From the IMG/VR virus record IMGVR_UViG_3300046501_000233, positions 32,001 to 96,000 of that record: 64,000 nucleotides of DNA; one strand, given 5' to 3'. Source of the DNA: a virus. Under the pieces are notes generated by a model. The model made no database searches, was not told where the DNA came from, and worked only from the letters and a program-made list of their open reading frames with translations. The translations under genes were made by a program, and so were the position numbers. Positions 1-64,000 of this stretch are shown here, piece by piece; within the stretch, counting starts at the first letter, position 1, and every line of letters begins with the position of its first letter.

Positions 1-620
1 TTCTGCGTGGTCGCGGCGACGTATTTCGCGTGCGAGAGCATCGCCTCGTCGAGATCGTCGTACAGCGCCTGGACGTCACCATCGTTGTGGATGATGAAGC
101 TCGGGGTGAGGCGGTCCGTGCGCTCGCTGTCGTGCACGCCCCACATCAGACCGAAACGGTCGAACAGGAACTTGCCGAGCTTGCCCCACTTGAAGGCGAC
201 CGGGCCGGTGCCGGGACGCACGATCATGATGGTGAAGCCGCCGAGCAGCTGGATCTCTCGCTCCTCATTGGGGAAGCGCACGGAGTCGTTCATGACGTTG
301 CCGGCGTTGCGGGTGAGACGCGCCCAGGTCTTCGCCCAAACGTCCTGGGACACGCGCTCGCGGCCCCATTCGGTGCCGATCGAGATCTGCAACTCGCGAC
401 CACTCTTCCCGATCTCCGGGATCACCTGCTCCTTGAGGTCGCCCTCCAGATAGCGCGTGATCATGTCGCTCGGGATGCCGTTGTTCTTCAGTAGAACGGC
501 GAGCATGGACCGCAGCGTCTCTGCGATGTGCATGCGCTGGAAGCCGTACTTCTCCTCCAGATAGAGGGCAGCGGTGGTCTTGCCGGCCTGGGCATAGCCA
601 GACAGTCCGATAGCGGTCAT
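1..620 (-). CDS. deoxynucleoside monophosphate (dNMP) kinase, runs off left window edge
   Basis: Manual translation from ATG at 620 (not in ORF track): MTAIGLSGYAQAGKTT P-loop, RELQISIGTEWGR, DSVRFPNE, HDSE, IHNDG motifs typical of phage dNMP kinases; GGAGAAGGA RBS. Confidence 0.9.
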   Translation of the reverse strand, partial: MTAIGLSGYAQAGKTTAALYLEEKYGFQRMHIAETLRSMLAVLLKNNGIPSDMITRYLEGDLKEQVIPEIGKSGRELQISIGTEWGRERVSQDVWAKTWARLTRNAGNVMNDSVRFPNEEREIQLLGGFTIMIVRPGTGPVAFKWGKLGKFLFDRFGLMWGVHDSERTDRLTPSFIIHNDGDVQALYDDLDEAMLSHAKYVAATTQ

Positions 621-659
621 TTGCTTTCCTTCTCCATTTTGATGCAAACAAACGTCAGG

Positions 660-2606
660 TCACACGAATGCCGCGACGGCCCCGGTGCTGATCTCTTCAG
701 GGCGCCACTTCCCGTTCTGCAGGGTGACGAGGGTGCGCTTGCCATCCGCGTATTGCAGGATGTGCGTGACCGCCCAGCCGGACGGCCCCTTGTTGTAGCC
801 GTGGCGCAGGTTCATCGCGCCGGCCACATAGACTCCGTCCATGATCTCGGGTGAGTGCTTGTCGCCGATCGACATCTTACGACCGATGCGAGCGAAACCG
901 GCCACAGTCCCCTTGGCGCCATTGGCACCGCGGAAGCCGTGGTTACCGACCTCAATTCCGTCGATCAGGTGGCTGTAGCCATCGTGGCACCACTGGACAT
1001 AAGGCAGGTCGATCTTGCGGCGGACCGCCCATTCGAACAGCGAGAAGCGCGGCACCGGCAGGCCATTATCGAGCGCGTGCGACCGCTCCTCGACGTTCTT
1101 CAGGTAGGCCATTTCCAGCTGCAGGCCGAACATGACGTTGGTGCCATCATTGCGATAGCGCCCCTCACGGGCATACTTCTCCAGGGCGATGTCGTGATTG
1201 CCCTCGGCGACGATGACCATGCGGCTCGCGCTCGACAGCAGAGACAGCAGGTGACCGCCTGTCTCACACTCGTCCTCGACGTTGTCGCGGCCCCGGATGG
1301 CCATCTCGTAGCTGTAGGCATTGTCGTGGACGTGGTGGTGGTTTCGCGCCTCGTTGTCGTGGATGTCGTGAACGATCACATTCTCAGGATCGAGCACGGC
1401 GAACATGCTGTTCCGCTCGCACGAGACCTCCTCCATGTTCCAGCCGAAGGTGGCCAGAGCATTCTTGGGATCGAGCTTGCGGGCGTGAAGATCTGCGATG
1501 GTCATCGCCTTGACGCGGTGGCCGGTGGTGACGTCTGCATTGGCGACGTAGCAATCGAGATCGTAGAACGAACCGTCTTCGCTGGCGGTGATCTGCCGGC
1601 AGAACACGTCGCCATCCTTGTCGAACTGCACCACGGTGGCGCCGAGGATCTGATGGAAGATCGACTTCACGCCGGCCTTGCGCGGGATGATCTTCGGGCG
1701 CGTGACGCAGCCGGTCGTCATCACCTGATGCGCCTGGATGGCGGGATCGGTGGACGGAACGCTCTTGAGCTGGCGCTTGGCGTGCGGGAATACAGCCCAG
1801 CGACCCCGGCTATATGTCACCAGATCCGAGATCGGCGCATTGGCGGTAGGCAGCGTATTCATCTCGCCGGCAAACATGAAATTGCTGCCGATCTTCATCT
1901 GTCCGAAGCACAGATGCGGGACCAGTTCTTCGGCGTAGGTGCGCCCCTGAGGATCGTTCTCAGCCCACCACTGGGTCTCGTAGGTGAACGGGCCGACCAC
2001 AATCTCGGCATTGATCCAGGCAGCGTAGGTCTGCAGGTTCGCCCAGAACTCCTCGTGGAGCATGGTGTCGTTCTGCGCGGCGGTGAAGATGAAGTTCTTG
2101 CGGCGCGAGTCCTTGATGGGCGCGACACGCAGGGTGTCCTTCATCCAGGTGCGCGGCTTGCCTTCCTTCTCGACGTATTTCCCATACTTGTTGCTCCAGA
2201 CCTGGAGCGTGGGCGAGTCGATGATGACGGCTTCCGGATTGATGACCGGGTATTTCGATTTGGTGATGAGGGTGGTCACGTCGGCCGACAGAAGCTCAGC
2301 GCGGGTGAGCGCGTTGGCGTCGGCGGACAAGGCCTCGCCCGCTTCCACGGACCCGAAGGTCACGGTGGCGGCAGGGGCCGGTGGCACGTAGAGGGACCAG
2401 TCTACGGCGTAGTTCTCCTTGCGGAGCTGTTTCAGCGCTTCTTCGTTGCGCACCCAGTTGGGGAAGTTGATGCCTTCGCGGCGCTCTGCCGTCTTGGTGG
2501 CAGATGCCAGGCCGCCCGTCGCACCCTGGGGGTGGTAGCCGAGCTTGAGCAGGTCTTCGATGACGGCTTTTCTGCGGGCGCGTTCTTCAGAGGAGAGCGT
2601 GGACAT
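660..2606 (-). CDS. T5 A1-like protein (calcineurin-like metallophosphoesterase / putative nuclease)
   Basis: FIFTAAQNDT..H..F, GEMNTLPTA..P.S, KAG.K..FH, ADLH, HD, RNHH, EGNHD, NHG..G.NG..G, GYNKGPSGW, Y.DGKRTLVTL.NGKWR match my recollection of the T5 A1 family; ATG at 2606 chosen. Confidence 0.8.
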   Translation of the reverse strand: MSTLSSEERARRKAVIEDLLKLGYHPQGATGGLASATKTAERREGINFPNWVRNEEALKQLRKENYAVDWSLYVPPAPAATVTFGSVEAGEALSADANALTRAELLSADVTTLITKSKYPVINPEAVIIDSPTLQVWSNKYGKYVEKEGKPRTWMKDTLRVAPIKDSRRKNFIFTAAQNDTMLHEEFWANLQTYAAWINAEIVVGPFTYETQWWAENDPQGRTYAEELVPHLCFGQMKIGSNFMFAGEMNTLPTANAPISDLVTYSRGRWAVFPHAKRQLKSVPSTDPAIQAHQVMTTGCVTRPKIIPRKAGVKSIFHQILGATVVQFDKDGDVFCRQITASEDGSFYDLDCYVANADVTTGHRVKAMTIADLHARKLDPKNALATFGWNMEEVSCERNSMFAVLDPENVIVHDIHDNEARNHHHVHDNAYSYEMAIRGRDNVEDECETGGHLLSLLSSASRMVIVAEGNHDIALEKYAREGRYRNDGTNVMFGLQLEMAYLKNVEERSHALDNGLPVPRFSLFEWAVRRKIDLPYVQWCHDGYSHLIDGIEVGNHGFRGANGAKGTVAGFARIGRKMSIGDKHSPEIMDGVYVAGAMNLRHGYNKGPSGWAVTHILQYADGKRTLVTLQNGKWRPEEISTGAVAAFV

Positions 2607-2661
2607 TCGACCCCGGTAATTGTGGAACTCTGCAGCTGAAGGCAAAAAAGCGCTTGACAGC

Positions 2662-2699
2662 TTGCATTTGCACTAGCACAGAAGGAATGCAAATGCAAA
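2662..2699. promoter_or_regulatory. inverted tandem-hexamer box TTGCATTTGCA...TGCAAATGCAAA
   Basis: Seen directly; same motif recurs at several other intergenic sites. Confidence 0.7.
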
Positions 2700-2726
2700 T
2701 ATTCGAGCTTCACGGGGGGTGAAGTT

Positions 2727-2765
2727 GGCCCCGCCAGGGCGCATACCAAGGCGGGGCCGGTTTTC
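2727..2765. terminator. GC hairpin / probable terminator after lysis cassette
   Basis: GGCCCCGCC (2727-2735) pairs with GGCGGGGCC (2750-2758). Confidence 0.55.
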
Positions 2766-2803
2766 ATCGACGGTGTGCGAGTCCTTCGACGATCGATCGC
2801 CGG

Positions 2804-3133
2804 TTACCCAGCGATATGCTTGAGCCACCAGTCCTTCGTGCCCAGCAAGATGAGGCCGATGGTGCCGGTGACGAGGACGTTGACGATGGTGGTGATGGTT
2901 GCGCCGGACGCCTTCTCGGTGGTCAGACGCAGACGACGGATGAACGCCAGATCGTCGACGAAATCCTCATCGTCCAGCTTCTCCGCGAGCAGGCGAAGCG
3001 CTGCAAATTCGGTCTGAACCTTGATCGGGTTCGTGACATCGAAGCCAAGATGAAGCATCACGGATTCGACGGCACGCTTGGCCGCCTGCTCTGCGATGAG
3101 CACCTGGGTCTGGATCTCTGCATCAGAAGGCAT
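2804..3133 (-). CDS. small membrane protein of lysis cassette (possible holin/antiholin)
   Basis: C-terminal hydrophobic helix ITTIVNVLVTGTIGLILLG; follows spanins. Confidence 0.55.
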   Translation of the reverse strand: MPSDAEIQTQVLIAEQAAKRAVESVMLHLGFDVTNPIKVQTEFAALRLLAEKLDDEDFVDDLAFIRRLRLTTEKASGATITTIVNVLVTGTIGLILLGTKDWWLKHIAG

Positions 3134-3431
3134 TGATCACCTGCAGTTCTGCGAGGCAGGCCGAGGCCTTCTCTTCGCTCTTGTTCTTCCGAACGGCATA
3201 CGCCCGGTACGTCGCAATAACGGCCCGCGGGTCCATGCCGGCTTCGATCGGAGGAAGCCCCTCCTTCTTCAGGAATGCCTGACAGGCTGCGAGAGCACCC
3301 CGGTTGGCGATTACGAGTTCGGAACGGACGACCGCCTCATCACTGGATGGAAAGCAGGCCGCGCACGTCATCGGGAGAAAGAGCGCAAGCAGCACGCTTG
3401 CCGTCTTTCGATTTGCCCAGCTTCGAAACAT
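3123..3431 (-). CDS. o-spanin (Rz1-like lipoprotein)
   Basis: Signal peptide with lipobox-like VLLALFLPMTCAAC; overlaps the 3' end of the i-spanin gene in another frame. Confidence 0.65.
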   Translation of the reverse strand: MFRSWANRKTASVLLALFLPMTCAACFPSSDEAVVRSELVIANRGALAACQAFLKKEGLPPIEAGMDPRAVIATYRAYAVRKNKSEEKASACLAELQVINAF

Positions 3432-3798
3432 AGTCTTCGACTTTCTTCTGAAGAGCTGCGTTCTCATTCTGTTGAGCAGCCAGGCGGGCCGCAGCGTTCT
3501 CTTGTACGCGGCCCAGCTCTTCAAGTTTTCGGTTGGTATAGTCCGCCTGCCCTTTGTGAAGTCCCGCGACGATGCGCGCGAGTTCTAGGTCGCCGTTGAT
3601 CTGAACGATCTGTGCGGCGAGCCGGGCGTTTTCAGCGGCACCAGTGGCGACACCTCGGCCAAAACTCCAGATCCCGAGCAGAGCCAGGAAGAGGATGATG
3701 GCGAAGGTCTTCGCGTAACTGGTGATGAATTTCCAGACGGCTTTCGCACAGCTGGAAACCGTGGGCGCGAGGCCCACGATCTTATCGAAGGTGCTCAT
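3340..3798 (-). CDS. i-spanin (Rz-like)
   Basis: N-terminal TM helix, coiled coil, C-terminal Cys; immediately downstream of endolysin. Confidence 0.7.
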   Translation of the reverse strand: MSTFDKIVGLAPTVSSCAKAVWKFITSYAKTFAIILFLALLGIWSFGRGVATGAAENARLAAQIVQINGDLELARIVAGLHKGQADYTNRKLEELGRVQENAAARLAAQQNENAALQKKVEDYVSKLGKSKDGKRAACALSPDDVRGLLSIQ

Positions 3799-3801
3799 GG
3801 T

Positions 3802-4974
3802 TTAGATCCCGAGGTTCGAGCCGATCTGGTGCTCGCGCAGACGGGCCTTGATGACATCCCGGTAGGCGTAGATGCCGTAGATGCCGATACCGAGCGCTGC
3901 GATCCACCAGTACGGTGCGACCGCGGACACCACGTTGTGCATGGTGTCGAACACGCCCTTGGCGGTTTCCGCTTTGTTAGCGATCTCCTGCGCCTGATCG
4001 AGCAGACCCAGCTTCTCAGCGCCGCCGACGCCGCCGGAAACGACGAGCAGCTTGTTGACGAGAGAGCCCTTGTCGGCCGCCGCAACCGTGCTGGAGCCGG
4101 CTTCCCGGAGATCCTGGACGGTGGCATTGGCGCGGGCCGGATCGACCTGGCGCTTCTCGGTGTCGGAATCGAAGAGAACCTCGCGGGTCTCGTCGTTGAT
4201 CAGGCCGGTCACCGTCAGGCCTTCGCGACGCTGAAACGAAGACAGCGCGCCGGAGGTCAGGTCGCCCCACTTGCCGTCGATCTTGCCGACGTTGTAGCCC
4301 AGCTCCTTCAGGCGAGCCTGAATGGTGGTGGTCTCGGTCTTACTCGGCAGGGCCTCGATCGGGCCGGCCGCCAGCTTGCGAGCCCAGCGCTTCTCGGCAG
4401 CCGCCATGCGGGTGTCGTACTGGTTATCGGCGTAGCGCGGGCCGTTGTAGCCCCGAGCGAACTTCGCAAAGTCCTTGCTTCGCAGGTGAACGTCGAGCTT
4501 GCTCTTCTTGATCTCCCGGATCATGGCCTCGACCTGGGCTTTCACCCGGCCCTTGACCATCCAGTCCACCATCTCGGTGGCGTTGTCGAAGCCCAGACGT
4601 TCGGCGTTGAAGCCCATCGTCTGCCCGAGACCCCATGAGGTGGCGCGGTTGGCGACTTCCTCGTCTACGGATCGCGCCTTGGCGATCACTGCGAGACGTC
4701 CAGAGCTGTTGCCCTGATCCTTATATTGGGTCTTCTTGTTCCACGTCGGGATCGCGAGGCCGGCCTTGATGGCCTGCGTCAGCTTGCTCGGCTCGTGGAG
4801 CTTCATCTCCGAATAGAACTTGTGGCGCTCAAACAGAAGGCGCGGAGTCTCGCCGTCCTGCTCGTATGGAGCGCCAGAGGTTTCGCACTCGACGACGGCC
4901 AGTAGCGACGACTTGGGGATGTTATTCGCATCCGCCGCCGCGCAAACCGCGTCGATGATCTCTTTACTGAACAT
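3802..4974 (-). CDS. endolysin: N-acetylmuramidase (DUF3380-like) plus peptidoglycan-binding domain
   Basis: AVVECET, LFERHKF, SWGLGQTMGFN, FARGYNGP..NQYD motifs; PG-binding IQARLKELGY..GKIDGKWG..T..ALSSFQ..GL.VTG. Confidence 0.92.
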   Translation of the reverse strand: MFSKEIIDAVCAAADANNIPKSSLLAVVECETSGAPYEQDGETPRLLFERHKFYSEMKLHEPSKLTQAIKAGLAIPTWNKKTQYKDQGNSSGRLAVIAKARSVDEEVANRATSWGLGQTMGFNAERLGFDNATEMVDWMVKGRVKAQVEAMIREIKKSKLDVHLRSKDFAKFARGYNGPRYADNQYDTRMAAAEKRWARKLAAGPIEALPSKTETTTIQARLKELGYNVGKIDGKWGDLTSGALSSFQRREGLTVTGLINDETREVLFDSDTEKRQVDPARANATVQDLREAGSSTVAAADKGSLVNKLLVVSGGVGGAEKLGLLDQAQEIANKAETAKGVFDTMHNVVSAVAPYWWIAALGIGIYGIYAYRDVIKARLREHQIGSNLGI

Positions 4975-4998
4975 GTTGGATTCCGATGTTGTGAGCGC

Positions 4999-6150
4999 TC
5001 ACCACTGGAAGTCCGGGAAACCCCAATAGGAGCCGTCCTTCAGGACTTCGCCGATAAGCTCGCCGGCCTCGGGCTTCAGGAAGGCGTTCTCCTCCTGCCG
5101 GTTGGAGAAGTTCGCGCCGTCGCCCGGTGCTTTGCATTCGAGCGTCGACTTGATGCCGGTGCTCTTGACGTAGGTGTGGACCGCCTTGTTGATAGTCCAC
5201 GAACCGTTGATGCCGTCGCGCATGTTCTCAACGAGGAGGGTCATCTGATCCTTTATCCAAGGATCGCCCTTCGCGAGTTCGAACGTCGCTCGGCCTTCTG
5301 AGCGCTTCAGCGCTTCTTGCATTGATTGGATGGCAGCCTGCGCCTCCTGCATGGAGTTGAAGATCGTGCCGATCGTGAAGGTCTCGGTGGCCTGGCCGGA
5401 GCTGGCATCCGAGGAGGTCTCGCCGCCGGCCTCGCCGGTAGCGGTGTTGACCCATTTGCGGACCATGTCCGACTTGTCGCGCCAGGCTGCCCGGACGCTG
5501 CCATACTGGTTGCGGCTGTTGTAGGAGCAGTTCCAGGTGCCGAAATGCTCCGGCTGCAGAACAAGCGTTGGCATCGAGATGCCGCTTGCGGTCGTCGTGG
5601 AGTCGCGCGGCACGAACATCAGTCGGCCGTTGGCGATCTTGGCGACCGCGCCGTAGATGCGCTCCAGCTCGTGGATCATGTGAAGATTGCTCGTCACCTG
5701 ATTTTTGAACGGGATCATCTTCCCGGCGAGTTCCGGCGAGATGGACATGCCGATCCCAGCCGAGCCCGCGATGCTACCGAGGATGGAGCCGAGCGACTTG
5801 TTGGCGTAGTTTGCGATGGCCGGCGCCTTCATCACCGAGCGCATGCCGGTGGAGAGGCCGGTCAGCTGGATCGCACGAGGCGGCCCAATGAAGGCGAGAT
5901 CGTTCATTTCGAACGAGCCCATGAACGAATAGCCGACCTCTTCGTATCCGAGCCAAAGCTCGATGACGGCGCCGAGGCCCGGCTTGGCGATTGCCCAGTC
6001 GCGGTCGTCGAGTTTGATCTGCAGCTTGTCACCCTCACCGTCGCCCGAGTTCAACTCGACCTGGATGCTGGTGACGCGATCATTGAAGTGATTGGTGATA
6101 TCGAGATCACCCTTCATGAGCTTGTAGATTGGGGTGTAGCCGGTGGGCAC
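4999..6150 (-). CDS. baseplate hub / late control protein D (P2 gpD-like)
   Basis: DKLQIKLDDRD, LWLGY, Q..SNLHMI..L...YGA..KI.NGRLMF; position after gpX. Confidence 0.88.
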   Translation of the reverse strand: MPTGYTPIYKLMKGDLDITNHFNDRVTSIQVELNSGDGEGDKLQIKLDDRDWAIAKPGLGAVIELWLGYEEVGYSFMGSFEMNDLAFIGPPRAIQLTGLSTGMRSVMKAPAIANYANKSLGSILGSIAGSAGIGMSISPELAGKMIPFKNQVTSNLHMIHELERIYGAVAKIANGRLMFVPRDSTTTASGISMPTLVLQPEHFGTWNCSYNSRNQYGSVRAAWRDKSDMVRKWVNTATGEAGGETSSDASSGQATETFTIGTIFNSMQEAQAAIQSMQEALKRSEGRATFELAKGDPWIKDQMTLLVENMRDGINGSWTINKAVHTYVKSTGIKSTLECKAPGDGANFSNRQEENAFLKPEAGELIGEVLKDGSYWGFPDFQW

Positions 6151-6161
6151 GCGCTGGCTCC

Positions 6162-6192
6162 AAAAGAAAAAGCCGCCCCCGAAGGAGCGGCT
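6162..6192 (-). terminator. intrinsic terminator
   Basis: AGCCGC...GCGGCT hairpin followed by T-tract on - strand; nearly identical to the one at 26105-26131. Confidence 0.75.
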
Positions 6193-6222
6193 TGTCTGAC
6201 GAGATCATGCTCGCCAGGGGGA

Positions 6223-6450
6223 TTAGTCCCAGAGGAAGATCTGCTTGATCATCGGCGCCTGAGTGACGGCGATGGGTGGCTCTGGGAGAATGACGATGAT
6301 GCCGGGCGGCAGGACGATGGCATGCTGCTCGATGCCGGGGTTCTGCGACAACACCCATTCGACGATGCGATTGGTCGTGTTGCCATACCGGTCGTAGCAG
6401 ATGCGATCGATGCGATCGTGCATCTTGGTGCGATAGGTTTTCGTTGGCAT
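6223..6450 (-). CDS. tail protein X (P2 gpX-like, LysM fold)
   Basis: D.IDRIC...YG, VL..NPG, LPPG...ILP, IFLWD. Confidence 0.92.
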   Translation of the reverse strand: MPTKTYRTKMHDRIDRICYDRYGNTTNRIVEWVLSQNPGIEQHAIVLPPGIIVILPEPPIAVTQAPMIKQIFLWD

Positions 6451-6986
6451 CAGGTGCGATCCGGCTGGATGTTTGCGTTGTCGACCTGCTGATTGACGAA
6501 CAGATCGTTCTCCACTGCGGGAGTCGCCAGATCGTCGCCGTATTTCGCCAGCTCAAGGGTGAAGTCGATCTTGCGGGCGATTGCGTCGCGGCCGATCTTG
6601 GTCTCGATCGTTCGTACCCGCTTGATGACGTAGTTGCCGAGCGTGTCGCCTCCATATCCATTTGGATCGGTCAGCGGATAGAAGCGAACCAGAGCAAGGG
6701 GCTTGCCCCTGGCGCCTGCTTCTCGCAGCAGCTTAATCGTGTTGAGACCGCCGAAATGATAAGGGTACATCTTACCCTCGACGGTGATGTTTTCCTCGCC
6801 GATGCCCGTGAACTGAAATGCTGGATCGCGCGACAGTCGCTCGGAATTGACCCAGTTGTACTGGCTATCTCGCGTGAGCGACTCGAAGCCCGGCGTATCG
6901 GCGTCGAGATGGGGAACGAAGAAGTAAATCGGAGACGTCGTTGAAGTGGGCGATTTGTCGCCCAGTCCCATGAGAACCTGGGGCAT
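6450..6986 (-). CDS. tail tube initiator (P2 gpU-like)
   Basis: PAFQFTG.GEE.IT.EG..YP, GKPL.LV, G.YVI, KIDFTLEL..Y. Confidence 0.9.
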   Translation of the reverse strand: MPQVLMGLGDKSPTSTTSPIYFFVPHLDADTPGFESLTRDSQYNWVNSERLSRDPAFQFTGIGEENITVEGKMYPYHFGGLNTIKLLREAGARGKPLALVRFYPLTDPNGYGGDTLGNYVIKRVRTIETKIGRDAIARKIDFTLELAKYGDDLATPAVENDLFVNQQVDNANIQPDRT

Positions 6987-7043
6987 GTCGTCCTCTCAGT
7001 TGAATTGAAGGAGATCCCCGGCCCCGTAGGGCCGAGGAAATTG

Positions 7044-10000
7044 TCAGACCATCGACGCATCCACGTCGTTGAGACGGTAGTTGTGCTGCTCGTCGATGCG
7101 ACGCTGCACCAGGGTGGCGAGCGCTTCGGGATCGTGCTGGCTACCGTTGATGTGGATCGTCGATCCGCCGTAGCTGGCGTTCTGCATGCCCGGCACGGTG
7201 CCCGAGGACGTACCTGCGGGAGGCACGTTCTGGATGTTCGCGCCTGGTACATTGGCAGTCGGCGGCACGTTCGCCGTGGGAGGGACGTTGACGCCGGGGA
7301 CACCGCGTCGCGCCATCAAGTTTCCGTTCGCCGGAGTCCACTTGTAATTGGCGCCGTCCTTCTGGTTGCCGCCGAACATCTGCAGCTCAAGTCCGTTCGG
7401 ACCCATGCGGGTCTTGCCCGTAGCGAAGCCGACGTGACCGCCAGTCTCACCCGCGCCGCGGCCCTTGGTTTCGACGAGAACGTCACCAGCTTCGACTGCA
7501 GCGTGATTGACCGCCTGCCCCCACTTCTGGAAGCTGTTGGCCACTGCGCTGCCGGTGCCCTTGCCGCCAACCGCCTTGAGGGACGAATTGACGAAGGCCG
7601 CACACCAGGCATTGGCTGCGCCGCGAGGATCGCGACCGCCCATGAAGCCCTTCAGAGCACCGACATCGCGGTACTCGTTCATGTCCTTGAACTGCTCTGC
7701 GACCTTGAGGGCTGCCGCGCCGCCTGCACCGGTGTTGCCGATGACAGAGCCGCCGCTGCCGTCCGAAAGCTCATTGCGGAACTTGCTGACGTTGCCGGGC
7801 CAGTTCTTATTCAGGCCGTTCGGATCGTTCGCAGCACCCGGAGGTGCATACCTGTTCGCGAGAGCGGGGATGCCGCCGCCGGTTTCACCGACGCGCTTTG
7901 ACAGGTTCTTGGCGGTGTAGTCGATGCCGTCAGCAAGGCTGCCGAACTGCATCTTCTTCGACCAGTTCGTGGCCGGGTCCATGATCCCGCCGGGATTATT
8001 GCCCGACAGGTTCTTACCCTTGCCCGTCTCCTGCGCCATGATGCCGGCGAGAAGCGCCGGATCAACGCCGTGCTTCTTAGCAGCAGCGATGATGGCTCCG
8101 CTCTGGCCCGCAAGAGGCGTGCCGGCGAACATCTTGTCGAAGGCTGAGCCGTTAAGGCCACCACCCGACGATCCACCCGGACCGAAGCCACCCAGATTGA
8201 GTGCGCCGCCCTGAGTGGTCGACATCATCTTGCCAGCAACCGTGCCGGCCAGGCCCTCGGACACGCGGGCCGAAGATCCGACAGCAGCAGCTTCTGCAGA
8301 TGCAGCGCCGACGCGCCGGGCCGCCGAGAAGTCGGTCAAGCCTCCGCTGCTTGACAGCGAAGCCCGCTCGATCTTGGCGCCGAACTTTTCAAGGGTTTCG
8401 TTCAGGTCGTCGACCGACTGAGTGAACGACATCTTCTTGACTGGCTGGCCTTCTCCGTCTCCGGAGCCGCTGAACCAATCCGACCAACCCTTGCGGCTCT
8501 TCTCGACCCGCTTCTCGCGCTCTTCGAGCTTCTTCTTGCGCTCTTCCCTCTGCTTCGGACCCTGACCGGGTCCGTCCTTGAAGGCGAGATACGAAGCGAT
8601 GCCAAGAGCGCCCGCGAGCGCTGCGATTGCTGCAGCGCCGGCCGCGCCGAACGCGACAACAGCACCGACGATTGCGGTGATGCCGGTAACGAAGGCAGCA
8701 AAGATGGTAATGACCGGCGACAGGATCGCGAGAGCTGAGGCGAGTCCAATGATCTCTGCGGCGAGCTTGCCGATGTCTTCGGTCTTCGACGTATCGAGAC
8801 CAAACATCTTGCCGACAGACGTGAAGATCGCCTTGAGCTGATCCCAAACGACCCGCAGACCTTCCGCGAAGCCCCTTCCGAACAGGAAGAAGTTGGCAGA
8901 CATGTCAGCAAGGTTCGAGTTCTTTCCGAAAATGCTCTCGAACAGCTCTGCCCAATCCTTGAAGCCAAATCCGACAGCGAGACCGCTGACGAAATTGTCG
9001 ATCAGATCGGTGATCGCCTGCAGATTGCTGCCGGTCAGGTATTCCGTTGCGAAGCTGGTGATCGCGAGGAAGATGCGATCGAATCCTTTGCCGAACGCTT
9101 CCCAGAACTGCTCAAAGGCAGACGTGAGGCTGTTCCAGCGGCCCTGGAAGCTACTGGTCTTCTTGGCTGCTGCATTGGCCAGAAAGTCTTCGTTGCCCGG
9201 AGCCTTCTGAGCTGCGCGGATTTCCTTCAGCTTTGCCAGACCGGACTGGCCGGTCATGACCTCGCCGCGCCATTCGCGCATACCGATCAGATCGGCCGCG
9301 AGAGCACGGTTGGCCTCATCCATCCCTTCCATCTTCTCCATGATGGCGATGATGGTTTCGGTCGGATCAGCGGCGAACTGTCGGGACAGCGACTTCTTGT
9401 TGCCGAAGCCTAGCTTCTTGGCGAACTTGTTCAGATCCTGACCGCGCTTGCCGGTGTCGTGCTGGCCGTTGACGATTTCACCGACGAGGAAGTCGAGGAA
9501 GGTACCGGCCTTGCCGCCCTGCATACCTGCCGAGACGTTCATGGCGTTGATGGCGCTCATGTCGGCGAAGGACATCTTGGACGTCTTGAGGACGCCCATC
9601 GATCGACGGTTCGCCGCGACGATTTCGTCAGGGTTGGCACGAGACTCTGCCGCCGCAATACCGACCGAAGTCAGCGCGGAGCGGGCCTTCTTGGGGTCCA
9701 TCTTTGGATCGACCGAGAACAGCGTACCGATCAGCTTGGTGGTTTCGCTGGCGTTCAGATCCACGCCGGTCTTGCCGGACAGGATGAGGTCGGTGACCTC
9801 CTGCTGATACTCCTTCTTGATACCGGCCTTGGCCGCTTCAGTGTAGGTGTTCAGAACTTCAGCAAGGCTGGTGCCGTATTTAACGGCTGCGCGATTGCCG
9901 TAGCTGCTGCGCATCTGCTTGATGTCTTCAGGCTTCATGTCGCCGAAGATCTGCGCCATGACTTCGGCGCTATCGATCTTCATGCGAGTCCGAAAGGAGG

Positions 10001-10670
10001 ACACGGCAGCTGCACCGCCGACAGCCGTAGCAGCGGCAGCGCCGTGCTGGACTGGCCGATAGACCATGTCGTTCATGCGGCGATGAGCAGTCAGCGGCAT
10101 GTTGCCGGCTGCGGCTATGCGACGGCCCCACTTCTCGCGGGCCTTGTGCCGCTCGCTCTCACCCTTTTCGAGAAGGCGGGTCTTGCGGCGGTCGTAGGCG
10201 TCGCCCAGCTCTTCGAGCTTGCGGTGGACGCCCTCTTCGTTCTTGACGCGGTCGCCGCTGGCCTGGTTCCAGATATGGGCGTAGGCCTGCTCGCGCTTTG
10301 CAAGGAGGGCTGCCTTTCGGCGCCACGCCTTGTAGTCAGACTTGCTCGTTGCCGAGTTCATCTTGTTGACGGCGTCGGTCATATCCTTCTGAAGATCGCG
10401 GAAACTGTCCGCGGTCATCTTGTTGGCGTTGCGCACGCCCTTCGCCCAATCCAAGTTTGCCTTGGTCAGGCCGTTCAAAATCTTGCCGCCGCTGGTCAGC
10501 TTCTTGATGTCGTCAGCGCCGAATACGGTGGGGGTAAGGGTGCCGCGGCTGTTGGCGCTCTTGATACGGCGCTCCAGATCCTGGATCTGGCGCATCAGCC
10601 GGCGGATCGGGTCTGATGCCTTGTCTTCCGCGCTAAGTTGAGCGCGTACGTCGATAACCTGCTGGGTCAT
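7044..10670 (-). CDS. tape measure protein with C-terminal lysozyme-like and NlpC/P60 (TIGR02594-like) domains
   Basis: 1208 aa helical protein after tail chaperone; AGIMAQETG..NNPGG and ANRYAP; NAWCAAFVN..GHVGF..GGNQ. Confidence 0.92.
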   Translation of the reverse strand: MTQQVIDVRAQLSAEDKASDPIRRLMRQIQDLERRIKSANSRGTLTPTVFGADDIKKLTSGGKILNGLTKANLDWAKGVRNANKMTADSFRDLQKDMTDAVNKMNSATSKSDYKAWRRKAALLAKREQAYAHIWNQASGDRVKNEEGVHRKLEELGDAYDRRKTRLLEKGESERHKAREKWGRRIAAAGNMPLTAHRRMNDMVYRPVQHGAAAATAVGGAAAVSSFRTRMKIDSAEVMAQIFGDMKPEDIKQMRSSYGNRAAVKYGTSLAEVLNTYTEAAKAGIKKEYQQEVTDLILSGKTGVDLNASETTKLIGTLFSVDPKMDPKKARSALTSVGIAAAESRANPDEIVAANRRSMGVLKTSKMSFADMSAINAMNVSAGMQGGKAGTFLDFLVGEIVNGQHDTGKRGQDLNKFAKKLGFGNKKSLSRQFAADPTETIIAIMEKMEGMDEANRALAADLIGMREWRGEVMTGQSGLAKLKEIRAAQKAPGNEDFLANAAAKKTSSFQGRWNSLTSAFEQFWEAFGKGFDRIFLAITSFATEYLTGSNLQAITDLIDNFVSGLAVGFGFKDWAELFESIFGKNSNLADMSANFFLFGRGFAEGLRVVWDQLKAIFTSVGKMFGLDTSKTEDIGKLAAEIIGLASALAILSPVITIFAAFVTGITAIVGAVVAFGAAGAAAIAALAGALGIASYLAFKDGPGQGPKQREERKKKLEEREKRVEKSRKGWSDWFSGSGDGEGQPVKKMSFTQSVDDLNETLEKFGAKIERASLSSSGGLTDFSAARRVGAASAEAAAVGSSARVSEGLAGTVAGKMMSTTQGGALNLGGFGPGGSSGGGLNGSAFDKMFAGTPLAGQSGAIIAAAKKHGVDPALLAGIMAQETGKGKNLSGNNPGGIMDPATNWSKKMQFGSLADGIDYTAKNLSKRVGETGGGIPALANRYAPPGAANDPNGLNKNWPGNVSKFRNELSDGSGGSVIGNTGAGGAAALKVAEQFKDMNEYRDVGALKGFMGGRDPRGAANAWCAAFVNSSLKAVGGKGTGSAVANSFQKWGQAVNHAAVEAGDVLVETKGRGAGETGGHVGFATGKTRMGPNGLELQMFGGNQKDGANYKWTPANGNLMARRGVPGVNVPPTANVPPTANVPGANIQNVPPAGTSSGTVPGMQNASYGGSTIHINGSQHDPEALATLVQRRIDEQHNYRLNDVDASMV

Positions 10671-10703
10671 CGGACCTCCTCAACGGAAAAGAAGAAGGCG
10701 CGG

Positions 10704-10901
10704 CTACCTCTTCTGGGCAGCACGCGCCTTTGCGATGGCCTCGGCATCACGAGTGTTCAGCTCGGACACGCCGTCAGCGATCATGAGGAAGTCATCCCAT
10801 TCCAGCTCCTCGACCGTCTGAAGCGTCCAGTGGAAGCGCTCGAAGATCGGGAAGCTGTCAGGGATGATCTGAGCTATTCGCTCAGCATGGGTTTCAAAAA
10901 A
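10704..10901 (-). CDS. tail assembly chaperone -1 frameshift extension (gpE'/GT-like)
   Basis: Open -1 frame entered at slippery T TTT TTG; contains FHWT...VEEL.W..F typical of gpE' extensions. Confidence 0.8.
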   Translation of the reverse strand, partial: FFETHAERIAQIIPDSFPIFERFHWTLQTVEELEWDDFLMIADGVSELNTRDAEAIAKARAAQKR

Positions 10902-11137
10902 TCTTCGAACCACTTCTTCATGGGTGCGAAGTCTTCGGTGTCGATCTCGGAGATGACAGCGGGCTCGACCTCACAGAGGTTGCCGAGGACGATCTCCATG
11001 GCGGCGATGCCGTCCTTCTCGACTTCCTTGATGAAGCTGCGCAGGTCGCGCACCTTGGGACGACGGGCTTCCAGCGACGGATACTTCTGGCCGCGGAACT
11101 CGAAGGGGAACTTAAATTCGAACGTGGTCTTGGACAT
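10874..11137 (-). CDS. tail assembly chaperone (P2 gpE / Mu gp41-like)
   Basis: RRPKVRDL, LCEV.P..I.EID.EDF; between tube and tape measure. Confidence 0.88.
   Translation of the reverse strand: MSKTTFEFKFPFEFRGQKYPSLEARRPKVRDLRSFIKEVEKDGIAAMEIVLGNLCEVEPAVISEIDTEDFAPMKKWFEDFLKPMLSE
10895..10901 (-). other. programmed -1 ribosomal frameshift slippery site TTTTTTG
   Basis: GAT TTT TTG near end of chaperone ORF; same heptamer as P2 E/E'. Confidence 0.8.
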
Positions 11138-11166
11138 TGTGTTGCACACCTTGATGTTGGGAAACG

Positions 11167-11196
11167 AAAAAGGCCCCGCCGGTTAGGGCGAGGCCT
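11167..11196 (-). terminator. intrinsic terminator after tail tube gene
   Basis: AGGCCTCGCC..GGCGGGGCC hairpin plus TTTTT on - strand. Confidence 0.75.
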
Positions 11197-11213
11197 GGGG
11201 GAGTTGGCTGGGC

Positions 11214-11735
11214 TTAGAAGCCGAGCAGGAACCGCGCTTGCGCGCTCTTGTCGACGCCGTTGATGAACGTCACTTTGTTGAACACATCGATCTCGGTGAT
11301 GCGCTCACCGTTCACCATGTGCTTGTAGTAGTGGGCGGTGCACGAGATGGTCTTCTCGTACTTCTTGCCCGGCTCCACCTTGCCCGGCTTGATCGACTTG
11401 ACGAGGCAGCGGGTGTTGACCATCACGCCCTTCTCGATGCCGAGGGGCGTCTGCATGTAGCCGCGGAAGGTGATCGGCACGTTCATGCTGCCGGGGCCGT
11501 AACCCAGGACCGCCCAAACGTCCGTGTTGTAGGTGTGGAGATCGAAGTCGAATTCGATCTTTTCGATACCCATCGGGACATCCACGGTGCCGTCCATGCC
11601 GCCGCCGCGGAACTCTTCCGTCTGGATGTTGATCTCCGGCAGCTGGAAGCCGGGGGACTCGCCGATGAGTCCGATGTCGTTTCCGAGCCAGACGGTGAAG
11701 TCCATCAGGATGTCGGAGTCGCGAAGATTACCCAT
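11214..11735 (-). CDS. major tail tube protein (P2 FII-like)
   Basis: LPEI...TEEFRGGGMDG.V.V.MGIEK, ITFRG, YYK...NG....EID..N....NGVD. Confidence 0.95.
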   Translation of the reverse strand: MGNLRDSDILMDFTVWLGNDIGLIGESPGFQLPEINIQTEEFRGGGMDGTVDVPMGIEKIEFDFDLHTYNTDVWAVLGYGPGSMNVPITFRGYMQTPLGIEKGVMVNTRCLVKSIKPGKVEPGKKYEKTISCTAHYYKHMVNGERITEIDVFNKVTFINGVDKSAQARFLLGF

Positions 11736-11821
11736 GTGTGTTCTCCATCCACAGCAAAGCGATGGCCGAGATCACTCCCGGCCATGCTGTGCTTGGATTT
11801 GTTGTGGTGTTGAGTTCGGGC

Positions 11822-13273
11822 TTAGCCGTTGGTGCTGATCAGGCCCGTGAACTCTTCGATGAAGTCGGTGTAGTAGTTCGGGTTGCGACGAGCCCGGAAC
11901 TGCAGCTTCTCCAGGAGAGCCGGCGGTTCGATGTCGTAGTCGACGGTCAGCTCGCCGTTGGCGAAGGTCTGCGGCGTGTTCACGCTTCCCTCGATCCAGC
12001 ACTCGCCGCCGATCAGAGCACCGCGGCCCTTCAGGACGCGCATGTACTCGTTGACGTCTTCCTGGATAGCGGTCAGCAGCTGGAGGCTGAACGGCTTGTC
12101 CATGCGCGAGCGCTCGGCCACTTCGAGGCTCTCGTAGATCATGTCGGCCGTGCGACGGACCGACAGGTGAGCCCAGAGAGGATCGGTGCTGGTGCTGCGG
12201 ACGCCCCAGAAGCGGTAGCCGTCGTCGTGGATGACCGTGGTCACCTGCGCGGCGTTCAGCATGTTCGCTTCGCATTCACGATCGTTGATCATGAAGTCGA
12301 CGGGACGGCCAGGGCCGCCGATGTTCTGGATCGGCTCGTTGGAGAACGAGTACCAGAAGCCCTTCTCGTTATCGATGCGGGCCTGGATGCCTGCGGCGTA
12401 GGCCGAGGCCGGCTTGTTCACGTAGAGCGAGTTCTCGGTATCCCACTTGAGGACGCCGGGATCGATCACGGAGACGCGCTGGCTGCCGTAGTCGCCGCGG
12501 TACTGAACCGCATCGGCATAGTTGGTGCCGGGGCCATCCAGGAAGGCAACGGCGCGGAGGCGGCTGGTGATCGCCGACAGGGCGACGCCGACCGGGTTCG
12601 CAACGCCGCCGAGGACTGCTCCAGCAGCTGCGTTCGTGCCTTCACCGGTGATGGTGACGGTCGGGGTGCCGCCGGTGTAGCCGAAGCCAGGGTCGGTGAT
12701 CGAGATGCCGGTCACTGAGCCGCCAACGACCTGAGCAACCGCCGTAGCGGTGCGACCGCCAGCAGCCGGGGCGCCGATGGTGACGTTGGTGGTGGCTGCT
12801 ACGTAGCCCGTACCAGGGGTGGTGACGTTGATGTTGGCAACGCCGTTCGTCGGGCGGGCGCCGGTCATGCCGGGGGCGATGAGCAGCTTCGGGATGACCC
12901 GGAGCATCGGGCGCGACTTGAGCAGCGACCAGATGCCGGTCTTGGCGGAAGGCGAGCCGACCGCGTTGGACCAGGTCTGAGCATCCTGATTGGCGCCGGA
13001 AGCACCTTCGGCGACACGAACCACCACGACGGTGGCAGAGCCCTGACCGTAAATGGCGTCGATGCCGTCGAGCAGCGTTCCGTTGGTCTTGAGCTGGCCA
13101 GCCTTGAGCGTGTCAGCGAAGACAGGGACCGGCGTGTTCAGCGGGAACAGATCGGGGTCTGCATCCGGCGCGGTGCCGACGAGGCCGATGACGTTGGACT
13201 TGACGGTCTGAACCGGACCGGAGGGGCTGTCGAGTTCGATCGTCTCGATGCCGTGAAGATAATTCGTAGCCAC
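11822..13273 (-). CDS. contractile tail sheath protein (P2 FI-like)
   Basis: YLHGIETIE, VIGLVGTAP, PKLLIAPG, GFW.S.SN, GYRFWG.R, SVRRTAD. Confidence 0.96.
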   Translation of the reverse strand: MATNYLHGIETIELDSPSGPVQTVKSNVIGLVGTAPDADPDLFPLNTPVPVFADTLKAGQLKTNGTLLDGIDAIYGQGSATVVVVRVAEGASGANQDAQTWSNAVGSPSAKTGIWSLLKSRPMLRVIPKLLIAPGMTGARPTNGVANINVTTPGTGYVAATTNVTIGAPAAGGRTATAVAQVVGGSVTGISITDPGFGYTGGTPTVTITGEGTNAAAGAVLGGVANPVGVALSAITSRLRAVAFLDGPGTNYADAVQYRGDYGSQRVSVIDPGVLKWDTENSLYVNKPASAYAAGIQARIDNEKGFWYSFSNEPIQNIGGPGRPVDFMINDRECEANMLNAAQVTTVIHDDGYRFWGVRSTSTDPLWAHLSVRRTADMIYESLEVAERSRMDKPFSLQLLTAIQEDVNEYMRVLKGRGALIGGECWIEGSVNTPQTFANGELTVDYDIEPPALLEKLQFRARRNPNYYTDFIEEFTGLISTNG

Positions 13274-13293
13274 GAAGTGGTCTCCTTGAAACG

Positions 13294-13320
13294 AAAAAAG
13301 CCGCCCGGTGAGGGCGGCCT
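13294..13320 (-). terminator. intrinsic terminator
   Basis: GCCGCCC..GGGCGGC plus TTTTTT on - strand. Confidence 0.75.
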
Positions 13321-13345
13321 TGGTGGTGGGTTGTTGGCGATGTGT

Positions 13346-13771
13346 TTACGGTCGAGAGATCAGTGGGTAGTGGGTCCACTTCTCTTGTCCGGGGACGATC
13401 GTGATGCCCCGCTGGACCGTGATGCTTCCCGACACGAGTCGGTAAATGCCATCGCCAGCAACGAGGACGATGTCATAGTCGTAGAGGCCGGGCGCCACTT
13501 GGGACGTCTCCGACATCTTGATCTGAAGTGCGAACTTGCCAGCAGCGCGGTCGGTGACCACGATCTTCTGATTGTCCGAATTGATATTGGCAGCGACGTT
13601 GCCGTTGGAGTCCTGCATCTGCATGTAGAACTTCCAGCTGAGGTCGATGGCGAGAGGTTCGTCATCCTTCTTCAGCTGATATTCTCGGCTCCAGTCTTCA
13701 TTCGTCGCCGCATTAAAGGCATCCAGAATAACATCCGGAGGCGAGTCGATCAGAGAGACCGTGATGCTCAT
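13346..13771 (-). CDS. virion/baseplate-associated beta protein
   Basis: YDYDIVL......RLVSG.ITV..GIT pattern common in tail modules; context. Confidence 0.6.
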   Translation of the reverse strand: MSITVSLIDSPPDVILDAFNAATNEDWSREYQLKKDDEPLAIDLSWKFYMQMQDSNGNVAANINSDNQKIVVTDRAAGKFALQIKMSETSQVAPGLYDYDIVLVAGDGIYRLVSGSITVQRGITIVPGQEKWTHYPLISRP

Positions 13772-14385
13772 TCCGGTGCTGGCCTTAGATCCGGGAGAGC
13801 TTCTTCAATCTCACCCTTCGTCGTGATCTCGCCGCTCTGGATGCGTCCCTGCACTTCCTCTTCCAAATCGAAAAGGTTCTGCACATATGCCACGATCTCC
13901 TGAGAGATCGCGACGAACAGCGGGCGGGTCAGCGACAACCAGCCGCCATTCGCCTTGAAGCGGATGGGCTCCTGGGCGATGCCAAGATCGATTGACTGGA
14001 TCGCCTGCGCGATAATCGCGCGGGTGTCTCGATCCGTATCCAGCGCGCCGAAGTTCGGGGAGACCATGCCACCAACCTCTCTGTCATAACGAACCGATGC
14101 AAGGTGAGCCATGAGCTGCTCCTTTGTAGGAGCTTCCGGCGACGCGACTTCGAGGATCTGAACGACCGTCCCTTCGACCCGCTCGTAGCGAGATCCGGTG
14201 ACAACCATTTCAGGATTGAGAGGGCGCTGGGCAGGCTCGACACGATAGACGCCGACACCCGCCAACTCCTGATCACTCCATAGTTCAGTGATCTGCCAGG
14301 CATGTGTTACATCCTGGGCTCGGATCGATGATCCGTAAGGCACATCGATAAACGTGCCGTCTTCAAGCTCTTGTGCGATGAGCAT
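13768..14385 (-). CDS. tail fibre assembly-type protein (DUF4376-like)
   Basis: LASVRYDREVGG, TDRDTRA, FKA.GGW..L, YVQ.LF..E; follows fibre gene. Confidence 0.75.
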   Translation of the reverse strand: MLIAQELEDGTFIDVPYGSSIRAQDVTHAWQITELWSDQELAGVGVYRVEPAQRPLNPEMVVTGSRYERVEGTVVQILEVASPEAPTKEQLMAHLASVRYDREVGGMVSPNFGALDTDRDTRAIIAQAIQSIDLGIAQEPIRFKANGGWLSLTRPLFVAISQEIVAYVQNLFDLEEEVQGRIQSGEITTKGEIEEALPDLRPAPE

Positions 14386-14388
14386 TTA

Positions 14389-15342
14389 TTATCCCCATGA
14401 GGTGTAACAGGCACCATTGCCGCCCCAGCCGCCACCAGTCCGAGAAAGACCGGCGTTGTCGTATGGGTCTCCGCCCGGTCCACCGCCTTGCCCGACGTTG
14501 ATGATAAGGCGGGTGCCCGGCGTCAGAATGCCACGAGCAACGCTGCGATACGCGCGACCGCCGTAACCACCAGGTCCCGAGTAGACATCGTTCTCCCACG
14601 CATAAGTGTACCCGCCAGCGCCGCCGCCAGCGCCGCCAGCGTAGACGTTGCCGTCACCGCCTTGAGCATTGCCGTGACCGCCACCGCCGCCGTTGTAGAA
14701 TGATCCGATGCCGCCGGAGATGCCGTAGTACGAGGCACCACCACCGCCGCCAGCCCATCCGATGACGTTGACCTTGCCGCCGCCGGTTTCCTCGTCATAA
14801 ATCTGCGAGTAGCCACCAGCGCCGCCGGGGTTGGCGTTAATCCAGCCGGGCGGAACACTAGAGTTGTATCCCAACGGGGAGCCACCACCTCCGCCAGCTC
14901 CGTACACATCGAAGTTGAACACGCTGTGGTACGGGATCGTGAGAGCGTACTGCCCCGGAGACCCCCATGAGGCGGACCCGCCTGAAACGGCGACAGTCAC
15001 GACGTACCAAATCGCGTTGGCCTTTCCGACCGTCACCGACATGGATGCCGTGGCGCTGAAGGTGTTCGAAGAGGTCTGGCGTAACTGAATACACTGACCC
15101 TTCTTGATGCTTCCGAAGGTCGACCAATCCTGAATGACTTGCGTCTGGGTGGCGTCCAAGACTCTGAACTGGCCGGTGTTGACCGTCACCGGAACAGGAA
15201 CACTGATGCCGGTGATCTGCACGATGTTCGAGGACTGGAGACTGTTCGGGGCCACGCCATTGAGCTGCGTGAACGCGAACGGGTTCGGCATCATATCGAT
15301 GTCGGCGCCGCCGATGCGCGCCTTCAGGAATGGCAACATCAT
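14389..15342 (-). CDS. glycine-rich tail fibre / receptor-binding protein
   Basis: P.PF.F N-terminal module, VYGAGGGGG and multiple GGxGG repeats. Confidence 0.7.
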   Translation of the reverse strand: MMLPFLKARIGGADIDMMPNPFAFTQLNGVAPNSLQSSNIVQITGISVPVPVTVNTGQFRVLDATQTQVIQDWSTFGSIKKGQCIQLRQTSSNTFSATASMSVTVGKANAIWYVVTVAVSGGSASWGSPGQYALTIPYHSVFNFDVYGAGGGGGSPLGYNSSVPPGWINANPGGAGGYSQIYDEETGGGKVNVIGWAGGGGGASYYGISGGIGSFYNGGGGGHGNAQGGDGNVYAGGAGGGAGGYTYAWENDVYSGPGGYGGRAYRSVARGILTPGTRLIINVGQGGGPGGDPYDNAGLSRTGGGWGGNGACYTSWG

Positions 15343-16508
15343 TACGGTGTCACCTTCCATCCGGCAGCGATGACGTCACCGTTCCAGGCGCCAGCGCTAG
15401 TTACGATGACAGCGTAGCCATTGGCGGCAGTTGCCACCTCGGGAGCAGATCCACTTGGCCATTTGAACTTGGTATTCCAGCTCACCGTGCGACCGCCCGT
15501 GGCATCCTGAAGGAAGGCCAACTCAAACGGCGCTCCGTCCTTGAGGTTGGAGACGTCGATGGTGACGTTGCCAACAAGCGTGGCGCGGAAGCGAGCGCCG
15601 GTATTGGCGTCGATGGTCACAGCGCCCGTGATATTGCCAAGCGGCACCCACTTCGCTGCTTCCCACGCCTGATCGTTCGTGACGATTGCGGTGTTGGCCT
15701 TCGAGCGAAGCTCGGCAGCAGTCGCGGCGTTTCGCGTCGCGGTATTGCCAAGCTCAAGCGACGTACGGGCAACCGACTTGTCAGTCAGGCTGGCCAGATT
15801 GTCGGACTTGCCGAGGTAGTTCTCCGGATCCCAGACTTCCGCGCGATCGGCTGCCGCGATGGCAGCGTTTCGAGCAGCGATCGACGTTGAAGCGTCGGCT
15901 CCCGTCTGCACTCGGTCAGCAGCAGTCTTGACCGCATCCGCAGCAGCGCTCGTGCGCGATGCGAAAGCATTGACGCGGGCGGCTTCGATCTGGGTCAAGT
16001 AGGCCTGAGCAGCCAGATTGGATCCTGCGGTTGCTCCGATCCACCAATCGTTGAAGGGACCGGGATTGCCGTAGATCGACAGGATCGTGACCATCAGGGT
16101 TCCGGTCGACTTCTCGTAGGAAATCAGCCGGCCGATGGCGTAATCGGTGGCGTTCGCCTCGCGCGTGATGGCGACGAAGGGCGTCGGGGTAAAGAGGTCT
16201 CGCTTGACCTCGTCATTAATGATGAACGTGACGCTCTGGTCATTGACCAGCGTGCGTTCACTGTTCGACTCCGCAGTCAGGAAGCCCATCGCGGACAACT
16301 GCTGAATGCGCTGATACGCAGGCAGGATGGCGTCATTCAGACGCGCGAGCCCAACCAGACGAAGATCGTTGACCGCCGCCTCCCACGAAGGGGTGAAAGG
16401 CTCAAGGCTGCGGAGGCGAGTATCAATCACCTCCATAGCTTTGTTCAGACGCTCGGCGTCAAAATCTTCCGTATCCTTGAACGTAAGCTCAGGGTAGCTG
16501 CTTGACAT
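15342..16508 (-). CDS. tail fibre base / tail structural protein
   Basis: KSDNLASL.DK..AR..L.LG and QDATGGRTVSW..FKWP.G.AP motifs of phage tail proteins. Confidence 0.7.
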   Translation of the reverse strand: MSSSYPELTFKDTEDFDAERLNKAMEVIDTRLRSLEPFTPSWEAAVNDLRLVGLARLNDAILPAYQRIQQLSAMGFLTAESNSERTLVNDQSVTFIINDEVKRDLFTPTPFVAITREANATDYAIGRLISYEKSTGTLMVTILSIYGNPGPFNDWWIGATAGSNLAAQAYLTQIEAARVNAFASRTSAAADAVKTAADRVQTGADASTSIAARNAAIAAADRAEVWDPENYLGKSDNLASLTDKSVARTSLELGNTATRNAATAAELRSKANTAIVTNDQAWEAAKWVPLGNITGAVTIDANTGARFRATLVGNVTIDVSNLKDGAPFELAFLQDATGGRTVSWNTKFKWPSGSAPEVATAANGYAVIVTSAGAWNGDVIAAGWKVTP

Positions 16509-16674
16509 CTGCAACCACTCCCGCTGCATTCATCGCATCGAGCGTCACCTGGTCGACCACATGGTGGTTGCCAGGCAGATACCAAAACTGGTGCAGCTCG
16601 AAGCGACCATTCAGCGTGACGTCGTAGCGGACGTCATCACCCGCCGGAGCGGGTTCAGACTTTTTGGCGGCCAT
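16489..16674 (-). CDS. small hypothetical tail-module protein
   Basis: 61 aa ORF with AGGA RBS filling the gap in the operon. Confidence 0.6.
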   Translation of the reverse strand: MAAKKSEPAPAGDDVRYDVTLNGRFELHQFWYLPGNHHVVDQVTLDAMNAAGVVADVKQLP

Positions 16675-16707
16675 TGGATTGTCCTTGTGAGAGGAGGAGC
16701 TACGCGC

Positions 16708-18969
16708 TTAGAGCGCGTAGTCCTTCTGGAATGCGACGTGGAACAGCTTCTGGTTCGAAGTCGTGTCGATCTTCGTCATGACCCGATACTGGGTGACGGA
16801 GGCGCCGAGGTTGAACACGTAGGTTCGCTCGGTGGAGCCATCGACAGGATCGATGACCGTGGTGGCGCTCGACGGATTAACCTGAGTGGCGAAGCCAGCA
16901 CCCGTCATCAGCTTGACTGCCGCGGTGTGGTAAGCCGGCTCCATGAACTCGTAACGCTCGATCACTCGGATCTGCGTCGAGGCCACTGGCAGCGTGCGGG
17001 TCTGCGTGATGTGCGTCGCGGTGATATCCGGACGCGACACGAGCACCGAGCTGTCGAGCAGGTTGATTGCCGCCTGACAGTCGACCGAACCGTTGAACAC
17101 TGCGCGGAGCGGCAGCAACGGAGGAACCGAACCACCCTGGCCAAGCAGGTACTTCTCGGGCTCCTGCAGATTGTACCAGATGCCGCCGACCTGGATCTCG
17201 TAAGAGAGGGTCGCGCCGGCCGGGACGATCGTGCCGGCGATGAGGTCGATGCCGAGGATGCCGCCGGACAGCTGCAGCGGAGCGAGCGTGACGACCTGTC
17301 GAGCCTGCTTGAACTTGCAGCGGTAGAGACGCATCCACAGATCGCGGAATGCATCGCCCTGCGCATATGCACCGTCCAGCACGTAGAAGAACGTGCCCTG
17401 GGTGAACTGCTGGCCTGGGACCGTACCAACCCAGTGGTCGGCGGCGGTGGTCAGCACGAGTGCGTAACGCTTGCCGCCCTGCAGATAAGTCGGCTGCAGC
17501 GGGACCGTGGTCTCGGTGTTCAGCTTCATGTCTGCGCGGAGCAGCGTGGTCTCGGCGATGACCTTCTTCAGGTCAGGCAGGCCGAAATCGGAGACCTCGA
17601 CGATAGCGACGTGGATCGAACCTTCGGCAGCGAGCCGCGTGATCCAGATGCCGACCGCGTCGAGCCACATGTTCTGGCCCTGGAGCCAGGTCTCGGCGAT
17701 CTGGGCGCCCGTCACCGTCTTGGTGATGGTCACCTTGTCCCAATAGGGTTCGTCGTAGGTGTCGATCCAGATCTGCCGCAGACGGATCCAGTTGTGGCCT
17801 GGATAGTCGATCATGGTGATCGACTCGACCTCGTAAGTTTCGCCGTCGCGATAGAAGCGCGAGCCGCCGTCGTAGGCGCCCGTCTGCCACCAGAGGCTGT
17901 TCGAACAGACCGTAAATTCGGCGCCGTAGCGGATGCGCTGACGTGCAACGGTCCGCTGCACCATGTCGAAAGACGACTGCGAGTAAGCCGCGATCTGGGT
18001 TTCGGCAACGATGCCGCCCGACAGCAGCCAGGCTTCGCGGTCATAAGCCGGAAGCAGCATGCCGTTCTTGATGTTGGCGGCGGGATCGAGCGGGTTGAAG
18101 ATCTGCAGAGCGGACGAGCCCTCCGCAGCGTTCGGCATACGAATGCCCTCTTCCACCTTCACATGCGACAACGGATCGTCGAGCTTCGACTTGACGTGAT
18201 CGAGGAAGAAGTTGGCGCTGGAGTCGACTGCGGTTGAGAGAACACCGTTCTTCGCTTCCAGAACCGCGAGGCGCTGGAGCGTACGGCCGAGCGAAGCCTG
18301 GTCGGCCTGGCCCTGGTTGCCCTGAGCCTTGATGCCGGCGATGTCGGATGCGAGCGTCTTGATCTGGAAGCCGGCCGAGACCTCAAACTCTTCCAAATCG
18401 ACGATGCGATCTTCGTGACCTTGCACGCTGGGGAGCTTATTGCTCTCGACCATCGTGATGGTGTCGACACCAGTGGGGCTCAGCGTCACCAGTGCGATGA
18501 TCGTGTAGCCTACGTCGACCAGCGGTGCGGTCGGATCCGGCGCTTCCGTGCCGATCATGACGTTCAGGTTGGCGATGCGCGAATGCACCATCGGCACAGC
18601 CTGCGGCTCGGCCTGACGGGTCTCAGCGTTGATCAGGAACTGGCGCGGACGAATATCGACGTCAGCTTCCGTGCCCCAGGTGACGATCGCCGCAATCTTC
18701 TTGCCGGCAACCGGCAGCTGCGTGATGAAGTCCTTGGACCAGCTGGTCGTGCCCGAGCTGTAAACCTTACCCGCCGAATAGAGCCGGCCAGTAGCGACCG
18801 AGATCTGCGTGACCGCAGACTTGGTTACGCCGAAGCCGGTGTATTTGGCGCGGTCCGTGATGCCGTCGAGAACGACGTGATCCAGAGCCGCCTCGGCGAA
18901 ATCCTGCAACGACGTGAAGTCGGTCGGATCATCGTCGATGTTCGGGTGAAAGATAATCTTATTTTCCAC
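16708..18969 (-). CDS. large baseplate/tail structural protein
   Basis: 753 aa, GGAG RBS, follows gpI-like gene; PTYLQGGKRYALVL pattern seen in myophage baseplate proteins. Confidence 0.7.
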   Translation of the reverse strand: MENKIIFHPNIDDDPTDFTSLQDFAEAALDHVVLDGITDRAKYTGFGVTKSAVTQISVATGRLYSAGKVYSSGTTSWSKDFITQLPVAGKKIAAIVTWGTEADVDIRPRQFLINAETRQAEPQAVPMVHSRIANLNVMIGTEAPDPTAPLVDVGYTIIALVTLSPTGVDTITMVESNKLPSVQGHEDRIVDLEEFEVSAGFQIKTLASDIAGIKAQGNQGQADQASLGRTLQRLAVLEAKNGVLSTAVDSSANFFLDHVKSKLDDPLSHVKVEEGIRMPNAAEGSSALQIFNPLDPAANIKNGMLLPAYDREAWLLSGGIVAETQIAAYSQSSFDMVQRTVARQRIRYGAEFTVCSNSLWWQTGAYDGGSRFYRDGETYEVESITMIDYPGHNWIRLRQIWIDTYDEPYWDKVTITKTVTGAQIAETWLQGQNMWLDAVGIWITRLAAEGSIHVAIVEVSDFGLPDLKKVIAETTLLRADMKLNTETTVPLQPTYLQGGKRYALVLTTAADHWVGTVPGQQFTQGTFFYVLDGAYAQGDAFRDLWMRLYRCKFKQARQVVTLAPLQLSGGILGIDLIAGTIVPAGATLSYEIQVGGIWYNLQEPEKYLLGQGGSVPPLLPLRAVFNGSVDCQAAINLLDSSVLVSRPDITATHITQTRTLPVASTQIRVIERYEFMEPAYHTAAVKLMTGAGFATQVNPSSATTVIDPVDGSTERTYVFNLGASVTQYRVMTKIDTTSNQKLFHVAFQKDYAL

Positions 18970-18987
18970 AGTGGTCTCCTGCGCCGC

Positions 18988-20220
18988 TTACGCGACTGGT
19001 TTGATTTCACCGAGCTTGAAGGAGCCAAGCTTCCGCCTGTCCCCGAGGCGCACGACCCGGTGAGTGATGGTGTTGACGAGGACGGTGTCTCGAAGCGGCT
19101 TCGCGGCGACGATCGCGTCGCAGGCGTTCCAGAGCTTCGAATTGTCGGTGATCATCCGGAAACCGTTCCGGAAGCGCCCGCCAAATCCCCTTGATGGTGA
19201 TCGCTTGCTGAAGACTTCGACCTTCGCTTCGGCGGTGAAGGCTTGGATGCCGTAGCGCGAATGGCCGCGATACCACTTGGCCCGAAGACCAGCTGGCAGA
19301 TCAGCCTTGTCGTGAAGAGAGAGTCGGTCGTAAACGAACTGAGCAGCGACCGTTTCGGTGCGGAAGTGACCGTCACCGCGGAACGACTTTGCAAAGGAGC
19401 GAAAGTTCTCCGCCGGCCGCGGCGTGTGGCGCTCGTAGATCGGGACCGGCTTGACGTTCTGAGGTGTCAAACCAGGCGTGATAGAGACCAGCTCGGAGGC
19501 GGCCTGGCTAATGCGAACCGTGACGATGTGGTCGGCGGCGTCAGACAGTTCGTAGAAGCCGTGACCACGAAACCCGGTGGAGCGGAAGTCGCGGGTGACA
19601 ATCCCGGCGAAGTGAAGCCGATCGACCGTGAGGCCGCCCAGCTCAACCGTGGACTCCAATCGAACCGGGACTTCAACGCCCTGACGATAGAGTGTTGCTC
19701 GCCGCCCGTAGATGCTGGGGCCGATGCTCTTCTCGCGGAAGTTATCGTTCCGGAAGGTGTAGCGCGGCATGCGGAAGTCGCGGGGGCCGGCGGGATCACG
19801 GATCAGGAACGGGTAGACACGAAGCTGCGGGAGCTTCCCGAGCCATTCGAGGAATACCTCGTTCGTCATGGCGGGGATGCGATACCCCCGCGCAGGCGGA
19901 ACGATCAGCTCGCGAAGCTTGGCGTCGACCAGTTCGAGATATGTCGCGACACCAAGCTCGGTGCCCTTCATACGGTGATGATCGACCGCGTCGGCGACGA
20001 CACGGCGCTTCTTGTCCTCGCTCCAGTCAGGATCCCAGATGTCGACCGACATAGACCAGGCCAGGTAGGCCAGGTCGTCGATGTGACACTTCCAAGGGTT
20101 CCAGAGATTGCGCAGGCGTTCGGTGTCGAGCGCCAGCAGTCGTTCAACCTGCGATGCCAGCGTGCGCTCATAGAACGTCGCGTTCGGCGGCAGGATGCCT
20201 TCCAACAGCCGAGCGGCCAT
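18988..20220 (-). CDS. baseplate wedge protein (P2 gpI-like) with Arg/Phe-rich extension
   Basis: ILPPNAT..ER, LWNP..C....L.YLAW..SVD.W...W.E..KR, H.MKGT. Confidence 0.92.
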   Translation of the reverse strand: MAARLLEGILPPNATFYERTLASQVERLLALDTERLRNLWNPWKCHIDDLAYLAWSMSVDIWDPDWSEDKKRRVVADAVDHHRMKGTELGVATYLELVDAKLRELIVPPARGYRIPAMTNEVFLEWLGKLPQLRVYPFLIRDPAGPRDFRMPRYTFRNDNFREKSIGPSIYGRRATLYRQGVEVPVRLESTVELGGLTVDRLHFAGIVTRDFRSTGFRGHGFYELSDAADHIVTVRISQAASELVSITPGLTPQNVKPVPIYERHTPRPAENFRSFAKSFRGDGHFRTETVAAQFVYDRLSLHDKADLPAGLRAKWYRGHSRYGIQAFTAEAKVEVFSKRSPSRGFGGRFRNGFRMITDNSKLWNACDAIVAAKPLRDTVLVNTITHRVVRLGDRRKLGSFKLGEIKPVA

Positions 20221-20223
20221 GGG

Positions 20224-21093
20224 TTACTCCTGACGAGTGTTTAAGACCTGCACGCTTGCGGAGTTGATCCAGACGACGGCGTTGGTGCCGACATCGATGT
20301 CGGTGAAGTCGATCTCGACATCCTGCACACCCTCTTGCGTGAGGGCGGCGAGCACTGCAGTGCGCTTCAGATCTCGACCGATGATCGAGACCCGCTGCCG
20401 CAGATTGGTCAGCGCTTTGTTAATGTCATTCAGAACGACCGAAGCGTCGGGGCCGGGGTAGAGCCTGATGTAGGCGTTCAGATCCGCAGGGATCTTGGTG
20501 ACGGGTACGACGGCGATTTCATCCGTCAGCGGCTTGATGCCTTTTTGCATCAGCTTGTCGTAGACGGCGTCCAGAAGCGTCGACGTGGGGACCGGTTCGT
20601 TGCCCTTCGCCATCACGGTGACGGTCACACGGCCTGTGCCGCGCTCCGCAACCACGGTAACGTCGTGGACATCCGCTGAGACGCTGAGGGCGTGATAGAT
20701 ATACGCGCCGTGCGATCCCGCGGTCGAGAAGGTCTCCATCGAGATCTGAATGCGACGACGGAAATGATCATCCAGCTCGTTGGTGAGCCGGAAGCACTGG
20801 AAGCGAGCGCCGATAACGTCGAGATCGGACCCGGTGGCGAAAGGCAGCATGACTGCCCGAGCCGCAGCGTTGATGCGCTGCCGGACGATCATCTCGCCGT
20901 AGGCCTCGGTTTCCAGAATGATGTTGGTGCCGGACTGCTCCAGCTTCAGCGCTGCGGCGAGTGCCGGGTTCTTCTCCAGAACCTCGGCCTTGTAGATCGC
21001 GAGCAGAGCTTCGTAAGTGATCTCCTCGATCACCTTCGGGGGAGGAAGGCGAGCGAAGTCGATATAAAGGCGGGGTGACTCGAAAGACGGCAT
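20224..21093 (-). CDS. baseplate J-like protein (P2 gpJ)
   Basis: LPPP.VIEE, RQRINAAARA.ML.FA.GSDLD, E.D..FR.RI, STAG..GAY, KPLTD. Confidence 0.95.
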   Translation of the reverse strand: MPSFESPRLYIDFARLPPPKVIEEITYEALLAIYKAEVLEKNPALAAALKLEQSGTNIILETEAYGEMIVRQRINAAARAVMLPFATGSDLDVIGARFQCFRLTNELDDHFRRRIQISMETFSTAGSHGAYIYHALSVSADVHDVTVVAERGTGRVTVTVMAKGNEPVPTSTLLDAVYDKLMQKGIKPLTDEIAVVPVTKIPADLNAYIRLYPGPDASVVLNDINKALTNLRQRVSIIGRDLKRTAVLAALTQEGVQDVEIDFTDIDVGTNAVVWINSASVQVLNTRQE

Positions 21094-21125
21094 GTTCCCT
21101 CTTGATGATCAGAGTGGACGCCGCA

Positions 21126-21479
21126 TCAGACGAGCGTTGTTCGGACCGATTTGATTGCGCTCTCAACGAGATCGACACCTTCAGTGGTGATGGTGATCGA
21201 GCCATCCGGGCCAAGGGAGTCGATCACTACGCGCCGGACTTTGAACTCCGGCTCGTATGTGTTGATCGCTGCGATGGCGGCCATGATGCCGTTCATCAGG
21301 ACTTCCTCGTTTCCGGGCTTGTCCTGCATGTCGAGAAAACTCGATCCCCACCAAAGGCGCATGATGCGCCAGCGCAATCGCGTGGTGAGGATGGTCCTGA
21401 TGCTCTGCTTGATGCGCGGCCAGCCCGAGATGTACTCCCCAGTGTCCCGGTCGATATCGACCAGGTACTCGGTAGCCAT
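21126..21479 (-). CDS. baseplate wedge W / gp25-like protein
   Basis: IKQSI.TILTT....RIMR..WGS...D..D.P, YEP. Confidence 0.92.
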   Translation of the reverse strand: MATEYLVDIDRDTGEYISGWPRIKQSIRTILTTRLRWRIMRLWWGSSFLDMQDKPGNEEVLMNGIMAAIAAINTYEPEFKVRRVVIDSLGPDGSITITTEGVDLVESAIKSVRTTLV

Positions 21480-21491
21480 GGCGGCCTCGCT

Positions 21492-21731
21492 TTACTTCCG
21501 GCGCTTGGCCGGCTTGTCTTCGGAGTCGACTTCCAAGAGGTGGATGTCGAACGAGCTGGTTGCGACTTCGTCGGTTTCTGCCGGAGCAGTAGCCGGCGCG
21601 TCGGCGGGCTTCTTCGCCAGCGCGTGGCCGAGATACTTGGCTTCGGCGTCCGTCAGCTCGATCGGAGTTCCGACTGCGACCAGAAGGCCATGTCGCCAGA
21701 TCTCGGTCGTGGTGGTGTAGGTCTTCTTCAT
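21492..21731 (-). CDS. small hypothetical protein
   Basis: G..IELTDAEAKYL; AGGA RBS. Confidence 0.6.
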   Translation of the reverse strand: MKKTYTTTTEIWRHGLLVAVGTPIELTDAEAKYLGHALAKKPADAPATAPAETDEVATSSFDIHLLEVDSEDKPAKRRK

Positions 21732-21742
21732 TCTTCTTTTCC

Positions 21743-23140
21743 TTATGACGCCGGGATCGGAAGCCCGGTCTGGGCAGGTCCGGCCATGACATCCGTGTGC
21801 TTGTGGGTGGCGCCGACGTTCTTGCCGTCGTGGGCCATCTTGCCGCCGGTCTGCTTGAAGCCTTCGCCGTTGAAGAGCCATTCGACTCCCCCGGCTGAAA
21901 TCTTCAGCGAGCCCGCTTCCTGGATGAAGGTGCTGTTGTCGCCGACGTTCGTCGTGATGGCGTTGTCGCGAACGCTGATCATGGAGTCGCCCTTGGACGC
22001 CTTAATCGTGTCCTCGGACATCTCGACCTTCGATCCGTTCTTGGCGGCGATGGTGATGAGATCCTCGGTCAGCGACATCTTGGTGTCGCCCTTCGAAATC
22101 TTCGCCTCTTCCTTGTTGACGTGGAAGGCCATCTTCTCGTTGACGATAAAGATGTCGTTCTCGTCGACAGCGATCGATGTCTTCGACTTGCCGTGCGTGA
22201 GCAGCCAGCCTTTGTCGGTGGCGAGGATCTGCAGCGTCTTCTCGGCGCCCTCTTTCGGGACGTCGGGCATCTCGCGCTTTTCCTGGGTCTTCTGACCCTC
22301 CCCGAGGGACTCGCCCTTGGGGTTCTCTTCCGGCTTGCGGCCGATCACAGTGTGGTGCGAGTTATTGGTCTCGCGCGTCCACATGTTCTGCTTGTCGGTC
22401 TTCTCGTCGTTCTTGGCCTGCATCAGGCCCTGCATCTTGCCCTGCAAGAAGCCCATCATGTTTCCGGCAGCGCCCTTGATGGCCTGCTGGATGGCGGCTT
22501 TCGCGAGACTGATCGGATCGCCTGCTGGGCCGATGACCTGATTGGCGAGAGCCTGAACCGATTGGACGTCGGGGATCTGGATGCCGTTCGGCCCGAAATT
22601 CAGGATCGATGGATCGATGCCGGCTTCCTGGAGCTTCGAAAGCCCCATGCTGATCGGGTCTATCTGCGAGAAGCTGGCAAACGATCCTGTGCTGGCAGAC
22701 CCGAAAATGCTCGGGGCCGGCTGCGATTTCTTGCTGTTCTCTTCATGCTCGATCAGCGTGACGATCTCGTCAGGCTTGCCGCTGGGCGACGGATGTTCCG
22801 GGCCGTAGTGATGCGGCTCGACGGTCGCCAGCTCGGCCATGCCGCCAACGGAGCGCATCAAGGCGTACTGCCCCTTTTTCGGGGGCACCGATTTCTTGAT
22901 GGTGCCATGGGAGAAGCTCTTCCACGGCTGCCAATCGCTCTTGAAGGTGGTCTCATTCGAAGGCGTCAAGCCTCCGGATGCTTCTTCGCTGCTCGGCTTG
23001 TCGTCCTCGCCGTCGTTCATCTTGACGTACCAGCGGTTCTTTTCGAACTTGACGTCAACGATCTTGCCGAGGCGCTCCTTGTTCTCGAACTTGCGCTCAA
23101 GATCCTGGAGCCGGCGCTCGGTCGCGAGTAGCGTCTTCAT
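21743..23140 (-). CDS. baseplate central spike (gpV-like), extended
   Basis: SDW.PW..PP..GQ OB-fold motif, ~9-residue beta repeats, C-terminal THKH metal-binding tip. Confidence 0.85.
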   Translation of the reverse strand: MKTLLATERRLQDLERKFENKERLGKIVDVKFEKNRWYVKMNDGEDDKPSSEEASGGLTPSNETTFKSDWQPWKSFSHGTIKKSVPPKKGQYALMRSVGGMAELATVEPHHYGPEHPSPSGKPDEIVTLIEHEENSKKSQPAPSIFGSASTGSFASFSQIDPISMGLSKLQEAGIDPSILNFGPNGIQIPDVQSVQALANQVIGPAGDPISLAKAAIQQAIKGAAGNMMGFLQGKMQGLMQAKNDEKTDKQNMWTRETNNSHHTVIGRKPEENPKGESLGEGQKTQEKREMPDVPKEGAEKTLQILATDKGWLLTHGKSKTSIAVDENDIFIVNEKMAFHVNKEEAKISKGDTKMSLTEDLITIAAKNGSKVEMSEDTIKASKGDSMISVRDNAITTNVGDNSTFIQEAGSLKISAGGVEWLFNGEGFKQTGGKMAHDGKNVGATHKHTDVMAGPAQTGLPIPAS

Positions 23141-23149
23141 CGGAAGGCC

Positions 23150-23725
23150 TTAGTCTTCCGGCGAAACGTCCAGCTCATCGTGCAGGGTGTTGCCGGCCAT
23201 ATGGATGTTGCCGCGAGCCGTGACCGTGCCGGGCGTCTGGGTGACGTGGCGGTTCTCGAAGAAGACCTGATCTCGATCGTAGGCACGGTTGTTGCCGATC
23301 GTCAGACATGTCTCCCATTCGACAACGCCGATCGTCACGCCGTCGCGGCGCAGGTCGGTATCGCTGAGGCGGGTGAGGTTAACTTCTGTGGCGGGGCCGG
23401 CGTTGAGGTCGCCGAACTTGTTGAGGTTTGCGAAGACTGCGATCTGTTCGATCCAGTCCCAGACGCGCATATCGCCGTCGCGCTGACCGCGACCGTCCGT
23501 CTCGACAACCACACACACGACCCGGAGGTAGGTGTTCAGCTCACCGGTGGAGTGATGCTTGGTCGGAGATTTCATGACGGCAACGCGGGCTGCCGGCGTG
23601 CGGAGGATCCACTCGCCGACATCCTTTTCGTCGAAGATGCCGTCGTACCATTCGACGTCCATCTTGGGGATGAGCGTCCGGATCGCGTCGCAGACGCGCT
23701 CGCGATATTCCAGGATCTTGCCCAT
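23150..23725 (-). CDS. tail terminator / Mu gp37-like protein
   Basis: G.FD, TPAARVA; position after virion morphogenesis gene. Confidence 0.65.
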   Translation of the reverse strand: MGKILEYRERVCDAIRTLIPKMDVEWYDGIFDEKDVGEWILRTPAARVAVMKSPTKHHSTGELNTYLRVVCVVVETDGRGQRDGDMRVWDWIEQIAVFANLNKFGDLNAGPATEVNLTRLSDTDLRRDGVTIGVVEWETCLTIGNNRAYDRDQVFFENRHVTQTPGTVTARGNIHMAGNTLHDELDVSPED

Positions 23726-24207
23726 TAGCCCTTACCTTGGTCGATGTAATCGCGCAGGATCTTGGCGATCCGCCGATTGTTCTCATCGGAGAAGCCGATG
23801 AACGGGCGCGGTGGGATGCCGGCCTTGGGCCGATACTTGCCGCGCATGTTCTTGACACCCTTCTGGTGCCACTCGGACTTCGGGTCCGTGCTCTCGATCG
23901 AGAAGCCGTTCTTGCTGAGCCCTTTGACCTTGATCCCCTTGTAGAGATCACCTTTGTCGTAGAGCGGCTTGTCGTGGCCTTTCAGCTGCACGGTGAGTGC
24001 GGCGAGGTTCGGCCATCGTTCGCCGTCCGGCCCGGTACGGGTGCGGAAGCGGTTCTGCGTCGAGCGCAGCATGTATTTTGATGCCTCGTCCCAAGCCGGC
24101 CGCATATTGCGTGACCGGTCGGTGATTTCTTCGAGGCGCTTCTTCAGCAGCGAGATCTTCTCGGCGCTGAAGCGGATCTTGACCGATCCGTTACGCTCGC
24201 GAGGCAT
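23725..24207 (-). CDS. virion morphogenesis / tail completion protein (Mu gpG, P2 gpS-like)
   Basis: T..RF....GPDG..W..L, L...G.L, HQ.G, IP.RPFIG.S. Confidence 0.9.
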   Translation of the reverse strand: MPRERNGSVKIRFSAEKISLLKKRLEEITDRSRNMRPAWDEASKYMLRSTQNRFRTRTGPDGERWPNLAALTVQLKGHDKPLYDKGDLYKGIKVKGLSKNGFSIESTDPKSEWHQKGVKNMRGKYRPKAGIPPRPFIGFSDENNRRIAKILRDYIDQGKG

Positions 24208-24613
24208 TGAAGGAGCCGCCGCGGCGCTTGATGTTCAGGTCGGTGTCACCCGTCCCGTCGCCATCAGTGTCCTGCGGCGGAAGGCCGAGGCCGACCTTGC
24301 CCTGGCTGATCTTGTCGAGCAGAGCGAGTGCATCCTCGTAGCGGACGCGCATTTCATCGGTCCGGCCGCCGCGCTGAAGGGCGATCTTGTAGACCGCAAT
24401 ATCGATCGCGCAGTTGCGGACGACTCCGGGGACTGCCGGGAGCGGCAGCGAATATTGGGCTGACAGATAGGCGTCGCAGATCTCGTCTGCGGAAGCCAAT
24501 CCACGATCGACAATCGCCGGGTCGGGGGTGCCGTCCCGGTCGTTGTCAGCCAAACGAACAAGGAGGTCTTCGCCGTAGAGATTGTCGATATCTTCCTTGG
24601 TCGCGTAGGGCAT
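24191..24613 (-). CDS. head-tail adaptor (Mu gp36 / DUF1320-like)
   Basis: YAT..D, A...CDAYL...Y.LPL..VP, DIA.Y, RYEDAL..L..I..GK..LG. Confidence 0.92.
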   Translation of the reverse strand: MPYATKEDIDNLYGEDLLVRLADNDRDGTPDPAIVDRGLASADEICDAYLSAQYSLPLPAVPGVVRNCAIDIAVYKIALQRGGRTDEMRVRYEDALALLDKISQGKVGLGLPPQDTDGDGTGDTDLNIKRRGGSFNASRA

Positions 24614-25017
24614 TACTTGTCCTTAGCCTTGTCGGCTTTCGCCTTTGCCTTCTTCGCAGCGGCGGCCTTTTCAGCAGCTTCCTTTTCGGTAGCAGCCTTC
24701 TCAGCAGCAGCCTTCTCAGCAGCAGCCTTTTCAGCAGCAGCCTTTTCAGCAGCTTCCTTCTCGGCAGCAGCTTTTTCAGCGGCTTCCTTTTCGGCAGCGG
24801 CAGCGATGGCAGTGTCGTCGGCGGGGTCAGAGGTTGACGTCGAGGCCGGGTTGTCAGCAGGCACCTTGGCCTCGGCGGCAACCACAGTCTCGTCGCCCTC
24901 GGCATAGTCCGGCAGCATGGCAGCGCGCTGGGCGCGGACTTCTTCGCTCACCAGCCGGCGGTTATTGCGCAGCTTGGCGGCGGCCTCACGGGCGCGGTAG
25001 CCCTTGGGGACGATCAT
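24613..25017 (-). CDS. Ala/Glu/Lys-rich low-complexity protein downstream of capsid gene
   Basis: GGAG RBS; (AEKAA/AEKEA)n repeats. Confidence 0.75.
   Translation of the reverse strand: MIVPKGYRAREAAAKLRNNRRLVSEEVRAQRAAMLPDYAEGDETVVAAEAKVPADNPASTSTSDPADDTAIAAAAEKEAAEKAAAEKEAAEKAAAEKAAAEKAAAEKAATEKEAAEKAAAAKKAKAKADKAKDK
24655..24800. repeat. 15-bp tandem repeat encoding AEKAA/AEKEA units
   Basis: About nine copies of GCAGCCTTYTCAGCA-like unit. Confidence 0.9.
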
Positions 25018-25084
25018 ACGGGTGTTTCTCCAAACAAAAGCAAAACCCCTCCCGGCGAACCGAGAGGGGCAATTGCGTTGAGGC

Positions 25085-26062
25085 TTAGGCGGCCAGCATG
25101 TGCTTGAACGCGACGATGCGGATCAGCTTGCTGTCGTACACGCGCTCCCAGTTCGTGCCGGTGGCGAGTTCAGCGTTGGTCGGCGTGACGCCGGCCGAGC
25201 TGCCCTTCCACTTCACGCCGCGGGGGTGCATGACCCACTGGCGACGGTTCACGATGTACTCCTGGCCCATGCCCTTCAGAGCCTGGCGCTCCACTTCGAC
25301 CGGCACCTTCGGCGACTTCTCGCCGTAGCCGATCGCGCCCTGACCGAAGATGTAGGTCGTGAACACGCGGGTTGCGCCCGCGCCCGACACCGGCATGCTG
25401 TCATCCTCGATGACGGTCTTGCCCATGTAGGTCGGGATGGTGAGCTTGCCCTGGCTGTCGGCCACGTAGTCGATGAGGTCAGCCTTGACCATCGCCTTCA
25501 GGGTCAGCGAGTGAACGGCAACGCCGGTCAGGCCACCCTGCTCGTCGCCGAGCAAGAACGCCGAGTCGATGAACGAGTCAGCATCGAAATACTGAGCGCC
25601 GCCGGTGCCGGCCGAGATGTCATTGACGTTCGCAGCCATCGTAGCTGCGCCCATCGCGCCGGCCAGCGAGGCGAGCAGCGCCTTCTGGAAGCGGATGTCC
25701 CACCAGGTGGCGAAGCGGTCAGCGATCGCTTCGATCGGATCGGCGCCGGACAGGTCGGCCGCGAGGTCCGACGTACCGAATGCCTTACCGCGCAGCAGCT
25801 TCACTGCCACGTCCTGGCCGGTCGTCATACGACCAACGGTCAGGTCAGCGGTGTCGTCGAGCACGACTTCGGCGTCCTCGGAGTCGAGGTCGTTGAAGAA
25901 GGGCATGTTGACGGTCTTGCCGGCGATTTCGGCGTCGATCGTCGAGGTCAGGTCGGTGATGATACCCGACTGGAAGAGCCGCGACTTCTGGGTCGTCAGC
26001 GTCTGGACGTAGTTGTTGAACTTGGTCGGGACAATCATGTCCGCGAGACGGGTCTCAGTCAT
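25085..26062 (-). CDS. major capsid protein
   Basis: TRLADMIVP..F..Y, SGII, TVNMPFF.DL, A..L.RG.A....DLA..LSG.DP, MHPRG.KW, PTNAELA...NW.RVY..K.I. Confidence 0.95.
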   Translation of the reverse strand: MTETRLADMIVPTKFNNYVQTLTTQKSRLFQSGIITDLTSTIDAEIAGKTVNMPFFNDLDSEDAEVVLDDTADLTVGRMTTGQDVAVKLLRGKAFGTSDLAADLSGADPIEAIADRFATWWDIRFQKALLASLAGAMGAATMAANVNDISAGTGGAQYFDADSFIDSAFLLGDEQGGLTGVAVHSLTLKAMVKADLIDYVADSQGKLTIPTYMGKTVIEDDSMPVSGAGATRVFTTYIFGQGAIGYGEKSPKVPVEVERQALKGMGQEYIVNRRQWVMHPRGVKWKGSSAGVTPTNAELATGTNWERVYDSKLIRIVAFKHMLAA

Positions 26063-26104
26063 TTCTCACTCTTGAGGTTCTGACTGGCCTGACCCCTGAA
26101 ACGC

Positions 26105-26131
26105 AAAAAGCCGCCCCCGAGGGAGCGGCTT
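26105..26131 (-). terminator. intrinsic terminator/attenuator between scaffold and capsid genes
   Basis: AGCCGC..GCGGCT plus TTTTT on - strand. Confidence 0.7.
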
Positions 26132-26157
26132 CGTATTCGTGCGAGCTGCGTGAAGAC

Positions 26158-27042
26158 TTAGTCTTCGACGCCGGCTTCTGCCTTCAGGCGCTTGGCCAGT
26201 TCTGGTTTGGTGTTTTCGAGCAGCATCTGCTGCGTGAAGTTCCGGCTCTCTTCCTTCCAGGGGTTCTTTTCCTTGGAAGCAGGAGCGCCGTGGTTGGCCG
26301 GCTTGACGCCGATGCCGCGCTTGTCGTCGGGCTTGAACAGTCCAGCCCGCGTCTCGCGGATCTCACCAAGGAGATCTGCGACCGAAACTGGGGTGCCCAG
26401 GTGGTCCTTGATCCGGGGATTGCCGTTGGCATCGATCACGTCCACCTTGATCTGCCCATCGACCAACGAGGTCTTGATGGACTTGGTGGCGATCATCTCG
26501 ATGGCTTCGCGCGCATCATCCAGCGGATTGAGTTTTGCAAGTTCATCCTTGATGGCGTTGTCGCGCATCAGAGTCTGAAGCTGCCCCGTGAGGCTGCCGA
26601 TCGTCTTCTCCGCGCCGGTGACCTTCTGGGTCAGCTCGGTCTCGCGCAGAGTGAACTGCTGAGTGAGCTGGTCCTTGAGGGTGCCGAACTTGGTGTTGGC
26701 GATCGCTTCAGCTTCTTTCTCGGGATCGAGTGCTGACAGTCGTGCTGCAGTTTCCATGGCGGTGCGAGCCGCGTCCGGAGTGATGTCACCGAAGGCCGTA
26801 GCACGCTCGATGGCGGTGCGGGCGACGGTGGGATCCAGGCCTTCGAAAGGCTGGAGCTGCGCCTTCAAGACTGAAACGCTCTGGCGCTCGGCGCCGAGGG
26901 CGGTCTTGAGACCGGTGACATTGTCGAGTTCGAAGCCTTCGACCGGCGTTACGTTGACATAGAACTTCCCGTTCCGTTCGACGTAAAACCCGCGATGCGC
27001 TTCATCGACGGTGTTGAGATCAGTAACGACTGCTTTAAGCAT
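26158..27042 (-). CDS. capsid scaffolding protein
   Basis: MLKAVV..L..VDE..R.FY.E..GKF, V.GLK.AL..ER, coiled coil, NPW..E..N.TQQ..L...PELA.RLK.EAG; upstream of capsid. The track's 27390 start is probably overextended. Confidence 0.88.
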   Translation of the reverse strand: MLKAVVTDLNTVDEAHRGFYVERNGKFYVNVTPVEGFELDNVTGLKTALGAERQSVSVLKAQLQPFEGLDPTVARTAIERATAFGDITPDAARTAMETAARLSALDPEKEAEAIANTKFGTLKDQLTQQFTLRETELTQKVTGAEKTIGSLTGQLQTLMRDNAIKDELAKLNPLDDAREAIEMIATKSIKTSLVDGQIKVDVIDANGNPRIKDHLGTPVSVADLLGEIRETRAGLFKPDDKRGIGVKPANHGAPASKEKNPWKEESRNFTQQMLLENTKPELAKRLKAEAGVED

Positions 27043-27400
27043 ATCCATCCCGGAAATGCGGGGCATCCCGCCCCTCGTAGAGAAAAGACCTTCAGCATCC
27101 CGCCGAAGGTCCGGTGTCATCCCCGAGGTTCGGGGAATCGGTAGAGACAGCACTGATCGTTCCAAGGGCCATCCCGGCTCTCGGTTGGTTTGATCAGCGA
27201 TGTCGAATTGGTGCGTAGGGCCGGAGACGATCCAGCACCTACACGGTAGGTTCTCAGCGGCGGCGCGGGCGTGCGACGCGCTCTTTAGGCATCCCTGCTC
27301 GTCTTGGTGGAGTGCGAGCTGGGACCGCTGAAGTCGCGCTCGACTGGTGGCACCCAGGAGCGCGAAAAAGAGAGGGCCGCTTCGCCGCATCCCGCGGCAG
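27043..27400 (-). promoter_or_regulatory. structured 5' leader of scaffold gene with 7 GGGAUG motifs, mostly in hairpin loops
   Basis: CATCCC on + strand at 27046, 27064, 27096, 27118, 27170, 27290, 27388. Confidence 0.75.
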
Positions 27401-27405
27401 AAACG

Positions 27406-27437
27406 AAAAAGCCCGCCGCGAATGAACGGGGCGGGCT
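27406..27437 (-). terminator. intrinsic terminator
   Basis: AGCCCGCC..GGCGGGCT plus TTTTT. Confidence 0.75.
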
Positions 27438-27459
27438 GTCTTGGATCTTGGTGTTGCGC

Positions 27460-27771
27460 TTATGCAGCGCTGCGCAATGCCTCGGGCTCGATCACCGTGT
27501 ACTGGGTGAAGGTCTCGGGCTTGCAAAATTCTATGATGCCGTCCTCGTGGAGGAGGACGATGTCTCCTGCGATGCAGGAGAGGATGCCGAAGGGGGAGAG
27601 CGTCGAGAACCCGCCCTTGTTGTTGATTTGCAGCTCACCCGACTGGATGCGCTCGATCAACCACTGCGGCGGCGTGTCGTCAGCAATCTGACCCCAGAGA
27701 GGCAACTTGAAGGCTTGGACAATCGAAAGTCGTTCGAGCAGCTTCACGGGCACTCCATTTGCATTCTGCAT
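27460..27771 (-). CDS. hypothetical phage protein (start uncertain, possibly internal GTG)
   Basis: VQAF..P.W, T..G....AGD.V..DG...CKPETF...Y pattern of a common small phage family. Confidence 0.65.
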   Translation of the reverse strand: MQNANGVPVKLLERLSIVQAFKLPLWGQIADDTPPQWLIERIQSGELQINNKGGFSTLSPFGILSCIAGDIVLLHEDGIIEFCKPETFTQYTVIEPEALRSAA

Positions 27772-27773
27772 GA

Positions 27774-27803
27774 CTTATACGCACGGTTGGGCGCATTTGT
27801 CAA
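27774..27803 (-). promoter_or_regulatory. sigma70-like promoter TTGACA-N18-TATAAG flanked by TGCAAA boxes
   Basis: Read directly on - strand; shares TTGACAAATGC with promoter at 41935-41963. Confidence 0.65.
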
Positions 27804-27983
27804 CCCCTGTAGAGCAAAAAGCAAAACAAAATGCAAATGAGTTCGAACTGTGGTCAGTTCTTGGCCGCAATGCGGAAAATAAACCACGCAACCAGGGCAA
27901 AGGGTGTCATCAGCCCGAGACCAACGGCGAGGAGAACGATGCCGGCCGCCTTGCGGGCGGGGCTGATCTTGACGGGGGGTGCT

Positions 27984-28286
27984 TCAGACATTGGAGGCCT
28001 TTGCAGGATGCAGCGGCGTGACCGAGGCGGCGGTGCGCTTCTCCCCGCGCTTACGCGGAGGCTTAGACACCGTCGCCTTGTCGTTCATGACCGACCGGCG
28101 GGTTTTGACGTCGAACTTCGGCTTGAAGCACACGGCGCAGCAGTAGGCCTCACTTCCAACGAGCTTGCCCATGAACACCACGGAGGCGGGGATCATCCGG
28201 ACGAGCGCCCGGACGTCTTCCCCACGCTCCTTGGAGCAGGGCTCGCATCGGTATTCCGATGCTTCAATGTTGAGAACGATTGCCAT
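27984..28286 (-). CDS. small putative zinc-binding protein
   Basis: CEPC ... CCAVC, basic C-terminus. Confidence 0.55.
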   Translation of the reverse strand: MAIVLNIEASEYRCEPCSKERGEDVRALVRMIPASVVFMGKLVGSEAYCCAVCFKPKFDVKTRRSVMNDKATVSKPPRKRGEKRTAASVTPLHPAKASNV

Positions 28287-28325
28287 TTGCTTTCGGCTAC
28301 CATGCGCTTGCAAGCGCGTCAACGA

Positions 28326-29894
28326 TCAAACCTCGCGCGTCGGACGGCTCTGGCCGTTCGGGAAGTCAAACGTCTTCTTGGCCGGAGCGTTCCCTTCTGT
28401 GTCGCCCGCTTCAGCGTCTGGGTGCTCGATCGTTGTCTTGGCGCCGGGGTCCGACGTCAGTTCGCCGGACGAGATCAGCGCATCGACCTTGGACCAGAAC
28501 GCGATCTCCTCGTCCTTACTGAACTCGGCGCTCAGCAAGTTGCGATTGACCATCTCGTCCAGCAAGACCGGACGGGAGATGCCGCGCTTTTCCCAGAGCT
28601 TCACGAGCTGGGCGATCTCGGTGATCTTGTCCTTGGTGTTCGAGAACTCCGTGTTCAGTGCGACCGTCACGTTGCTGTAATCGGCGCCGGTCCACTGGCT
28701 CATGAACCGGATGGCCTTCTCGATCGTGTCCTGCGCATTGATCGCCATATCGTGGACGACCGAGTGGACTCGGGTCTCCTGGATGTCGCGCTCGTTCTGC
28801 GGCACATACTGGCGGTGCGTGCCCGTGACCGGGTTCAGCGCCATCATGTCCATCTGCATTTCGAGGGCGTTGAGATCCTTGAAGCCGGACTCGATCGCAG
28901 TGCCCTTGGGTTCGACGTAATACCAGCGGCCATTGGCCTCGGGCGCGTAGAGCACTTTCCAAGGGCCGATCTCGAAGCCGGTCTGATCGTCCGGGTCGAT
29001 CTGCACGCCGGAGCACGCCAGCATCGGGAAGCGGGCGGCCGACAGGATCGAGCGCTGATCCGACGTCGAGATCCAGTGCTCGATCTGCTTGTAGGCCAGA
29101 TCGATGAACACCGGACGCACGAGATAGTCGGCTTCCTTTTCACCGGCATAGAACGTGGCGAACGGCACCTCGGCCATTTCGATCGGGGTCTCTTCGATAA
29201 AGTCCCAGTTCGAACCGCCGGACGTCGCCTTCTGCTCCCAGAGCTGAACGATGCCCTTGGTGCTGCCGGGGTCGACCTCGATCACACGCATCTGGTTGTA
29301 GAGGACTTCCTTGAAGCCTTCACGCGCCGAGCGCTGACCGCGGATGCGGACGTGGACAGTCTTGGTGTCGCCGCCGACGTATTCGTCATAGGCAGCCGCC
29401 ACGTCGTCCACCTTGTAGAGCTTCATGAAAGGACGAGCGCCGGACTGCTTCTGCTCGGCGAGGTTCTTCATGTTGAAGGTGTCAGGGTGATCGACCAGGA
29501 CGTGCGACATGCCGTCCAGAAAGCCGTTGTTGAACATCTGGTGGGCAAAGACGTGCAGGTGATTGCCCTGCAGATCGATGTCCTGCTGCCACAGGTCGAG
29601 ATCGGGCGTTGAGTTCGTGAGCTTGAGCAGCGTACGGAACGGCTTGGCTGACGCAGCGTCCACAGCCTCGCGCAGCTTGTTCAACGCGAAGGTCGAAGCG
29701 AGCCGCGCATTGTAACGCAGGTCGCTCTCCTTCTCGTACTGCGGAAGGAAGCTCTTGCCCTGCGCACGCATGGTCTCGGTGCCGCCATAGACGGCGCGGA
29801 GCATCGCGGTGCGCTCCCGCATGGTGGCGGCTGCCGAAGACAGTTCGCCGGGATTACCCGACTGTGGAGACGGGGTGTAAACGATATCGACCAT
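28326..29894 (-). CDS. portal protein (DUF4055-like)
   Basis: GGTETMR..G..FLP....E....Y..RL, P..DLA..QI.HW...SDQ..IL..AR.P.L; follows terL. Confidence 0.92.
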   Translation of the reverse strand: MVDIVYTPSPQSGNPGELSSAAATMRERTAMLRAVYGGTETMRAQGKSFLPQYEKESDLRYNARLASTFALNKLREAVDAASAKPFRTLLKLTNSTPDLDLWQQDIDLQGNHLHVFAHQMFNNGFLDGMSHVLVDHPDTFNMKNLAEQKQSGARPFMKLYKVDDVAAAYDEYVGGDTKTVHVRIRGQRSAREGFKEVLYNQMRVIEVDPGSTKGIVQLWEQKATSGGSNWDFIEETPIEMAEVPFATFYAGEKEADYLVRPVFIDLAYKQIEHWISTSDQRSILSAARFPMLACSGVQIDPDDQTGFEIGPWKVLYAPEANGRWYYVEPKGTAIESGFKDLNALEMQMDMMALNPVTGTHRQYVPQNERDIQETRVHSVVHDMAINAQDTIEKAIRFMSQWTGADYSNVTVALNTEFSNTKDKITEIAQLVKLWEKRGISRPVLLDEMVNRNLLSAEFSKDEEIAFWSKVDALISSGELTSDPGAKTTIEHPDAEAGDTEGNAPAKKTFDFPNGQSRPTREV

Positions 29895-29912
29895 TTCTGG
29901 TGTGTCCTGACA

Positions 29913-31376
29913 TTACCAGTCAAGGATCACGGCGCGACGGGGGCCGAGCAGCGAGTTGAATGCGTCAGACGCGGCATCGACCTGGTCGTCGTTGACACCG
30001 AGCGGGAATAGCTCCAGCTCGTCGAGGAACGCTTGGTTCCAGCTGCCTCTGACCAGTTTGACGTTTCGCGCTTCGCACTGCGCCGCAAATGCGGACGCTC
30101 GCGTTTCTTTCGGACCCGTGGGACGGATTGCCTTGACGTTATAGCCGGCGAGCCGGCGGATGAAACTCTGGGCCTGGCTCTTGCCGGCCTGACCTGGATC
30201 TTGCGGAAGGAAGATCTGCGTGGAGCGACCGTCCTCTGCTGCGGTCGAGAAGACCTTTCGCTCGACAGCCAGCGGCGTGTCGCGCATGCGGATGACGTTC
30301 TCGATGTAGAAGATGCCAGCAGAGTCCTTGGACATCTTGACGCCGACCGTGTAGTCGCCGTCCTTCGATGCCGCGAGATCCCAAGCCCGCACGACCGATC
30401 GCTTGGCCGGCAGCTCATTCACGATCTCGAACCACGAGGCCTTGAACATGCCGCCGTCGTCGGACATCGGCTTCTGCTGATAGAGAGCCGCAAACGACCG
30501 CTCGCCGAGAACGTCCTGACGATCCATCAGAGCGGCGTAGGAGAAACGGTTGGGAGCCAATGGCTCGTTCGGCATGCGCCGCAGCGGATCGCCGGGCACC
30601 GTGCCGTCATCGTTGAGGATCAGCTCCTTGGTGCCGTCTTCCTTGGTGATCGACTTGGTGTACGGGAGCGCCGGCAGATACAGGATTTCCCAGGGGAGAC
30701 CCTTGCCGTCGTTCATCAGCTCGATAAGGCGGCCGGCGATGTCGTCGTAGTGCCAGCGCGTGAGCGTGAGCACGATTGCCGCGTCTTCTTCGAGACGGGT
30801 GTAGACGACGTCTCGATACCAGGCCCACTGGTCTTCGCGGAAACCTGGCGACTCCACTTCCTTTCGATCCTTGATCGGATCGTCGATGAGGAAGAGATGG
30901 GCGCCCTTACCGGTCGTGCCCGAGCCGACGCCGACCGCGTAATACTGACCGCCCTGCTCCAGCTGCCAATCGTCTGCGGCGCGCTGGTCGGTTCGGATAC
31001 GGACATCGGGGTAGAGCGTTTGGAACTGCTCGCCCTTGATGATATCGCGGACGTTACGACCGAAGCCGGTGGCGAAGTCGGCGTTGTATGAAGCCGAGAT
31101 GACATTCTTGTGGGGGTTCCGGGCCATGTAATAGGCCGGGAAGCGGCGGGTCGACAGCTCGCTCTTTCCGTGCCGAGGCGGCGCGAAGAGCATCAGACGC
31201 TTGATTTCACCCCGCTCAACAGCCTCAAGCTTCTTCGCCACGATGTGGTGGAAGGGATCGGCGTAGTATTTGGGGAGCGTGTAAGTGGTGAAGTCGATGA
31301 GGTTTTCGCGGCCACGACGGCGATGCAATACCTCGGCTGCCGCCGCCTCGGGTGAGACGTCGGTGAGATCGAGCAC
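29913..31376 (-). CDS. terL: terminase large subunit
   Basis: PPRHGKS Walker A, TGKGA..LIDDP.KD, TRWH.DD..GR, RAWDLA, DDQVDA. Confidence 0.97.
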   Translation of the reverse strand: MLDLTDVSPEAAAAEVLHRRRGRENLIDFTTYTLPKYYADPFHHIVAKKLEAVERGEIKRLMLFAPPRHGKSELSTRRFPAYYMARNPHKNVISASYNADFATGFGRNVRDIIKGEQFQTLYPDVRIRTDQRAADDWQLEQGGQYYAVGVGSGTTGKGAHLFLIDDPIKDRKEVESPGFREDQWAWYRDVVYTRLEEDAAIVLTLTRWHYDDIAGRLIELMNDGKGLPWEILYLPALPYTKSITKEDGTKELILNDDGTVPGDPLRRMPNEPLAPNRFSYAALMDRQDVLGERSFAALYQQKPMSDDGGMFKASWFEIVNELPAKRSVVRAWDLAASKDGDYTVGVKMSKDSAGIFYIENVIRMRDTPLAVERKVFSTAAEDGRSTQIFLPQDPGQAGKSQAQSFIRRLAGYNVKAIRPTGPKETRASAFAAQCEARNVKLVRGSWNQAFLDELELFPLGVNDDQVDAASDAFNSLLGPRRAVILDW

Positions 31377-31591
31377 GGTGAACTTTCAGTTGAAGTTTAG
31401 ACTCCGCCCGCGGCCTTGCGGCGAACGCCCCCGAAGCGGCGACTTGGGCAGAGTGAAAAAGGAAGACCCCACGCCCGCTGGCCTAGCGGATCGTCATGTG
31501 CTCATGACTCCTGGTGCGGTCAGACGTTCACTGGGTAACTAGATGTCCAGCTGCAGCGTCTGATCCCGAGGGGGGACTTGTTCTCGTGGCC

Positions 31592-33331
31592 TTACTGGCC
31601 GGCGGGCACCTTGCGAACGTAAGGACGTCCGAAGGTCACATCGGCAGCGACAGCGCCAGCGGCGAACGTCAGGTAAGCCTGAAAGCTCGTCGAGGTGTCG
31701 GTGCCAGCCAGTGGCGTGTTGATGGGCGTGCGCAACGTGCCGGACAGCGCGCCCGCTCCGTCCATGACGACGGCTGCAGTCGAACTGGGCGACAGAGCGG
31801 TGTCACAGGATAGCGACAGGGCGCGGAGACCCGTGTGACCCGCAGCGAGGGTGAAGTCGATGCACGCTTCGACCTGATCACCGGCAGCGCCGGAATAGGC
31901 CGCGGTGTTTTGGAAGTTGACCAGACGGCCAGCCGCATTGCTCGTGCCGGAGACCACGATCTTCTGAGCGGCAGCGCCGTTCTGCGTGGTTTTCGAGGCA
32001 ACGATCGTCATGGCGCCGTTTTCCGTCAGCGTCCAGCTGTCGGCCACCTCGCCGGTCGGAGCGGTCGTGCCGGACTTGGTGCCGGTCGTGCCGGTCAGCG
32101 CCGGGTTGCGGCCAACTCCCACGAGCAGGTTGCTCGCATCGAGATACAGGTCATTCAGCGTCGCGGTCTGCTGCATCAGCGTGTTTGCGACAGCCGCAAT
32201 TCCGTCGCCGAGCTTGATTGCGCCGAGCCAGTTCGGGTGAAGGAAGTCGCCCATGTCCGTTGCCGGAACAATGGTGCTTTCCAAGTCAACGACGTGGATC
32301 TTGCTCTTGTAGGCCGCGAGATCCGGGTCGGTCGCAAAGCTTCCGATCAGATCGTTGAGCGCGATGCGGTCAGCCTTACGAGCGGCGGAGAGCGCATTCC
32401 ACGTTGCGTCACTACGCGGCAGAACCTTGATCGCGATGACATGCTTGGCGCCGCCGTCGATGTAGGCCTTCCAGCAGGTCTTCAGGTTATTGTAGATCAC
32501 GGCCGGCGTGTCGGCGCTGCCGGTGAGGTCGTTGGTGCCGGCAAGCAATGAGACCAGCATGGGCGACAGACCGACGACAGTCGCGGTCTGCCCGGCCATA
32601 GCTGCAGCGGTCTCTCCGCCGGTGGCCTTGTTGTAGCCATAGGGCAGGAAGAACCGGCCACGGGTCTTGTTGATGAACTGCCAGAGCCAGGTCGGGCCGT
32701 TCGATCCGGCGGTGATGCTGTCACCTTCCGCGACGAAGCGGGCGTTCAGAGCCTGCAGTGCCACGGTGGTGGTGACTGCGACGACCGAAGACTTCGGCGA
32801 GTTGGTGCCGAGGGCGTTGGTTTCGCTGATCGTGTAGTTGACAGTACCAGGCTCCGATGCCGAGATGCCTACCACGAGTGCAGACTGGTCTGCATTGAAG
32901 GTCACTCGACCGTCGCTCGGCGAGATGGTCAGGATCGATCCGGACGTCTTTCCGACGATGTTGCCGATGACGGTGCCCGGAGCAGCGGTTTCCGCGAACG
33001 TCGACGCCGACAGGGTCAGAGACCCGAGGGCAACAGGGGTGCGTGGGACAACCGAAACCTTGGAGTCGACCACGCCGGCCCAGGTAATCACCGCGCCGCC
33101 GGCCGGCGCCGATGCGAACGCATATGACCAATTGCCCGACGAGTCGGCGGTGGCAGTGCCTGCGGAAGTGCCGTCCTTATAGACGGTAACGGTTGATCCC
33201 GGCTTTACGCCGAAGCCGACCCAGGTCTTGTTGTCGAGCGAGCCAGGCATGGCCGGCTCAAGAACTTGGAGGATGGGCTTGCGGCTGCCGGCAGAACGCC
33301 ACTGACCCTTACGAAATTTTGGACTGGCCAT
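31592..33331 (-). CDS. Ig-like/cadherin-like domain plus SGNH/GDSL esterase protein (possible virion appendage)
   Basis: PGSTVTVY..G...GTATADSSGNWS Ig-like; EGDSITAG, AGTND, DFLHPN SGNH blocks. Confidence 0.8.
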   Translation of the reverse strand: MASPKFRKGQWRSAGSRKPILQVLEPAMPGSLDNKTWVGFGVKPGSTVTVYKDGTSAGTATADSSGNWSYAFASAPAGGAVITWAGVVDSKVSVVPRTPVALGSLTLSASTFAETAAPGTVIGNIVGKTSGSILTISPSDGRVTFNADQSALVVGISASEPGTVNYTISETNALGTNSPKSSVVAVTTTVALQALNARFVAEGDSITAGSNGPTWLWQFINKTRGRFFLPYGYNKATGGETAAAMAGQTATVVGLSPMLVSLLAGTNDLTGSADTPAVIYNNLKTCWKAYIDGGAKHVIAIKVLPRSDATWNALSAARKADRIALNDLIGSFATDPDLAAYKSKIHVVDLESTIVPATDMGDFLHPNWLGAIKLGDGIAAVANTLMQQTATLNDLYLDASNLLVGVGRNPALTGTTGTKSGTTAPTGEVADSWTLTENGAMTIVASKTTQNGAAAQKIVVSGTSNAAGRLVNFQNTAAYSGAAGDQVEACIDFTLAAGHTGLRALSLSCDTALSPSSTAAVVMDGAGALSGTLRTPINTPLAGTDTSTSFQAYLTFAAGAVAADVTFGRPYVRKVPAGQ

Positions 33332-33395
33332 CGTTTTTGTCGATGCTCTCTTTGGTGATTGGAATGTTTGGGTGAAAAGGTGCTGAAGGCGCGAC

Positions 33396-33938
33396 CTAGT
33401 GGACGCTGTCCTTCTTCGGAGCCTCGGGCTTCGATCCGCGAGCGGCGATTTCCAGCAACTCGTCCTCGGACATCTTCTTGACGTCCTTGGTCACGTTGAG
33501 GTTCGTGGTGCTCTCGTCCTTCTGGCCGAGGTAGTTCTTGCCGAGGAAGATCGCGGCAGGCGCGTTCTTGTCAGCCAGGGTGAGCTGCTTGCGGCGGAGC
33601 GAAACCTTCGCGCCCTGCTGCCCGTCGTCCCAAGCTTCCCGGCTCTCCGGGAACTCGTTGAAAAATGTGGTTAGGGTGCGCTTGGTGACGCCGAGCACAG
33701 CGGCGGCCTCGTCCTGAGTACAGAACAGGCGCGCCAGCTCGAACAGCAGGCGCAGGGTGTCTTCGTCGGGATTGAGTTTGGCGTCGGAGCGGCGCTTGCG
33801 ATACGGCTGGTTCAGCTTCTCATCGAGAAACGACTGCTCGGCAGTATCCTTTTCGGACTTCGCATTGAGCGCTTCTTGGCGCGCAGCCCGCTCTTCGTTC
33901 GTCGGGCGACCCCGGCGACGGGCAGGAAAATCGGTCAT
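33396..33938 (-). CDS. terS: terminase small subunit
   Basis: RGRPT, CT.DE.AA.LGV..RTL HTH, SLRR.Q, IFLGKNYLGQ.D, MS.DEL. Confidence 0.85.
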   Translation of the reverse strand: MTDFPARRRGRPTNEERAARQEALNAKSEKDTAEQSFLDEKLNQPYRKRRSDAKLNPDEDTLRLLFELARLFCTQDEAAAVLGVTKRTLTTFFNEFPESREAWDDGQQGAKVSLRRKQLTLADKNAPAAIFLGKNYLGQKDESTTNLNVTKDVKKMSEDELLEIAARGSKPEAPKKDSVH

Positions 33939-33954
33939 TGTTGTTGCTCTTGGA

Positions 33955-34188
33955 TCAGTGCGTGGTGAGGATCAGATCGTCCTCAACGAGATCGCTCATG
34001 TTGATGCGCATCAGCCAGCTGTCAGGCGGGACTAAAGCTTCGATGAAGACCACCTCCTTCAGATCCTCGGTGTCCTCGCCAAACCGATCGAGCATGGCAG
34101 TGATAGGAACCGAGTATCCGTGGGTGAAGTGCAGCGTCTCGTTTTCGAGGTCGACGGTGAAACCGTAAGAAGCCGCGTCCATCGACAT
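33955..34188 (-). CDS. hypothetical protein
   Basis: Acidic 77 aa ORF tightly packed in operon. Confidence 0.6.
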   Translation of the reverse strand: MSMDAASYGFTVDLENETLHFTHGYSVPITAMLDRFGEDTEDLKEVVFIEALVPPDSWLMRINMSDLVEDDLILTTH

Positions 34189-34191
34189 TTG

Positions 34192-34524
34192 TCAGCTCGC
34201 CCGAGCGCCGGGAAGCGCCGTGTCGATCCAGTCGATGATCTGAGACCGCATTGATGCGCCCGTCTTCGTGGCCTTCACCTGCCCGCCTTCGAACAGAACG
34301 AGTGCAGGGATCTGGGCGATGCGGACGCGCTGGGCAACCAGCGGCACTTCATCGACATTGGCTGTGACGAAGGCGACCTTGCCTTCATATTCCTTGGCGA
34401 CAGCGTCGAGGACCGGCTTCATCGCCTTACACGGCGCGCACCACTTGGCCTCGAACTTGACGATCACAGGGATCTTGGACTCCAGCACATCTGCGCTGAA
34501 GCTGAACTCGTTGATGGATTTCAT
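34192..34524 (-). CDS. trxA: thioredoxin
   Basis: F.A.WCAPCK.M.P, NVDE, IP.L..F..G. Confidence 0.95.
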   Translation of the reverse strand: MKSINEFSFSADVLESKIPVIVKFEAKWCAPCKAMKPVLDAVAKEYEGKVAFVTANVDEVPLVAQRVRIAQIPALVLFEGGQVKATKTGASMRSQIIDWIDTALPGARAS

Positions 34525-34525
34525 G

Positions 34526-34936
34526 TTACCTCGAAAAGATCTTCTTCAGCGAAGAGACGCCGGCCACGCCGCATACGGTCAGAACGATGTTCGCCTGCAT
34601 GCCTTCGTAGATGCCGGGGAGCCTGGAGATTTGCCAGGAGCCGATCTCGTGGCCGAACATCGGTATGCTATCGAACACGATAGCCGCGATGTGCAGGAGG
34701 AAGACCGCGAAGGTGACAGGCACCATCCACGCGGTGAACCAGTGCTCGCGATCGTCCTTGCGCATATCGGCCGCCATACGGGCGACTTCGACCTTGTAGC
34801 GCAGCTCGGCGACATTCAGCTGGACGTCGCCGCCGATCGCCGTCTTGAACTTTTCGAGATCGGTATCGGCTTTCTTATTCAGCCATGTGAGAAGACCCGA
34901 CACGAAGCCGGGAATGAGTGTGAGAAGCCCGAACAT
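34526..34936 (-). CDS. multi-TM membrane protein (possible holin-like)
   Basis: AGGA RBS before ATG 34936; three hydrophobic segments. The longer track ORF overlaps a tRNA and is overextended. Confidence 0.65.
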   Translation of the reverse strand: MFGLLTLIPGFVSGLLTWLNKKADTDLEKFKTAIGGDVQLNVAELRYKVEVARMAADMRKDDREHWFTAWMVPVTFAVFLLHIAAIVFDSIPMFGHEIGSWQISRLPGIYEGMQANIVLTVCGVAGVSSLKKIFSR

Positions 34937-34951
34937 GTATGTCCTGAAGAT

Positions 34952-35023
34952 TGGCACCGGCGTAGGGTATCGAACCCTCTGACCGAGGTTTTGGAGACCT
35001 GGCCGCGACCTACGCTCGCCGAT
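34952..35023 (-). tRNA. tRNA-Trp(CCA), atypical with shortened D arm
   Basis: ATCGGCG/CGCCGGT acceptor, G discriminator, encoded CCA, loop CTCCAAA, GGTTCGATACC T arm; 72 nt. Confidence 0.75.
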
Positions 35024-35036
35024 GTGTTGATGAATT

Positions 35037-35200
35037 TGGTGGGATGACGGACTCAACCGCCTTGCCTGCTGCTCCCCAACAGCGCCCGCCCTCATGCGTG
35101 ACAGCGCCTGACTAGCGGCGCGTCCGGGCGGCCTGATGGTCTGTCGTAGCCGCGGAGTCACCGCGGGCTGGGGATTCGACAGCGCCTATTCAGGGCTCAC
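35037..35200 (-). ncRNA. structured RNA candidate between the two tRNAs, ending in T-arm-like hairpin plus CCCACCA
   Basis: Stems CTGTCG/CGACAG, CCGCGG/CCGCGG, CGCCC/GGGCG, GGCGG-TTGAGT-CCGTC then ATCCCACCA. Confidence 0.5.
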
Positions 35201-35202
35201 TA

Positions 35203-35278
35203 TGGCTGGGAAGGCAGGACTCGAACCTGCGACTCTCTGATTAACAATCAGGCGCTCTACCAACTGAGCTACAACCCA
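35203..35278 (-). tRNA. tRNA-Asn(GTT)
   Basis: 76-nt cloverleaf: TAGCTCAGTTGGTAGAGC D arm, loop TTGTTAA, GGTTCGAGTCC, encoded CCA; two U-U mismatches in acceptor stem. Confidence 0.93.
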
Positions 35279-35289
35279 AAACTCCACGG

Positions 35290-35730
35290 CTTGGAACATG
35301 GCCCCATTTAACCTGCCACCCCTATGTCCTTCTTTCATTTGACGATCGGCAGGCACCGCAAAAATTTAAGGGGGCGCCCGCAGGCAACCCCCATCGACCG
35401 CACTTTGGTCTCCTGCCCTTTCGGTCGATGGAGATGCCTGTTTCGGTCGATCGCACAGGTGGGAGTGATCCAATCCAGAAGTCGATCACTCAGGTCGCAG
35501 GCCTACTGGCTATCCTGCCTAGCGGACACCCGTTACCGGGGCCGTGAAACCACCTGATCTCTTGCCCCGATGGTATGCGTCGCAGTGACCAGTCGGGGCT
35601 TACGAAATGGTCTCAGGGTTTTGCAGCAAGCTGATTTGTGCCCTGAGTGCCGCGAGGTAAAGGAGGAGGAGGAACCCCCCGCGGCTGTCCGGGCATCACA
35701 GACGGTCGGCGTGTCTAGCGCCGCTCCCTG
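35290..35730 (-). ncRNA. chain of structured RNA elements upstream of tRNA-Asn
   Basis: No credible ORF; at least five stable hairpins/junctions, a GUAA tetraloop and a CCUCCUCCUCC loop on - strand. Confidence 0.55.
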
Positions 35731-35746
35731 CTAAGCTCCGGGGATG

Positions 35747-36892
35747 CTATTGTAGAAAGACAGGCGCAAGCTTCGCGCCGATGTCCGAGTAACCCGATCC
35801 ATTCGGATGGATGCCGTCAAAATAGAACGGCTCGTTGGCAGCGTATGGCCGCCACTGGCTACCCATATCGAAAACCGGAATGTTGTTGGTCGAACCAAGA
35901 TCGCGCACGTACTGCGCGAAGGCGAGCTGCAGCGGATCATCCCCGTTGACACCCTGCGGCTCGATCATCAGCATGACGTCGCCGGATATTTTCGCGGCGT
36001 CGATCACCATCTGATATTGGGCCTTGAAGTCTTCCGGGGTAATTCCGGTGGCAGGATCATTCACGGTCATGGCGATTACCGTCATGTCCGGACGAAGTGC
36101 CTCTATGCCGCCGAGCGTCGCGCCCGTCAGATTGCCGATCGTGGCGCCGAACCAGCCGGCGCGCATGACAAGCACTTCAGGACGCTGCGAGTTCGAGGCG
36201 ATCAGGCCGCTAATCAGGCCCGCATTTGCCCAGTGCTCAACGCTGATCGTCGAGTAACCCTCGCCAAGATCGATGGGGCTGCAAATGGTCGCGTCGCCAA
36301 AGCGCTGCGAATTATACATTGTCACGCTGGCGGCGGATGGCTGTTCATCGACGGAGACATAGATACCCCATTCACCGTTGTAGATGCCCAGCACTTCGAC
36401 AGTGTCGAATGCCGATGACGGGGTGAACGAAAACTTCACGCCAGTTTCGCCGAGCGCCGCGAGGACGTTCGCGCCAATGGAGCCAAGGCCGTAATCTGTC
36501 CAGCCTCCCATATCGATGCGATTGTCGTGGGCGTGCCAGTCGGACTCGTACTGGCCGCCGATGAACGAGTTCCAGGATGCCGGCAGCGCCGAGGCGTTCA
36601 GCATTTCGGCGAGCCTGGTCGGGTACGATGCCGCAGCCGCGTTGTTCTTCTGGTACGTTCCAGTGGTGTCGCCGGTGGCGCCGGATCCTGCAGTGATTGA
36701 GTTGCCGATGAACAGCAAGCGGGCGTTTCCTGTGCCGGCGATCACCTGAGCCTTTGCTGCGGACCAACTGGACGTATTCTCTGCCGTCCAATTCGTGAGC
36801 CCCGCAATGCCGGCCGGCTTGATGGCACGGGCGCGGCGCTTTTGCCGATGGTTCTGTCGCTTCAAGGCAGCGAGAAGTTCTTTCTTATTCAT
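35747..36892 (-). CDS. SGNH/GDSL hydrolase family protein
   Basis: FIGNSITAG, TVND, DGIHPN..GY. Confidence 0.85.
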   Translation of the reverse strand: MNKKELLAALKRQNHRQKRRARAIKPAGIAGLTNWTAENTSSWSAAKAQVIAGTGNARLLFIGNSITAGSGATGDTTGTYQKNNAAAASYPTRLAEMLNASALPASWNSFIGGQYESDWHAHDNRIDMGGWTDYGLGSIGANVLAALGETGVKFSFTPSSAFDTVEVLGIYNGEWGIYVSVDEQPSAASVTMYNSQRFGDATICSPIDLGEGYSTISVEHWANAGLISGLIASNSQRPEVLVMRAGWFGATIGNLTGATLGGIEALRPDMTVIAMTVNDPATGITPEDFKAQYQMVIDAAKISGDVMLMIEPQGVNGDDPLQLAFAQYVRDLGSTNNIPVFDMGSQWRPYAANEPFYFDGIHPNGSGYSDIGAKLAPVFLQ

Positions 36893-36905
36893 CTGACCTT
36901 TCCGA

Positions 36906-37172
36906 TCAGTTGTCGACGTGCTCCTGCGGGATGCGCCACGTAAGCGGCAGCGTGGAGCATGTCTCAGTGAGGCTTGGCACGAGTTTGGCGAACACCCAAT
37001 CGGCGTGTTGCTTCTCGATGCCGCCGAGAGGGCGCACGAGCTTGGCGTGCTGGTAGAGAACTTTGATCTCCTGCCCGTAGACGATGGGCTCCCAGATCGT
37101 GGGGTCGAGCTTGAGCCAGGCGATCATCGCGGATGCGTGCGCCTTGCTGTCAGCGACAATGGCGGAACGCAT
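36906..37172 (-). CDS. hypothetical protein
   Basis: 88 aa ORF packed in operon. Confidence 0.6.
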   Translation of the reverse strand: MRSAIVADSKAHASAMIAWLKLDPTIWEPIVYGQEIKVLYQHAKLVRPLGGIEKQHADWVFAKLVPSLTETCSTLPLTWRIPQEHVDN

Positions 37173-37173
37173 G

Positions 37174-37527
37174 TCACTTGGCCTTGGGTGAAAAGCATGG
37201 CCGCGCGAGGACTCCTTCGATCCAATCGTAGATCTGTGGATTGTCCCTGCGGGCCATCATAAGAAAAGGGGTAAAGAGCGAGATCACTCGCTCCTCGGTG
37301 GCGCGGCTCTTCAGGCCGCAGGCGTACCAGCAGGCGTGACCCATCTCGTGTTCGAGGGTCTCCGCGAAGGTCGCGTCGTCAACGTCGTCTCGGACCTTGA
37401 TCTTCTTCCGCGTGTGGTCGCATTCGCCGAACTGCTCGACAGCCTCGGCCTCCGCCGCCGGCCAGTGGACCAGCTCATACCGGAAGACGCCGATCTGAAT
37501 GTGCGAGGGGAGATCCTGCCGCGTCAT
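37174..37527 (-). CDS. HExxH zinc metallopeptidase-like small protein
   Basis: GECD....I.V, ETLEHEMGHA, EE....F; ATG 37527 overlaps upstream stop. Confidence 0.75.
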   Translation of the reverse strand: MTRQDLPSHIQIGVFRYELVHWPAAEAEAVEQFGECDHTRKKIKVRDDVDDATFAETLEHEMGHACWYACGLKSRATEERVISLFTPFLMMARRDNPQIYDWIEGVLARPCFSPKAK

Positions 37528-38003
37528 GGCGCATCCGCCCCGGTGCACTGGCGCACGAACTCGAACAGCGTCTTTCCTCTGAGGATGACGAAGTTCGGGT
37601 GCGGGATCGTCGGATCGTCGCCGAGCCAGCCGAGCTGGGTCAGCTTCTCGCGAAGCTTCTGCGGGTACAGGTTCCACATCAGCGCCGAAAACTCTGCGGC
37701 GTGATACGGCTTGCTGCGATCGCCGCCCTTGTAAGCAGTGGCTGAATGGAAGCCGAGCGCCGCCCTCTCGGTGGCGCAGACATTCTCCGGACGAACAATG
37801 CCGACGAAGAGCGTGCAGGCCGACATGCAGTCGCCGTCGATGACGAGCGAGCCGCCGCTGTCCCGGAGGTTCGAATAGCTCTTGACGAAGTCGACGATGA
37901 CGCCGCCCCGGTCTTCGCTGATCTTCACAGTCTGCGCGCTGGCCGGCGCCAAGGCAGCCGTCAGCAACGCGCCCGCAACCGCGAGCACGCTCAAGATCTT
38001 CAT
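37524..38003 (-). CDS. secreted ClpP/crotonase-fold-like protein of a rhizobial family
   Basis: Signal peptide ending ASA-Q; I..DRGG, IDG.C.SACT, A.LGFH.A. Confidence 0.7.
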   Translation of the reverse strand: MKILSVLAVAGALLTAALAPASAQTVKISEDRGGVIVDFVKSYSNLRDSGGSLVIDGDCMSACTLFVGIVRPENVCATERAALGFHSATAYKGGDRSKPYHAAEFSALMWNLYPQKLREKLTQLGWLGDDPTIPHPNFVILRGKTLFEFVRQCTGADAP

Positions 38004-38026
38004 GTTGTGGGTCCGTGGTGTCGGCC

Positions 38027-38230
38027 TTAGCCGAGGAAAAACCGCGTGGCGAAATAGACGAGCCAGATCAGCAGCGTTCCGGCCACGCCGACGAAGAAGC
38101 GAAACACGCCGCCGAGATCGAAGTCGAAATATCCGCCGGTGTAACTCGGCTCGCGGGGCCACGCGGCCCAAAGCCAGAGCAGAGCTGTGATTGCACCTGG
38201 GATGGCCCAGGATCCGAGTGTAATGGTCAC
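38027..38230 (-). CDS. small 2-TM membrane protein
   Basis: Two hydrophobic helices. Confidence 0.65.
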   Translation of the reverse strand: MTITLGSWAIPGAITALLWLWAAWPREPSYTGGYFDFDLGGVFRFFVGVAGTLLIWLVYFATRFFLG

Positions 38231-38454
38231 GCTATCTTCACTTCCGGAGCGTTGATGCGGATCTCGTTGGCGTTCATCGTGATCGTGCCGTACTCGGCAT
38301 CCGTGCGAACGGCTTCCGCGATATCCGCGAGACGCTCGTCCACCATCTCGGCGAAGTCGTCGAAAAGCTCATTACCCTCCTCGATCGAGGAGGAGATGAT
38401 CTTGGCCGCCGCGACGATTGCCGCAGCGAGGACGATGATTGCTGTTTCGAGCAT
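38227..38454 (-). CDS. small membrane-anchored hypothetical protein
   Basis: N-terminal hydrophobic helix; coupled start/stop. Confidence 0.55.
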   Translation of the reverse strand: MLETAIIVLAAAIVAAAKIISSSIEEGNELFDDFAEMVDERLADIAEAVRTDAEYGTITMNANEIRINAPEVKIA

Positions 38455-38723
38455 CAGATGATCTTGCAAATTCCGTGCATCGACAGTCGCGTTGGCAGCG
38501 ACCGGATGAACTGTTCGAGGGCATTAACCCGTGCCGCTGTCGGCTCCTGGTAATGCGGGCGGAGGAAAACGATGTGGTCGAACTGGCGTCCGATGAGCTG
38601 CACGTCCTGCCAGGACTTCACCCACCATTCGTCACCGGACAGCAGGAAGGCTTCCTGGTACTGCTGGGCGATCCACTGGGTATCGGCGAGGAGCAGCTTG
38701 CGCTGATTTCGGTGAGGCGTCAT
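38454..38723 (-). CDS. hypothetical protein
   Basis: Coupled ATGA junction. Confidence 0.55.
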   Translation of the reverse strand: MTPHRNQRKLLLADTQWIAQQYQEAFLLSGDEWWVKSWQDVQLIGRQFDHIVFLRPHYQEPTAARVNALEQFIRSLPTRLSMHGICKII

Positions 38724-38866
38724 GCCCACACCGACAACACGAAGATGGCCGCAAGAGCGATCGCCGCCATGGCGCCGCTGCAGAGCAGGACGCGGGTCTC
38801 GTGGGCCGAGAACTGACGCGACGGATCACCGCGATCAACCAGAGCAAACATCGAAAAAGCTTCCAT
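38720..38866 (-). CDS. small membrane protein
   Basis: GAGG RBS, C-terminal TM. Confidence 0.5.
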   Translation of the reverse strand: MEAFSMFALVDRGDPSRQFSAHETRVLLCSGAMAAIALAAIFVLSVWA

Positions 38867-39126
38867 CACGTCCTCTTGGGCGGCTCGGGTGGGAGCCATG
38901 GTGCGTCGAAGATGCCCTTCTCGGCGGCGAGGCACTTCACAGCGCGCTCGACATCGAGGATGCGACCTTCCTTGATTGCAGCGACCGGCGTCTCTCCTGC
39001 CGGCAGGTTCTCGTTGGCGGAGAGCATGAAGCTCTGCGCCTCGGCTGGGCCGACGAGCGGATCCAGCCACTTGATCATCAGGAATGCCTGCATCGCCTTC
39101 GGGCTGGTCGAGATGCTGTCACGCAT
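38866..39126 (-). CDS. hypothetical protein (weakly MbcA/ParS antitoxin C-terminal-like)
   Basis: A..F....N..L..GETP...I..GR..DV pattern. Confidence 0.5.
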   Translation of the reverse strand: MRDSISTSPKAMQAFLMIKWLDPLVGPAEAQSFMLSANENLPAGETPVAAIKEGRILDVERAVKCLAAEKGIFDAPWLPPEPPKRT

Positions 39127-39310
39127 CGCGCATCGCCATTTCCGTGATGATCTCCTCGGTACTCCGATAGAACTCATCGACGTAGAAGCGCTTCAGGCCC
39201 TTGCTGCGGGCCGCCTGGGCGCGCTGGAGCGAAGCATTGATCAACGGCAGCCGCCGATCGCCGGAGGCCGCCTTGAGGGCCAAGAAGGCCGCTGCGTAGA
39301 TCTCCTGCAT
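39119..39310 (-). CDS. hypothetical protein
   Basis: Packed ORF. Confidence 0.5.
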   Translation of the reverse strand: MQEIYAAAFLALKAASGDRRLPLINASLQRAQAARSKGLKRFYVDEFYRSTEEIITEMAMRDA

Positions 39311-39433
39311 CAGCGCCCTACCCGATCATGCCGTGGATAAGCCACGCGAGCGAAAAGCCGATGGCGCCGTCGATCATGAAGCGCTGGCGGACGTGGAAGC
39401 GGTACGCCTCCAGCTGGCGTTTCAGGCGCTTGT

Positions 39434-39736
39434 TCATGATGGGTCTCCGTGTAGGCGGACGCGATGCGTCTCCCAACCTTCGGTGTTTACGATGTTGCTT
39501 TCGATCTTCAGCGGAAAGGCTGCCCATCCGGGAAGTTCAGCATCGGCGATCTGATCGGTGTCGATCCGAACTTCTCCGACAATCGACTTCTCGAACTCGG
39601 GATGCGAGAACGGAGCGAAGACAACAACGCCCTCGCCAAAACGCTCCTGAAGCGCCGCCTTGAGGCCGACACTCGATGTCGGTTCAAGCTTTGTGATGAA
39701 GGCCCACAGCGTTCTGATGCACTCGGTCAAGGTCAC
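39434..39736 (-). CDS. hypothetical protein
   Basis: GGAGG RBS before GTG 39736. Confidence 0.55.
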   Translation of the reverse strand: MTLTECIRTLWAFITKLEPTSSVGLKAALQERFGEGVVVFAPFSHPEFEKSIVGEVRIDTDQIADAELPGWAAFPLKIESNIVNTEGWETHRVRLHGDPS

Positions 39737-40059
39737 GGCCTCCGGACGAAGTAGTCGGGGGTGTCCTGAAGGATCAGGCGGACAGCCTCCGGGGTGAATT
39801 TCTTCCACTCGTTTTCCGAGTAGCCGTGGTAGCGGGCCAGGAAACGAGCGAGGTGCTCGTGCCGCGGTCGGCGCATGTATTCGAAGAGCTTGTTGCGGTC
39901 CGCGTCGCGCTGGGCCTGGCGCTCCGTGCGCCACGCGGCGACCTTGCCGAGGAGGTCGATCGACATCAGCAGCAGAACGCCGACGATAATGGTCAGGCCG
40001 ACGCCGAAGATCGTGACGGCGACGCGCACTTCTGTCTCAACGATCTCGACCCCGGTCAT
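39733..40059 (-). CDS. membrane-anchored hypothetical protein
   Basis: N-terminal TM; GAGGAG RBS. Confidence 0.6.
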   Translation of the reverse strand: MTGVEIVETEVRVAVTIFGVGLTIIVGVLLLMSIDLLGKVAAWRTERQAQRDADRNKLFEYMRRPRHEHLARFLARYHGYSENEWKKFTPEAVRLILQDTPDYFVRRP

Positions 40060-40065
40060 GCCGGC

Positions 40066-40242
40066 CTACTCCTCGTAGCAGTAGCGAGCGGTGAAGCGCT
40101 TGGAGAGGTTGTCGCCTTCATTCTCCAGGAAGTCGGCCTGCTGGCGCAGCCACTTCGCGACCAGCTTGCGACCGCGCTTGCTCATCTCGGGGGCATCCTT
40201 GATCGTGACGATCGCGGCGCTCACCATTTTGACATCGGACAT
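40066..40242 (-). CDS. small hypothetical protein
   Basis: GGAG RBS; 58 aa. Confidence 0.6.
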   Translation of the reverse strand: MSDVKMVSAAIVTIKDAPEMSKRGRKLVAKWLRQQADFLENEGDNLSKRFTARYCYEE

Positions 40243-40259
40243 TTCGTTCTCCCCTACAG

Positions 40260-40655
40260 TTACGGCCGGCCGCGGCGGCGCGGCACTCCGACGTCCCACG
40301 TCATGTTGTAGGCCTGCTGGTTGCGGCGCTCGTCCATTCGGCGCTGTGCGATTTCCCGGCGCGACATCTCGGCGCGGCCTGGGTCAATTGCGACCATGAT
40401 GGCGACCTGCAGAGCCCGAAACAGGATCATCTGGTGGGCGACTTCCTTTGACATCGGACCGAAGCGCTCGATGCGCTCTTCCATCTGGCTGGGGATGTTT
40501 GGGCCATCAAACACCGACATCGCTGGCCGGCGCTGAAGCATCACCTCCGCGTCTCGACCACGGGGTCCGTGGTATGCGGGAAAGACGTCCCAGTTCTTGA
40601 ACTCTTCCGCGAACGCTTCGTATGCGGGCACCATGACGTGGGGAGGCAAGGACAT
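40260..40655 (-). CDS. hypothetical protein
   Basis: GGAG RBS before ATG 40655. Confidence 0.55.
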   Translation of the reverse strand: MSLPPHVMVPAYEAFAEEFKNWDVFPAYHGPRGRDAEVMLQRRPAMSVFDGPNIPSQMEERIERFGPMSKEVAHQMILFRALQVAIMVAIDPGRAEMSRREIAQRRMDERRNQQAYNMTWDVGVPRRRGRP

Positions 40656-40794
40656 GAACGGGCTCCGAAAGGGTGGACCCGTGCTGCCGAAGTGAGCGAG
40701 CAACGGGTTCCTGTTTAACTCGTTGGTTCAGCCCTCAAGGGAGAACCAGATAATTCCGATACCGAAGACGAGGCAGCCGATGGCGAAGGCGTTC

Positions 40795-41178
40795 TCAGCC
40801 ATCCTTGGGCTCCTGCTCGAAGAGGCGCGCCTGCTCGATCTTGACCGCGAGGTCCGGCACGAGGGCCAGGACGAAGTCCAACTCCGCGGCGGTGCGCAGG
40901 CCGTGCCGCGCCATGACGCAGCGGACCGCCTCTATGTTCATCTGGCGCGAAGCGCCCGCTGCAGCCCGCGCCTCCTTGCGACGTTCCGTCAGGATCTTCT
41001 CGCGCTCACCTATGGTGATGCCGATCCGGAAGAGGCCGGTGCCGGACTGATAGTCGGCGTATGCCTGCGGGCCGAGTAGCTGCTCCAGGGAGCCCATCGC
41101 GTCCTTTTCAGCGAGCCGGTGGTGGTCGAATGCGGTGTGGGCGACTAGGTTTTCAAAGTCCTCGCGGACGCTGGTCAT
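40795..41178 (-). CDS. hypothetical protein
   Basis: GGAG RBS. Confidence 0.6.
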   Translation of the reverse strand: MTSVREDFENLVAHTAFDHHRLAEKDAMGSLEQLLGPQAYADYQSGTGLFRIGITIGEREKILTERRKEARAAAGASRQMNIEAVRCVMARHGLRTAAELDFVLALVPDLAVKIEQARLFEQEPKDG

Positions 41179-41182
41179 GCGC

Positions 41183-41656
41183 TTACTCCGCTGGAATGCA
41201 GAAGGCCGCTTCAACCTTCGAGCGCATGCTGGTGAGCTGGTAGGTGGAGACGAGGCTTCCGACCGTGGCGCCGAGCAGAGCGAAGAGCACAGCCCACATG
41301 GCGACTTGGTTGGGCGCTGAATTGTCAGGCATGCGGGTCACCGAAGTGGTGGGAGAGGAGGCACCCGATGGTGCCGATGAAGAGAGCGCCGCTCGTGATG
41401 AGCAGCAGGTAGAGAACCAGCCGCGCCATCGCGGTCAGGAACTCGATGTCACCCCATGGCATCACACGATGCCGAGCCAGATCAGCCAGCCGTGGATGAC
41501 GCCGACCGGAAAGAAGACCGCACCGGCCACGAGGAACCCCCAGGACGCGGTCTTGAAGCAGACGATGACGTGGGTGAACCACGCGGCGATCGCGAGCAGG
41601 GCCGCGGCAACGGGCAGAAACAGTCCGAACATGGCGGCGGCGAAGTAACGCGGCAT
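41183..41656 (-). CDS. three tandem very small membrane proteins (41462-41656, 41325-41462, 41183-41332)
   Basis: Coupled short ORFs each with 1-2 hydrophobic helices; first has AGGAG RBS. Confidence 0.55.
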
Positions 41657-41934
41657 TCTCTCTCCTGTAGGGCGAAGCCCTCGCTGCAAATTGAAAATCC
41701 CGATCGGGAAGAAATGCCGAGACCGACAAACTCTTCCCGATCGGGAGCAGCCCGTGATCGTGCCAACCTCATGTCGCCTTGCCCTCACAGTCGCGGCGTT
41801 GAAGCGGCGGACTGGATCAGCATGGGGTTTGCGGGGCCGGACACCGCCCAATGTCCTGGTTGATAGCCAGGCCACGATCGCGGGGCAGTTGGGGACCAGT
41901 TCCCTCATCGCGAGGTGCGCCGATCCTTCCCTTT

Positions 41935-41963
41935 TTCATACAGGGGTGGTTTGCATTTGTCAA
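41935..41963 (-). promoter_or_regulatory. sigma70-like promoter TTGACA-N17-TATGAA for leftward operon, embedded in TTTGCA boxes
   Basis: Read directly on - strand. Confidence 0.7.
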
Positions 41964-42019
41964 GAGAATGCAAATGCTAATGCGCATTTACAATCTAGAG
42001 GGTTGATTCCCTTCAAGAT

Positions 42020-42330
42020 ACAACTTGGCCGATGTGTTTGCCGGTTTGCCGGCCGGCTGATCTGGCTGCGGCCCAGGGGCTCGGCGCCGATCGGCGCGCT
42101 GGCTTTGCCGGTTGGATTGCCGGTTCTGGCCGATCTCTCGGCGGCCATATTCACTGCGCAGTGAATATCCACGATCCAGCGAATATCAGCGCAGCCAGCC
42201 CCCTTGGGGGTAGGGGGAATCTTCCTGTTTCTAGGGTTGGGTTATAATATAAAGGTACAAGATGTTCGATTATCAGACATGGGATGTCTGAATTTCAGAC
42301 ATGGTATGTCGGGCAATCGAACATACCCCA
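42020..42330. repeat. non-coding repeat/palindrome cluster at the divergence point
   Basis: TTGCCGG x4, 22-bp perfect palindrome 42147-42168, AT-rich tract, duplicated TCAGACATGG.ATGTC. Confidence 0.7.
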
Positions 42331-42358
42331 CTCGTTCATTTCTTGGTTTGCGACACCC

Positions 42359-42568
42359 ATGGCGCTCCCTACTCCGAAGCCTTACACGCACGTCCGGCTG
42401 ATCGAGGACAAGCACCAGATCGACCGCTTTGAGGTCCGCGTTTCGACCTTTGTCGAGTTCGATGACAATCCCGGCCGGCGCGCCATCAGCGGCCTGCCCA
42501 CCAGGGAGGAAGCGATGCGGATCGCCAAGGAGATTGCACGGGCCAAGCGGGTCGAGGAGGGCTTCTGA
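42359..42568 (+). CDS. small hypothetical protein (rhizobial family)
   Basis: FEVR...F.FDD.P.RR......REEA...AK..AR pattern. Confidence 0.6.
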   Translation: MALPTPKPYTHVRLIEDKHQIDRFEVRVSTFVEFDDNPGRRAISGLPTREEAMRIAKEIARAKRVEEGF

Positions 42569-42610
42569 TCCGTCAACAGATCACAGCCGGCGTCGTGGAC
42601 CGTTAACGGA

Positions 42611-42901
42611 TCACTGATCGCGGATCAGCTTGCGTCGGTTGCGCCAGACAGGGTCTTTGGATCGGGAGTGATAGACCGGCTCCCCCTTCGGATGGAGCGC
42701 CTGCATCAGGCCGATCCTGGCGAAATCAGCCGGCCCGCCATTGGCGGCAAGCATCAGCGCCTCAGTCGCGGTCTGCCACACCGTGAGCTTCTGGGTCTTG
42801 GGCGGAAGTTTGAGGATGAAGTCGCGGGCGTCGGCAAGCGTGCGGATGCTGCCCCCATCAGGAAGCGGCACCGGTTCGGCAAAGGACGCATGCCAGGACA
42901 T
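42611..42901 (-). CDS. Bradyrhizobium-type conserved hypothetical protein
   Basis: W...F.EP.PLP.G....TL.DA..I..LP, WQ.A.EALML.A..GP..FARIG. Confidence 0.7.
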   Translation of the reverse strand: MSWHASFAEPVPLPDGGSIRTLADARDFILKLPPKTQKLTVWQTATEALMLAANGGPADFARIGLMQALHPKGEPVYHSRSKDPVWRNRRKLIRDQ

Positions 42902-42907
42902 GCCGGA

Positions 42908-43126
42908 TCAACCGGTGGCGGCCGGCGGAGTTCCGTCTTCTTCAGGGCGAAGCCCTCGCCGCTCTTGCTCATCCTGAGCCTGCTTTCGCGCGACCCTGCG
43001 CAATTCCTCGGCTTCTCGAAACTCGACGCGCTCCTTGCGCCACGCGGCCCGCCTCTCCCGCACCGCATCCCATTTCGCCTTGAGGGTGGCAGCCTTCTCA
43101 GCCTGCCTCTTCGTCATCTTCTTCAT
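42908..43126 (-). CDS. small basic coiled-coil protein
   Basis: Short charged ORF upstream of previous gene. Confidence 0.45.
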   Translation of the reverse strand: MKKMTKRQAEKAATLKAKWDAVRERRAAWRKERVEFREAEELRRVARKQAQDEQERRGLRPEEDGTPPAATG

Positions 43127-43253
43127 GGCGCCCACATAGCAGCAAATGGCCTTTTAGGCAGCGCCGCGCGACGGTGAACCTCCCGAATAGGGAGGGGTCT
43201 TTTCCAAGGCCACCCCCCTGTTTGTCCCAAATGTGTATACAAATTTGGGACAG

Positions 43254-44021
43254 CTACGCGGACTTGATGGCGGCGACACGCGGGTGCACCTGCGCACCAC
43301 GTCGCAGCGCGACTTCTTTGGCCTCAGCGTTGGCGTTCTTGAGCTGCTGCCTCACCTCGTCGTTGTCGTTGCTGGCCGGCCAACCTATCGCGTGCGGCAG
43401 CGGCGTGTGTGTCGCCAGCGCCAGGGCGACATCGAGCCCGTGCGACTTACCGAATACCGAGAACAGCCGGTGGATGTCGCGGTGGATCCAGCGGATGTTG
43501 CCTTCGCGGTACGGCAGCGTGTCATCCCGCCGGTCGAGCATCGCCGTGCGGGGCATCTTCGGCAGGTCATTGAGCCGCAGCGGCGTGCCAGTCGCCGAGC
43601 ACCGGCCCTTCTGTTCTTCATAGGCGCGTAGCGCCGCGCCGGTGTCGAGGTCGAACACGGCGCCGTGCAGCCGCGCCTGATCACCCATGGCGGCGAATGC
43701 GGCAGGATCGATGCTGACCTCGTCGGCCCGCGATTTCATCTTCAGTTCGTGCGTAGCACGCCGCGCCGCTCGCTCATTGGCGGCATCCCTGTCTCGGGCA
43801 TCGCGCTCGATGGTCACGCAGCCCACGCACTTCAGGCGGCCCCGATCGTATTTGAACTGACCAGGGATGATCCACTGCTCGTGGTCGCAGTCGATGCAGG
43901 CGCACAGCCAAGGGATCGCCTGCCCATTGATGGATGGCTCTACGACAGGGCCGCGGCGCAACGCCAGCCAGCCTCCATAGACCTTGCCTGTGTGATCTTC
44001 GGGTTCTCGGCCGCGGGGCAT
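43254..44021 (-). CDS. HNH-like (His-Me finger) endonuclease, possibly degenerate
   Basis: D.TG..YG.W...WLC.C.DC N-terminus; QKGRC..TG..L, LDR.D....Y..GNIRWI; AGGAG RBS. Confidence 0.7.
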   Translation of the reverse strand: MPRGREPEDHTGKVYGGWLALRRGPVVEPSINGQAIPWLCACIDCDHEQWIIPGQFKYDRGRLKCVGCVTIERDARDRDAANERAARRATHELKMKSRADEVSIDPAAFAAMGDQARLHGAVFDLDTGAALRAYEEQKGRCSATGTPLRLNDLPKMPRTAMLDRRDDTLPYREGNIRWIHRDIHRLFSVFGKSHGLDVALALATHTPLPHAIGWPASNDNDEVRQQLKNANAEAKEVALRRGAQVHPRVAAIKSA

Positions 44022-44149
44022 TTTACTCTCCTGTGAAGCGATGCGCTTGCATTTGCATTATCACAAATGGACACAGGATGCAAGAGGCGGCTCGTAAATG
44101 GTCTTTTGGAGATGCAAAGTTTGGATGTGTTGGCCAACACCGGGGGCCA

Positions 44150-44490
44150 TGTTCAATAAAAAAAACCTCAATGTTATCAACGACTTGCACCTAGGATAAT
44201 GTTCTGAGAAGGCTAGGATGATTTTCACTTTCCTTGATTGTATTCCTGTCAAGAATTGCATTCTCATTTTCACTCACAGTTTCGTGATGCAATTATTTTC
44301 GGGTTCCAAGGGTTCACGGGCAGGAAAATGATAACGAGCGCACGGAATCGTTTTCACTCTCACAAGCCATTGAAATCATTCAACAATCTTTGTCCGAAGG
44401 CGTGCGCTTTTCTCTGATTTCGAATGAAAATGGAATTTGTTCCTGCTCTAAGTCATTGATTTCTCTACTCTTATTATTTTAGCATTTTCA
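44150..44490. promoter_or_regulatory. AT-rich tract with IHF-consensus sites
   Basis: TATCAACGACTTG 44175-44187 and TAAGTCATTGATT 44449-44461 match WATCAANNNNTTR; near match 44363-44375. Confidence 0.65.
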
Positions 44491-44491
44491 T

Positions 44492-44520
44492 TTGCGTTCC
44501 TGTCTGTGTACCCATAGATT
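44492..44520 (+). promoter_or_regulatory. sigma70-like early promoter TTGCGT-N17-TAGATT with AT-rich upstream element
   Basis: Exact 17-bp spacing at the AT-to-GC boundary. Confidence 0.65.
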
Positions 44521-44595
44521 GAATTCAAGAGAGAGACGCGGCGGCCACGGCGGCCACTCTCTAGGGGCAAGCGGTGACGCTTCCCTCCCATCTGC

Positions 44596-45244
44596 GGGAT
44601 AGAGGCTAGGCGAAAGGAGATTGTTCTAGGTTGCTAGGTTGCAAGTATGCAGTAGCGAAAATGAAGTCATGAGCGCCTAGTCGCGTTCCCCCTAGGGGGC
44701 ATGACAGATTGAGTAGTGAGCGAAAGCAATCCGTGCAGTGCAAGGCGGACCAATGGCGGACACGCGCAAGCGTAGGTTTCCGGCGGGATGCAATGAGACT
44801 GGCAGGCAATGGCCTTCAATGGCCACTAGGGCAATCGAGTTTCGCGCGGGCATGAGACGCGGCCGACGACGAGTCGGATGAATACTATCGGAAAGCCCTA
44901 TTCAGTTAGGTAAGCCGGTAGCAACGCGGGCGGACATTACGCCATGAACCTTGTACGGGCAGGTAACCAATCCTGTTTCCATGCATTTCATGCGGCGATC
45001 TATTGCGAGACGATAGACTGCTAGGCCTCTCATGGCGTGGTGCAAACCGTGAAAATCGAAACCCTGTTGCAATGCCAAGCTTTGGGCAATTCGATTTTCT
45101 GACAGGTACAGCGCTCAATTCATAGCTTGACCATAGGCCAAAACGTATCGCTTTCGCCACGCCGTTTGCGTGGGGCTTACGCTTGGAAATGTGGCCATTG
45201 AACTAGCCTTGTCCGACTCCCTGTTTCACAAAAACCCCTATCCC
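44596..45244 (+). ncRNA. large, highly structured non-coding RNA candidate (~650 nt)
   Basis: Nested long-range helices, GNRA tetraloops, candidate pseudoknots, G-U wobbles favouring + strand, no + strand ORF in the track. Confidence 0.78.
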
Positions 45245-45381
45245 TAAGCCAACAGAGTTCGAGCGTCGCTTCAACCCGCGCTCGGACTCTGTCTGTGCTT
45301 TGCCATCTCGGCAAGTCCACACGGTGCATTTGCCCGGATGGCAATCAAGCCATACCGCACACCCAATGGAGTACACTTCCC

Positions 45382-46005
45382 ATGTCTAAGACCACCGCAG
45401 TCAAGGCTACGACTCCGTCTGTCATCACCCTCCTGACCTCGGTCAAGGCGATCGAAACGGCGCTCGATAGCATCAAGAAGCGCGGCGACGAATTGCAGCG
45501 CGATACCCACGTCGCGGCGTGCTCGATCCTCCAGCATGTCGGCAAGCATAAGGACGTGCGCCTCATCACCCGGCTGCTCGACAGCCTGCCCAACATGACG
45601 CGCAAGAATGCCGTCAAGGCATGGTTCGAGGAGTTCGGCCCGGTCGCATTCGACAACGAAGAGGTGCAGTATATCAAGACCGGCAAGACGCGCCTCGGCG
45701 ACGCCATGGGCAACCCGTTCTGGGACTTCCAGCCCGAGAAGCCCTACGTGCCGGTGTCGGTCGAGAAGCTGCTGGCCAGCATGATCAGCAAGCTCACCAA
45801 GGACACCAAGGAAACCGGCGTGCGCCATGACGCGGTTATCCGCGGCCTGACCATGCTCAAGGAAGGCGCTGTGGCTGCCGATACCGTGCAGGCCATGACG
45901 AAGGTTCCGGCACCGCCTGCCACTGTCCCGGCGCCGGCTGCCAAGGACAAGGCCAAGACCACGGTCAAGTCGCTGGCTGACCTCGGACAGGCCATCGCGG
46001 CCTAA
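45382..46005 (+). CDS. conserved early phage protein (first early gene)
   Basis: GGAG RBS; I..SI..RG..L..D.H.AA.S.L.H...H.D..L..RL...P...R.NA...WF..FG; PFWDF.PE. Confidence 0.85.
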   Translation: MSKTTAVKATTPSVITLLTSVKAIETALDSIKKRGDELQRDTHVAACSILQHVGKHKDVRLITRLLDSLPNMTRKNAVKAWFEEFGPVAFDNEEVQYIKTGKTRLGDAMGNPFWDFQPEKPYVPVSVEKLLASMISKLTKDTKETGVRHDAVIRGLTMLKEGAVAADTVQAMTKVPAPPATVPAPAAKDKAKTTVKSLADLGQAIAA

Positions 46006-46075
46006 TCCACCCATCGCCACCCCTGCCGGCAATCCGGTCGGCAGGGATCGACTCTCCCGACGCCAGAGGTGCGCC

Positions 46076-46420
46076 ATGCTCCCATCGCCCAACGTGTTCC
46101 TCCAAGTCCACCACGACGGCGCATGGCTCACCCCTCGCGACAACCACGGCAAGCGGCTGACCTACGTCATGTCGCGGGCTCTGGCGCGTGAGTTCGTCAA
46201 GGCTGGACGCAATGTCCGGCTGGTCTGGATCGAAGGCGGCGCAACCGCTTGGGATCTGCACAACGGCGCCAAGCTCACCCCTCCCCCCTCGCACGTCAAG
46301 GCGAGGCCCCTGCCGGTCATCCGGCTGAAGCATACCCTCGGACGGGTCGGCAAGCTCGACAAGTCCGGCAAGATCGGAAGCTGGCTCGGCCCCATGATGC
46401 GCGGCGCGCCCTCCCTCTAA
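46076..46420 (+). CDS. hypothetical early protein
   Basis: GAGGT RBS in repeated leader. Confidence 0.7.
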   Translation: MLPSPNVFLQVHHDGAWLTPRDNHGKRLTYVMSRALAREFVKAGRNVRLVWIEGGATAWDLHNGAKLTPPPSHVKARPLPVIRLKHTLGRVGKLDKSGKIGSWLGPMMRGAPSL

Positions 46421-46427
46421 TTCCAAT

Positions 46428-46532
46428 CAGGTGACGGTCAGGCGTGAAGGTACGTCCTGATTAACAGGCAATGTGGTCGCAAACGCCGGATGGCTACCAT
46501 GCACGTTCGATCCGTGCCCTGACCGTCACCTG
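46428..46532 (+). ncRNA. tRNA-like structure with 15-bp closing stem
   Basis: CAGGTGACGGTCAGG/CCTGACCGTCACCTG perfect stem stacked on T-arm GCACG-TTCGATC-CGTGC. Confidence 0.7.
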
Positions 46533-46577
46533 CCCCTCTCCGAAACCATCGACTCTCCCAACGCCACAGGTGTGTCC

Positions 46578-46766
46578 ATGATGACCCAGGCTGAAGCACG
46601 TCAACGTCTCTCCATCAACCGCATGTCGCTGCGTCGCTCCCCCGGCGGGGACTGGCGCGTCGCATTCGCCGACATCCGCGATAACGAGGCATCCGCCTAC
46701 TACACGGACGACCTCGAAGACGCGGTCATCACCGGTGCCGATATGCGCCGTCGCAATCGGAGCTGA
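46578..46766 (+). CDS. small hypothetical early protein
   Basis: WRV.F......EA.AYYTDDLEDAV.T pattern; repeated leader. Confidence 0.75.
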   Translation: MMTQAEARQRLSINRMSLRRSPGGDWRVAFADIRDNEASAYYTDDLEDAVITGADMRRRNRS

Positions 46767-46769
46767 CCC

Positions 46770-47208
46770 ATGTCCGCTCAGATCCGCCGCCTCGCGATCG
46801 AGGCAACCATCCTGTCCATCGTCGCAGTCTCCGGCTGGCACTTCGCCGGCTGGCTGCATCAGTTCTGAGATCCGCCATGCGCATTGAACCATTCCGCTCC
46901 GAGGCATCAGCCCAAGCCCTCGCAACACGACTCGAGAAGCTGGGTCGCACTCCCCTCATCGTCACCGGTCCGCCCGATCGGTATGACCGCGTCACCCATT
47001 TCGTGGTATGGTTCGCTCTATGACCAATCCATCGTCTGACGACCTCATCACCAAACGCCGGGAGACCGGCACCGTATCGCTCGACCACCTTATCGGGCAG
47101 ACCGGCTTCCTCGAAGGGAAGCCACGCTCATGGGCCGGTCGTCAGGGTCAGCGCGTGCTGGATGGCTACGAAGCAGCCGAGGCAGAAGCTCTGTCACGCA
47201 AGATGTAG
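46770..47208 (+). CDS. three very small early ORFs (46770-46868, 46877-47023, 47020-47208)
   Basis: Tightly packed, phage-like codon use; first has one TM helix. Confidence 0.5.
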
Positions 47209-47209
47209 T

Positions 47210-47800
47210 TTTCAGGCATATACCAGACCGGGGTTTGGAGTATCCGAGTAGCGATTGATCTCTTGGACCCACCATATCTTGTGTTTGAGGCCTGAGAATA
47301 CCCCGTAATTGCAATTCGCCTTTTATGGCGAGGGTAAGAAGTTGATGACGGACCATCAGCTTGTTCTCGCTGAAAGCCTAATCACAGGTGCTGTTCTGGC
47401 TCTGTAGTGAGGCTTACGGCCACATGAGCTACCTGTCCCCCAGTTCAATGGGACCGGCTCTGTACCCTGTCTATGCCCCTCCTACGGTATGTCTCTCTTG
47501 GGGCCGGTTAGCGCGGGCGGCCCAGGAAATTTGGGGCTTTCTGCGCTTTCGTCTCTGGCTGGTTTGTGAGGCGCGACGACCTCGATACTGTCGATGCCAC
47601 CCTTGGGTCTGGCATCTGCGTGGCTCTCTCCGGCTGGCTCTTCCCCTTGGGGTTTGCTCTGTCCGGCGGCCCTCGAAAAATCCCCTCGGCGATCGAATTA
47701 ATTCGCGGCTGGGGAATTACGACCCGAATTATTCGGGAATTGTTTTGGGCTTTTCAGCCCCTTGCGTAGGTATTTAGAGACCGCCTGAAGCGTCTCTGGA
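47210..47800. other. ~600-bp non-coding hairpin- and repeat-rich island
   Basis: More than ten hairpins, GGCTCT/GTCTCT repeats, GAATTA palindromes, T-skewed + strand. Confidence 0.7.
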
Positions 47801-47835
47801 AGCATCCCTTATCCCACACAACTGCGGCAAATGTA

Positions 47836-47905
47836 TGTTTGCATTTTCACTTGCGCTTCGAAAGCGCATGGTGCAAATGCATGTCGCCGCCAATGCAAAT
47901 GCAAG
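47836..47905 (+). promoter_or_regulatory. TTTGCA/TGCAAA box cluster / probable promoter
   Basis: GCATTTTCACTTGCG resembles 44482-44496; TGCAAATGCA twice. Confidence 0.65.
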
Positions 47906-47954
47906 CCGAGGCCGTCGAGAGTGGCGAGCGCTCCGCGCTGAAGGAGAGAGTCCG

Positions 47955-48335
47955 ATGACCGCTACCGTTGAACTGAGCATCCTGCGTGAGATCCATCGCA
48001 TGGTGTCCAGCCCCCTGACCTGGACCCAGGGCGGATGCGCCCGCAATGCCCAAGGCAAGGTAATCGACCCCTTCAAGCCGGAGGCAGTCTGCTTCTGCGT
48101 GTTCGGCGCGTCAGTCGTGGCGCAGAAGGGTTCGCATACAAACGGCGGCGCCTTCAGCCGCATCGAGAAGGCCGCCGAGCAGCTCTATCGATACCCCAAG
48201 CCGATCGCCATCAACGATGGCCGCCTGCGCGTCAAGGATGATCCCCACACGGCGATCGTGAACTGCATCAACCTCGCCATTTCCCAAGCCGAAGCTGAAA
48301 TCGCCGCTGAAAATGCGGCGAGCGCTTCGCACTGA
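47955..48335 (+). CDS. WTQ..CFC..GA..ND family protein (DUF6197-like), paralog 1
   Basis: WTQG..AR, AVCFCVFGA, INDG, H..IV.....AI. Confidence 0.8.
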   Translation: MTATVELSILREIHRMVSSPLTWTQGGCARNAQGKVIDPFKPEAVCFCVFGASVVAQKGSHTNGGAFSRIEKAAEQLYRYPKPIAINDGRLRVKDDPHTAIVNCINLAISQAEAEIAAENAASASH

Positions 48336-48701
48336 CAGGAGAAAGCTATGCCGAGAAGATCACCGCAACGACATCGGTTCAGTACCGGGCGCTTGGTGAG
48401 CGCTGCCATCTGTCGCCGCCATGTTTGAGCGTGCGTTCATACCGTGCCGGCGGTGGCCACCGGTCAAGCCAACTCACATAGCACCCCTATGTTTCGGTGC
48501 AGCCTATTCAAGCCACGGTCCCGCAACCATTGCCCGACCTTTCCACGCTGACGCACGACCACGCCACGGTCACAAAACATCCGGCCGTTCGAGGCACGTA
48601 AGCCTCCAGCCCACGAAGGAGCTGAGATCCTGAGCAGCCCGGCGGGAGCTGAGATCCCGCCAACAATTGCAGCGAGCGCTTCGCACTAACCGGAGAGAGC
48701 A

Positions 48702-49073
48702 ATGACCACCAATCCCCGCATCAGAAGAATCCTGATCGATGCCCGCACCCTCGTGGCCAACCCCATGACGTGGACAACCCACAATCTGGCCATCGACTCG
48801 AAGGGTAACGCCTGCAACGTCGACGATCCCGATGCGCAGTGCTTCTGCGCCCTCGGTGCGGTCAACCGCAGCGCTCCGAACAACAACATCGGCGATGAGG
48901 CCTGGGAATTTGTGCGGAAGGCCGCACAGGATCTCTACGACTGCCGCTATCCCGTAGACCTCAACGACGGAACACACGAGGTGGACGAAGCGCCGCGCCG
49001 CGCCATCGTCAACGTCTTCAACCGCGCCATCGAGATTGTCGATACGCCGGCCGGCTGGAGCCATGCGTCATGA
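48702..49073 (+). CDS. DUF6197-like protein, paralog 2
   Basis: WTT, AQCFCALGA, LNDG, IV.VFNRAI. Confidence 0.8.
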   Translation: MTTNPRIRRILIDARTLVANPMTWTTHNLAIDSKGNACNVDDPDAQCFCALGAVNRSAPNNNIGDEAWEFVRKAAQDLYDCRYPVDLNDGTHEVDEAPRRAIVNVFNRAIEIVDTPAGWSHAS

Positions 49074-49441
49074 GTGCGACCGTCGAGACCCTGATCAGCG
49101 CTCGCGCCATCATCGCCGATCCAGTCAAATGGACGCAACACGACTATGCAAAGGACGCCAGCGGCAACGGCGTTCCACCTCATTCTCACTCTGCGGTCTG
49201 CTTCTGTGCAGGCGGTGCGATCGACAAGACCAGCCCGAGCTGCGTCGCCGCGTGGGATAGTCGCACCGCTCTGCAACAGGCAGCCGTGGATCTGTACGGC
49301 GTCGACTCATTCGTCAAAGTCAACGACGGAGAGTGGGCGGTTGAGGGTATGACTCCGCACGAAGCCATCCTGAAGACCTTCGACCGCGCCATTGAGATGG
49401 CAAAGGCTGAAGCACAGGACACTGAGCCGGAGGTCGTCTGA
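49070..49441 (+). CDS. DUF6197-like protein, paralog 3
   Basis: WTQ, AVCFCAGGA, VNDG, HEAIL..FDRAI. Confidence 0.8.
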   Translation: MSATVETLISARAIIADPVKWTQHDYAKDASGNGVPPHSHSAVCFCAGGAIDKTSPSCVAAWDSRTALQQAAVDLYGVDSFVKVNDGEWAVEGMTPHEAILKTFDRAIEMAKAEAQDTEPEVV

Positions 49442-49677
49442 TGCCCTTTTATCAGGTCTGCGGACAAACCGACATGGACGAGCCGGTCGATTGCTTCGTT
49501 GTTGCGGAGACTCCGCAGCGTGCGGTCGCACTGACCCTCGAACACGAGAAGCTGACTGCCGACGACTTCGATATGGACCTCGGCGTCTACGAATTTCCCA
49601 TGGTTACGCTGCCCGAGCACTACCGGGACTGCGTGATCGAGGACCACCTCATCAACCTCACCGAGGTCACCCCATGA
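49441..49677 (+). CDS. small acidic hypothetical protein
   Basis: Coupled TGATG junction, GGAGG RBS. Confidence 0.7.
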   Translation: MPFYQVCGQTDMDEPVDCFVVAETPQRAVALTLEHEKLTADDFDMDLGVYEFPMVTLPEHYRDCVIEDHLINLTEVTP

Positions 49678-50081
49678 CAATCGAGGCCAGGGATCTGCAA
49701 GCGAGCCTGCGTCTCGCGGCGAGGCTGATGAAGCGCCGTGTGCAACTGGTCTGCGACACCGATGACATCGTCGCCGGACTCCGGAACTGGCACTATGACC
49801 AACTGGGTGTCACATGGACCGCCGACGCCGAGCGTGGCCGCAATGGCTATGCCTGCTACTATTTCGCCAACTTCCGCCGGCTTCCGTGCGGCAAGAAGGG
49901 CAACGGCGCCATCGCTCTGCGTCAACTTTGCGAGCTGATGGACGCTCTCAATCTGCCCATCACACTGCAGAGCACTCCCGGTCTGTTCGACTGGTATCCC
50001 CAGTTCGGCTTCGTCCGCGCTGACACCGAGTTCGGCTTCTATCGGCTTCCGCCTCGGCTCGCCATGGCGGAGGCCGCGTGA
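49674..50081 (+). CDS. GNAT-like N-acetyltransferase
   Basis: KKGNG...L..L....D.....I.L and L.DWY..FGF motifs. Confidence 0.65.
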   Translation: MTIEARDLQASLRLAARLMKRRVQLVCDTDDIVAGLRNWHYDQLGVTWTADAERGRNGYACYYFANFRRLPCGKKGNGAIALRQLCELMDALNLPITLQSTPGLFDWYPQFGFVRADTEFGFYRLPPRLAMAEAA

Positions 50082-50266
50082 TGCTGCACTACGCCCTCAG
50101 TGCCAATGAGCGGCTGGTCTATGGCTTCACCGGCCCCAAGTCCGAGCAGTCGGACATGATCTGCGACACGGGCGACCAGCGCGCCCGGTCAACCTGCATC
50201 GAACCCCTCGTCACCTGTCCCAAATGCGCCCGGCGGCTCGCCCTGATGCGCGGCAGAAAGCACTGA
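50078..50266 (+). CDS. small Cys-rich (zinc-binding) protein
   Basis: H, C, VTCPKC. Confidence 0.6.
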   Translation: MMLHYALSANERLVYGFTGPKSEQSDMICDTGDQRARSTCIEPLVTCPKCARRLALMRGRKH

Positions 50267-50267
50267 C

Positions 50268-50720
50268 ATGCCATTCCTCTTCGATCACACCCCGACCGCG
50301 CAGGAAGTCTTTGACGAGGCCTGCAACTATTTCGCTACCTCAGCCGGACCATCGCGAACGGCGAGAGTGCCAAGCGCTGGCATTAACGATCGCTGTCTGT
50401 ATCGCGGCCCGGATGACCGCTGCTGCGTGGCCGGCCACTTCCTGCCGGACGGCCCATACCTCAAGAAGATGGACGAGACCGATAATTCGGCGATCTTCAC
50501 ATTCATCAACGACGCCAATTACGACGAGTTTCTGCCGTCATGGTTCTCTCAGCACCGGCACCTGCTGACATCCCTGCAGAACGTCCATGACGATCATTCG
50601 AACTGGGACAGATCGGCTCCCGGAATTGGCTGGCACCGCCAAAACATCTTCCGCGATCTGATCAATGTCGCTGCAGACCACAGCGTGGATGCAGGCAAGG
50701 CGCGGGAGCTGGCGGCATGA
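50268..50720 (+). CDS. conserved hypothetical phage protein
   Basis: QEVFD, C.YRG....C..G..LPD, LL..LQ.VHD. Confidence 0.75.
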   Translation: MPFLFDHTPTAQEVFDEACNYFATSAGPSRTARVPSAGINDRCLYRGPDDRCCVAGHFLPDGPYLKKMDETDNSAIFTFINDANYDEFLPSWFSQHRHLLTSLQNVHDDHSNWDRSAPGIGWHRQNIFRDLINVAADHSVDAGKARELAA

Positions 50721-51070
50721 AGACGATCACCGCCCTCACTGCGGCTCGCGATCTGCTGCAAGACATCAACAAGTGGACCCAGAAGGCCGGTGCTCGCACC
50801 GACTTCGGCGCAACCATCCACCCGGCACACGATAACGCTTCCTGTTTCTGCTCCGGCGGCGCATTGGAGCGCATCGTGATCAGCCGCTCCGGCGAGGTCG
50901 GTGGCGCATTCCATCGCAGCGGCTGGCGGCTCGATCAGGCGGCGCGGCTGCTCGGATATCGCGGCTACATCCACCTCAACGACGACACGTCGAAGCCGAG
51001 GGAAGAGCAGCATGCGCTGGTCATCCGCATGTTCGACATGGCGATCACCACTGAGGCGGCGCACTCGTGA
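50717..51070 (+). CDS. DUF6197-like protein, paralog 4
   Basis: WTQ..GAR, ASCFCSGGA, LNDD, H..V...FD.AI. Confidence 0.8.
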   Translation: MKTITALTAARDLLQDINKWTQKAGARTDFGATIHPAHDNASCFCSGGALERIVISRSGEVGGAFHRSGWRLDQAARLLGYRGYIHLNDDTSKPREEQHALVIRMFDMAITTEAAHS

Positions 51071-52256
51071 GCGCGATGATCTGCATCCAAAGTGATGAAG
51101 AGGCCAGCGACTTGATCGCATGGCTTGATCATCACCCTCAGCCGGAGGACTTCGACGGACCCAACGTCGAGGAATTGTACGGCGAAGCCACCCGCGAGGC
51201 GGCGCAAGCCTGGCTTCAGATGATGCGGGACACCGGCGAAGGCCCGGACAGCTATCCGATCCACGCACCCATCCCGCTCCGGCTGATCCCCGTGATCGAT
51301 GCCGTCATTGACGACTGGGCCGAGGTTCTCGGCTCACACAACGAAGAGACCTACACCCACACCGTCCACGCAGCCGAGGCTGAGCCATGAAAATCGAGAT
51401 CGTCTACATCGAGAGCGGCAAGACCAAGACCTTCGAGACGCACAACTGCGATCAGGCGCTGAAGTTCATCGACATCCAGGCGCCGATCAAGATCCTCGCC
51501 ATCCGCACGTCGGGTCCAACGAAATGACGGACAAGGCGCAGGTTGCCCTCTCCATTCTGCGAGAGGGGTTCGCGAAGGTCGACAATGGCCAGATGGCGCT
51601 GAAGGAAGCCGGCGCCTGGATGTACGAGCAGGCAGTCGAGTTCGGCATCCCGCACGAAGCATGGACAGCAGCGTGGCGCATGTGGATGCCGGGCAATGTC
51701 CATCAAATCGGGACTCCGATGTCATGAGCGGCATCTACTCCGACAACCGGTTCAACGACAGCCGGATGTCCCAATATTCGCACAAGGCACCGCTCGGCCC
51801 GCACGGCCGGCGCGCCTTCTTCTCGGTCAACACCAAGGTGCTGTCGGCCTATCCAGGCTGGCACTCCGTCCACATGCACGCTGACTACGCCTATTCGGTC
51901 GACTGCTCCACCCGCGACGTTCTGGGCTGCATCGCTCAGATGCAGGCGGAGTGGGAAGCCGAACTGACGGCGAGGTACGGCGGCGGGAGGATTTCATGAC
52001 GGAAAAACTGGTTAGCGTCGCCATCAAGCGCAATGGCGAGATCCACTCCGGCGGCTTCAAGGAGCATTGGCGGGTCCGCGCCGCGCTCGGCGATGCCGAT
52101 CCCTACGCCAAGAACAGGACCGACGAGAACGGCTTCCTTACCAGCGAAGGTCGCTTCGTCGGCCGCTGGGAGGCGGGAGACATCGCAGCACTGGCCGGAC
52201 AGATCAGTCGACCGATGGGTCGTGAGTTGCTGTCCGCCGACATCGACAAGTGGTGA
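51067..52256 (+). CDS. five coupled small hypothetical ORFs (51067-51390, 51387-51527, 51524-51727, 51724-51999, 51996-52256)
   Basis: Consecutive ATGA/GTGA overlaps; last has GFLTS.GRFV.R.EA..IA..AGQ....L.S.D.W phage motif. Confidence 0.7.
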
Positions 52257-52259
52257 CCC

Positions 52260-52541
52260 ATGCGACCGATCTCATTCGAAGAAGCCAAGCGGCGCTATCC
52301 CCATCGCTTCACGATGGAATACGTCCCCGCGTGGTCACGGCATCCGCTACCTCCCCGCGCTGACGGCACCGAGCGCCACTATGCGCCGCAATATCGCACT
52401 GACCGCGAATGGTACGACAAGACGCTCTTCCCAGGCGAAGGGCATGTCAGTCGCCGCGACAGGCACTGTTACTCCGCCGGCCAATCGTTTCCGGTCGGCC
52501 TGTTCCTCACCGAACCATACCGCATGGGATTTCACCGATGA
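52260..52541 (+). CDS. conserved hypothetical phage protein
   Basis: Y.HRFT.E.VPAW, YAPQY..D.EWY..T.F. Confidence 0.75.
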   Translation: MRPISFEEAKRRYPHRFTMEYVPAWSRHPLPPRADGTERHYAPQYRTDREWYDKTLFPGEGHVSRRDRHCYSAGQSFPVGLFLTEPYRMGFHR

Positions 52542-53044
52542 AGCTCTACAGCGTCAACATCAAGATCTGCGCAACGGCTTACATCCATGCGGATACGCCG
52601 GAACAGGCGATGCAGATCGCAAGGGACATGCAGAACGACTGCCTCGAAGTCCGTGAGGACTGGGATGGTGAGGTGCCCATCACCGGCGCTCAGTATGACG
52701 ACCCTGATCTTCCGGAGGTTAGCCTGTCGCCGGCCATGACCATTCACGGCGTCTTCGATGACGAAGAGGAAGCTGAAGAGGTTCACGACTTCGGAGAAGC
52801 GTTTGCCGTAGGCGACAGCGTCGTCATCTTGGTCGAGGCCACGGGTGCCGACCACGAGGACATTGAGCACACGATCGGTGCCGGCGCGATCGGCAAGATC
52901 GATAGCATCGATGGCGACGCCTATACGGTTGTGATCCCGGTGGATGCTGGCGATGAGCGTCACATTGTCAATGTGTTCGACGAAGAGGACGGCCCGATCA
53001 CCGCGTTTCTAGCTCACGAGGAAGAGAGCGATGCGGTTTCCTGA
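52538..53044 (+). CDS. acidic hypothetical protein
   Basis: Coupled start; ATAYI.A, SLSPAMTIHG. Confidence 0.7.
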   Translation: MKLYSVNIKICATAYIHADTPEQAMQIARDMQNDCLEVREDWDGEVPITGAQYDDPDLPEVSLSPAMTIHGVFDDEEEAEEVHDFGEAFAVGDSVVILVEATGADHEDIEHTIGAGAIGKIDSIDGDAYTVVIPVDAGDERHIVNVFDEEDGPITAFLAHEEESDAVS

Positions 53045-53891
53045 AGGCTTCAAGCCACCATCGGACGAGACCATCGCCCGCGTCAACAATCCCGACACGT
53101 TCGTGGTTGCGACGTGGAACGGCATTCCGGCTGACAACAGCGGACGTCGGCTCGTGATGTACCTCACGGATCAGATGAACGCGATGGGGATGCTCAATCG
53201 GTGGAGCCCCTGGCGTAGCGATGCGCAGCAGTATGCGAGCGCGGATGATGCTGAACAGGTGCGTCTGGCGATCAAGCTGCCGCACCTGCGCGAACTCGCG
53301 AAGGTCTACCGCAACACCGAGGCCCACGTCATGACGGGCGGCCTAGAAGGATACGAACTGACATGAGAGCGAGCAAAGCTGAGATCCTGATCCTGAGAAA
53401 TCAGGTGCAGATCATGACTTCGCTGTCGTTGATTATGCAGCGGCAGAAGGTGCAACTGAAGGAGCGCGGCGTCCACACTGGCGACGAGCACGCCATGCTG
53501 ACCGGCTCCATCAGTGAAACGCTGCGCGAGGTCGCCGACGCGAAGACATGGGCGGACTGACATGAGCATCAGAGCGTTGATAGTGCGCGTTCCTGATATC
53601 GGCGAAACCTTCACCATCGCCGACAAGTATTCGGCGCACCGTTACCGTGTAACTGGATGGATGCGCCGCTCACGCCGGCATTCGCTGATCGCAGGAACCT
53701 TCGGTCCTGACAACGTACAGCTGGAATGGTGTATCCGCGACGCCGCTGAGTACATCACCGGCTATGGCGTCTGCGGCATCATTCGGCGCGTCGGCGACGT
53801 CCATATCGACGGTCGAGTGAGCTGGACGCCAGCCATTCTCGCGGAGGAGAAAGCGCAGGCGATGCGCCTTGTAGGAGAGCGACTGTACTAG
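53031..53891 (+). CDS. three hypothetical ORFs (53031-53366, 53363-53560, 53562-53891)
   Basis: Coupled/adjacent ORFs with RBS. Confidence 0.65.
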
Positions 53892-54101
53892 ACACAAGAG
53901 ATAGCCGGAAGGATTCCCCCGTCCGCCGGCTCTGCTGCACCCCAAAGGATGCAGTGCGGTTGGAGGGAAACCTGCTTCGCTGACGCCAGTCTCCAGCTGG
54001 CTGTAGGGCGAGGTGGTGGAGAGAGCACTCGCGAACCGCACCAATTCAATCGGCGCCACAGGTGCGCCTTCTCGCCTGCTTGCATGCGAACGGAGATCGA
54101 A

Positions 54102-55506
54102 ATGAGTACGCACGTTATCGAGGTTGAGGTGCAGGTCCAGGACCACGCCGAGCTGCGGGCATACGCCCTGCGCCGAGCAATTGAAGGCGGCATCGACGAG
54201 CAGGAGTTCGAGACTGGAGAGACCGGAGAGACCTCCGCTGAGAACGTCGACTACTGGCTGTGCTGGGCATTCGACGCAGGCACCCCTGAACAGTGCGGCT
54301 TCCAGATCAATCACAGCGCGAGCACGGAGACGGCGTAATGGCCAAAGTAAAAAAGGTTATGGCAAAGCCCGAGAGTTTCACCCGCCTTGAAGTCGAGGCG
54401 GCACTCTGTGTGTGGGAGTGGATCTGCGAAGTCACGGTCTGTGCTGAGGAAGGTAAAGACCTGAAGAACTGGACCGAGCTGCGCGAAGGCGTGGGCTCTG
54501 CGGAGTTGCGTTACCAGTCCGTCACGCTGGGTCAGTGGTGTCTGAAGATCTATGACATCTGCAAAGCCCGCGACGAAGATATCTTCGACGGCATGGCCTA
54601 CGACTGGGAGGTCATCCCCGAGATCATGATGCACGCAGTGGACGGCGACGGCGCGGCGATCATCTACGCCGAAGGCCTCGCTGATCCGAAGGTCGTGGCG
54701 GACAAGGTGTTCCGCTGGGCGAAGCTGCATGACTTCACGATCTCCTGCCGCATGGAAGCCCGCAAGCAGTGGGCTTACGAGGAGCTGATCTCCGATCACC
54801 CCGAGCGCGTCGAGCAGTCCTTCGATATGGGCGAGAAGCCGGCCGACTTCGTGAAGTGGCTCGGCGAGAAATACGACCTGACATCTGTCAGGGAATGGGG
54901 AGGCTTCTGATGTCCGAGCGATACAAGAAATTCCAGACCGACTACGCCGAGGTGGATACCGCCATGGTCGGCTACTTCGTGATGATGCTTCATCGCACCG
55001 GCAAGCGGTCGAAGCGCGGTCATCCGTTCCGCGATCAAGAACTGCAGATCGATAATTGGATTGCCGACAACGGCGAGTGCGCAACCCGCGAGGCGGTCTT
55101 ATCCATGGCGCCGGTCATCGAGGCCGCGTGGCAGGCGCTTGCCGAAACAGAGCGGGACAACGTGGTGTGGGATTGGGAGTTCGTCCCGACCTTCATCCTT
55201 TGTTGCATCTCCTGGCTGAACGAACTGCCGACACCGGTCTACCAGCGGCCCGAGCAAATGGCAGAGCACTGGCGGAAGTCATTCGCCGCCATCAGCGCCT
55301 TCCATAAATCGTCGCAGAAAGGAAAGTAAATGGCACGCAGGAAGAAGAACGAGCGCGCCGATCGCATTCAGCGCGCCATCACCGGCCTCATCATCTCGAT
55401 AGGTTCCATCCCGCGCATCTATGCCCATGCCGAGATGCTGATCGAAGAGGGCGCCGACGATGCGCAGCTCACTCGCGGCATCCGGGATTTCGTGGGGCAC
55501 CCATGA
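54102..55506 (+). CDS. four coupled hypothetical ORFs (54102-54338, 54338-54910, 54910-55329, 55330-55506)
   Basis: TAATG/TGATG junctions; middle two share a (Y/W)DWE.(I/V)P motif. Confidence 0.7.
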
Positions 55507-56075
55507 AGATCACATCGACACCCTGGGGCAAGCCCCAGACGATCAGGCTGCTGGCGGAAGGCATCTGGACCGTATCGACCGCACGGCACGGCGGGATCAA
55601 GCTGGACCGCAAGCGCAATGCCGAGGTGCCGGACTACATGCGCATCGAAGGCGGTTGGTACGAGGAGGATTGCTCCTGGGCGATCGCGGCGGTCGTTCAC
55701 ACCGACGCCTTCAAGCGCGTCGTCAAAATCGACGGCAAACCGGATCGGCTCGAATGGGAATATGCCCACGAGACGCTGAAGCGCTGGATGCCCGACGAGT
55801 ATGAGCGCTTCACCGGCATCAAGATCATGCCGGGTGAGTCGTACAAGCGCGATGAGCAGCTCTTCAAGCAGGAGAACCTCGACAACTTTGTCGTCTCTGC
55901 TGCCTGGGGAGATTGGGACACCGCCTGGGTGCCGAAGGGCATGATCGGCGTCTTGGCGAAGCGTGAGCGCGATGGCGCCAGGAAGTGGTTCCACATTCCG
56001 GCCGAAGGCTACCCTGGATCGCGCCCCGGCTTCGTCATCGATCTAACTCGCCACAAGGAAACGGACCCGCGATGA
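55503..56075 (+). CDS. DUF7007-like protein
   Basis: TPWG..Q, AEGI..VSTA.HGG..L..RNA.VP, WYEEDC.WA. Confidence 0.75.
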   Translation: MKITSTPWGKPQTIRLLAEGIWTVSTARHGGIKLDRKRNAEVPDYMRIEGGWYEEDCSWAIAAVVHTDAFKRVVKIDGKPDRLEWEYAHETLKRWMPDEYERFTGIKIMPGESYKRDEQLFKQENLDNFVVSAAWGDWDTAWVPKGMIGVLAKRERDGARKWFHIPAEGYPGSRPGFVIDLTRHKETDPR

Positions 56076-56597
56076 GCACGGAACGAACAGAGCGTATCAA
56101 CACAGCACTCAAAGCGATCGATGATCTGCAAATCGCTGACGTTTTGCAGTTCTTCTACGACAAGGCTTCGCCCCGCGATCACGAGATTGCCGGCCTGGTC
56201 CCGACCGATGACGAACTGGAATGCGACGGCGCCCTCATTTCCGAGGGCGATAACAACGGTGCATTCGTTCTGTGCTGGGTCTGGGTGGATTTCTGCGGAA
56301 CGGATCTCGACAAAAACAATGAGGACGAGAAGGAAGAAGAGGATGCCGACTAGCTACTACGTCGACAAGGCGCCGTGTTGCTGGAACTGCGGCGCAACGC
56401 GAGACAGCTTGAAGATCGGCGAAAGCGCGCACGGCACCGATTTTAGCTTCTCCAGCTATCCCGATCGCAACCTCACCACACCTGAGCAGTGGTTCGCCTT
56501 CCTCGAAGGCAGGCGCATCGTCACTGAAGACGGTTCCGAGTCTGATCTGAAATGGATCAGGGACTATCCAATCATCACCATCACCAACAGCAACTGA
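56072..56597 (+). CDS. two small hypothetical ORFs (56072-56353, 56343-56597)
   Basis: SEGD.NGA.V..WVWVDF; C..CG...IG.S..G..F.F. Confidence 0.65.
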
Positions 56598-56606
56598 GAG
56601 AAGACA

Positions 56607-57008
56607 ATGAAGTTTGTAATCGCGTTATCTGCCGCCCTCCTGTCCATCGCCTCGCCGGCCAGCTCTGAGCCGTTGCGGGAGGTGGATCGAAACTTCGCAG
56701 TCTTGGCGACGACGGCGTGGGTAGTCGGCACCCTTTGCGGCAACTTGCGGATCGTCGAAGGTGCGGCGGCCAAGATGGCTGACCGCAATGGCGCCGACAT
56801 CGGGCGCATCGGTCCTGCTCTCGTTGCTGCATGGCAGGCCAACATCAGCCAGGATTACGATCGCTCAGCCCTTGTTCCCGAGGTGACCGAGGTCGTTCGC
56901 AACACCTTCAACATGATCGACAAGGACTACACCCGCAACAAGACGAAGGCCTGCGCGGATTGGACCAAGGCGATCATGCCATCCGGTCTCATTGAGAGGA
57001 CGAATTAA
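56607..57008 (+). CDS. secreted/periplasmic hypothetical protein
   Basis: Sec signal MKFVIALSAALLSIASPASS; two Cys. Confidence 0.7.
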   Translation: MKFVIALSAALLSIASPASSEPLREVDRNFAVLATTAWVVGTLCGNLRIVEGAAAKMADRNGADIGRIGPALVAAWQANISQDYDRSALVPEVTEVVRNTFNMIDKDYTRNKTKACADWTKAIMPSGLIERTN

Positions 57009-58103
57009 TGGCATCGTATTCGGCATGCGACTATCTGGACGATGTCCAGCGAGCGCTGGATATCGACGAGGACTCCGGAGATCCTGGCGACGCTGCACAC
57101 TTGGCAATCGCCGAGATCGAGCGGCTTCAGGCGGTTGACCTCTTCTGGCAGGAGCACGGAGCAAACATATTGTCCTGCGTGACAATAATCTCCAGGAGCA
57201 CCACGCCGGAGTGCCGCGCTGCCCTTGCCATGATCCTTGCCAAGGGGCCTGAGCTAATCCAACCGGACCGCACCGTCGTAACGCTGAAAGGAAATGCGTC
57301 ATGCGATACCTGATCAAGACCGGCGCCGGCTATCGGCTCCCCTTCATCACCACTTTGCTCGACCAGGCAGTGGTCAATCACCGTCACACCAACCCGGACG
57401 GCAGCCAGTGGGTCGAGAAGCAGACGCAACAGATCCGCTATCCGGACATGTTGCGCTCCGCCATTCAGCCGGCCTGCAACGATAACGAGCTAATCCATGA
57501 GCCTGTTTGAGCCTGACACCCGCCCGGCCACGGCATGGCCGAGCAACGGCATCTCGCACAATCGCTGGTTCACCGGGCTGCATCGCTTCATCCTGGCGCT
57601 CAACGCCTTCCATTGGCCGCGGGCCAGCGAGTTCAAATACGTGAACCTGCGCATTGACACCCGGAACGGTTCCTTCCTGGTGTTCGGCGAGCGCGACGAA
57701 AAGGGCGAGCGTCGGCGCGTCGATCCCGACGAGATCGCAAAGCACGTCGACATGGTCGCTGTCGATCGCAAACTGGCGAAGATGGTCTGCGGTCTCATGC
57801 AGGAAGATGTCCGCGACGCGATCAGCCTATCCATCAAGGAGCTGGAACACAATCGCGAGAACGACTTCGCCCCCGACGCGACCACTATCCGAAGGCTGAA
57901 GGAGGCAATCAATGTCCGGTAGTAAGCGCGATTTCCTCGTGATCGAAAATTCCGGTCACGAGGGCGAACAGGAAGTGTCCAGGCACAAGGAATACGTGGA
58001 CGCTGTCGCCTACTGCAAGAAGACCTACAGCACCTCGGAGATCGACAGCCTGCACGTCGTGATCTGCATCGAGCGTGACGGCCAGCGGTCCTACGAGATC
58101 TAG
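57008..58103 (+). CDS. four small hypothetical ORFs (57008-57313, 57301-57510, 57497-57922, 57912-58103)
   Basis: Overlapping start/stop packing with RBS. Confidence 0.65.
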
Positions 58104-58546
58104 GCGTGCTTGATGGCCGCCTCGATGCGGCGCTTCCGGGTCTCCCGGATTTTCTCCAGCATCTCTCCGTGAGTGAAGGTCGGTACGCCGGCCTTCTGCG
58201 CTGAGATCCTGATCGCCTGCTGGGCGAACTCCGACGTTACATCGAACCAGTCACCGAACAGACGGCGGCCTGCCTTGTCGAACAGGGCGGTTGCCTCGTT
58301 CGCCACACGGATCGCCAGCATGTCGCCGGCCGTCCATACGATCTCATGGATCTGCAGCTCCTTCGGATTGCCGAGCTGCAAGGCATTCATGCGGTCTTTG
58401 AGCTGACGTGCCCAACCTAGCCTAAGCGGCCGACCCCCGGAGGGACCGACCGCATAGACGCATGCGAACTGAAGTTCATCAAAAATCGCGCGTTCCGCTT
58501 TCGAAGAAAGCCAAGGCAACCCGCTCACAATCTCAGTTTTCTGCAT
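58100..58546 (-). CDS. GIY-YIG-like (T5orf172/MUG113-type) domain protein
   Basis: VY.VG......RLG......R...LQ.GNP..L, GDWF; lone - strand gene in early region. Confidence 0.75.
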   Translation of the reverse strand: MQKTEIVSGLPWLSSKAERAIFDELQFACVYAVGPSGGRPLRLGWARQLKDRMNALQLGNPKELQIHEIVWTAGDMLAIRVANEATALFDKAGRRLFGDWFDVTSEFAQQAIRISAQKAGVPTFTHGEMLEKIRETRKRRIEAAIKHA

Positions 58547-58571
58547 GGTTAGAACGGGTTAGCACACCGCG

Positions 58572-58620
58572 AATGCAAATGCAAATATCGCTTGCATTCG
58601 CGTTTGCATTTCCATAGACC
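58572..58620. promoter_or_regulatory. divergent control site with TGCAAA/TTTGCA boxes and TTGCAT-N17-TAGACC promoter (+)
   Basis: AATGCAAATGCAAATATCGCTTGCATTCGCGTTTGCATT. Confidence 0.7.
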
Positions 58621-58641
58621 GTGAAAACGAAAGGACAGCCC

Positions 58642-59106
58642 ATGCCCGACTTAACGACCCTGCCAGCCAGATCTCTCAGCATTACTGGCCACGAGCTGCA
58701 GGCACTGCTCTGGACCCGCGAGCAGCTCCAGCTTGGAGAGATCATCTTTGATGCGAAGGCCTCCGGAAAGCAGGGGCGCGGCTTCAATATGTCCGTTTCT
58801 GACGAGGAAACGGAGTGCGGGACCACCTGCTGCATTGGCGGATGGATGTACAAGCACATGACCGATCAGCAGAACTGGGCGCCACGGACAAGCTCCGGCC
58901 ACTGGGCAAGCCTCGGCGGTTACGTCGGCTTTCATCGAAGCCCCGCCCTTGCGGAGCTATTCCACCCCTTCACCACAGTGACCGGCCCCGATGACACGAC
59001 CGTCGACTGGGACGTCATCCCGCCGGTCTGGGCGATTCAGGCAATCGACAACTTCCTCGCCACTGGCAAGCCGAACTGGCCCCAGGTCTGCGGGCTCGTG
59101 CCTTGA
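58642..59106 (+). CDS. conserved hypothetical phage protein (CGT..C..GW family)
   Basis: FNM, CGTTCCIGGW, LF.P, A..AIDNFL.TG. Confidence 0.75.
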   Translation: MPDLTTLPARSLSITGHELQALLWTREQLQLGEIIFDAKASGKQGRGFNMSVSDEETECGTTCCIGGWMYKHMTDQQNWAPRTSSGHWASLGGYVGFHRSPALAELFHPFTTVTGPDDTTVDWDVIPPVWAIQAIDNFLATGKPNWPQVCGLVP

Positions 59107-59204
59107 GGCTTGCAAGCATGCAAACGCCTTTCGAAACCATCGTGTGGCTCATCCGCGCCGCCCTCACGAATGGCTCATTTCAAGCGGTCGCAAAGGAGCA
59201 GCAA

Positions 59205-59927
59205 ATGAACGTACTTCCCAATGGCATGTCACCGCAGACCCATATGACTGTCGGTGACGCTGTGTTTCCGAAGTGGCCGGTCGGAAAAATCGACTTCAAC
59301 CAGCCCTTCAACGTCAAGGATACGCAGTTCGGCAACGACATCTCGCTCGGCCTCGGCGAGGTGATCAGCTTCCTCGACGGTGCAAGCTATCCGGTGGTCG
59401 TGAAGTTCACGACCGAAGGCGGCCAGCGTGTCGCCATGTTCGACACGGACGGCGAGGACGAGGACGGCAACTACGAAGTCGAGCAGGTCCGCGTCGCCCC
59501 GTACCAGGGCTTCATCGTGGTGATCCAGGACGCAGACGGCGACCTCGAAGTCCTGCCCAAGGTCTACCTCTCCCGCGACGCTGTGACCGGCGATGACGAC
59601 ATCATCCCGGACGACATCATCCTGGTGCAGGAGATCACCGTGCCAGCGAAGAGCGATGGCCCGGTCTCCGATCCCGTCGTCGCTGAAGTCGAAGAGGAAG
59701 AAGATGGTCAGGCCGAGGCCGGCGCTGCCGCTGCTCTGGGCGAAAGCGCCTGGATCAACGGCTTCAACCGCCGCGTCGGCGAGACCGTGACGGCGTGGCG
59801 TTCGGGCTTTGGCTCCCGCCCTGTCGAGATCCTGCGCTTCCGCTCGCACTCCTTCAAGAAAGCGTTCGTTGATCCGAAGGACGGCAACAAGCCGTACTGG
59901 GCCTACGACCGCAACATCAGCAGCTAA
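59205..59927 (+). CDS. acidic hypothetical protein
   Basis: AAGGAG RBS, strong codon bias, followed by terminator. Confidence 0.75.
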   Translation: MNVLPNGMSPQTHMTVGDAVFPKWPVGKIDFNQPFNVKDTQFGNDISLGLGEVISFLDGASYPVVVKFTTEGGQRVAMFDTDGEDEDGNYEVEQVRVAPYQGFIVVIQDADGDLEVLPKVYLSRDAVTGDDDIIPDDIILVQEITVPAKSDGPVSDPVVAEVEEEEDGQAEAGAAAALGESAWINGFNRRVGETVTAWRSGFGSRPVEILRFRSHSFKKAFVDPKDGNKPYWAYDRNISS

Positions 59928-59935
59928 CGTCAACC

Positions 59936-59969
59936 GGCCCGCTCCTTCATTGGGGCGGGCCACTTTCTT
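59936..59969 (+). terminator. intrinsic terminator
   Basis: GGCCCGCTCC..GGGGCGGGCC plus ACTTTCTT. Confidence 0.65.
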
Positions 59970-59978
59970 GAGGGCATC

Positions 59979-60356
59979 ATGAGAACGCCGGTCCGCATCG
60001 TTTCCGAAGTTGAGTTCGATCAGCGCATTCGCCAGATCCTAAACGATACGGATCTTAGCCACGTCCGGTGCGTGACTGGACCCGGCCGGTCAGGCGCGAT
60101 CGCCTCCGTGTATGCCTCGCACATTCTGCGCATTCCCTTCATCCCATACGGTGCCACCTGCCCGCCCGGATGGAATGTGCTGGTCATCGACACCGCCCGC
60201 GAGAGTGGCCGCACACTGCGCAAGGCTGAGCGTCGCTATGACTACGCCAACCCGACTGTTCTGGTCTGCTTCGAAGAGCCGCCGCGCGTGGCGTTCTGGT
60301 ACGAGGCGCCGAAGCCGCAGCGATATCGGCACGAGCCGGCGCTGATCGCAGCATGA
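59979..60356 (+). CDS. type I phosphoribosyltransferase-like protein
   Basis: VTG.GRSG.I.....SHIL and VLVIDTARESGRTL PRPP-loop-like motif. Confidence 0.7.
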   Translation: MRTPVRIVSEVEFDQRIRQILNDTDLSHVRCVTGPGRSGAIASVYASHILRIPFIPYGATCPPGWNVLVIDTARESGRTLRKAERRYDYANPTVLVCFEEPPRVAFWYEAPKPQRYRHEPALIAA

Positions 60357-60432
60357 GACATCAGCACATGCGACGAAATCGTCGCACACCTCACCCCTTC
60401 GAGGCGTTCCGTCGTCTCCTGGAGACGAAAAC

Positions 60433-61236
60433 ATGGAAGCGACATCCCGAACCATTCTCGAAGACAAGGGCCGGCAAGATGCGGCGGGACGAACGGTGGT
60501 TCGTGATGCGGTCGAAGCACTGCGTGGTGCCAATGGCAGACGCAACCCGCTGACGAATAACTTCGACAGGCCATGGACTCCAGAAGAGTTGGCGATCTTA
60601 GAGGCGAATGCGAGCCTCTCGATCGACGAGTTGCTGTCGCTCCTCCCCGGCCGCAGCATCAAAGCGATCCGGGTGAAGCGGTCGAAGGTCTCATTCAGAA
60701 GCCCGCCATGGACTGGCGACGAGCTTGCGACCCTGCGCAAAAACAGAAAGCTGACCACAAAGCAGCTGACGGCAGTGCTGCCAGGCCGGAGCGCGAAGTC
60801 TATCAACAACAAGCGCGAACGAATGGGCCTTCAACTCAACCAGTGGACCGGCGAAGAGCTGATGTCACTTCGTCGCCTGGCACCGCTGCATTTTCCGCAG
60901 ACGGTCGCCAACGAGATAGGCAGGACGGTGACGATGGTCAAGGCGATGGCTGAGACGCTCGGCATCAAGTTCCGTCCGAACAAGCCACTACGACGGACTG
61001 GCAACGAAGTCCTGGACGCCATCATCCAGCGATGCGTCGAGGACGACATCTCGCTTCGTGCTCTCGATCGAGAGGCTGGTACGAAGACCTACTTCGCCTT
61101 GGATATTTTCAACAAGCGGCGTCAAGCCATGAACCCCAACCTCGTCAACGTCGCCAAGGCTGTGACCTTCTTCGGAGGGCGCGGCCTCCTGTTCGGCAAA
61201 GACGGCAAGATCACCATCGACTGGAACGACGAATGA
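60433..61236 (+). CDS. Myb/SANT-like repeat plus C-terminal HTH DNA-binding protein (start uncertain)
   Basis: Three WT.EE/DEL..L repeats with LPGRS..(A/S)I..KR; ISLRAL...AG and PNL..V HTH-like tail. Confidence 0.7.
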   Translation: MEATSRTILEDKGRQDAAGRTVVRDAVEALRGANGRRNPLTNNFDRPWTPEELAILEANASLSIDELLSLLPGRSIKAIRVKRSKVSFRSPPWTGDELATLRKNRKLTTKQLTAVLPGRSAKSINNKRERMGLQLNQWTGEELMSLRRLAPLHFPQTVANEIGRTVTMVKAMAETLGIKFRPNKPLRRTGNEVLDAIIQRCVEDDISLRALDREAGTKTYFALDIFNKRRQAMNPNLVNVAKAVTFFGGRGLLFGKDGKITIDWNDE

Positions 61237-61403
61237 CCACCAGCCACTACCGCACTTCGCAATATCAGAAGCTGCGTAAGCGCCGCGCCATTGAGGCACC
61301 ATCACACATCGAGGCCGAGAACGATCGCATCACCGATCAGATCGCCATCACCGAATTGAGGGAAAGCCTCGACTCCGGTGGCGGGCGCGGCTTTCGCCTT
61401 TAA
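61233..61403 (+). CDS. small hypothetical protein
   Basis: ATGA-coupled. Confidence 0.5.
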   Translation: MTTSHYRTSQYQKLRKRRAIEAPSHIEAENDRITDQIAITELRESLDSGGGRGFRL

Positions 61404-61625
61404 CGCCAACGCGACAACCGAGGAGGTGCATCACACCACATCTAAATTGGGGAACTAACAATAGACGGGACTAGATCTTGAAGAGCGACATTCAAGTAGA
61501 CGGGGAAAAAGTCCGGCAAAAAGCCGGCAGCGTAGGCGTATGCGTAACGAGTACAGGGACTACCAATGATCATAAGAGTCATCGGCGGATGGGTCTTTAC
61601 CCTCCGCTTCTACAATGCGCGCGAC

Positions 61626-61655
61626 AGACCACGAAAAAATCGGTGGTCTTTTTTT
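61626..61655 (+). terminator. intrinsic terminator
   Basis: AGACCAC..GTGGTCT plus T run. Confidence 0.8.
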
Positions 61656-61664
61656 ATGCCCGCA

Positions 61665-61816
61665 TGTTTGCACTTGCTTTCCTCGCAAAGCAAATGCAAA
61701 TAGGCAGCAGTGATCATCTGGCGCGGTCGTCGGCATAGCAGCTGCGATCGCGCCTTCCATCGGGAGAGCTGCGCCTTGGGGCGCGTTCAAATGCAAATGA
61801 TGTTGAAGTGCAAATG
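61665..61816 (+). promoter_or_regulatory. TTTGCA/TGCAAA boxes and probable promoter
   Basis: TTTGCACTTGC..GCAAATGCAAAT (61667-61701) and CAAATGCAAAT..TGCAAAT (61788-61816). Confidence 0.65.
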
Positions 61817-61825
61817 GAGAGATAG

Positions 61826-63316
61826 ATGTCCTTCTACCTGGTGAAGCTGGTTCCGGATCCAAACAATCCCGGCCAGATGATGGACGAGCCTATTCCTGGC
61901 GCCGGCCCTTACGACACTGGCCCCCAGGCCGCTGCTGCAGCCAAGGCTGCGCAGACCAACTATTCCGAGAAGGTGCAGCCGCGCCGTATGCGTCAGGCAG
62001 GCGACTGGCGCCCTCGCATGAAAGAAGCCCAGCTGGCGTGTCCGCCGCTTCCCAAGGAATGGGATCTCCCGGACGTTACAGATCACTTCGCGCACCTTGA
62101 TCCGGTCAGCCGATGCAATATCCGTTTCGTCGAGAACGACGAACTGGGTGTGATCGGTCGCTTCACGCTGCTGTCGCCGGGTCGCTACATCAGCCGCTAT
62201 TTCCCGGAAGTTGACGATGATCACCGTCGCCGCCTGATTGCCGCGGTCGATCCGAGCGGCGAGATCCACTTCGCAATCACGCCAGAAGAAATCGCCGAGA
62301 TCTACAAGTGGGGTCCAGGCTCGTGCATGGACGCCGCCAAGGGTCGCGACGTCACATGGGCCAAGTTTTCTATGTGGCCGCCGGCAGTCTACGGCGCGGG
62401 CGACTTTGCTGTTGCCTACACCCGCAATGAGCGCGGATCGGTTCAGTCCCGTGCACTCTGCTGGCCCGAGCGAAAGGTGTTCGGCCGTTGCTACGGCGAC
62501 GTGCAGCGCATGGAAAAGGCCATGGCGGCCGAAGGCTTCAAGGACATTCGCCAGTACGGCAACGGCAGCTATGCCGGCGCCCGCCTGCTGAAGGTCAAGG
62601 GCGCCGACGAGCACTACTATCTGATGCCGTATTTCGATGACTTCAACATGGTCTTCGACATGGGTGATCACTTTGTGGTTGCCGGCGACGAGAAAGAGGA
62701 CGGCAAGATCCTAAGCAAGGGGACTGCCGAAGGGCAGTGCTTCCTGCAGAAGAAATGCCCGAAGGAGCGGAATCTGCAGCCCGCTCACCGTTTCGTTCCG
62801 GTCCAGCCCTCTGGCGAAGAATGGTCGATCAGTGCTGCCAAGTATCACGCTCGGCAGTGTTCAGCCACGAACGAATGGTGGGATCGCCACAAGGTCATCA
62901 CCCTTATCGGCGGTGAGTATTGGTCTCCTATCCACTTCGCAGAGCATGGAGCGCACTGCGATTGGACCAAGCAGCCGTGCAAGAAGGTCGACCTCGTCGA
63001 GCTTTCTGACGGTCGCAAGGTTCACAAGGACTCGGTCGTTGCCGCAACGGCGCCGGCCATGAAAGTCAAGCAGGGCGTCGACTGGGGCGGTCGTGACTAC
63101 ACCGACTACCGGGCAATGTTCCAGAACGATTGGTCGATTTCGGGCGTCATGGACGACGTCGACCTCAGGACCACCCCCGAAATGATGCGGATCGTAGAGC
63201 AGGCGCTCAGCCGGCAGCTGAGCCGTGTCGTCTTGAACGGCGACGTGCTGGCCGAGACCCGCAACTTCCACATCGCGAATGACGATAACGACAACGAGGT
63301 TACCAATGCTGCCTGA
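61826..63316 (+). CDS. conserved phage protein with SCM motif and C-terminal Cys/His-rich repeats
   Basis: IY..GP.SCM, AVY..GD.AVAY, R.L.W...K.F.R.YG, MPY.D; GGAGA RBS. Confidence 0.8.
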   Translation: MSFYLVKLVPDPNNPGQMMDEPIPGAGPYDTGPQAAAAAKAAQTNYSEKVQPRRMRQAGDWRPRMKEAQLACPPLPKEWDLPDVTDHFAHLDPVSRCNIRFVENDELGVIGRFTLLSPGRYISRYFPEVDDDHRRRLIAAVDPSGEIHFAITPEEIAEIYKWGPGSCMDAAKGRDVTWAKFSMWPPAVYGAGDFAVAYTRNERGSVQSRALCWPERKVFGRCYGDVQRMEKAMAAEGFKDIRQYGNGSYAGARLLKVKGADEHYYLMPYFDDFNMVFDMGDHFVVAGDEKEDGKILSKGTAEGQCFLQKKCPKERNLQPAHRFVPVQPSGEEWSISAAKYHARQCSATNEWWDRHKVITLIGGEYWSPIHFAEHGAHCDWTKQPCKKVDLVELSDGRKVHKDSVVAATAPAMKVKQGVDWGGRDYTDYRAMFQNDWSISGVMDDVDLRTTPEMMRIVEQALSRQLSRVVLNGDVLAETRNFHIANDDNDNEVTNAA

Positions 63317-64000
63317 CGAAAAGTACATGGACGACGTCGACGCGATCGCCTCGATGCTCACCTACTGCCGACCGGCTGGAAGTAAGACCGAGCGGGAGTT
63401 CATCCGCCGGTTCATCCAGCCGACCGGAGCCAAGCCGGACCAGAACAGCAACTGGCTACTGACGATCGGCGACAACCCGAACGTGCTGTGGTCCAGCCAC
63501 ACCGACACGGTTCACAGCCGTCAGGGCCGGCAGCAGGTCGACATCGTCGAGAACAAGATGATCCGCCTGCCACGGCAGTCCAAGTCGAGCTGCCTCGGCG
63601 CGGACTGCACGGCTGGCGTCTGGATCATGCTTGAGATGATCAAGCACCAGGTGCCCGGCCTGTATGTCTTCCATGCTGCGGAAGAGATCGGCATGGTCGG
63701 CTCGAAGGCGTTGCTGAGGGATACGCCGGAAGTCCTCAACGGCATCCGGTTCGCGATTGCATTCGATCGACGCGGTAACGACTCGGTCATCACACACCAA
63801 TCCGGTGTCCGTGGATGCTCGAATGCCTTCGCCGACTCGATCGCAAAGCAGCTTCCGACTGGCTATTCCTGCGATCCGACCGGATCGTACACCGACACCC
63901 GCGTCTATTTCGACAAGGTGGATGAGTGCACCAACATCGGCGTCGGCTATCAGGGAGCGCATAGCCCCCACGAGCGGCAGGATATCGAGCATCTGGTTCG
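63306..64000 (+). CDS. M28/M20-family zinc peptidase, runs off right window edge
   Basis: Manual translation from ATG 63306 (not in ORF track): SSHTDTVH, LGADC.AG, AEEIG..GS, FDRRG, G.YTD, N..VGY..AH...E. Confidence 0.9.
   Translation, partial: MLPDEKYMDDVDAIASMLTYCRPAGSKTEREFIRRFIQPTGAKPDQNSNWLLTIGDNPNVLWSSHTDTVHSRQGRQQVDIVENKMIRLPRQSKSSCLGADCTAGVWIMLEMIKHQVPGLYVFHAAEEIGMVGSKALLRDTPEVLNGIRFAIAFDRRGNDSVITHQSGVRGCSNAFADSIAKQLPTGYSCDPTGSYTDTRVYFDKVDECTNIGVGYQGAHSPHERQDIEHLV

Follow-up and report, generated by a model that had tools for sequence, protein, structure and literature searches.

A conserved tandem-hairpin leader of a phage scaffold gene as a putative translational operator

Gene order and motif content of the scaffold leader

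The 64-kb window, i.e. the whole stretch of DNA analysed here, comprises bases 32001-96000 of a phage genome that is complete at 108,080 bp, has 60% G+C and carries 127-bp direct terminal repeats at its ends. The nearest named relative is Bradyrhizobium phage BDU-MI-1, with 70% nucleotide identity over the region considered here. Genes for the large terminase, the portal, the head scaffolding protein and the major capsid protein are encoded on the minus strand, the capsid gene directly following the scaffold gene (Table 1). An ORF of 103 amino acids and unknown function, for which PHROG and Pfam searches gave zero matches, lies upstream of the scaffold gene and is separated from it by about 420 nt of non-coding sequence. 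Its presence next to the element described below is not constant, as relatives carry different genes at the same spot. At gathering scores the sole Rfam match in the window is a tRNA at 35206-35278. Searching positions 26800-27700 at E values up to 10 yielded chance matches only, and ten related leaders returned no relevant match.

Table 1. Features of the scaffold gene region in mRNA order (window coordinates)
Feature	Position	Strand	Basis or remark
Large terminase	31376-29913	minus	
Portal	29894-28326	minus	
103-aa ORF	27460-27771	minus	ORF list
Intrinsic-terminator-like hairpin and U-run ending the upstream gene	27402-27437	minus	pattern scan
H1, UGCCGC-GGGAU-GCGGCG, copy 1 as pentaloop	27383-27399	minus	-10.2 kcal/mol
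Element A, separate structured RNA of about 110 nt, highly conserved	27254-27364	minus	RNAalifold, 31 sequences
tRNA remnant, acceptor stem and T-arm minihelix, ends ACCA	27209-27244	minus	alignment
H3, long hairpin, pentaloop GGGAU (27175-27171) is copy 3	27151-27199	minus	alignment and RNAalifold
H4, UCCCCG/CGGGGA, copy 4 (27123-27118) in 3' stem strand	27120-27136	minus	alignment and RNAalifold
H5, 11-bp terminator-like hairpin, pentaloop GGGAU (27101-27097) is copy 5, short U-run	27083-27112	minus	
H6, GGGGC-GGGAU-GCCCC, 15 nt, copy 6	27060-27074	minus	adjoins H7 without linker
H7, GCAU.UCC-GGGAU-GGA.AUGC, copy 7 in loop	27039-27059	minus	fold and covariation
Head scaffolding protein gene, 294 aa	26158-27042	minus	phrog_206, E 3.6e-35
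Terminator-like hairpin and U-run in the scaffold/major capsid gap	26105-26130	minus	read from sequence
Major capsid protein	26062-25085	minus	

The true start codon of the scaffold gene is AUG 27042-27040. The match to phrog_206 begins at residue 117 of the long ORF, corresponding to ATG 27042, and the sequences of the relatives fix the start at the same position.

A preliminary description of this DNA had pointed to seven GGGATG motifs on the minus strand, and all of them are found, with the complementary CATCCC starting on the plus strand at 27046, 27064, 27096, 27118, 27170, 27290 and 27388. The whole 108,080-bp genome holds 34 and 36 copies of GGGATG on its two strands. The genome-wide rate gives an expectation of 0.10 copies per 358 nt per strand, for which the Poisson probability of seven or more is 2.4e-11. 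Among 20,000 dinucleotide-preserving shuffles of the leader the maximum was four copies, reached once, and none had five, and in 3,000 leader shuffles no hexamer of any kind occurred seven times.

Hairpin structure and conservation

The 451-nt leader region folds far more stably than its shuffles (z -5.3). Its first hairpin, the terminator-like structure behind the upstream gene, is conserved in relatives with a covarying stem. H1 is lineage-specific and lies in a variable stretch where relatives have a different sequence. Element A shows compensatory changes in 12 of its 32 pairs in the 31-sequence alignment. It contains copy 2 (27295-27290), the GGG of which is paired with CCC at about 27323-27321; at pair 104-136, 24 sequences have U-A and five have C-G, so that the G/A difference between copy 2 and the relatives is compensated on the opposite side. 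Most relatives have CAUCCC, the complement of GGGAUG, in the P3 loop of element A, but the loop is CACUCC here and variable in others, and the idea of a kissing interaction was dropped. Where this phage has the tRNA remnant, a complete tRNA-Asn or other tRNAs are present in many relatives, a tRNA-Asn being annotated in BDU-MI-1; ARAGORN found no tRNA at the remnant site in the window.

Further downstream, the loop of H3 is conserved as GGGAY, mostly GGGAC, and the inner part of this hairpin has a folding energy of -11.4 kcal/mol. The H4 pairs 108-126 to 114-120 are kept in 26 of 26 leaders, and most relatives have GGGAUA at copy 4. H5 is predicted at -18.2 kcal/mol (z -4.6); its loop is kept as GGGAY and its stem covaries heavily, with up to seven double changes per pair. 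It also matches the intrinsic-terminator pattern at 27112-27086 followed by UUUUCU, a run with only four U. A U-rich spacer of 12 nt separates H5 from H6.

H6 and H7 form the start-proximal module. H7 pairs the start codon AUG 27042-27040 with an invariant CAU at 27058-27056, the GCAU that follows H6 matching AUGC. The calculated folding energy is -8.0 kcal/mol for H7 alone and -18.5 kcal/mol for H6 and H7 together. H7 is predicted in all close and most distant relatives, where its inner stem appears as UCCA/UGGA, CCC/GGG, AUCC/GGAU, CAC/GUG or UCUC/GAGA, i.e. with compensatory exchanges, and the GCAU/AUGC pairing survives indels in leaders L061, L070, L076, L082, L088, L089 and L092. In 13 diverse leaders 96% of the H6-H7 cells are paired compared to 32-47% in slid controls, and all four inner pairs of H7 show compensatory changes. 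The two start-proximal loops are spaced by 17-25 nt, with a mode of 18. The earlier placement of copy 7 on the ribosome-binding site (RBS) is confirmed but was incomplete, as this copy is also a hairpin loop, UCC-GGGAU-GGA inside GCAU...AUGC, in a structure that pairs the start codon. The AUG within copy 7 itself is not the start; in L070 and L072 it is either not in the reading frame or runs into a stop codon. As no Shine-Dalgarno-like sequence other than the loop GGGA of H7 precedes the start and the AUG is paired, the ribosome must open H7 to initiate. H7 thus includes both the Shine-Dalgarno sequence and the start codon in a structured element, a hallmark of operator-type leaders such as those of MS2, thrS or T4 gp43.

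Relatives were collected in two ways, 25 by the H6-H7 pattern and, to avoid circularity, 35 and 73 by the scaffold protein alone. Alignment-based protein searches recovered these relatives, whereas single-protein searches of viral contigs returned nothing or the query itself. In about 40 related Bradyrhizobium-type phages only H3, H5, H6 and H7 are kept as GGGAY hairpins with covarying stems. Within the close clade, in which the scaffold proteins are 62-73% identical, H3, H5, H6 and H7 always present GGGAY loops and their stems change by compensation. Counted individually, 73 of 75 close-clade loops are GGGAY, the exceptions being one GGGAA and one GUGAU, and position 5 is never G. The leader alignment that the preliminary description had proposed bears out its expectation that loops are conserved and stems covary, both in 26 leaders, where RNAalifold finds double changes in 10 of 33 pairs, and in the 13 diverse leaders.

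These comparisons qualify the initial picture of seven sites located mostly in loops. Five copies are indeed C-G-closed 5-nt loops (H1, H3, H5, H6 and H7), and the four stems listed at the time are real (H1 GCCGC/GCGGC, H5 GACCUUCGGC/GCUGAAGGUC, H6 GGGGC/GCCCC and H3 GCC/GGC), but copies 2 and 4 reside in stems. While seven motifs are present, the number of sites was overstated, as four are conserved and three are lineage-specific, two of these three being buried in stems. Judged against the related leaders, the extra GGGAUG copies are gains of this phage.

Down to a scaffold identity of about 28%, homologues retain the tandem hairpins. Among relatives found via the protein and not the RNA, and counting by simple stem rules, GGGAN pentaloop hairpins occur in the last 100 nt of the leader in 25 of 25 cases at 60% identity or more, in 19 of 35 at 28-59% and in 1 of 13 below 28%, where identities below about 35% often span only the N-terminal part of the scaffold. 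GGGAN is by far the commonest pentaloop in this stretch of the relatives. Examples include an A+T-rich marine contig with GGGU-GGGAU-ACCC and leaders with two such hairpins before a canonical GGAGGAG, and many distant relatives display a normal GGAG in a hairpin loop. Cultured Pseudomonas, Acinetobacter and Klebsiella phages with 25-30% scaffold identity are without these hairpins. H6 is nearly invariant even at 30-47% scaffold identity, with a C-G, U-A or U-G closing pair, and is identical in phages whose scaffolds are less than 50% identical. Its exact 17-mer has 66 matches in IMG/VR, 40 of which directly precede scaffold genes. The present genome contains four GGGAU pentaloop hairpins with stems of at least 4 bp, and as three of them lie within the leader, a regulator reading them would have one target in the genome. 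Generic GNGAN hairpins are scattered through this phage at background level.

One carrier of the 17-mer, L173, precedes a scaffold gene of another family, phrog_4866, the product of which is without the conserved N-terminal domain; its relatives carry Pfam PF06810. By the same stem rules, 66 of 68 distinct leaders of this PF06810/phrog_4866 family, collected through the protein, have at least one GNGAN hairpin and 63 have at least two, compared to 13 of 68 control stretches inside genes with at least two. The loops include GAGAU, GUGAU, GGGAU, GAGAG and GUGAC, and C-G closes 128 of 166. A hairpin, the Shine-Dalgarno sequence and a second hairpin typically follow one another, and the A-U of the second loop together with the closing G provides the start codon. 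Accordingly, the general motif is a GNRA-type tetraloop sequence (GNGA) with one extra base, closed by C-G, and the GGGAY array of the window is one lineage's version of this GNGAN motif. The genes flanking the element vary among relatives. Upstream lies a portal, a phrog_241 or an unknown gene, and the capsid genes that follow downstream belong to three PHROGs. Only the scaffold gene accompanies the hairpins constantly across the two scaffold protein families.

A putative operator and competing explanations

We give about even chances to the reading that positions 27039-27199 constitute a structured 5' leader of the scaffold mRNA that acts as a translational operator. Several features together suggest a trans-acting factor that reads the loops and stabilises the closed form: the element is on the RBS, the AUG is paired, fixed loops are combined with variable stems in repeated copies, and loop position 5 avoids G. 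A G at this position would strengthen the Shine-Dalgarno sequence, yet it is avoided in the close clade. Binding of some protein to the hairpins is, on this pattern, slightly favoured. In the proposed mechanism the core would be H6-H7 (27074-27039), two abutting hairpins with GNRA-like pentaloops (GGGA plus one pyrimidine) closed by C-G, of which H7 holds the Shine-Dalgarno-like GGGA and pairs the AUG, so that initiation depends on its opening. A protein, probably a dimer or multimer, could read the loops, clamp H6 and H7 shut and block the 30S subunit. We infer that binding represses translation. The upstream hairpins H5 and H3, and here also H1, may add affinity or cooperativity. Pentaloops of the GNRA-like kind in which one base is looped out are typical sites of protein contact (PMC12550061).

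The scaffold gene is the sole constant neighbour across two families and P22 offers a precedent, which makes the unassembled scaffold protein the leading candidate binder, although we regard its identification as tentative and on balance doubtful. Such binding would couple the synthesis of scaffold to capsid assembly, as in P22. The conservation of H6 exceeds that of the scaffold protein, which a more conserved partner, or none, would fit better. It also counts against the scaffold that L173 carries H6 but is without the conserved N-terminal domain, and that the predicted structure shows no recognisable RNA-binding fold: an AlphaFold2 model from a 30-sequence alignment (pLDDT 79) gave no Foldseek match in the PDB at E <= 0.001. 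Hfq, ProQ/FinO, cold-shock domain and FlbT searches gave no match in the phage. The multi-site translational operator of the preliminary description is thereby retained as an RNA-level multi-hairpin element on the scaffold RBS, tied to scaffold genes across distant phages, but loses the CsrA-like binder proposed for it.

The latter idea, a CsrA homologue bound to GGA-in-loop sites, here combined with a sponge RNA function of the part upstream of H5, is highly unlikely. The leader does resemble CsrA/RsmA targets (glgC, hag, pgaA) and sponge RNAs in displaying GGA in the GGGAY loops of H3, H5, H6 and H7, in its several sites with one on the Shine-Dalgarno sequence, and in the 18-nt spacing of the last two sites, which equals the optimum for dual-site bridging by CsrA. 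However, searches whose controls matched gave no PF02599 hit in the complete phage, in two Bradyrhizobium genomes and one Methylobacteriaceae genome with prophage-like copies, or in 101 genomes of the genus Bradyrhizobium. Unlike in CsrA/RsmA leaders, the GGA core is dispensable, as the wider set of leaders uses GAGAU, GUGAU and GAGAG loops, and the motif has a single target in the genome. Hardly credible at all is a function at the DNA level, as a repeat bound by replication, packaging or transcription proteins, or the translation of the region as an N-terminal extension from 27390. The one other GGGATG cluster of the genome, on the plus strand at genome positions 2081-2171 and thus outside the window, is iteron-like, consisting of direct repeats GGGGATGTC-N-GAAATTC within a replication-initiator-like frame; its consensus GGGGATGTC differs from the leader motif, and a duplex-DNA site would not show stems that differ and covary around a loop that alone is fixed. 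The reading frame is open upstream to ATG 27390, and the preliminary description had named translation from there as the finding that would overturn its interpretation. This is excluded by the start at 27042 and by the lack of codon periodicity in the 116 upstream codons (G+C by codon position.66/.57/.66 compared to.64/.40/.74 in the scaffold gene); the corresponding frame of relatives runs for 0-137 codons before closing and is interrupted by tRNA genes.

A purely cis-acting role carries more weight, though we still consider it a minority possibility. In this case the loops would be stable GNRA-type caps with no dedicated binder, and the loop-displayed Shine-Dalgarno sequence and the pairing of the AUG would tune initiation; with the same limited probability, the hairpins could act as 30S standby sites or shield the scaffold mRNA from 5'-end-dependent decay after excision of an upstream tRNA. 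GGGA can pair with the anti-Shine-Dalgarno UCCU, canonical GGAG or GGGAG loops stand right before the start in distant relatives, and conservation of H6 beyond that of the scaffold protein is expected if the partner is the ribosome or if there is none. With a tRNA upstream in relatives, processing is expected there. Yet this role leaves unexplained why the design is restricted to scaffold genes, why close-clade loops avoid G at position 5 and why three or four copies of one loop are retained, and no single rRNA site is complementary to the GAGAU and GUGAU loops of the second family. Plain RBS display may account for part of the design, given the GGAG loops in distant relatives. The U-run of H5 and the U/A-rich segment preceding H6 suggest a role at the level of transcription as well. 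A nut-like antitermination site, in which H6 would be a boxB-type hairpin preceded by a boxA-like segment and an N-like protein would be loaded onto RNA polymerase, which would then pass H5 and the terminator-like hairpin in the scaffold/capsid gap, is improbable. H6 shares with lambdoid boxB the 15-nt hairpin, the 5-bp stem and the GNRA-like pentaloop with a looped-out base (PMC12550061). Terminator-like hairpins are found at 27112-27083 and 26130-26105, and a pattern scan of the leader found no promoter-like site. The U/A-rich pre-H6 segments, which contain UYAAC or AUCAC (YUUUUAUCAC, UUUAACC and UUAACAA), resemble the boxA consensus, although the likeness covers 8 of 12 positions. Unlike boxB, H6 has an extra base at the 3' end of the loop (GNGA+N), a C-G instead of a U-A closing pair and a location on the RBS. 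The hairpins lie 5-13 nt from the start codon and contain the start in the second family, neither of which a nut site needs, and no arginine-rich small N-like protein was seen among the ORFs neighbouring the element.

Relation to known control systems

Returning to the operator reading, the closest precedent in function is phage P22, where the gene 8 scaffold is reportedly under autogenous post-transcriptional control, as Wyckoff and Casjens and also Casjens and Adams are said to have described in 1985. To our knowledge P22 has been the only worked example of scaffold level control since then, and we know of no RNA operator defined for it. As with P22 gene 8, the scaffold gene lies between portal and capsid genes, and the post-transcriptional, assembly-coupled control of P22 is what we propose for the present leader. 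In contrast, the two scaffold proteins are without sequence similarity (BLASTP E 4.5), and the gene 8 leader is a 13-nt spacer with no comparable hairpins. Here, in turn, it is the RNA element that is defined, the scaffold protein being a candidate binder. The N-terminus of the P22 scaffold has been implicated in translational autoregulation (bioRxiv 10.1101/2022.12.13.520362). No description of the present element emerged from literature searches on GGGAU hairpins, the translational repression of scaffolds and BDU-MI-1.

The scaffold-to-capsid stoichiometry decides correct phage head assembly. It is possible, though we put it forward tentatively, that at least two scaffold families of tailed phages control their own translation via a shared, sequence-defined RNA operator of tandem C-G-closed GNGA+N hairpins that hold the Shine-Dalgarno sequence and the start codon. 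If true, this would provide the first mapped RNA target for assembly-coupled scaffold autoregulation and a widespread, unrecorded class of phage cis-regulatory RNA. The element would also serve annotators as a marker of scaffold genes, a gene class that is notoriously difficult to identify from sequence. H6-H7 is a short testable RNA element of about 36 nt in which the identity nucleotides are clear and the covariation is natural, and two scaffold families offer more than 100 natural variants of it. Should a protein bind, assembly-coupled translational control becomes open to direct experiment; if none does, the module is still a conserved structured RBS in which the start codon is paired, and would help to understand and engineer late-gene expression in phages.

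From sequence comparison we rate the locus as a leader of the protein-operator type, whose underlying RNA motif is new, widespread and particular to the scaffold genes of phages. The MS2/R17 coat protein binds a hairpin at the replicase start whose identity resides in the loop while the stem can covary freely, and in E. coli thrS two similar loops upstream of the start are bound by a homodimer. As in these systems, the hairpin of the scaffold leader includes the initiation region and combines a constant loop with a covarying stem. Unlike MS2 and thrS, the putative operator is known here from sequence and precedes a morphogenesis gene of a dsDNA phage, and its loop is a GNRA-like, C-G-closed pentaloop that occurs in up to four or five copies.

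C-GNGAN-G hairpins in a second scaffold family

Hairpins with a GNGAN pentaloop closed by a C-G pair are also found ahead of a second family of scaffold genes (PF06810/phrog_4866; IMG/VR contigs L186-L265), which belongs to phages of about 60 kb. Their leaders carry two to three such hairpins in the roughly 100 nt ahead of each scaffold start. The start codon is usually formed by the A-U of the loop together with the closing G, and thus these scaffold proteins start with Met-Arg.

Structured elements around the scaffold gene

A terminator-like hairpin separates the scaffold gene from the major capsid gene. Taken with the hairpins at 27437-27402 and 27112-27083, it implies that read-through or antitermination occurs in the late operon. 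The spacer preceding H6, the 15-nt pentaloop hairpin of the scaffold leader, reads YUUUUAUCACGA, UUUAACC or UUAACAA in relatives and resembles the consensus of the boxA element in nut sites and rrn leaders.

Features of the scaffold region and related elements (window coordinates unless stated)
Feature	Position	Strand	Remark
Terminator-like hairpin	26105-26130	-	followed by U-run
Spacer before H6	27075-27086	-	UUUUCUCUACGA
Element A	27254-27364	-	structured RNA, ~110 nt
tRNA remnant	27209-27244	-	7-bp acceptor stem, T-arm, ACCA end
tRNA-Asn of the window	35203-35278
134-aa protein gene	24613-25017	-	3' of capsid gene
Four direct repeats, GGGGATGTC-N-GAAATTC	genome 2081-2171 (window ~ -29900)	+	outside the window

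Element A folds into a core of three helices plus one variable hairpin. The fold is conserved in 31 distinct relatives, with compensatory changes in 12 of the 32 pairs, and a comparison with Rfam gave no match. In every case element A lies upstream of the scaffold leader, at times at a distance of 600-1300 nt, and tRNA genes often follow directly on its 3' side; at the site of the tRNA remnant, relatives have an intact tRNA-Asn or as many as three tRNAs. Possible identities of element A are an independent small RNA, a put-like antitermination RNA and a tRNA-linked leader. In most relatives its P3 loop (columns 113-126 of A5, the alignment of relatives; window ~27313-27305) has the sequence CAUCCC, which is exactly complementary to GGGAUG; the window has CACUCC here, and a few other sequences deviate too. 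A contact between the P3 loop and the loops of the leader hairpins would be possible, but is not supported here.

Neighbouring gene and further motif occurrences

The 134-aa protein has a long EKAAA-type repeat run and a lysine-rich tail and gives a weak HC2 histone-like match in Pfam. It may serve either as a decoration protein or as an internal protein of the head.

Outside the scaffold leader, GGGATG clusters at just one place in the phage genome, the four direct repeats, which sit within a helix-turn-helix or replication-initiator-like frame and look like origin iterons. An H6-like 17-mer is shared by six contigs (L158, L159, L171, L175, L180 and L181) in a distinct conserved context; this site is unrelated to scaffold genes and appears to lie within a 606-aa open frame.

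Follow-up and report, generated by a model that had tools for sequence, protein, structure and literature searches.

The phage locus analysed here almost certainly encodes a real and new structured RNA, read from the plus strand. The element is non-coding and conserved, has covarying helices on the plus strand, matches no known RNA family, and is linked to the gene downstream of it. As to its kind, it can be classed either as a large structured RNA of phages or as a structured leader of a phage operon. Our preferred reading, to which we give a probability of about one in two, is that this conserved, multi-domain RNA of ~0.8 kb forms the 5′ leader of the rightward phrog_1448 operon and acts in cis. 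The window, i.e., the whole stretch of 64,000 nucleotides that was analysed, had previously been read from its letters alone, and this sequence-only reading had drawn a large multi-helix RNA on the plus strand at 44596-45244. Conservation and covariation bear out such an RNA. Its extent as drawn does not hold, because the comparison of five copies delimits a longer conserved element of ~820 nt (~44527-45346, plus strand).

The window comes from an IMG/VR virus record of 108,080 bp, with terminal repeats at its ends. Its minus-strand half is a myovirus structural module (terminase, portal, sheath, and baseplate hub), and from 45382 onward the genes run on the plus strand. A tyrosine-type integrase domain is encoded outside the window (G000:C1:22618-23064), inside an open frame of 416 aa, and no gene for a T7-type RNA polymerase was found in the record. 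Given the integrase and the copies of the element in Bradyrhizobium assemblies, the phage looks temperate. Expression immediately on infection, as proposed in the sequence-only reading, is therefore an assumption only. The first gene downstream of the element, preceded by a GGAG ribosome-binding site (45368-46005 with the site, gene start at 45382, plus strand), encodes a phrog_1448 protein of 207 aa. The AlphaFold2 model of this protein (pLDDT 72) had no fold match in the PDB and gave no hint of an RNA partner. Homologues of the protein (records H1-H30) are found in many T7-like Rhizobium phages, 0.6-2.7 kb from the record end, and also in Pseudomonas and Acinetobacter podoviruses.

Five diverged copies of the element were compared. 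Besides the window, these are L002, an IMG/VR contig found via its downstream phrog_1448 protein; L012, which lies in a Bradyrhizobium hipponense contig of 144.7 kb and is identical to the provirus L033 of IMG/VR; L015, from a soil metagenome, on a contig of 1.4 kb that is truncated at the 5′ end; and L032, a virus record of 127.6 kb that derives from an isolate genome and was retrieved with a degenerate motif of the RNA. The phrog_1448 gene immediately follows the non-coding region, on the same strand, at each of the five loci. Neighbouring proteins are only ~55% identical among the loci. Within the non-coding region, blocks are identical or nearly so in all copies, and the unpaired blocks are conserved more strongly than the adjoining coding sequence. 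When the window was compared with L002 by nucleotide BLAST (E ≤ 0.01), the matches were blocks of the non-coding region only, and not the neighbouring gene. Because there are only five sequences, two of which (L015 and L032) are 79% alike in DNA, the statistics given below are based on a small number of independent events.

Exact and degenerate motif scans of IMG/VR gave mostly chance or coding matches, the real ones being L002/L004, L032, and L033. A search with model R1 in 151 + 151 + 151 genomes, from the genus, family, and order of the B. hipponense copy, retrieved the known copy only. In the more distant phrog_1448 loci (L013, L014, and L016-L027), the conserved core was absent according to both R1 and a second model, R2. 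As far as searched, the family is small and confined to Bradyrhizobium-associated phages.

No credible ORF was found in the ~1.36 kb between an HNH-like ORF (43254-44021, minus strand) and the gene at 45382. The gap in plus-strand coding noted in the sequence-only reading is thus real, the longest plus-strand ORFs having only 47-48 aa. Between 44530 and 45330, every frame carries 6-14 stops in each of the five homologues, and the substitutions across homologues show no 3-base (codon) periodicity. The GC content falls from ~64% in the flanking genes to 44-55% in the non-coding region. The HNH-like ORF itself encodes 255 aa with weak matches to HNH endonucleases (phrog_3322, E = 2.8e-07), and has a GGAGAG ribosome-binding site ahead of its ATG. 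It has no relatives in IMG/VR or in the homologous loci, and may therefore be a mobile insertion. Two plus-strand ORFs overlapping it (43174-43623 and 43665-44036) are probably spurious.

The element begins with a 5′ terminal hairpin right after the predicted start site (44530-44562, plus strand, as are all parts that follow). This hairpin is seen in four full-length homologues, in which it is stable (-8 to -26 kcal/mol) and unrelated in sequence. Its GC-rich interior (44543-44579, with a tandem GGCGGCCAC) also matches an unrelated metagenomic contig of 1.8 kb. That contig is unlike the window on both sides of the shared stretch, which may be a short dispersed repeat. Next comes a less conserved 5′ domain of ~280 nt (44563-44810), with conserved short blocks and compensated small hairpins. 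Two of these local hairpins, 44673-75/44682-84 and CCCC-CUAG-GGGG at 44688-99, have equivalents at the same positions in homologues. A consensus fold of the 5′ ~280 nt of four sequences yielded no global fold.

The strongly conserved core, of ~540 nt, is made of consecutive stem-loop domains from P1 (44811) to P14 (45344). P1 (44811-44824, GGCC-UUCAAU-GGCC) is a conserved hairpin with one compensated pair, GCCC/GGGC in L032. In the P2 hairpin (44863-44877, CCGAC-GACGA-GUCGG), four of the five pairs are doubly changed, the arms being CGGUU/AACCG in L032 and GUGAC/GUCAC in L012. The P3/P4 stem-loop (44885-44921), with an invariant CCUAUUCAGUUAGG motif, shows the highest conservation of all blocks and provides the core of model R1. 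P3 reads CUAUCGG/CCGGUAG in the window versus GCAUCGG/CCGUUGC in relatives, and P4 is invariant. The long-range helix P5 joins 44935-47 with 45030-42, and CGG at 44931-33 with CCG at 45047-49. Its 13 bp are 100% paired in the five sequences, with 8 doubly compensated pairs and four different complementary sequences. P5 encloses a variable insert (44948-45029) of 82 nt in the window and up to ~165 nt in L012, the flanks of which are conserved.

The P6/P7 stem-loop (45051-45099) carries a conserved apical sequence (45069-45086) on a P6 helix of 7-10 bp with an unrelated sequence in each homologue. Its arms read GAAAAUCGAA/UUCGAUUUUC, CUUCUGG/CCAGAAG, CUAUCG/CGAUAG, CUUUCG/CGAAAG, and GACCGUUG/CAACGGUC. 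Because the sequence differs in every copy, MAFFT misaligns P6. Model R2, trained on two near-identical sequences, scored P6/P7 of the window not above noise, so that in the window this stem-loop rests on direct reading and duplex energy; in the relatives it rests on the R2 alignment as well. The P9 domain (45101-45226) is closed by 45101-06 with 45221-26, a helix which reads GACAGG/CCUGUU, GGCGGG/CCCGCC, GCCGGG/CCCGGC, and GGCGG/CCGCC among the copies. Inside it are a stem of UAG (45123-25) with CUA (45203-05) and a hairpin (45157-62/45168-73). The element ends in two long hairpins. In P13 (45252-45292, ~15 bp), pairing is complete (100%) in all five sequences; 2 pairs are doubly changed and 4 singly, several of them through G-U, and a metagenomic variant, C45260T, also turns one of its pairs into U-G. 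P14 (45300-45344) is irregular and comes from an RNAalifold consensus with compensated pairs, for example CUGCUAUC/GAUAGCAG versus CUCCUAUC/GAUAGGAG. RNAalifold also proposed a long-range pairing of the segment after P1 with that after P13, which we rejected because it clashes with the better supported local P14.

Compensatory changes among the homologues exceed both shuffled and slid controls, and hence the helix covariation named as a check in the sequence-only reading is found. The structure scored comprises 79 pairs in 13 helices on the five-sequence alignment, and was partly derived from this same alignment. In it, 92.1% of the cells are paired, versus 81.1 ± 1.2% in shuffles, and 29 pairs are doubly changed, versus 11.5 ± 2.3 (none of 500 shuffles was as high). 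According to the description of the covariation tool, related sequences can beat shuffles without any structure. Sliding the partners by 1-3 columns preserves the relatedness of the sequences, and this control gave 33-39% of cells paired and 3-7 doubly changed pairs. For P6/P7, in the four relatives aligned to R2, 98% of the cells are paired and 9 of the 13 pairs are doubly changed, which 0-1 of 500 shuffles reached. Duplex energies are -21.6 kcal/mol for P5 and -18.4 kcal/mol for P6 when both arms are taken from the same sequence, versus -10.9 and -9.9 kcal/mol, respectively, across sequences. The long-range helices kept by covariation have arms up to 120-290 nt apart.

By folding energy, the RNA does not stand out. 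The minimum free energy (MFE) of the 649-nt stretch drawn in the sequence-only reading is -234.7 kcal/mol, which is not exceptional on either strand (z = -1.66 on the plus and -2.09 on the minus strand, 20 shuffles). By MFE alone the finding would fail, the MFE z-score being a weak test for long RNAs. The plus strand is favoured by G-U pairs, as had been proposed, with 31 G-U cells versus 9 A-C cells, and two invariant U-G pairs in P5 point in the same direction. Natural variants in rhizosphere metagenomic contigs, which are DNA contigs of metagenomic runs, also fit a plus-strand RNA, since they compensate or create U-G pairs. The public runs that contain the sequence included none of RNA.

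The helices drawn earlier fared unequally under comparison. Their quoted arms are all present where they had been placed, and three local or nested helices were confirmed: ACGCCATGA/TCATGGCGT is part of the 13-bp P5 with its doubly compensated pairs; GAAAATCGAA/TTCGATTTTC is P6, which differs in sequence and keeps its pairing in all five copies; and in the hairpin at 45157-73, the metagenomic variant A45159G + T45171C is compensatory and C45160T gives a wobble pair. The 12-nt inverted repeat 44815-26/45191-202 is exact in the sequence. As a helix, it is specific to the window, being marginal in L032 and no better than shuffles in L002 and L012. The closed architecture of ~650 nt was not sustained, as its closing helices, pseudoknots, and palindrome fail the comparative or the variant test. 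In three runs, 45240 A>T + 45241 T>C disrupt the closing helix GGGATAG/CTATCCC without compensation. AGGCTAG/CTAGCCT, TAGGGC/GCCCTA, and GTAAGCC/GGCTTAC are not conserved, and compete with the conserved local stems P3/P4. Two of the proposed pseudoknots are broken by variants, ATTGAG/CTCAAT by 45115 T>C and GCGAAAGC/GCTTTCGC by 45156 G>A. In the third (CCTGT/ACAGG), comparison pairs ACAGG with 45221-26 in P9 and not with 45063-67. The self-complementary site suggested for oligomerisation, CCCCCTAGGGGG (candidate contact CCCCCUAGGGGG), is a local hairpin, conserved in position and absent in sequence from the homologues.

The element constitutes a new RNA family, for which no relation to any known family was detected. 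At gathering thresholds, cmscan of the whole window returned one tRNA only (35206-35278, minus strand), ~9 kb from the element. At E ≤ 10, the region 44300-45500 gave just four chance-level matches to unrelated families, far below thresholds, so that novelty with respect to Rfam, expected in the sequence-only reading, holds even at this relaxed cutoff. The RNA region of the four homologous loci had no match at E ≤ 5. In particular, the GOLLD model (RF01998) matched neither the window, nor 44300-45500, nor the four homologous loci. The window and the homologous loci (four in each case) also lacked matches to ROOL (RF03087), OLE (RF01071), HEARO (RF02033), and raiA (RF03072), and, among other Rfam models, to group I/II introns, RNase P RNA, tmRNA, riboswitches, and T-boxes. 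ARAGORN found neither tRNA nor tmRNA in 43500-46800, and blastn retrieved no similar sequence from GenBank phages or PLSDB plasmids.

A sigma-70-like promoter candidate, TTGCGT-N17-TAGATT, lies just upstream of the element (44492-44520, plus strand), as the sequence-only reading had pointed out. It has 8 of 12 consensus matches, below the threshold of a simple scan. L032 has TTGCAT-N17-CATATT at the aligned position, with a different spacer sequence, and a promoter-like element is conserved in two of the four copies. Farther upstream, a block of ~75 nt (44095-44169) is 76-79% conserved in L012 (2574-2648) and L032 (5628-5695). Within it, a perfect 14-nt palindrome, GTGTTGGCCAACAC (44127-44140), precedes an A-run, and the block could represent a hairpin, a binding site, or the end of a small gene. 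Membership of GTGTTGGCCAACAC in a family of operators was ruled out, as the window holds no other copy. A direct repeat, TCATTTTCACTCACA/TCGTTTTCACTCTCA (44264-44278 and 44348-44362, 84 nt apart), also lies in the AT-rich stretch that separates the HNH-like ORF from the RNA promoter. It overlaps a minus-strand promoter-like site and may be a binding site of a regulator.

The 3′ end links the element to the operon. Past the two hairpins P13 and P14, 37 nt remain up to the start codon, so that the element borders on the ribosome-binding site; neither hairpin is followed by a U-tract, and no terminator-like site was found between element and gene. We infer co-transcription with the operon because no terminator intervenes, which makes the element, at least initially, the leader of the downstream operon. 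For the same reasons, the discrete non-coding RNA of the sequence-only reading is a possibility only, and the element may be a leader. The roles of decoy, scaffold, or ribozyme suggested in that reading are conjectural.

In the cis-acting leader that we favour, transcription would start at the host-type promoter (44492-44520) and pass through the 5′ hairpin, the variable domain of ~280 nt, the core of ~540 nt, and the closing hairpins P13 and P14. The element would act as RNA at the start of the operon transcript and set the fate of the long transcript downstream, through a modification of the RNA polymerase that transcribes it or through control over its stability and processing. P13 and P14 could be double-strand-specific processing hairpins or 3′-protecting hairpins, and could also release the structured part. 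The identity of several unpaired blocks, despite neighbouring proteins being only ~55% identical, argues for a specific partner which the RNA would have.

Several known leaders of phage operons offer partial parallels. The put RNAs of phage HK022 are cis-acting RNAs of ~70 nt with two stem-loops, which bring about processive antitermination. By analogy, our element would likewise act as RNA in the nascent transcript, with a predicted promoter just upstream and the first gene of a long operon of an apparently temperate phage downstream. With ~800 nt and at least 12 helices it is unlike the put RNAs, and only its position fits a put-like class. The P4 CI RNA and the P1 c4 RNA, of 70-80 nt, are processed from the operon leader of a temperate phage, and act by pairing, over short antisense stretches, with target sites that are repeated within that leader. 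Our element would resemble them in being an RNA embedded in the leader of a temperate-phage operon; pairs of repeats and targets, however, were not found in it. In the T7 group, a long non-coding early leader with RNase III sites lies between host-type promoters and the first early gene. The element is similar in being a long non-coding leader with long hairpins just before a gene, and phrog_1448 homologues hold the position of the first early gene in T7-like phages of Rhizobium, Pseudomonas, and Acinetobacter. However, for the T7 leader we are aware of no multi-domain structure that is conserved and covaries to a comparable degree, and the phage of the element differs from the T7 group as a myovirus of ~108 kb with an integrase and without T7-type RNA polymerase.

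A different reading, which we hold tentatively and consider nearly as likely as the cis-acting leader, is that of a stand-alone, trans-acting ornate RNA, cut out at P13/P14 as a stable species of ~0.75-0.8 kb. The two readings are not exclusive, and the cis-acting one is favoured. The released RNA would bind a host or phage factor, or self-assemble. The element could then possibly be the founding member of a new class of ~0.8-kb ornate RNAs in temperate rhizobial myoviruses, free and trans-acting, which would capture a host machine (RNA polymerase, ribosome, or nuclease) or assemble with itself. The size, the many domains, and the very high conservation of the unpaired blocks fit such an RNA, as does its occurrence in phages and proviruses. 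Known cis-acting antitermination RNAs are about ten times smaller than the element, so that in size it agrees at least equally well with an ornate RNA acting in trans. The stable 5′ hairpin and the two long 3′ hairpins could protect a processed RNA. Against release speak the lack of a terminator, the direct contact with the ribosome-binding site, the lack of similarity to GOLLD, ROOL, OLE, and raiA, and the distance from tRNA genes.

A hint at self-assembly comes from the apical loop of P6/P7, which contains a 6-nt palindrome in every copy. It is GCAUGC in four copies and AAGCUU in the window, where two substitutions remove GCAUGC and create AAGCUU two bases further on. The loop may therefore be a site of loop-loop self-pairing, a weak hint since only two sequence states are seen. 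The estimated chance of a palindrome in a loop of such size is ~15%, and the dimerisation site proposed in the sequence-only reading is not conserved, both of which count against the released RNA.

Both GOLLD and the element are ~0.8 kb long, have many helices, and are encoded by phages or prophages. The arrangement of a conserved 3′ core and a variable 5′ part, known from GOLLD (PMC12286853), recurs in the element. ROOL, found in phages and prophages, is a large structured RNA for which no protein partner is known (PMC12286853), and the element is also a large structured RNA of this setting. The element has no cmscan similarity to either model, as it has none to OLE or raiA. GOLLD and ROOL are often found beside tRNA genes or islands in phages, whereas the element is not, the only tRNA of the window being ~9 kb away and on the other strand. 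The element further differs from GOLLD in lying directly ahead of a protein gene without a terminator and in belonging to Alphaproteobacteria-associated phages, and from ROOL in its architecture, a succession of stem-loop domains in which no pseudoknot has so far found support.

An element working at the DNA level (for example, the site of a genome end or of packaging, an origin of replication, or an attachment region), with hairpins that form in single-stranded DNA or bind proteins, is very improbable as the main explanation. A long, AT-richer non-coding region between gene blocks would suit it, and phrog_1448 genes adjoin the left genome end in T7-type podoviruses. It is also in line with a strong enrichment of CTAG, as 9 of the 32 sites in the window fall within these 800 bases (44530-45330), ~20-fold denser than in the rest of the window; compared to dinucleotide shuffles, CTAG is enriched in all five homologues, mostly as CUAGG. 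However, the covariation is long-range and specific to one strand, tolerating G-U and not A-C, which is unlike duplex DNA sites. Moreover, neither iterons nor arrays of direct repeats occur within the element, and the terminal repeat of the record lies elsewhere. A DNA function overlapping the RNA element is possible. Several of the CTAG copies sit in conserved motifs (GCUAGGCC, AACUAGG). An enrichment of the motif CGGA was dropped, being present in just two homologues.

The least probable reading is that of a functionless conserved leader, with hairpins serving general mRNA stability, or of a covariation artefact of few related sequences, for which speak the five sequences only, the ordinary MFE z-scores, and the ability of related sequences to exceed shuffles, and against which stand the collapse of pairing in the slid control, the four to five entirely different yet complementary sequences of P5 and P6, and the conservation of unpaired blocks above that of the neighbouring coding sequence.

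To our knowledge, large bacterial or phage RNAs with complex folds backed by covariation are few, namely GOLLD, ROOL, OLE, HEARO, raiA, and the classic ribozymes, and we know of no such RNA described before from phages of Alphaproteobacteria, here of Bradyrhizobium. Cryo-EM has shown three of these large RNAs to be RNA-only assemblies (PMC12286853). Each known large ornate RNA has repaid study, and the element adds a candidate from phages of Alphaproteobacteria, with a significance tempered by the small family of five copies. Its position is unusual, as it is the predicted first transcribed part of a long operon, fused to the first gene, and because of this position its role can be tested in a lysogen that is already available from culture collections. 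If the released RNA is the true reading, the element would represent a new class of ornate RNA, unrelated in sequence and fold to GOLLD, ROOL, OLE, and raiA. If the cis-acting leader is true, it would far exceed in size any other such element known from a phage.

Follow-up and report, generated by a model that had tools for sequence, protein, structure and literature searches.

Bacteriophage T4 encodes two stable tRNA-related small RNAs in its tRNA region, species 1 and species 2 (rnaC and rnaD), whose function is unknown. Both belong to a cluster of tRNA genes, and their 3' ends are free, as in a tRNA. In plant mitochondria, cuts by RNase P and RNase Z make mRNA ends at t-elements, tRNA-like folds of a non-canonical kind that retain a conserved pseudouridine arm (Forner et al. 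2007, PMC1920247). In the bacterial Y RNA YrlA, the T module comes first, a closed acceptor-like stem-loop follows, and D stands last (Chen et al. 2014, PMC4201824). Here we analyze a 105-nt element at positions 46428 to 46532 of a 64,000-nt stretch of phage DNA (hereafter, the window). Like the T4 species 1 and 2 RNAs, it is phage-encoded, tRNA-related, and non-decoding; unlike them, it stands alone between protein genes and has paired ends. With the t-elements it shares a tRNA-like fold between coding regions, a consensus T arm, and an acceptor-like stem, and the GTTCRANYC core of the conserved pseudouridine-arm motif is present as GTTCGATCC at 46505-46513, within an intergenic spacer. The t-elements differ in that their ends have been mapped experimentally, whereas the phage element is known from its sequence; moreover, a long helix closing leader on trailer has not been described for them, they belong to an organelle rather than a bacteriophage, and the two bear no sequence relationship.

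The source genome is a 108-kb temperate Bradyrhizobium-type phage (an IMG/VR virus record of 108,080 bp with direct terminal repeats), of which the window covers bases 32001-96000. Its genes run leftward until about 44.0 kb, a divergent non-coding stretch follows, and from 45.3 kb the genes run rightward. The element lies within the second spacer of this rightward operon, between the second and third genes (g2 and g3), and the position of that spacer, second after the divergent non-coding region, makes it plausible that the operon is early. The upstream gene, g2 (46076..46420, + strand, 114 aa), ends with a TAA stop 7 nt ahead of the helix; it is an orphan in a search of 5.8 billion proteins, and its sole, weak homologue is found in a provirus of B. 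hipponense. The downstream gene, g3 (46578..46766, + strand, 62 aa), is conserved across Bradyrhizobium phages and prophages, and its start is pinned by 56 homologues from Bradyrhizobium phages, prophages, and metagenomes, all opening with MMTQxEARQRL. Because these homologues fix the start at 46578, the spacer is non-coding. The Shine-Dalgarno (SD) sequence of g3, AGGTG, occupies 46568-46572 on the + strand upstream of this start, and 45 nt separate the end of the helix from the start codon. No promoter-like or terminator-like site was found beside the element, the next terminator-like hairpin being at 47723, which suggests that the element is most likely co-transcribed with g1-g3. The neighbor genes (phrog_1448 and DUF6197) are small and without known function. 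Elsewhere in the genome, a tRNA-Asn (35203-35278, minus strand) is the sole real tRNA of the phage. A tyrosine integrase is located at genome position 22.6 kb, 55 kb from the element, and is followed at once by a fragment of a tRNA-Met(CAT), its 3' part with a terminal CCA (genome about 23.25-23.34 kb); this fragment is the obvious attP candidate.

The original prediction had described the element as a tRNA mimic sealed by a perfect 15-bp stem, and this description proved accurate in every detail. The closing stem pairs CAGGTGACGGTCAGG (46428-46442) with its exact reverse complement CCTGACCGTCACCTG (46518-46532), and the inverted-repeat search recovered it as arms of 15 nt, 100% complementary, with 75 nt between them. 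The inner 7 bp followed by a G have the layout of a tRNA acceptor stem and discriminator: the acceptor 5' strand GGTCAGG (46436..46442, + strand) forms seven Watson-Crick pairs with the acceptor 3' strand CCTGACC (46518-46524, + strand), and the discriminator-position G is 46525 (+ strand), which is also paired. In the outer 8 bp, the would-be leader is zipped to discriminator and trailer; the leader strand CAGGTGAC (46428..46435, + strand), which includes an SD-like AGGTGA, pairs with GTCACCTG (46525-46532), that is, with G73 and the trailer TCACCTG (46526-46532, + strand). The 3' strand of the closing helix (46518..46532, + strand) is wholly paired and encodes no CCA, the position equivalent to NCCA reading G-TCA.

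Inside the helix, a D-like stub, CGT-GAAGGT-ACG (46443..46454, + strand), consists of a 3-bp stem and a 6-nt loop with GG, and a single T separates it from the anticodon-like hairpin CCTG-ATTAA-CAGG (46456..46468, + strand), which has a 4-bp stem and a 5-nt loop without U33. The long variable region that had been predicted between this hairpin and the T-arm measures 32 nt (46469..46500, + strand), and a hairpin, GCC-GGAT-GGC, is possible within it at 46485-46494. Alternatively, as constrained and suboptimal folds indicate, part of the variable region pairs with 46444-46455 and lengthens the anticodon-like arm, using G-U pairs that are found only on the + strand. The T-arm GCACG-TTCGATC-CGTGC (46501..46517, + strand), with a G53-C61 closing pair and a TTCRANY loop, meets the 3' strand of the helix with zero spacer. 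The T-loop has its correct reading on the + strand alone, the strand on which the flanking genes lie.

It had also been predicted that the element is unlikely to be a translating tRNA, and the detectors as well as the anatomy agree. ARAGORN reported no tRNA at the element, either with default settings or with -ps; at the 80% threshold (-ps80), it forced a tRNA-Leu(cag) of poor quality, in which the D stem has 2 bp and the anticodon stem is mismatched. Rfam searches at gathering thresholds and, on 351 nt, at E<=10 gave no tRNA, tRNA-Sec, tmRNA, or YrlA, and cmscan at E<=10 returned just two irrelevant matches. Membership in RF00005 was defined as a score of at least 29 bits or ARAGORN detection at default, and the element reached neither. 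Its upper half is that of a tRNA, with a 7-bp acceptor stacked on a 5-bp T-stem that carries a TΨC loop. In place of a 5-bp anticodon stem and a 7-nt loop with U33 and purine 37, however, it has 4 bp and the 5-nt loop ATTAA, and opening the closing pair of this arm puts an A at position 33. The D-arm has 3 bp and a 6-nt loop, compared with the 3 to 4 bp and 8- to 11-nt loop of a tRNA, and residues 8-9 are absent. The 3' end, which a tRNA keeps free for CCA, is here taken up in the helix, both G73 and the trailer being fully paired.

Several other RNA identities were tried and rejected. tmRNA was ruled out, as ARAGORN -m on the region and Rfam gave no match. An ochre suppressor with a UUA-centered loop was ruled out because TAA is an ordinary stop in this phage: it ends 42 of the 156 high-GC3 ORFs, and reading it as sense did not lengthen the coding total. 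For a C4/CI-like antisense regulator, the genome holds no complementary target of at least 13 nt, and the one 12-mer found is about what chance would give.

To judge how far the tRNA-like frame exceeds chance, we compared its parts with shuffled sequence and base composition. Three canonical T-arms were observed in the 108-kb genome (in the tRNA-Asn, beside the integrase, and in the element) versus 0.14 expected from 200 dinucleotide shuffles, and for frames in which the T-arm is directly followed by a strand with a 7-bp partner 25-150 nt upstream, the expectation was 0.05 per genome. Perfect inverted repeats of at least 14 nt with arms at most 200 nt apart number only 3 in the 64-kb window, and the 8 extra perfect pairs have a chance of about 2e-5 by base composition. 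The tRNA-like frame is therefore real, as T-arm and acceptor counts lie above chance and the extra pairs come on top of them. Eight perfect pairs past the acceptor are, moreover, unlike what a decaying tRNA gene keeps. As to the folding ensemble, the probability is 0.16 for the T-arm and about 0.2 for the D-like hairpin, and the tRNA-like fold (-48.8 kcal/mol) is isoenergetic with a competing fold (-48.9 kcal/mol); the only robust pairs are those of the outer helix and the CCTG/CAGG hairpin (about 0.8). Folding gives a z-score of -3.75 for the + strand and -3.08 for the - strand. Since both strands fold about equally well, folding energy gives no strand assignment, and the + strand is pointed to only by the T-loop motif and the G-U pairs of the alternative extended arm.

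The element is a singleton, without a homologue in any collection searched. BLAST against the phage and plasmid collections and IMG/VR pattern scans (acceptor plus T-loop; D/anticodon segment) retrieved no homologue, and an IMG/VR scan with the D-hairpin plus T-loop pattern gave 3 matches, all unrelated and apparently coding sequence. Neither BLAST nor a covariance model built from the window element as its single sequence gave a match in the B. hipponense genome or in five records of related viruses. Over 151 Bradyrhizobium genomes, the same model gave 4 weak matches, none with a T-arm, which were taken as chance; two of the four have in common a sequence readable as an open frame, which we take to be a membrane-fusion-protein-like gene. 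Over 151 genomes of the same order, it gave no credible match. The neighboring genes led to the same outcome. Among the loci of g3 homologues (7 viral, 11 metagenome, and 5 genome), none has the element upstream, the two closest homologues, P0003 (81% identity, on a 962-bp contig) and P0004 (75%, on a 50-kb contig), lying outside the examined loci, and g1 has no close relative in IMG/VR. The sole syntenic relative is the B. hipponense provirus (L003, the same as L021), which carries g1-g2-g3 in the same order. Its g2-g3 spacer is 57 nt long and lacks the element; the last ~50 nt of this spacer align to the 45-nt interval that separates the element from g3. The element is therefore a discrete 105-bp indel, and it is dispensable for the operon.

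A descriptor scan (T-arm plus closing stem) of two full related genomes and all fetched loci found exactly one other sealed frame, in phage G003 (IMGVR_UViG_3300046457_000175). This frame (L005:4316-4419) lies on the same strand of the same operon and, like the window element, has a sealed leader, a 5-nt loop, a long variable region, and a perfect T-arm; unlike the window element, it has a canonical D-arm, an encoded CCA, and a site about 1.15 kb downstream of the g3 homologue. Within L005:4316-4419, we identified the acceptor TGCACGG/TCGTGCA, the D-arm GCTCAGCTGGTAGAGC, a 6-bp anticodon-like arm (CACCGG-CAGAC-CCGGTG, again without U33), a long variable hairpin, and the T-arm GTGGG-TTCGAGG-CCCAC. 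G73-CCA is encoded and paired to the leader in a 13-bp stem, which continues via two mismatches to ~19 bp. ARAGORN labels the frame tRNA-Ser(aga), and Rfam scores it as tRNA-Sec at 22 bits, under the cut-off of 47. With the G003 element as query, BLAST gave no match in the phage collection and only 23-nt D-arm matches in 301 Bradyrhizobium genomes.

At the site syntenic to that of G003, a second related phage, G001 (IMGVR_UViG_2524023228_000003), carries a third and different frame (L002:4254-4363), with the acceptor GACTGGG/CCCAGTC, the T-arm GGAGG-TTCGAGC-CCTCC, and an aberrant interior of 80 nt; it is unsealed. This site is empty in the B. hipponense provirus and in phage BDU-MI-1, and a search with the flank common to the G003 and G001 elements retrieved just those two contigs. 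When the window element was aligned with the G003 element, scores stayed under those of shuffled controls; the single-sequence covariance model had no match on L002 or L005; and MAFFT placed the stems of the window and G003 elements out of register, so no joint covariance model was built. With no detectable sequence similarity among the three elements, what they share is an architectural resemblance and not demonstrated homology. It seems that they represent a recurring kind of element in the early region of this phage group rather than a proven homologous family.

By analogy with the described systems, we tentatively favor, at a confidence that stays short of even, the reading that the element is a tRNA-derived non-decoding module in the early transcript, which may act as a processing signal for RNase III and/or RNase P/Z. 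The module would be transcribed in the g2-g3 gap within the rightward, probably early, polycistronic message, and it would have retained a face for host tRNA-handling enzymes, namely the 7-bp acceptor on a canonical T-arm and the discriminator-position G. RNase III, whose cuts leave a 2-nt 3' overhang, prefers roughly two helical turns of double-stranded RNA, longer than 15 bp. The element offers a perfect helix of 15 bp, which would grow to about 20 bp with coaxial stacking of the T-stem, and this helix could be the substrate of host RNase III. After the helix has been opened, the acceptor/T-arm minihelix would become a substrate of RNase P at G46436, and the 3' side would be trimmed after G46525. 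In this way, the message would be cut between g2 and g3, which would uncouple the stability or translation of the two segments, and a tRNA-shaped RNA of ~90-105 nt would be released. In pre-tRNA recognition, a fully paired leader and trailer are expected to hinder both RNase P and RNase Z; therefore, a prior RNase III cut or breathing of the helix has to be assumed, and for the same reason the rival reading, in which the released RNA acts as a decoy, stays credible.

The role proposed here is the one proposed for the t-elements, a cis signal for tRNA-processing endonucleases, and in its working the phage element would most resemble these or, more broadly, a tRNA embedded in an operon, where tRNAs punctuate polycistronic transcripts. 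We count in favor of a processing signal the T-arm plus acceptor frame above chance, the T-loop that is correct only on the gene strand, and the apparent recurrence of non-decoding tRNA frames in the early region of the kin. Against it stand the shortness of a 15-bp helix for RNase III, the expected hindrance of RNase P and RNase Z, the absence of any homologue from the collections searched and hence of covariation, the T-arm probability of 0.16, in a tRNA-like fold that is one among several isoenergetic ones, the syntenic provirus without the element, and the lack of sequence similarity among the three kin elements.

The anatomy fits just as well if the product itself is the point, a stable, exonuclease-resistant, tRNA-shaped RNA sealed against CCA addition and aminoacylation, which would serve in trans by drawing off a tRNA-binding protein, as a decoy or sponge; the target might be a host defense toxin that recognizes the acceptor/T-arm half or a tRNA-modification or processing enzyme. 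Such a decoy, the main rival reading, is possible, if on the unlikely side: sealed ends recur in the G003 element, whose encoded CCA is itself drawn into the pairing, the presence or absence of the element varies among close kin, as is typical of counter-defense accessory loci, and its location is among small early genes without known function, but no partner protein is identifiable, the RNA could not compete for anticodon nucleases without an anticodon loop, there is one copy without its own promoter, and no conservation marks a binding surface. The same idea becomes quite doubtful when it is widened to a whole class of sealed tRNA mimics in this phage group, marked by a kept acceptor/T-arm face, no usable anticodon loop, and a 3' end hidden in the helix, which as inert decoys would titrate a tRNA-directed immune effector or sensor of the host, such as a toxin that modifies or cleaves the acceptor end. 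A plainer possibility is a long hairpin, either an RNase III site or a REP-like mRNA-stabilizing stem that ends the g1-g2 segment, which would have been built from the relic of a tRNA gene and in which the T-arm would no longer have a role. It would explain why robust pairing is confined to the outer helix and the CCTG/CAGG hairpin, with the T-arm at 0.16, and why the two strands fold about equally well. We nevertheless consider it unlikely, because a perfect 5-bp T-stem with a consensus loop and exact abutment would hardly persist unselected through the decay of the D and anticodon arms, and the sealed G003 element likewise retains a perfect T-arm. A non-functional tRNA pseudogene or a recent junk insertion with an incidental inverted repeat would agree with a singleton that has no homologue in the searched collections, is missing from the syntenic relative, and lies behind an upstream neighbor, g2, that is also an orphan. 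This reading is improbable in view of the 15/15 perfect pairs, of which 8 lie outside the tRNA frame and have a chance of ~2e-5, and of the parallel sealed element in G003.

A DNA-level element, that is, a MITE whose 15-bp terminal inverted repeats enclose 75 bp, or else a site of recombination or attachment that contains a tRNA 3' half, would account for the perfect terminal repeats and for the clean 105-bp indel relative to the syntenic provirus, yet we regard it as highly improbable. A multicopy MITE was rejected, since of its hallmarks the 15-bp perfect terminal inverted repeats alone fit: the phage has a single copy, and no target-site duplication was seen, CCCTCT near the element lying 9 nt off one end and 1 nt off the other. 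Furthermore, in 5 Bradyrhizobium genomes the 15-nt repeat arm shows no more than background frequency, and the covariance model gave no credible match in the 151 Bradyrhizobium and 151 same-order genomes. An attP site with a tRNA 3' half was ruled out as well, given that the integrase, 55 kb away, lies beside its own tRNA-Met 3' fragment; in the B. hipponense genome, no site matches the 3' half of the element at <=3 mismatches, and the prophage of the relative is not split at the g2-g3 spacer. The same lack of a B. hipponense tRNA match at <=3 mismatches ruled out a copy of a host tRNA end, and among 401 Pseudomonadota genomes only 1 has a tRNA with the same acceptor, namely a tRNA-Ser whose T-arm differs. 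The original prediction had also offered a Y-RNA (YrlA)-like element, and this option, which as a YrlA/Yrn1-like Y RNA would tether an Rsr/Ro60 ring via its terminal helix, was not supported. The likeness consists in a long helix formed from both ends and a tRNA-like, non-decoding domain with a T-arm, and the D-AC-T order of the modules, with both ends inside the long stem, resembles that of D. radiodurans Yrn1 (PMC4201824). The element differs from YrlA, however, in that its modules run D-AC-T and its ends leave from the acceptor, and cmscan at E<=10 gave no YrlA or Y RNA match. TROVE (PF05731), the mark of an rsr gene, is absent from the 108-kb phage, including the neighborhood of the element, and is present in only 1 of the 5 Bradyrhizobium genomes examined. 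The GNCGAA(N0-1)G motif (PMC4201824) is not in the element, whose helix is perfect and has no bulged Ro-binding portion. A Y RNA is therefore extremely improbable.

Searches of phage genomes usually look for decoding tRNAs alone, and folds such as this one lie under every detector threshold and are not in Rfam. A single locus does not suffice for a general claim on its own evidence, but the element is small, discrete, and easily deleted, and the syntenic relative provides a natural minus allele, which makes it a convenient test case. If the sealed frames were to form a class of decoys, their presence/absence turnover among kin would reflect an arms race, and such decoys would be a new kind of RNA counter-defense. 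If they are processing marks, as we tentatively favor, these phages would punctuate their early messages with the tRNA machinery of the host, as organelles do.

The 105-nt tRNA look-alike (window 46428-46532, + strand) carries several short motifs that may bear on ribosome binding. In its 5' helix strand, we found a Shine-Dalgarno-like AGGTGA (46429-46434), and a GTG start 9 nt downstream of it opens a 6-codon mini-ORF (46444-46464) whose stop is the TAA inside the 5-nt anticodon-like loop, ATTAA. The 3' helix strand contains CACCTG (46527-46532), which is complementary to the CAGGTG at 46567-46572 that overlaps the Shine-Dalgarno sequence of the downstream gene g3. Because of this complementarity, the 3' strand, once freed, could mask the ribosome site of g3; the match spans only 6 bp and may be a coincidence.

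Aberrant tRNA frames were also found in related phages. In IMGVR_UViG_3300046457_000175, the g3 homologue is followed after about 1.15 kb by a frame at 4316-4419 (+) of locus L005. This frame is sealed as well, its leader pairing with G73-CCA in a 13-bp helix that extends to about 19 bp. It has a canonical D-arm, a 6-bp arm with a 5-nt loop and a long variable hairpin, and ARAGORN labels it tRNA-Ser(aga). A third frame, at 4254-4363 (+) of locus L002 from IMGVR_UViG_2524023228_000003, is syntenic with the L005 site and unsealed; it combines a 7-bp acceptor and a perfect T-arm with an odd 80-nt interior, and is followed by a T-run. Conserved TTGCA...TGCAAA-type motifs flank both frames and are also present at window 47828-47849. 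In Bradyrhizobium phage BDU-MI-1, an unannotated 226-nt gap (L048:7668-7893, KY940711.1 105649-105874) precedes the g3 homologue. It has a strong predicted fold, at -93 kcal/mol over 260 nt, but holds no T-arm, and may simply be a small gene missed in annotation.

Two other perfect inverted repeats occur in the window. The arms of the 14-bp repeat (51472-51485/51610-51623), separated by 124 nt, enclose a fold with a z-score of -4.5. By our reading of the sequence, they fall within a pair of small reading frames that are neighbours and overlap at an ATGA junction at about 51524. The 15-bp repeat TCCCGATCGGGAAGA/TCTTCCCGATCGGGA (41698-41746, 19 nt between arms) is situated at the head of leftward genes, and each of its arms contains a palindrome.

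A crude count of ORFs across the whole 108-kb phage genome (G000) gave a high-GC3 total of 30.8 thousand codons, which rose to 37.2 thousand when TAG was read as sense, a gain that is probably an antisense-frame artefact of the GC-rich genome. Outside the window, G000:C1:22618-23340 (L030) holds a tyrosine integrase (PF00589, 41.9 bits) and, directly after this gene at about 23.25-23.34 kb, a tRNA-Met-like 3' part with anticodon loop CTCATAA, T-arm CCTGG-TTCGAGT-CCAGG and terminus CCCACCA. It is the likely attP, and the phage is therefore temperate, with a tRNA-Met gene as its probable integration target.
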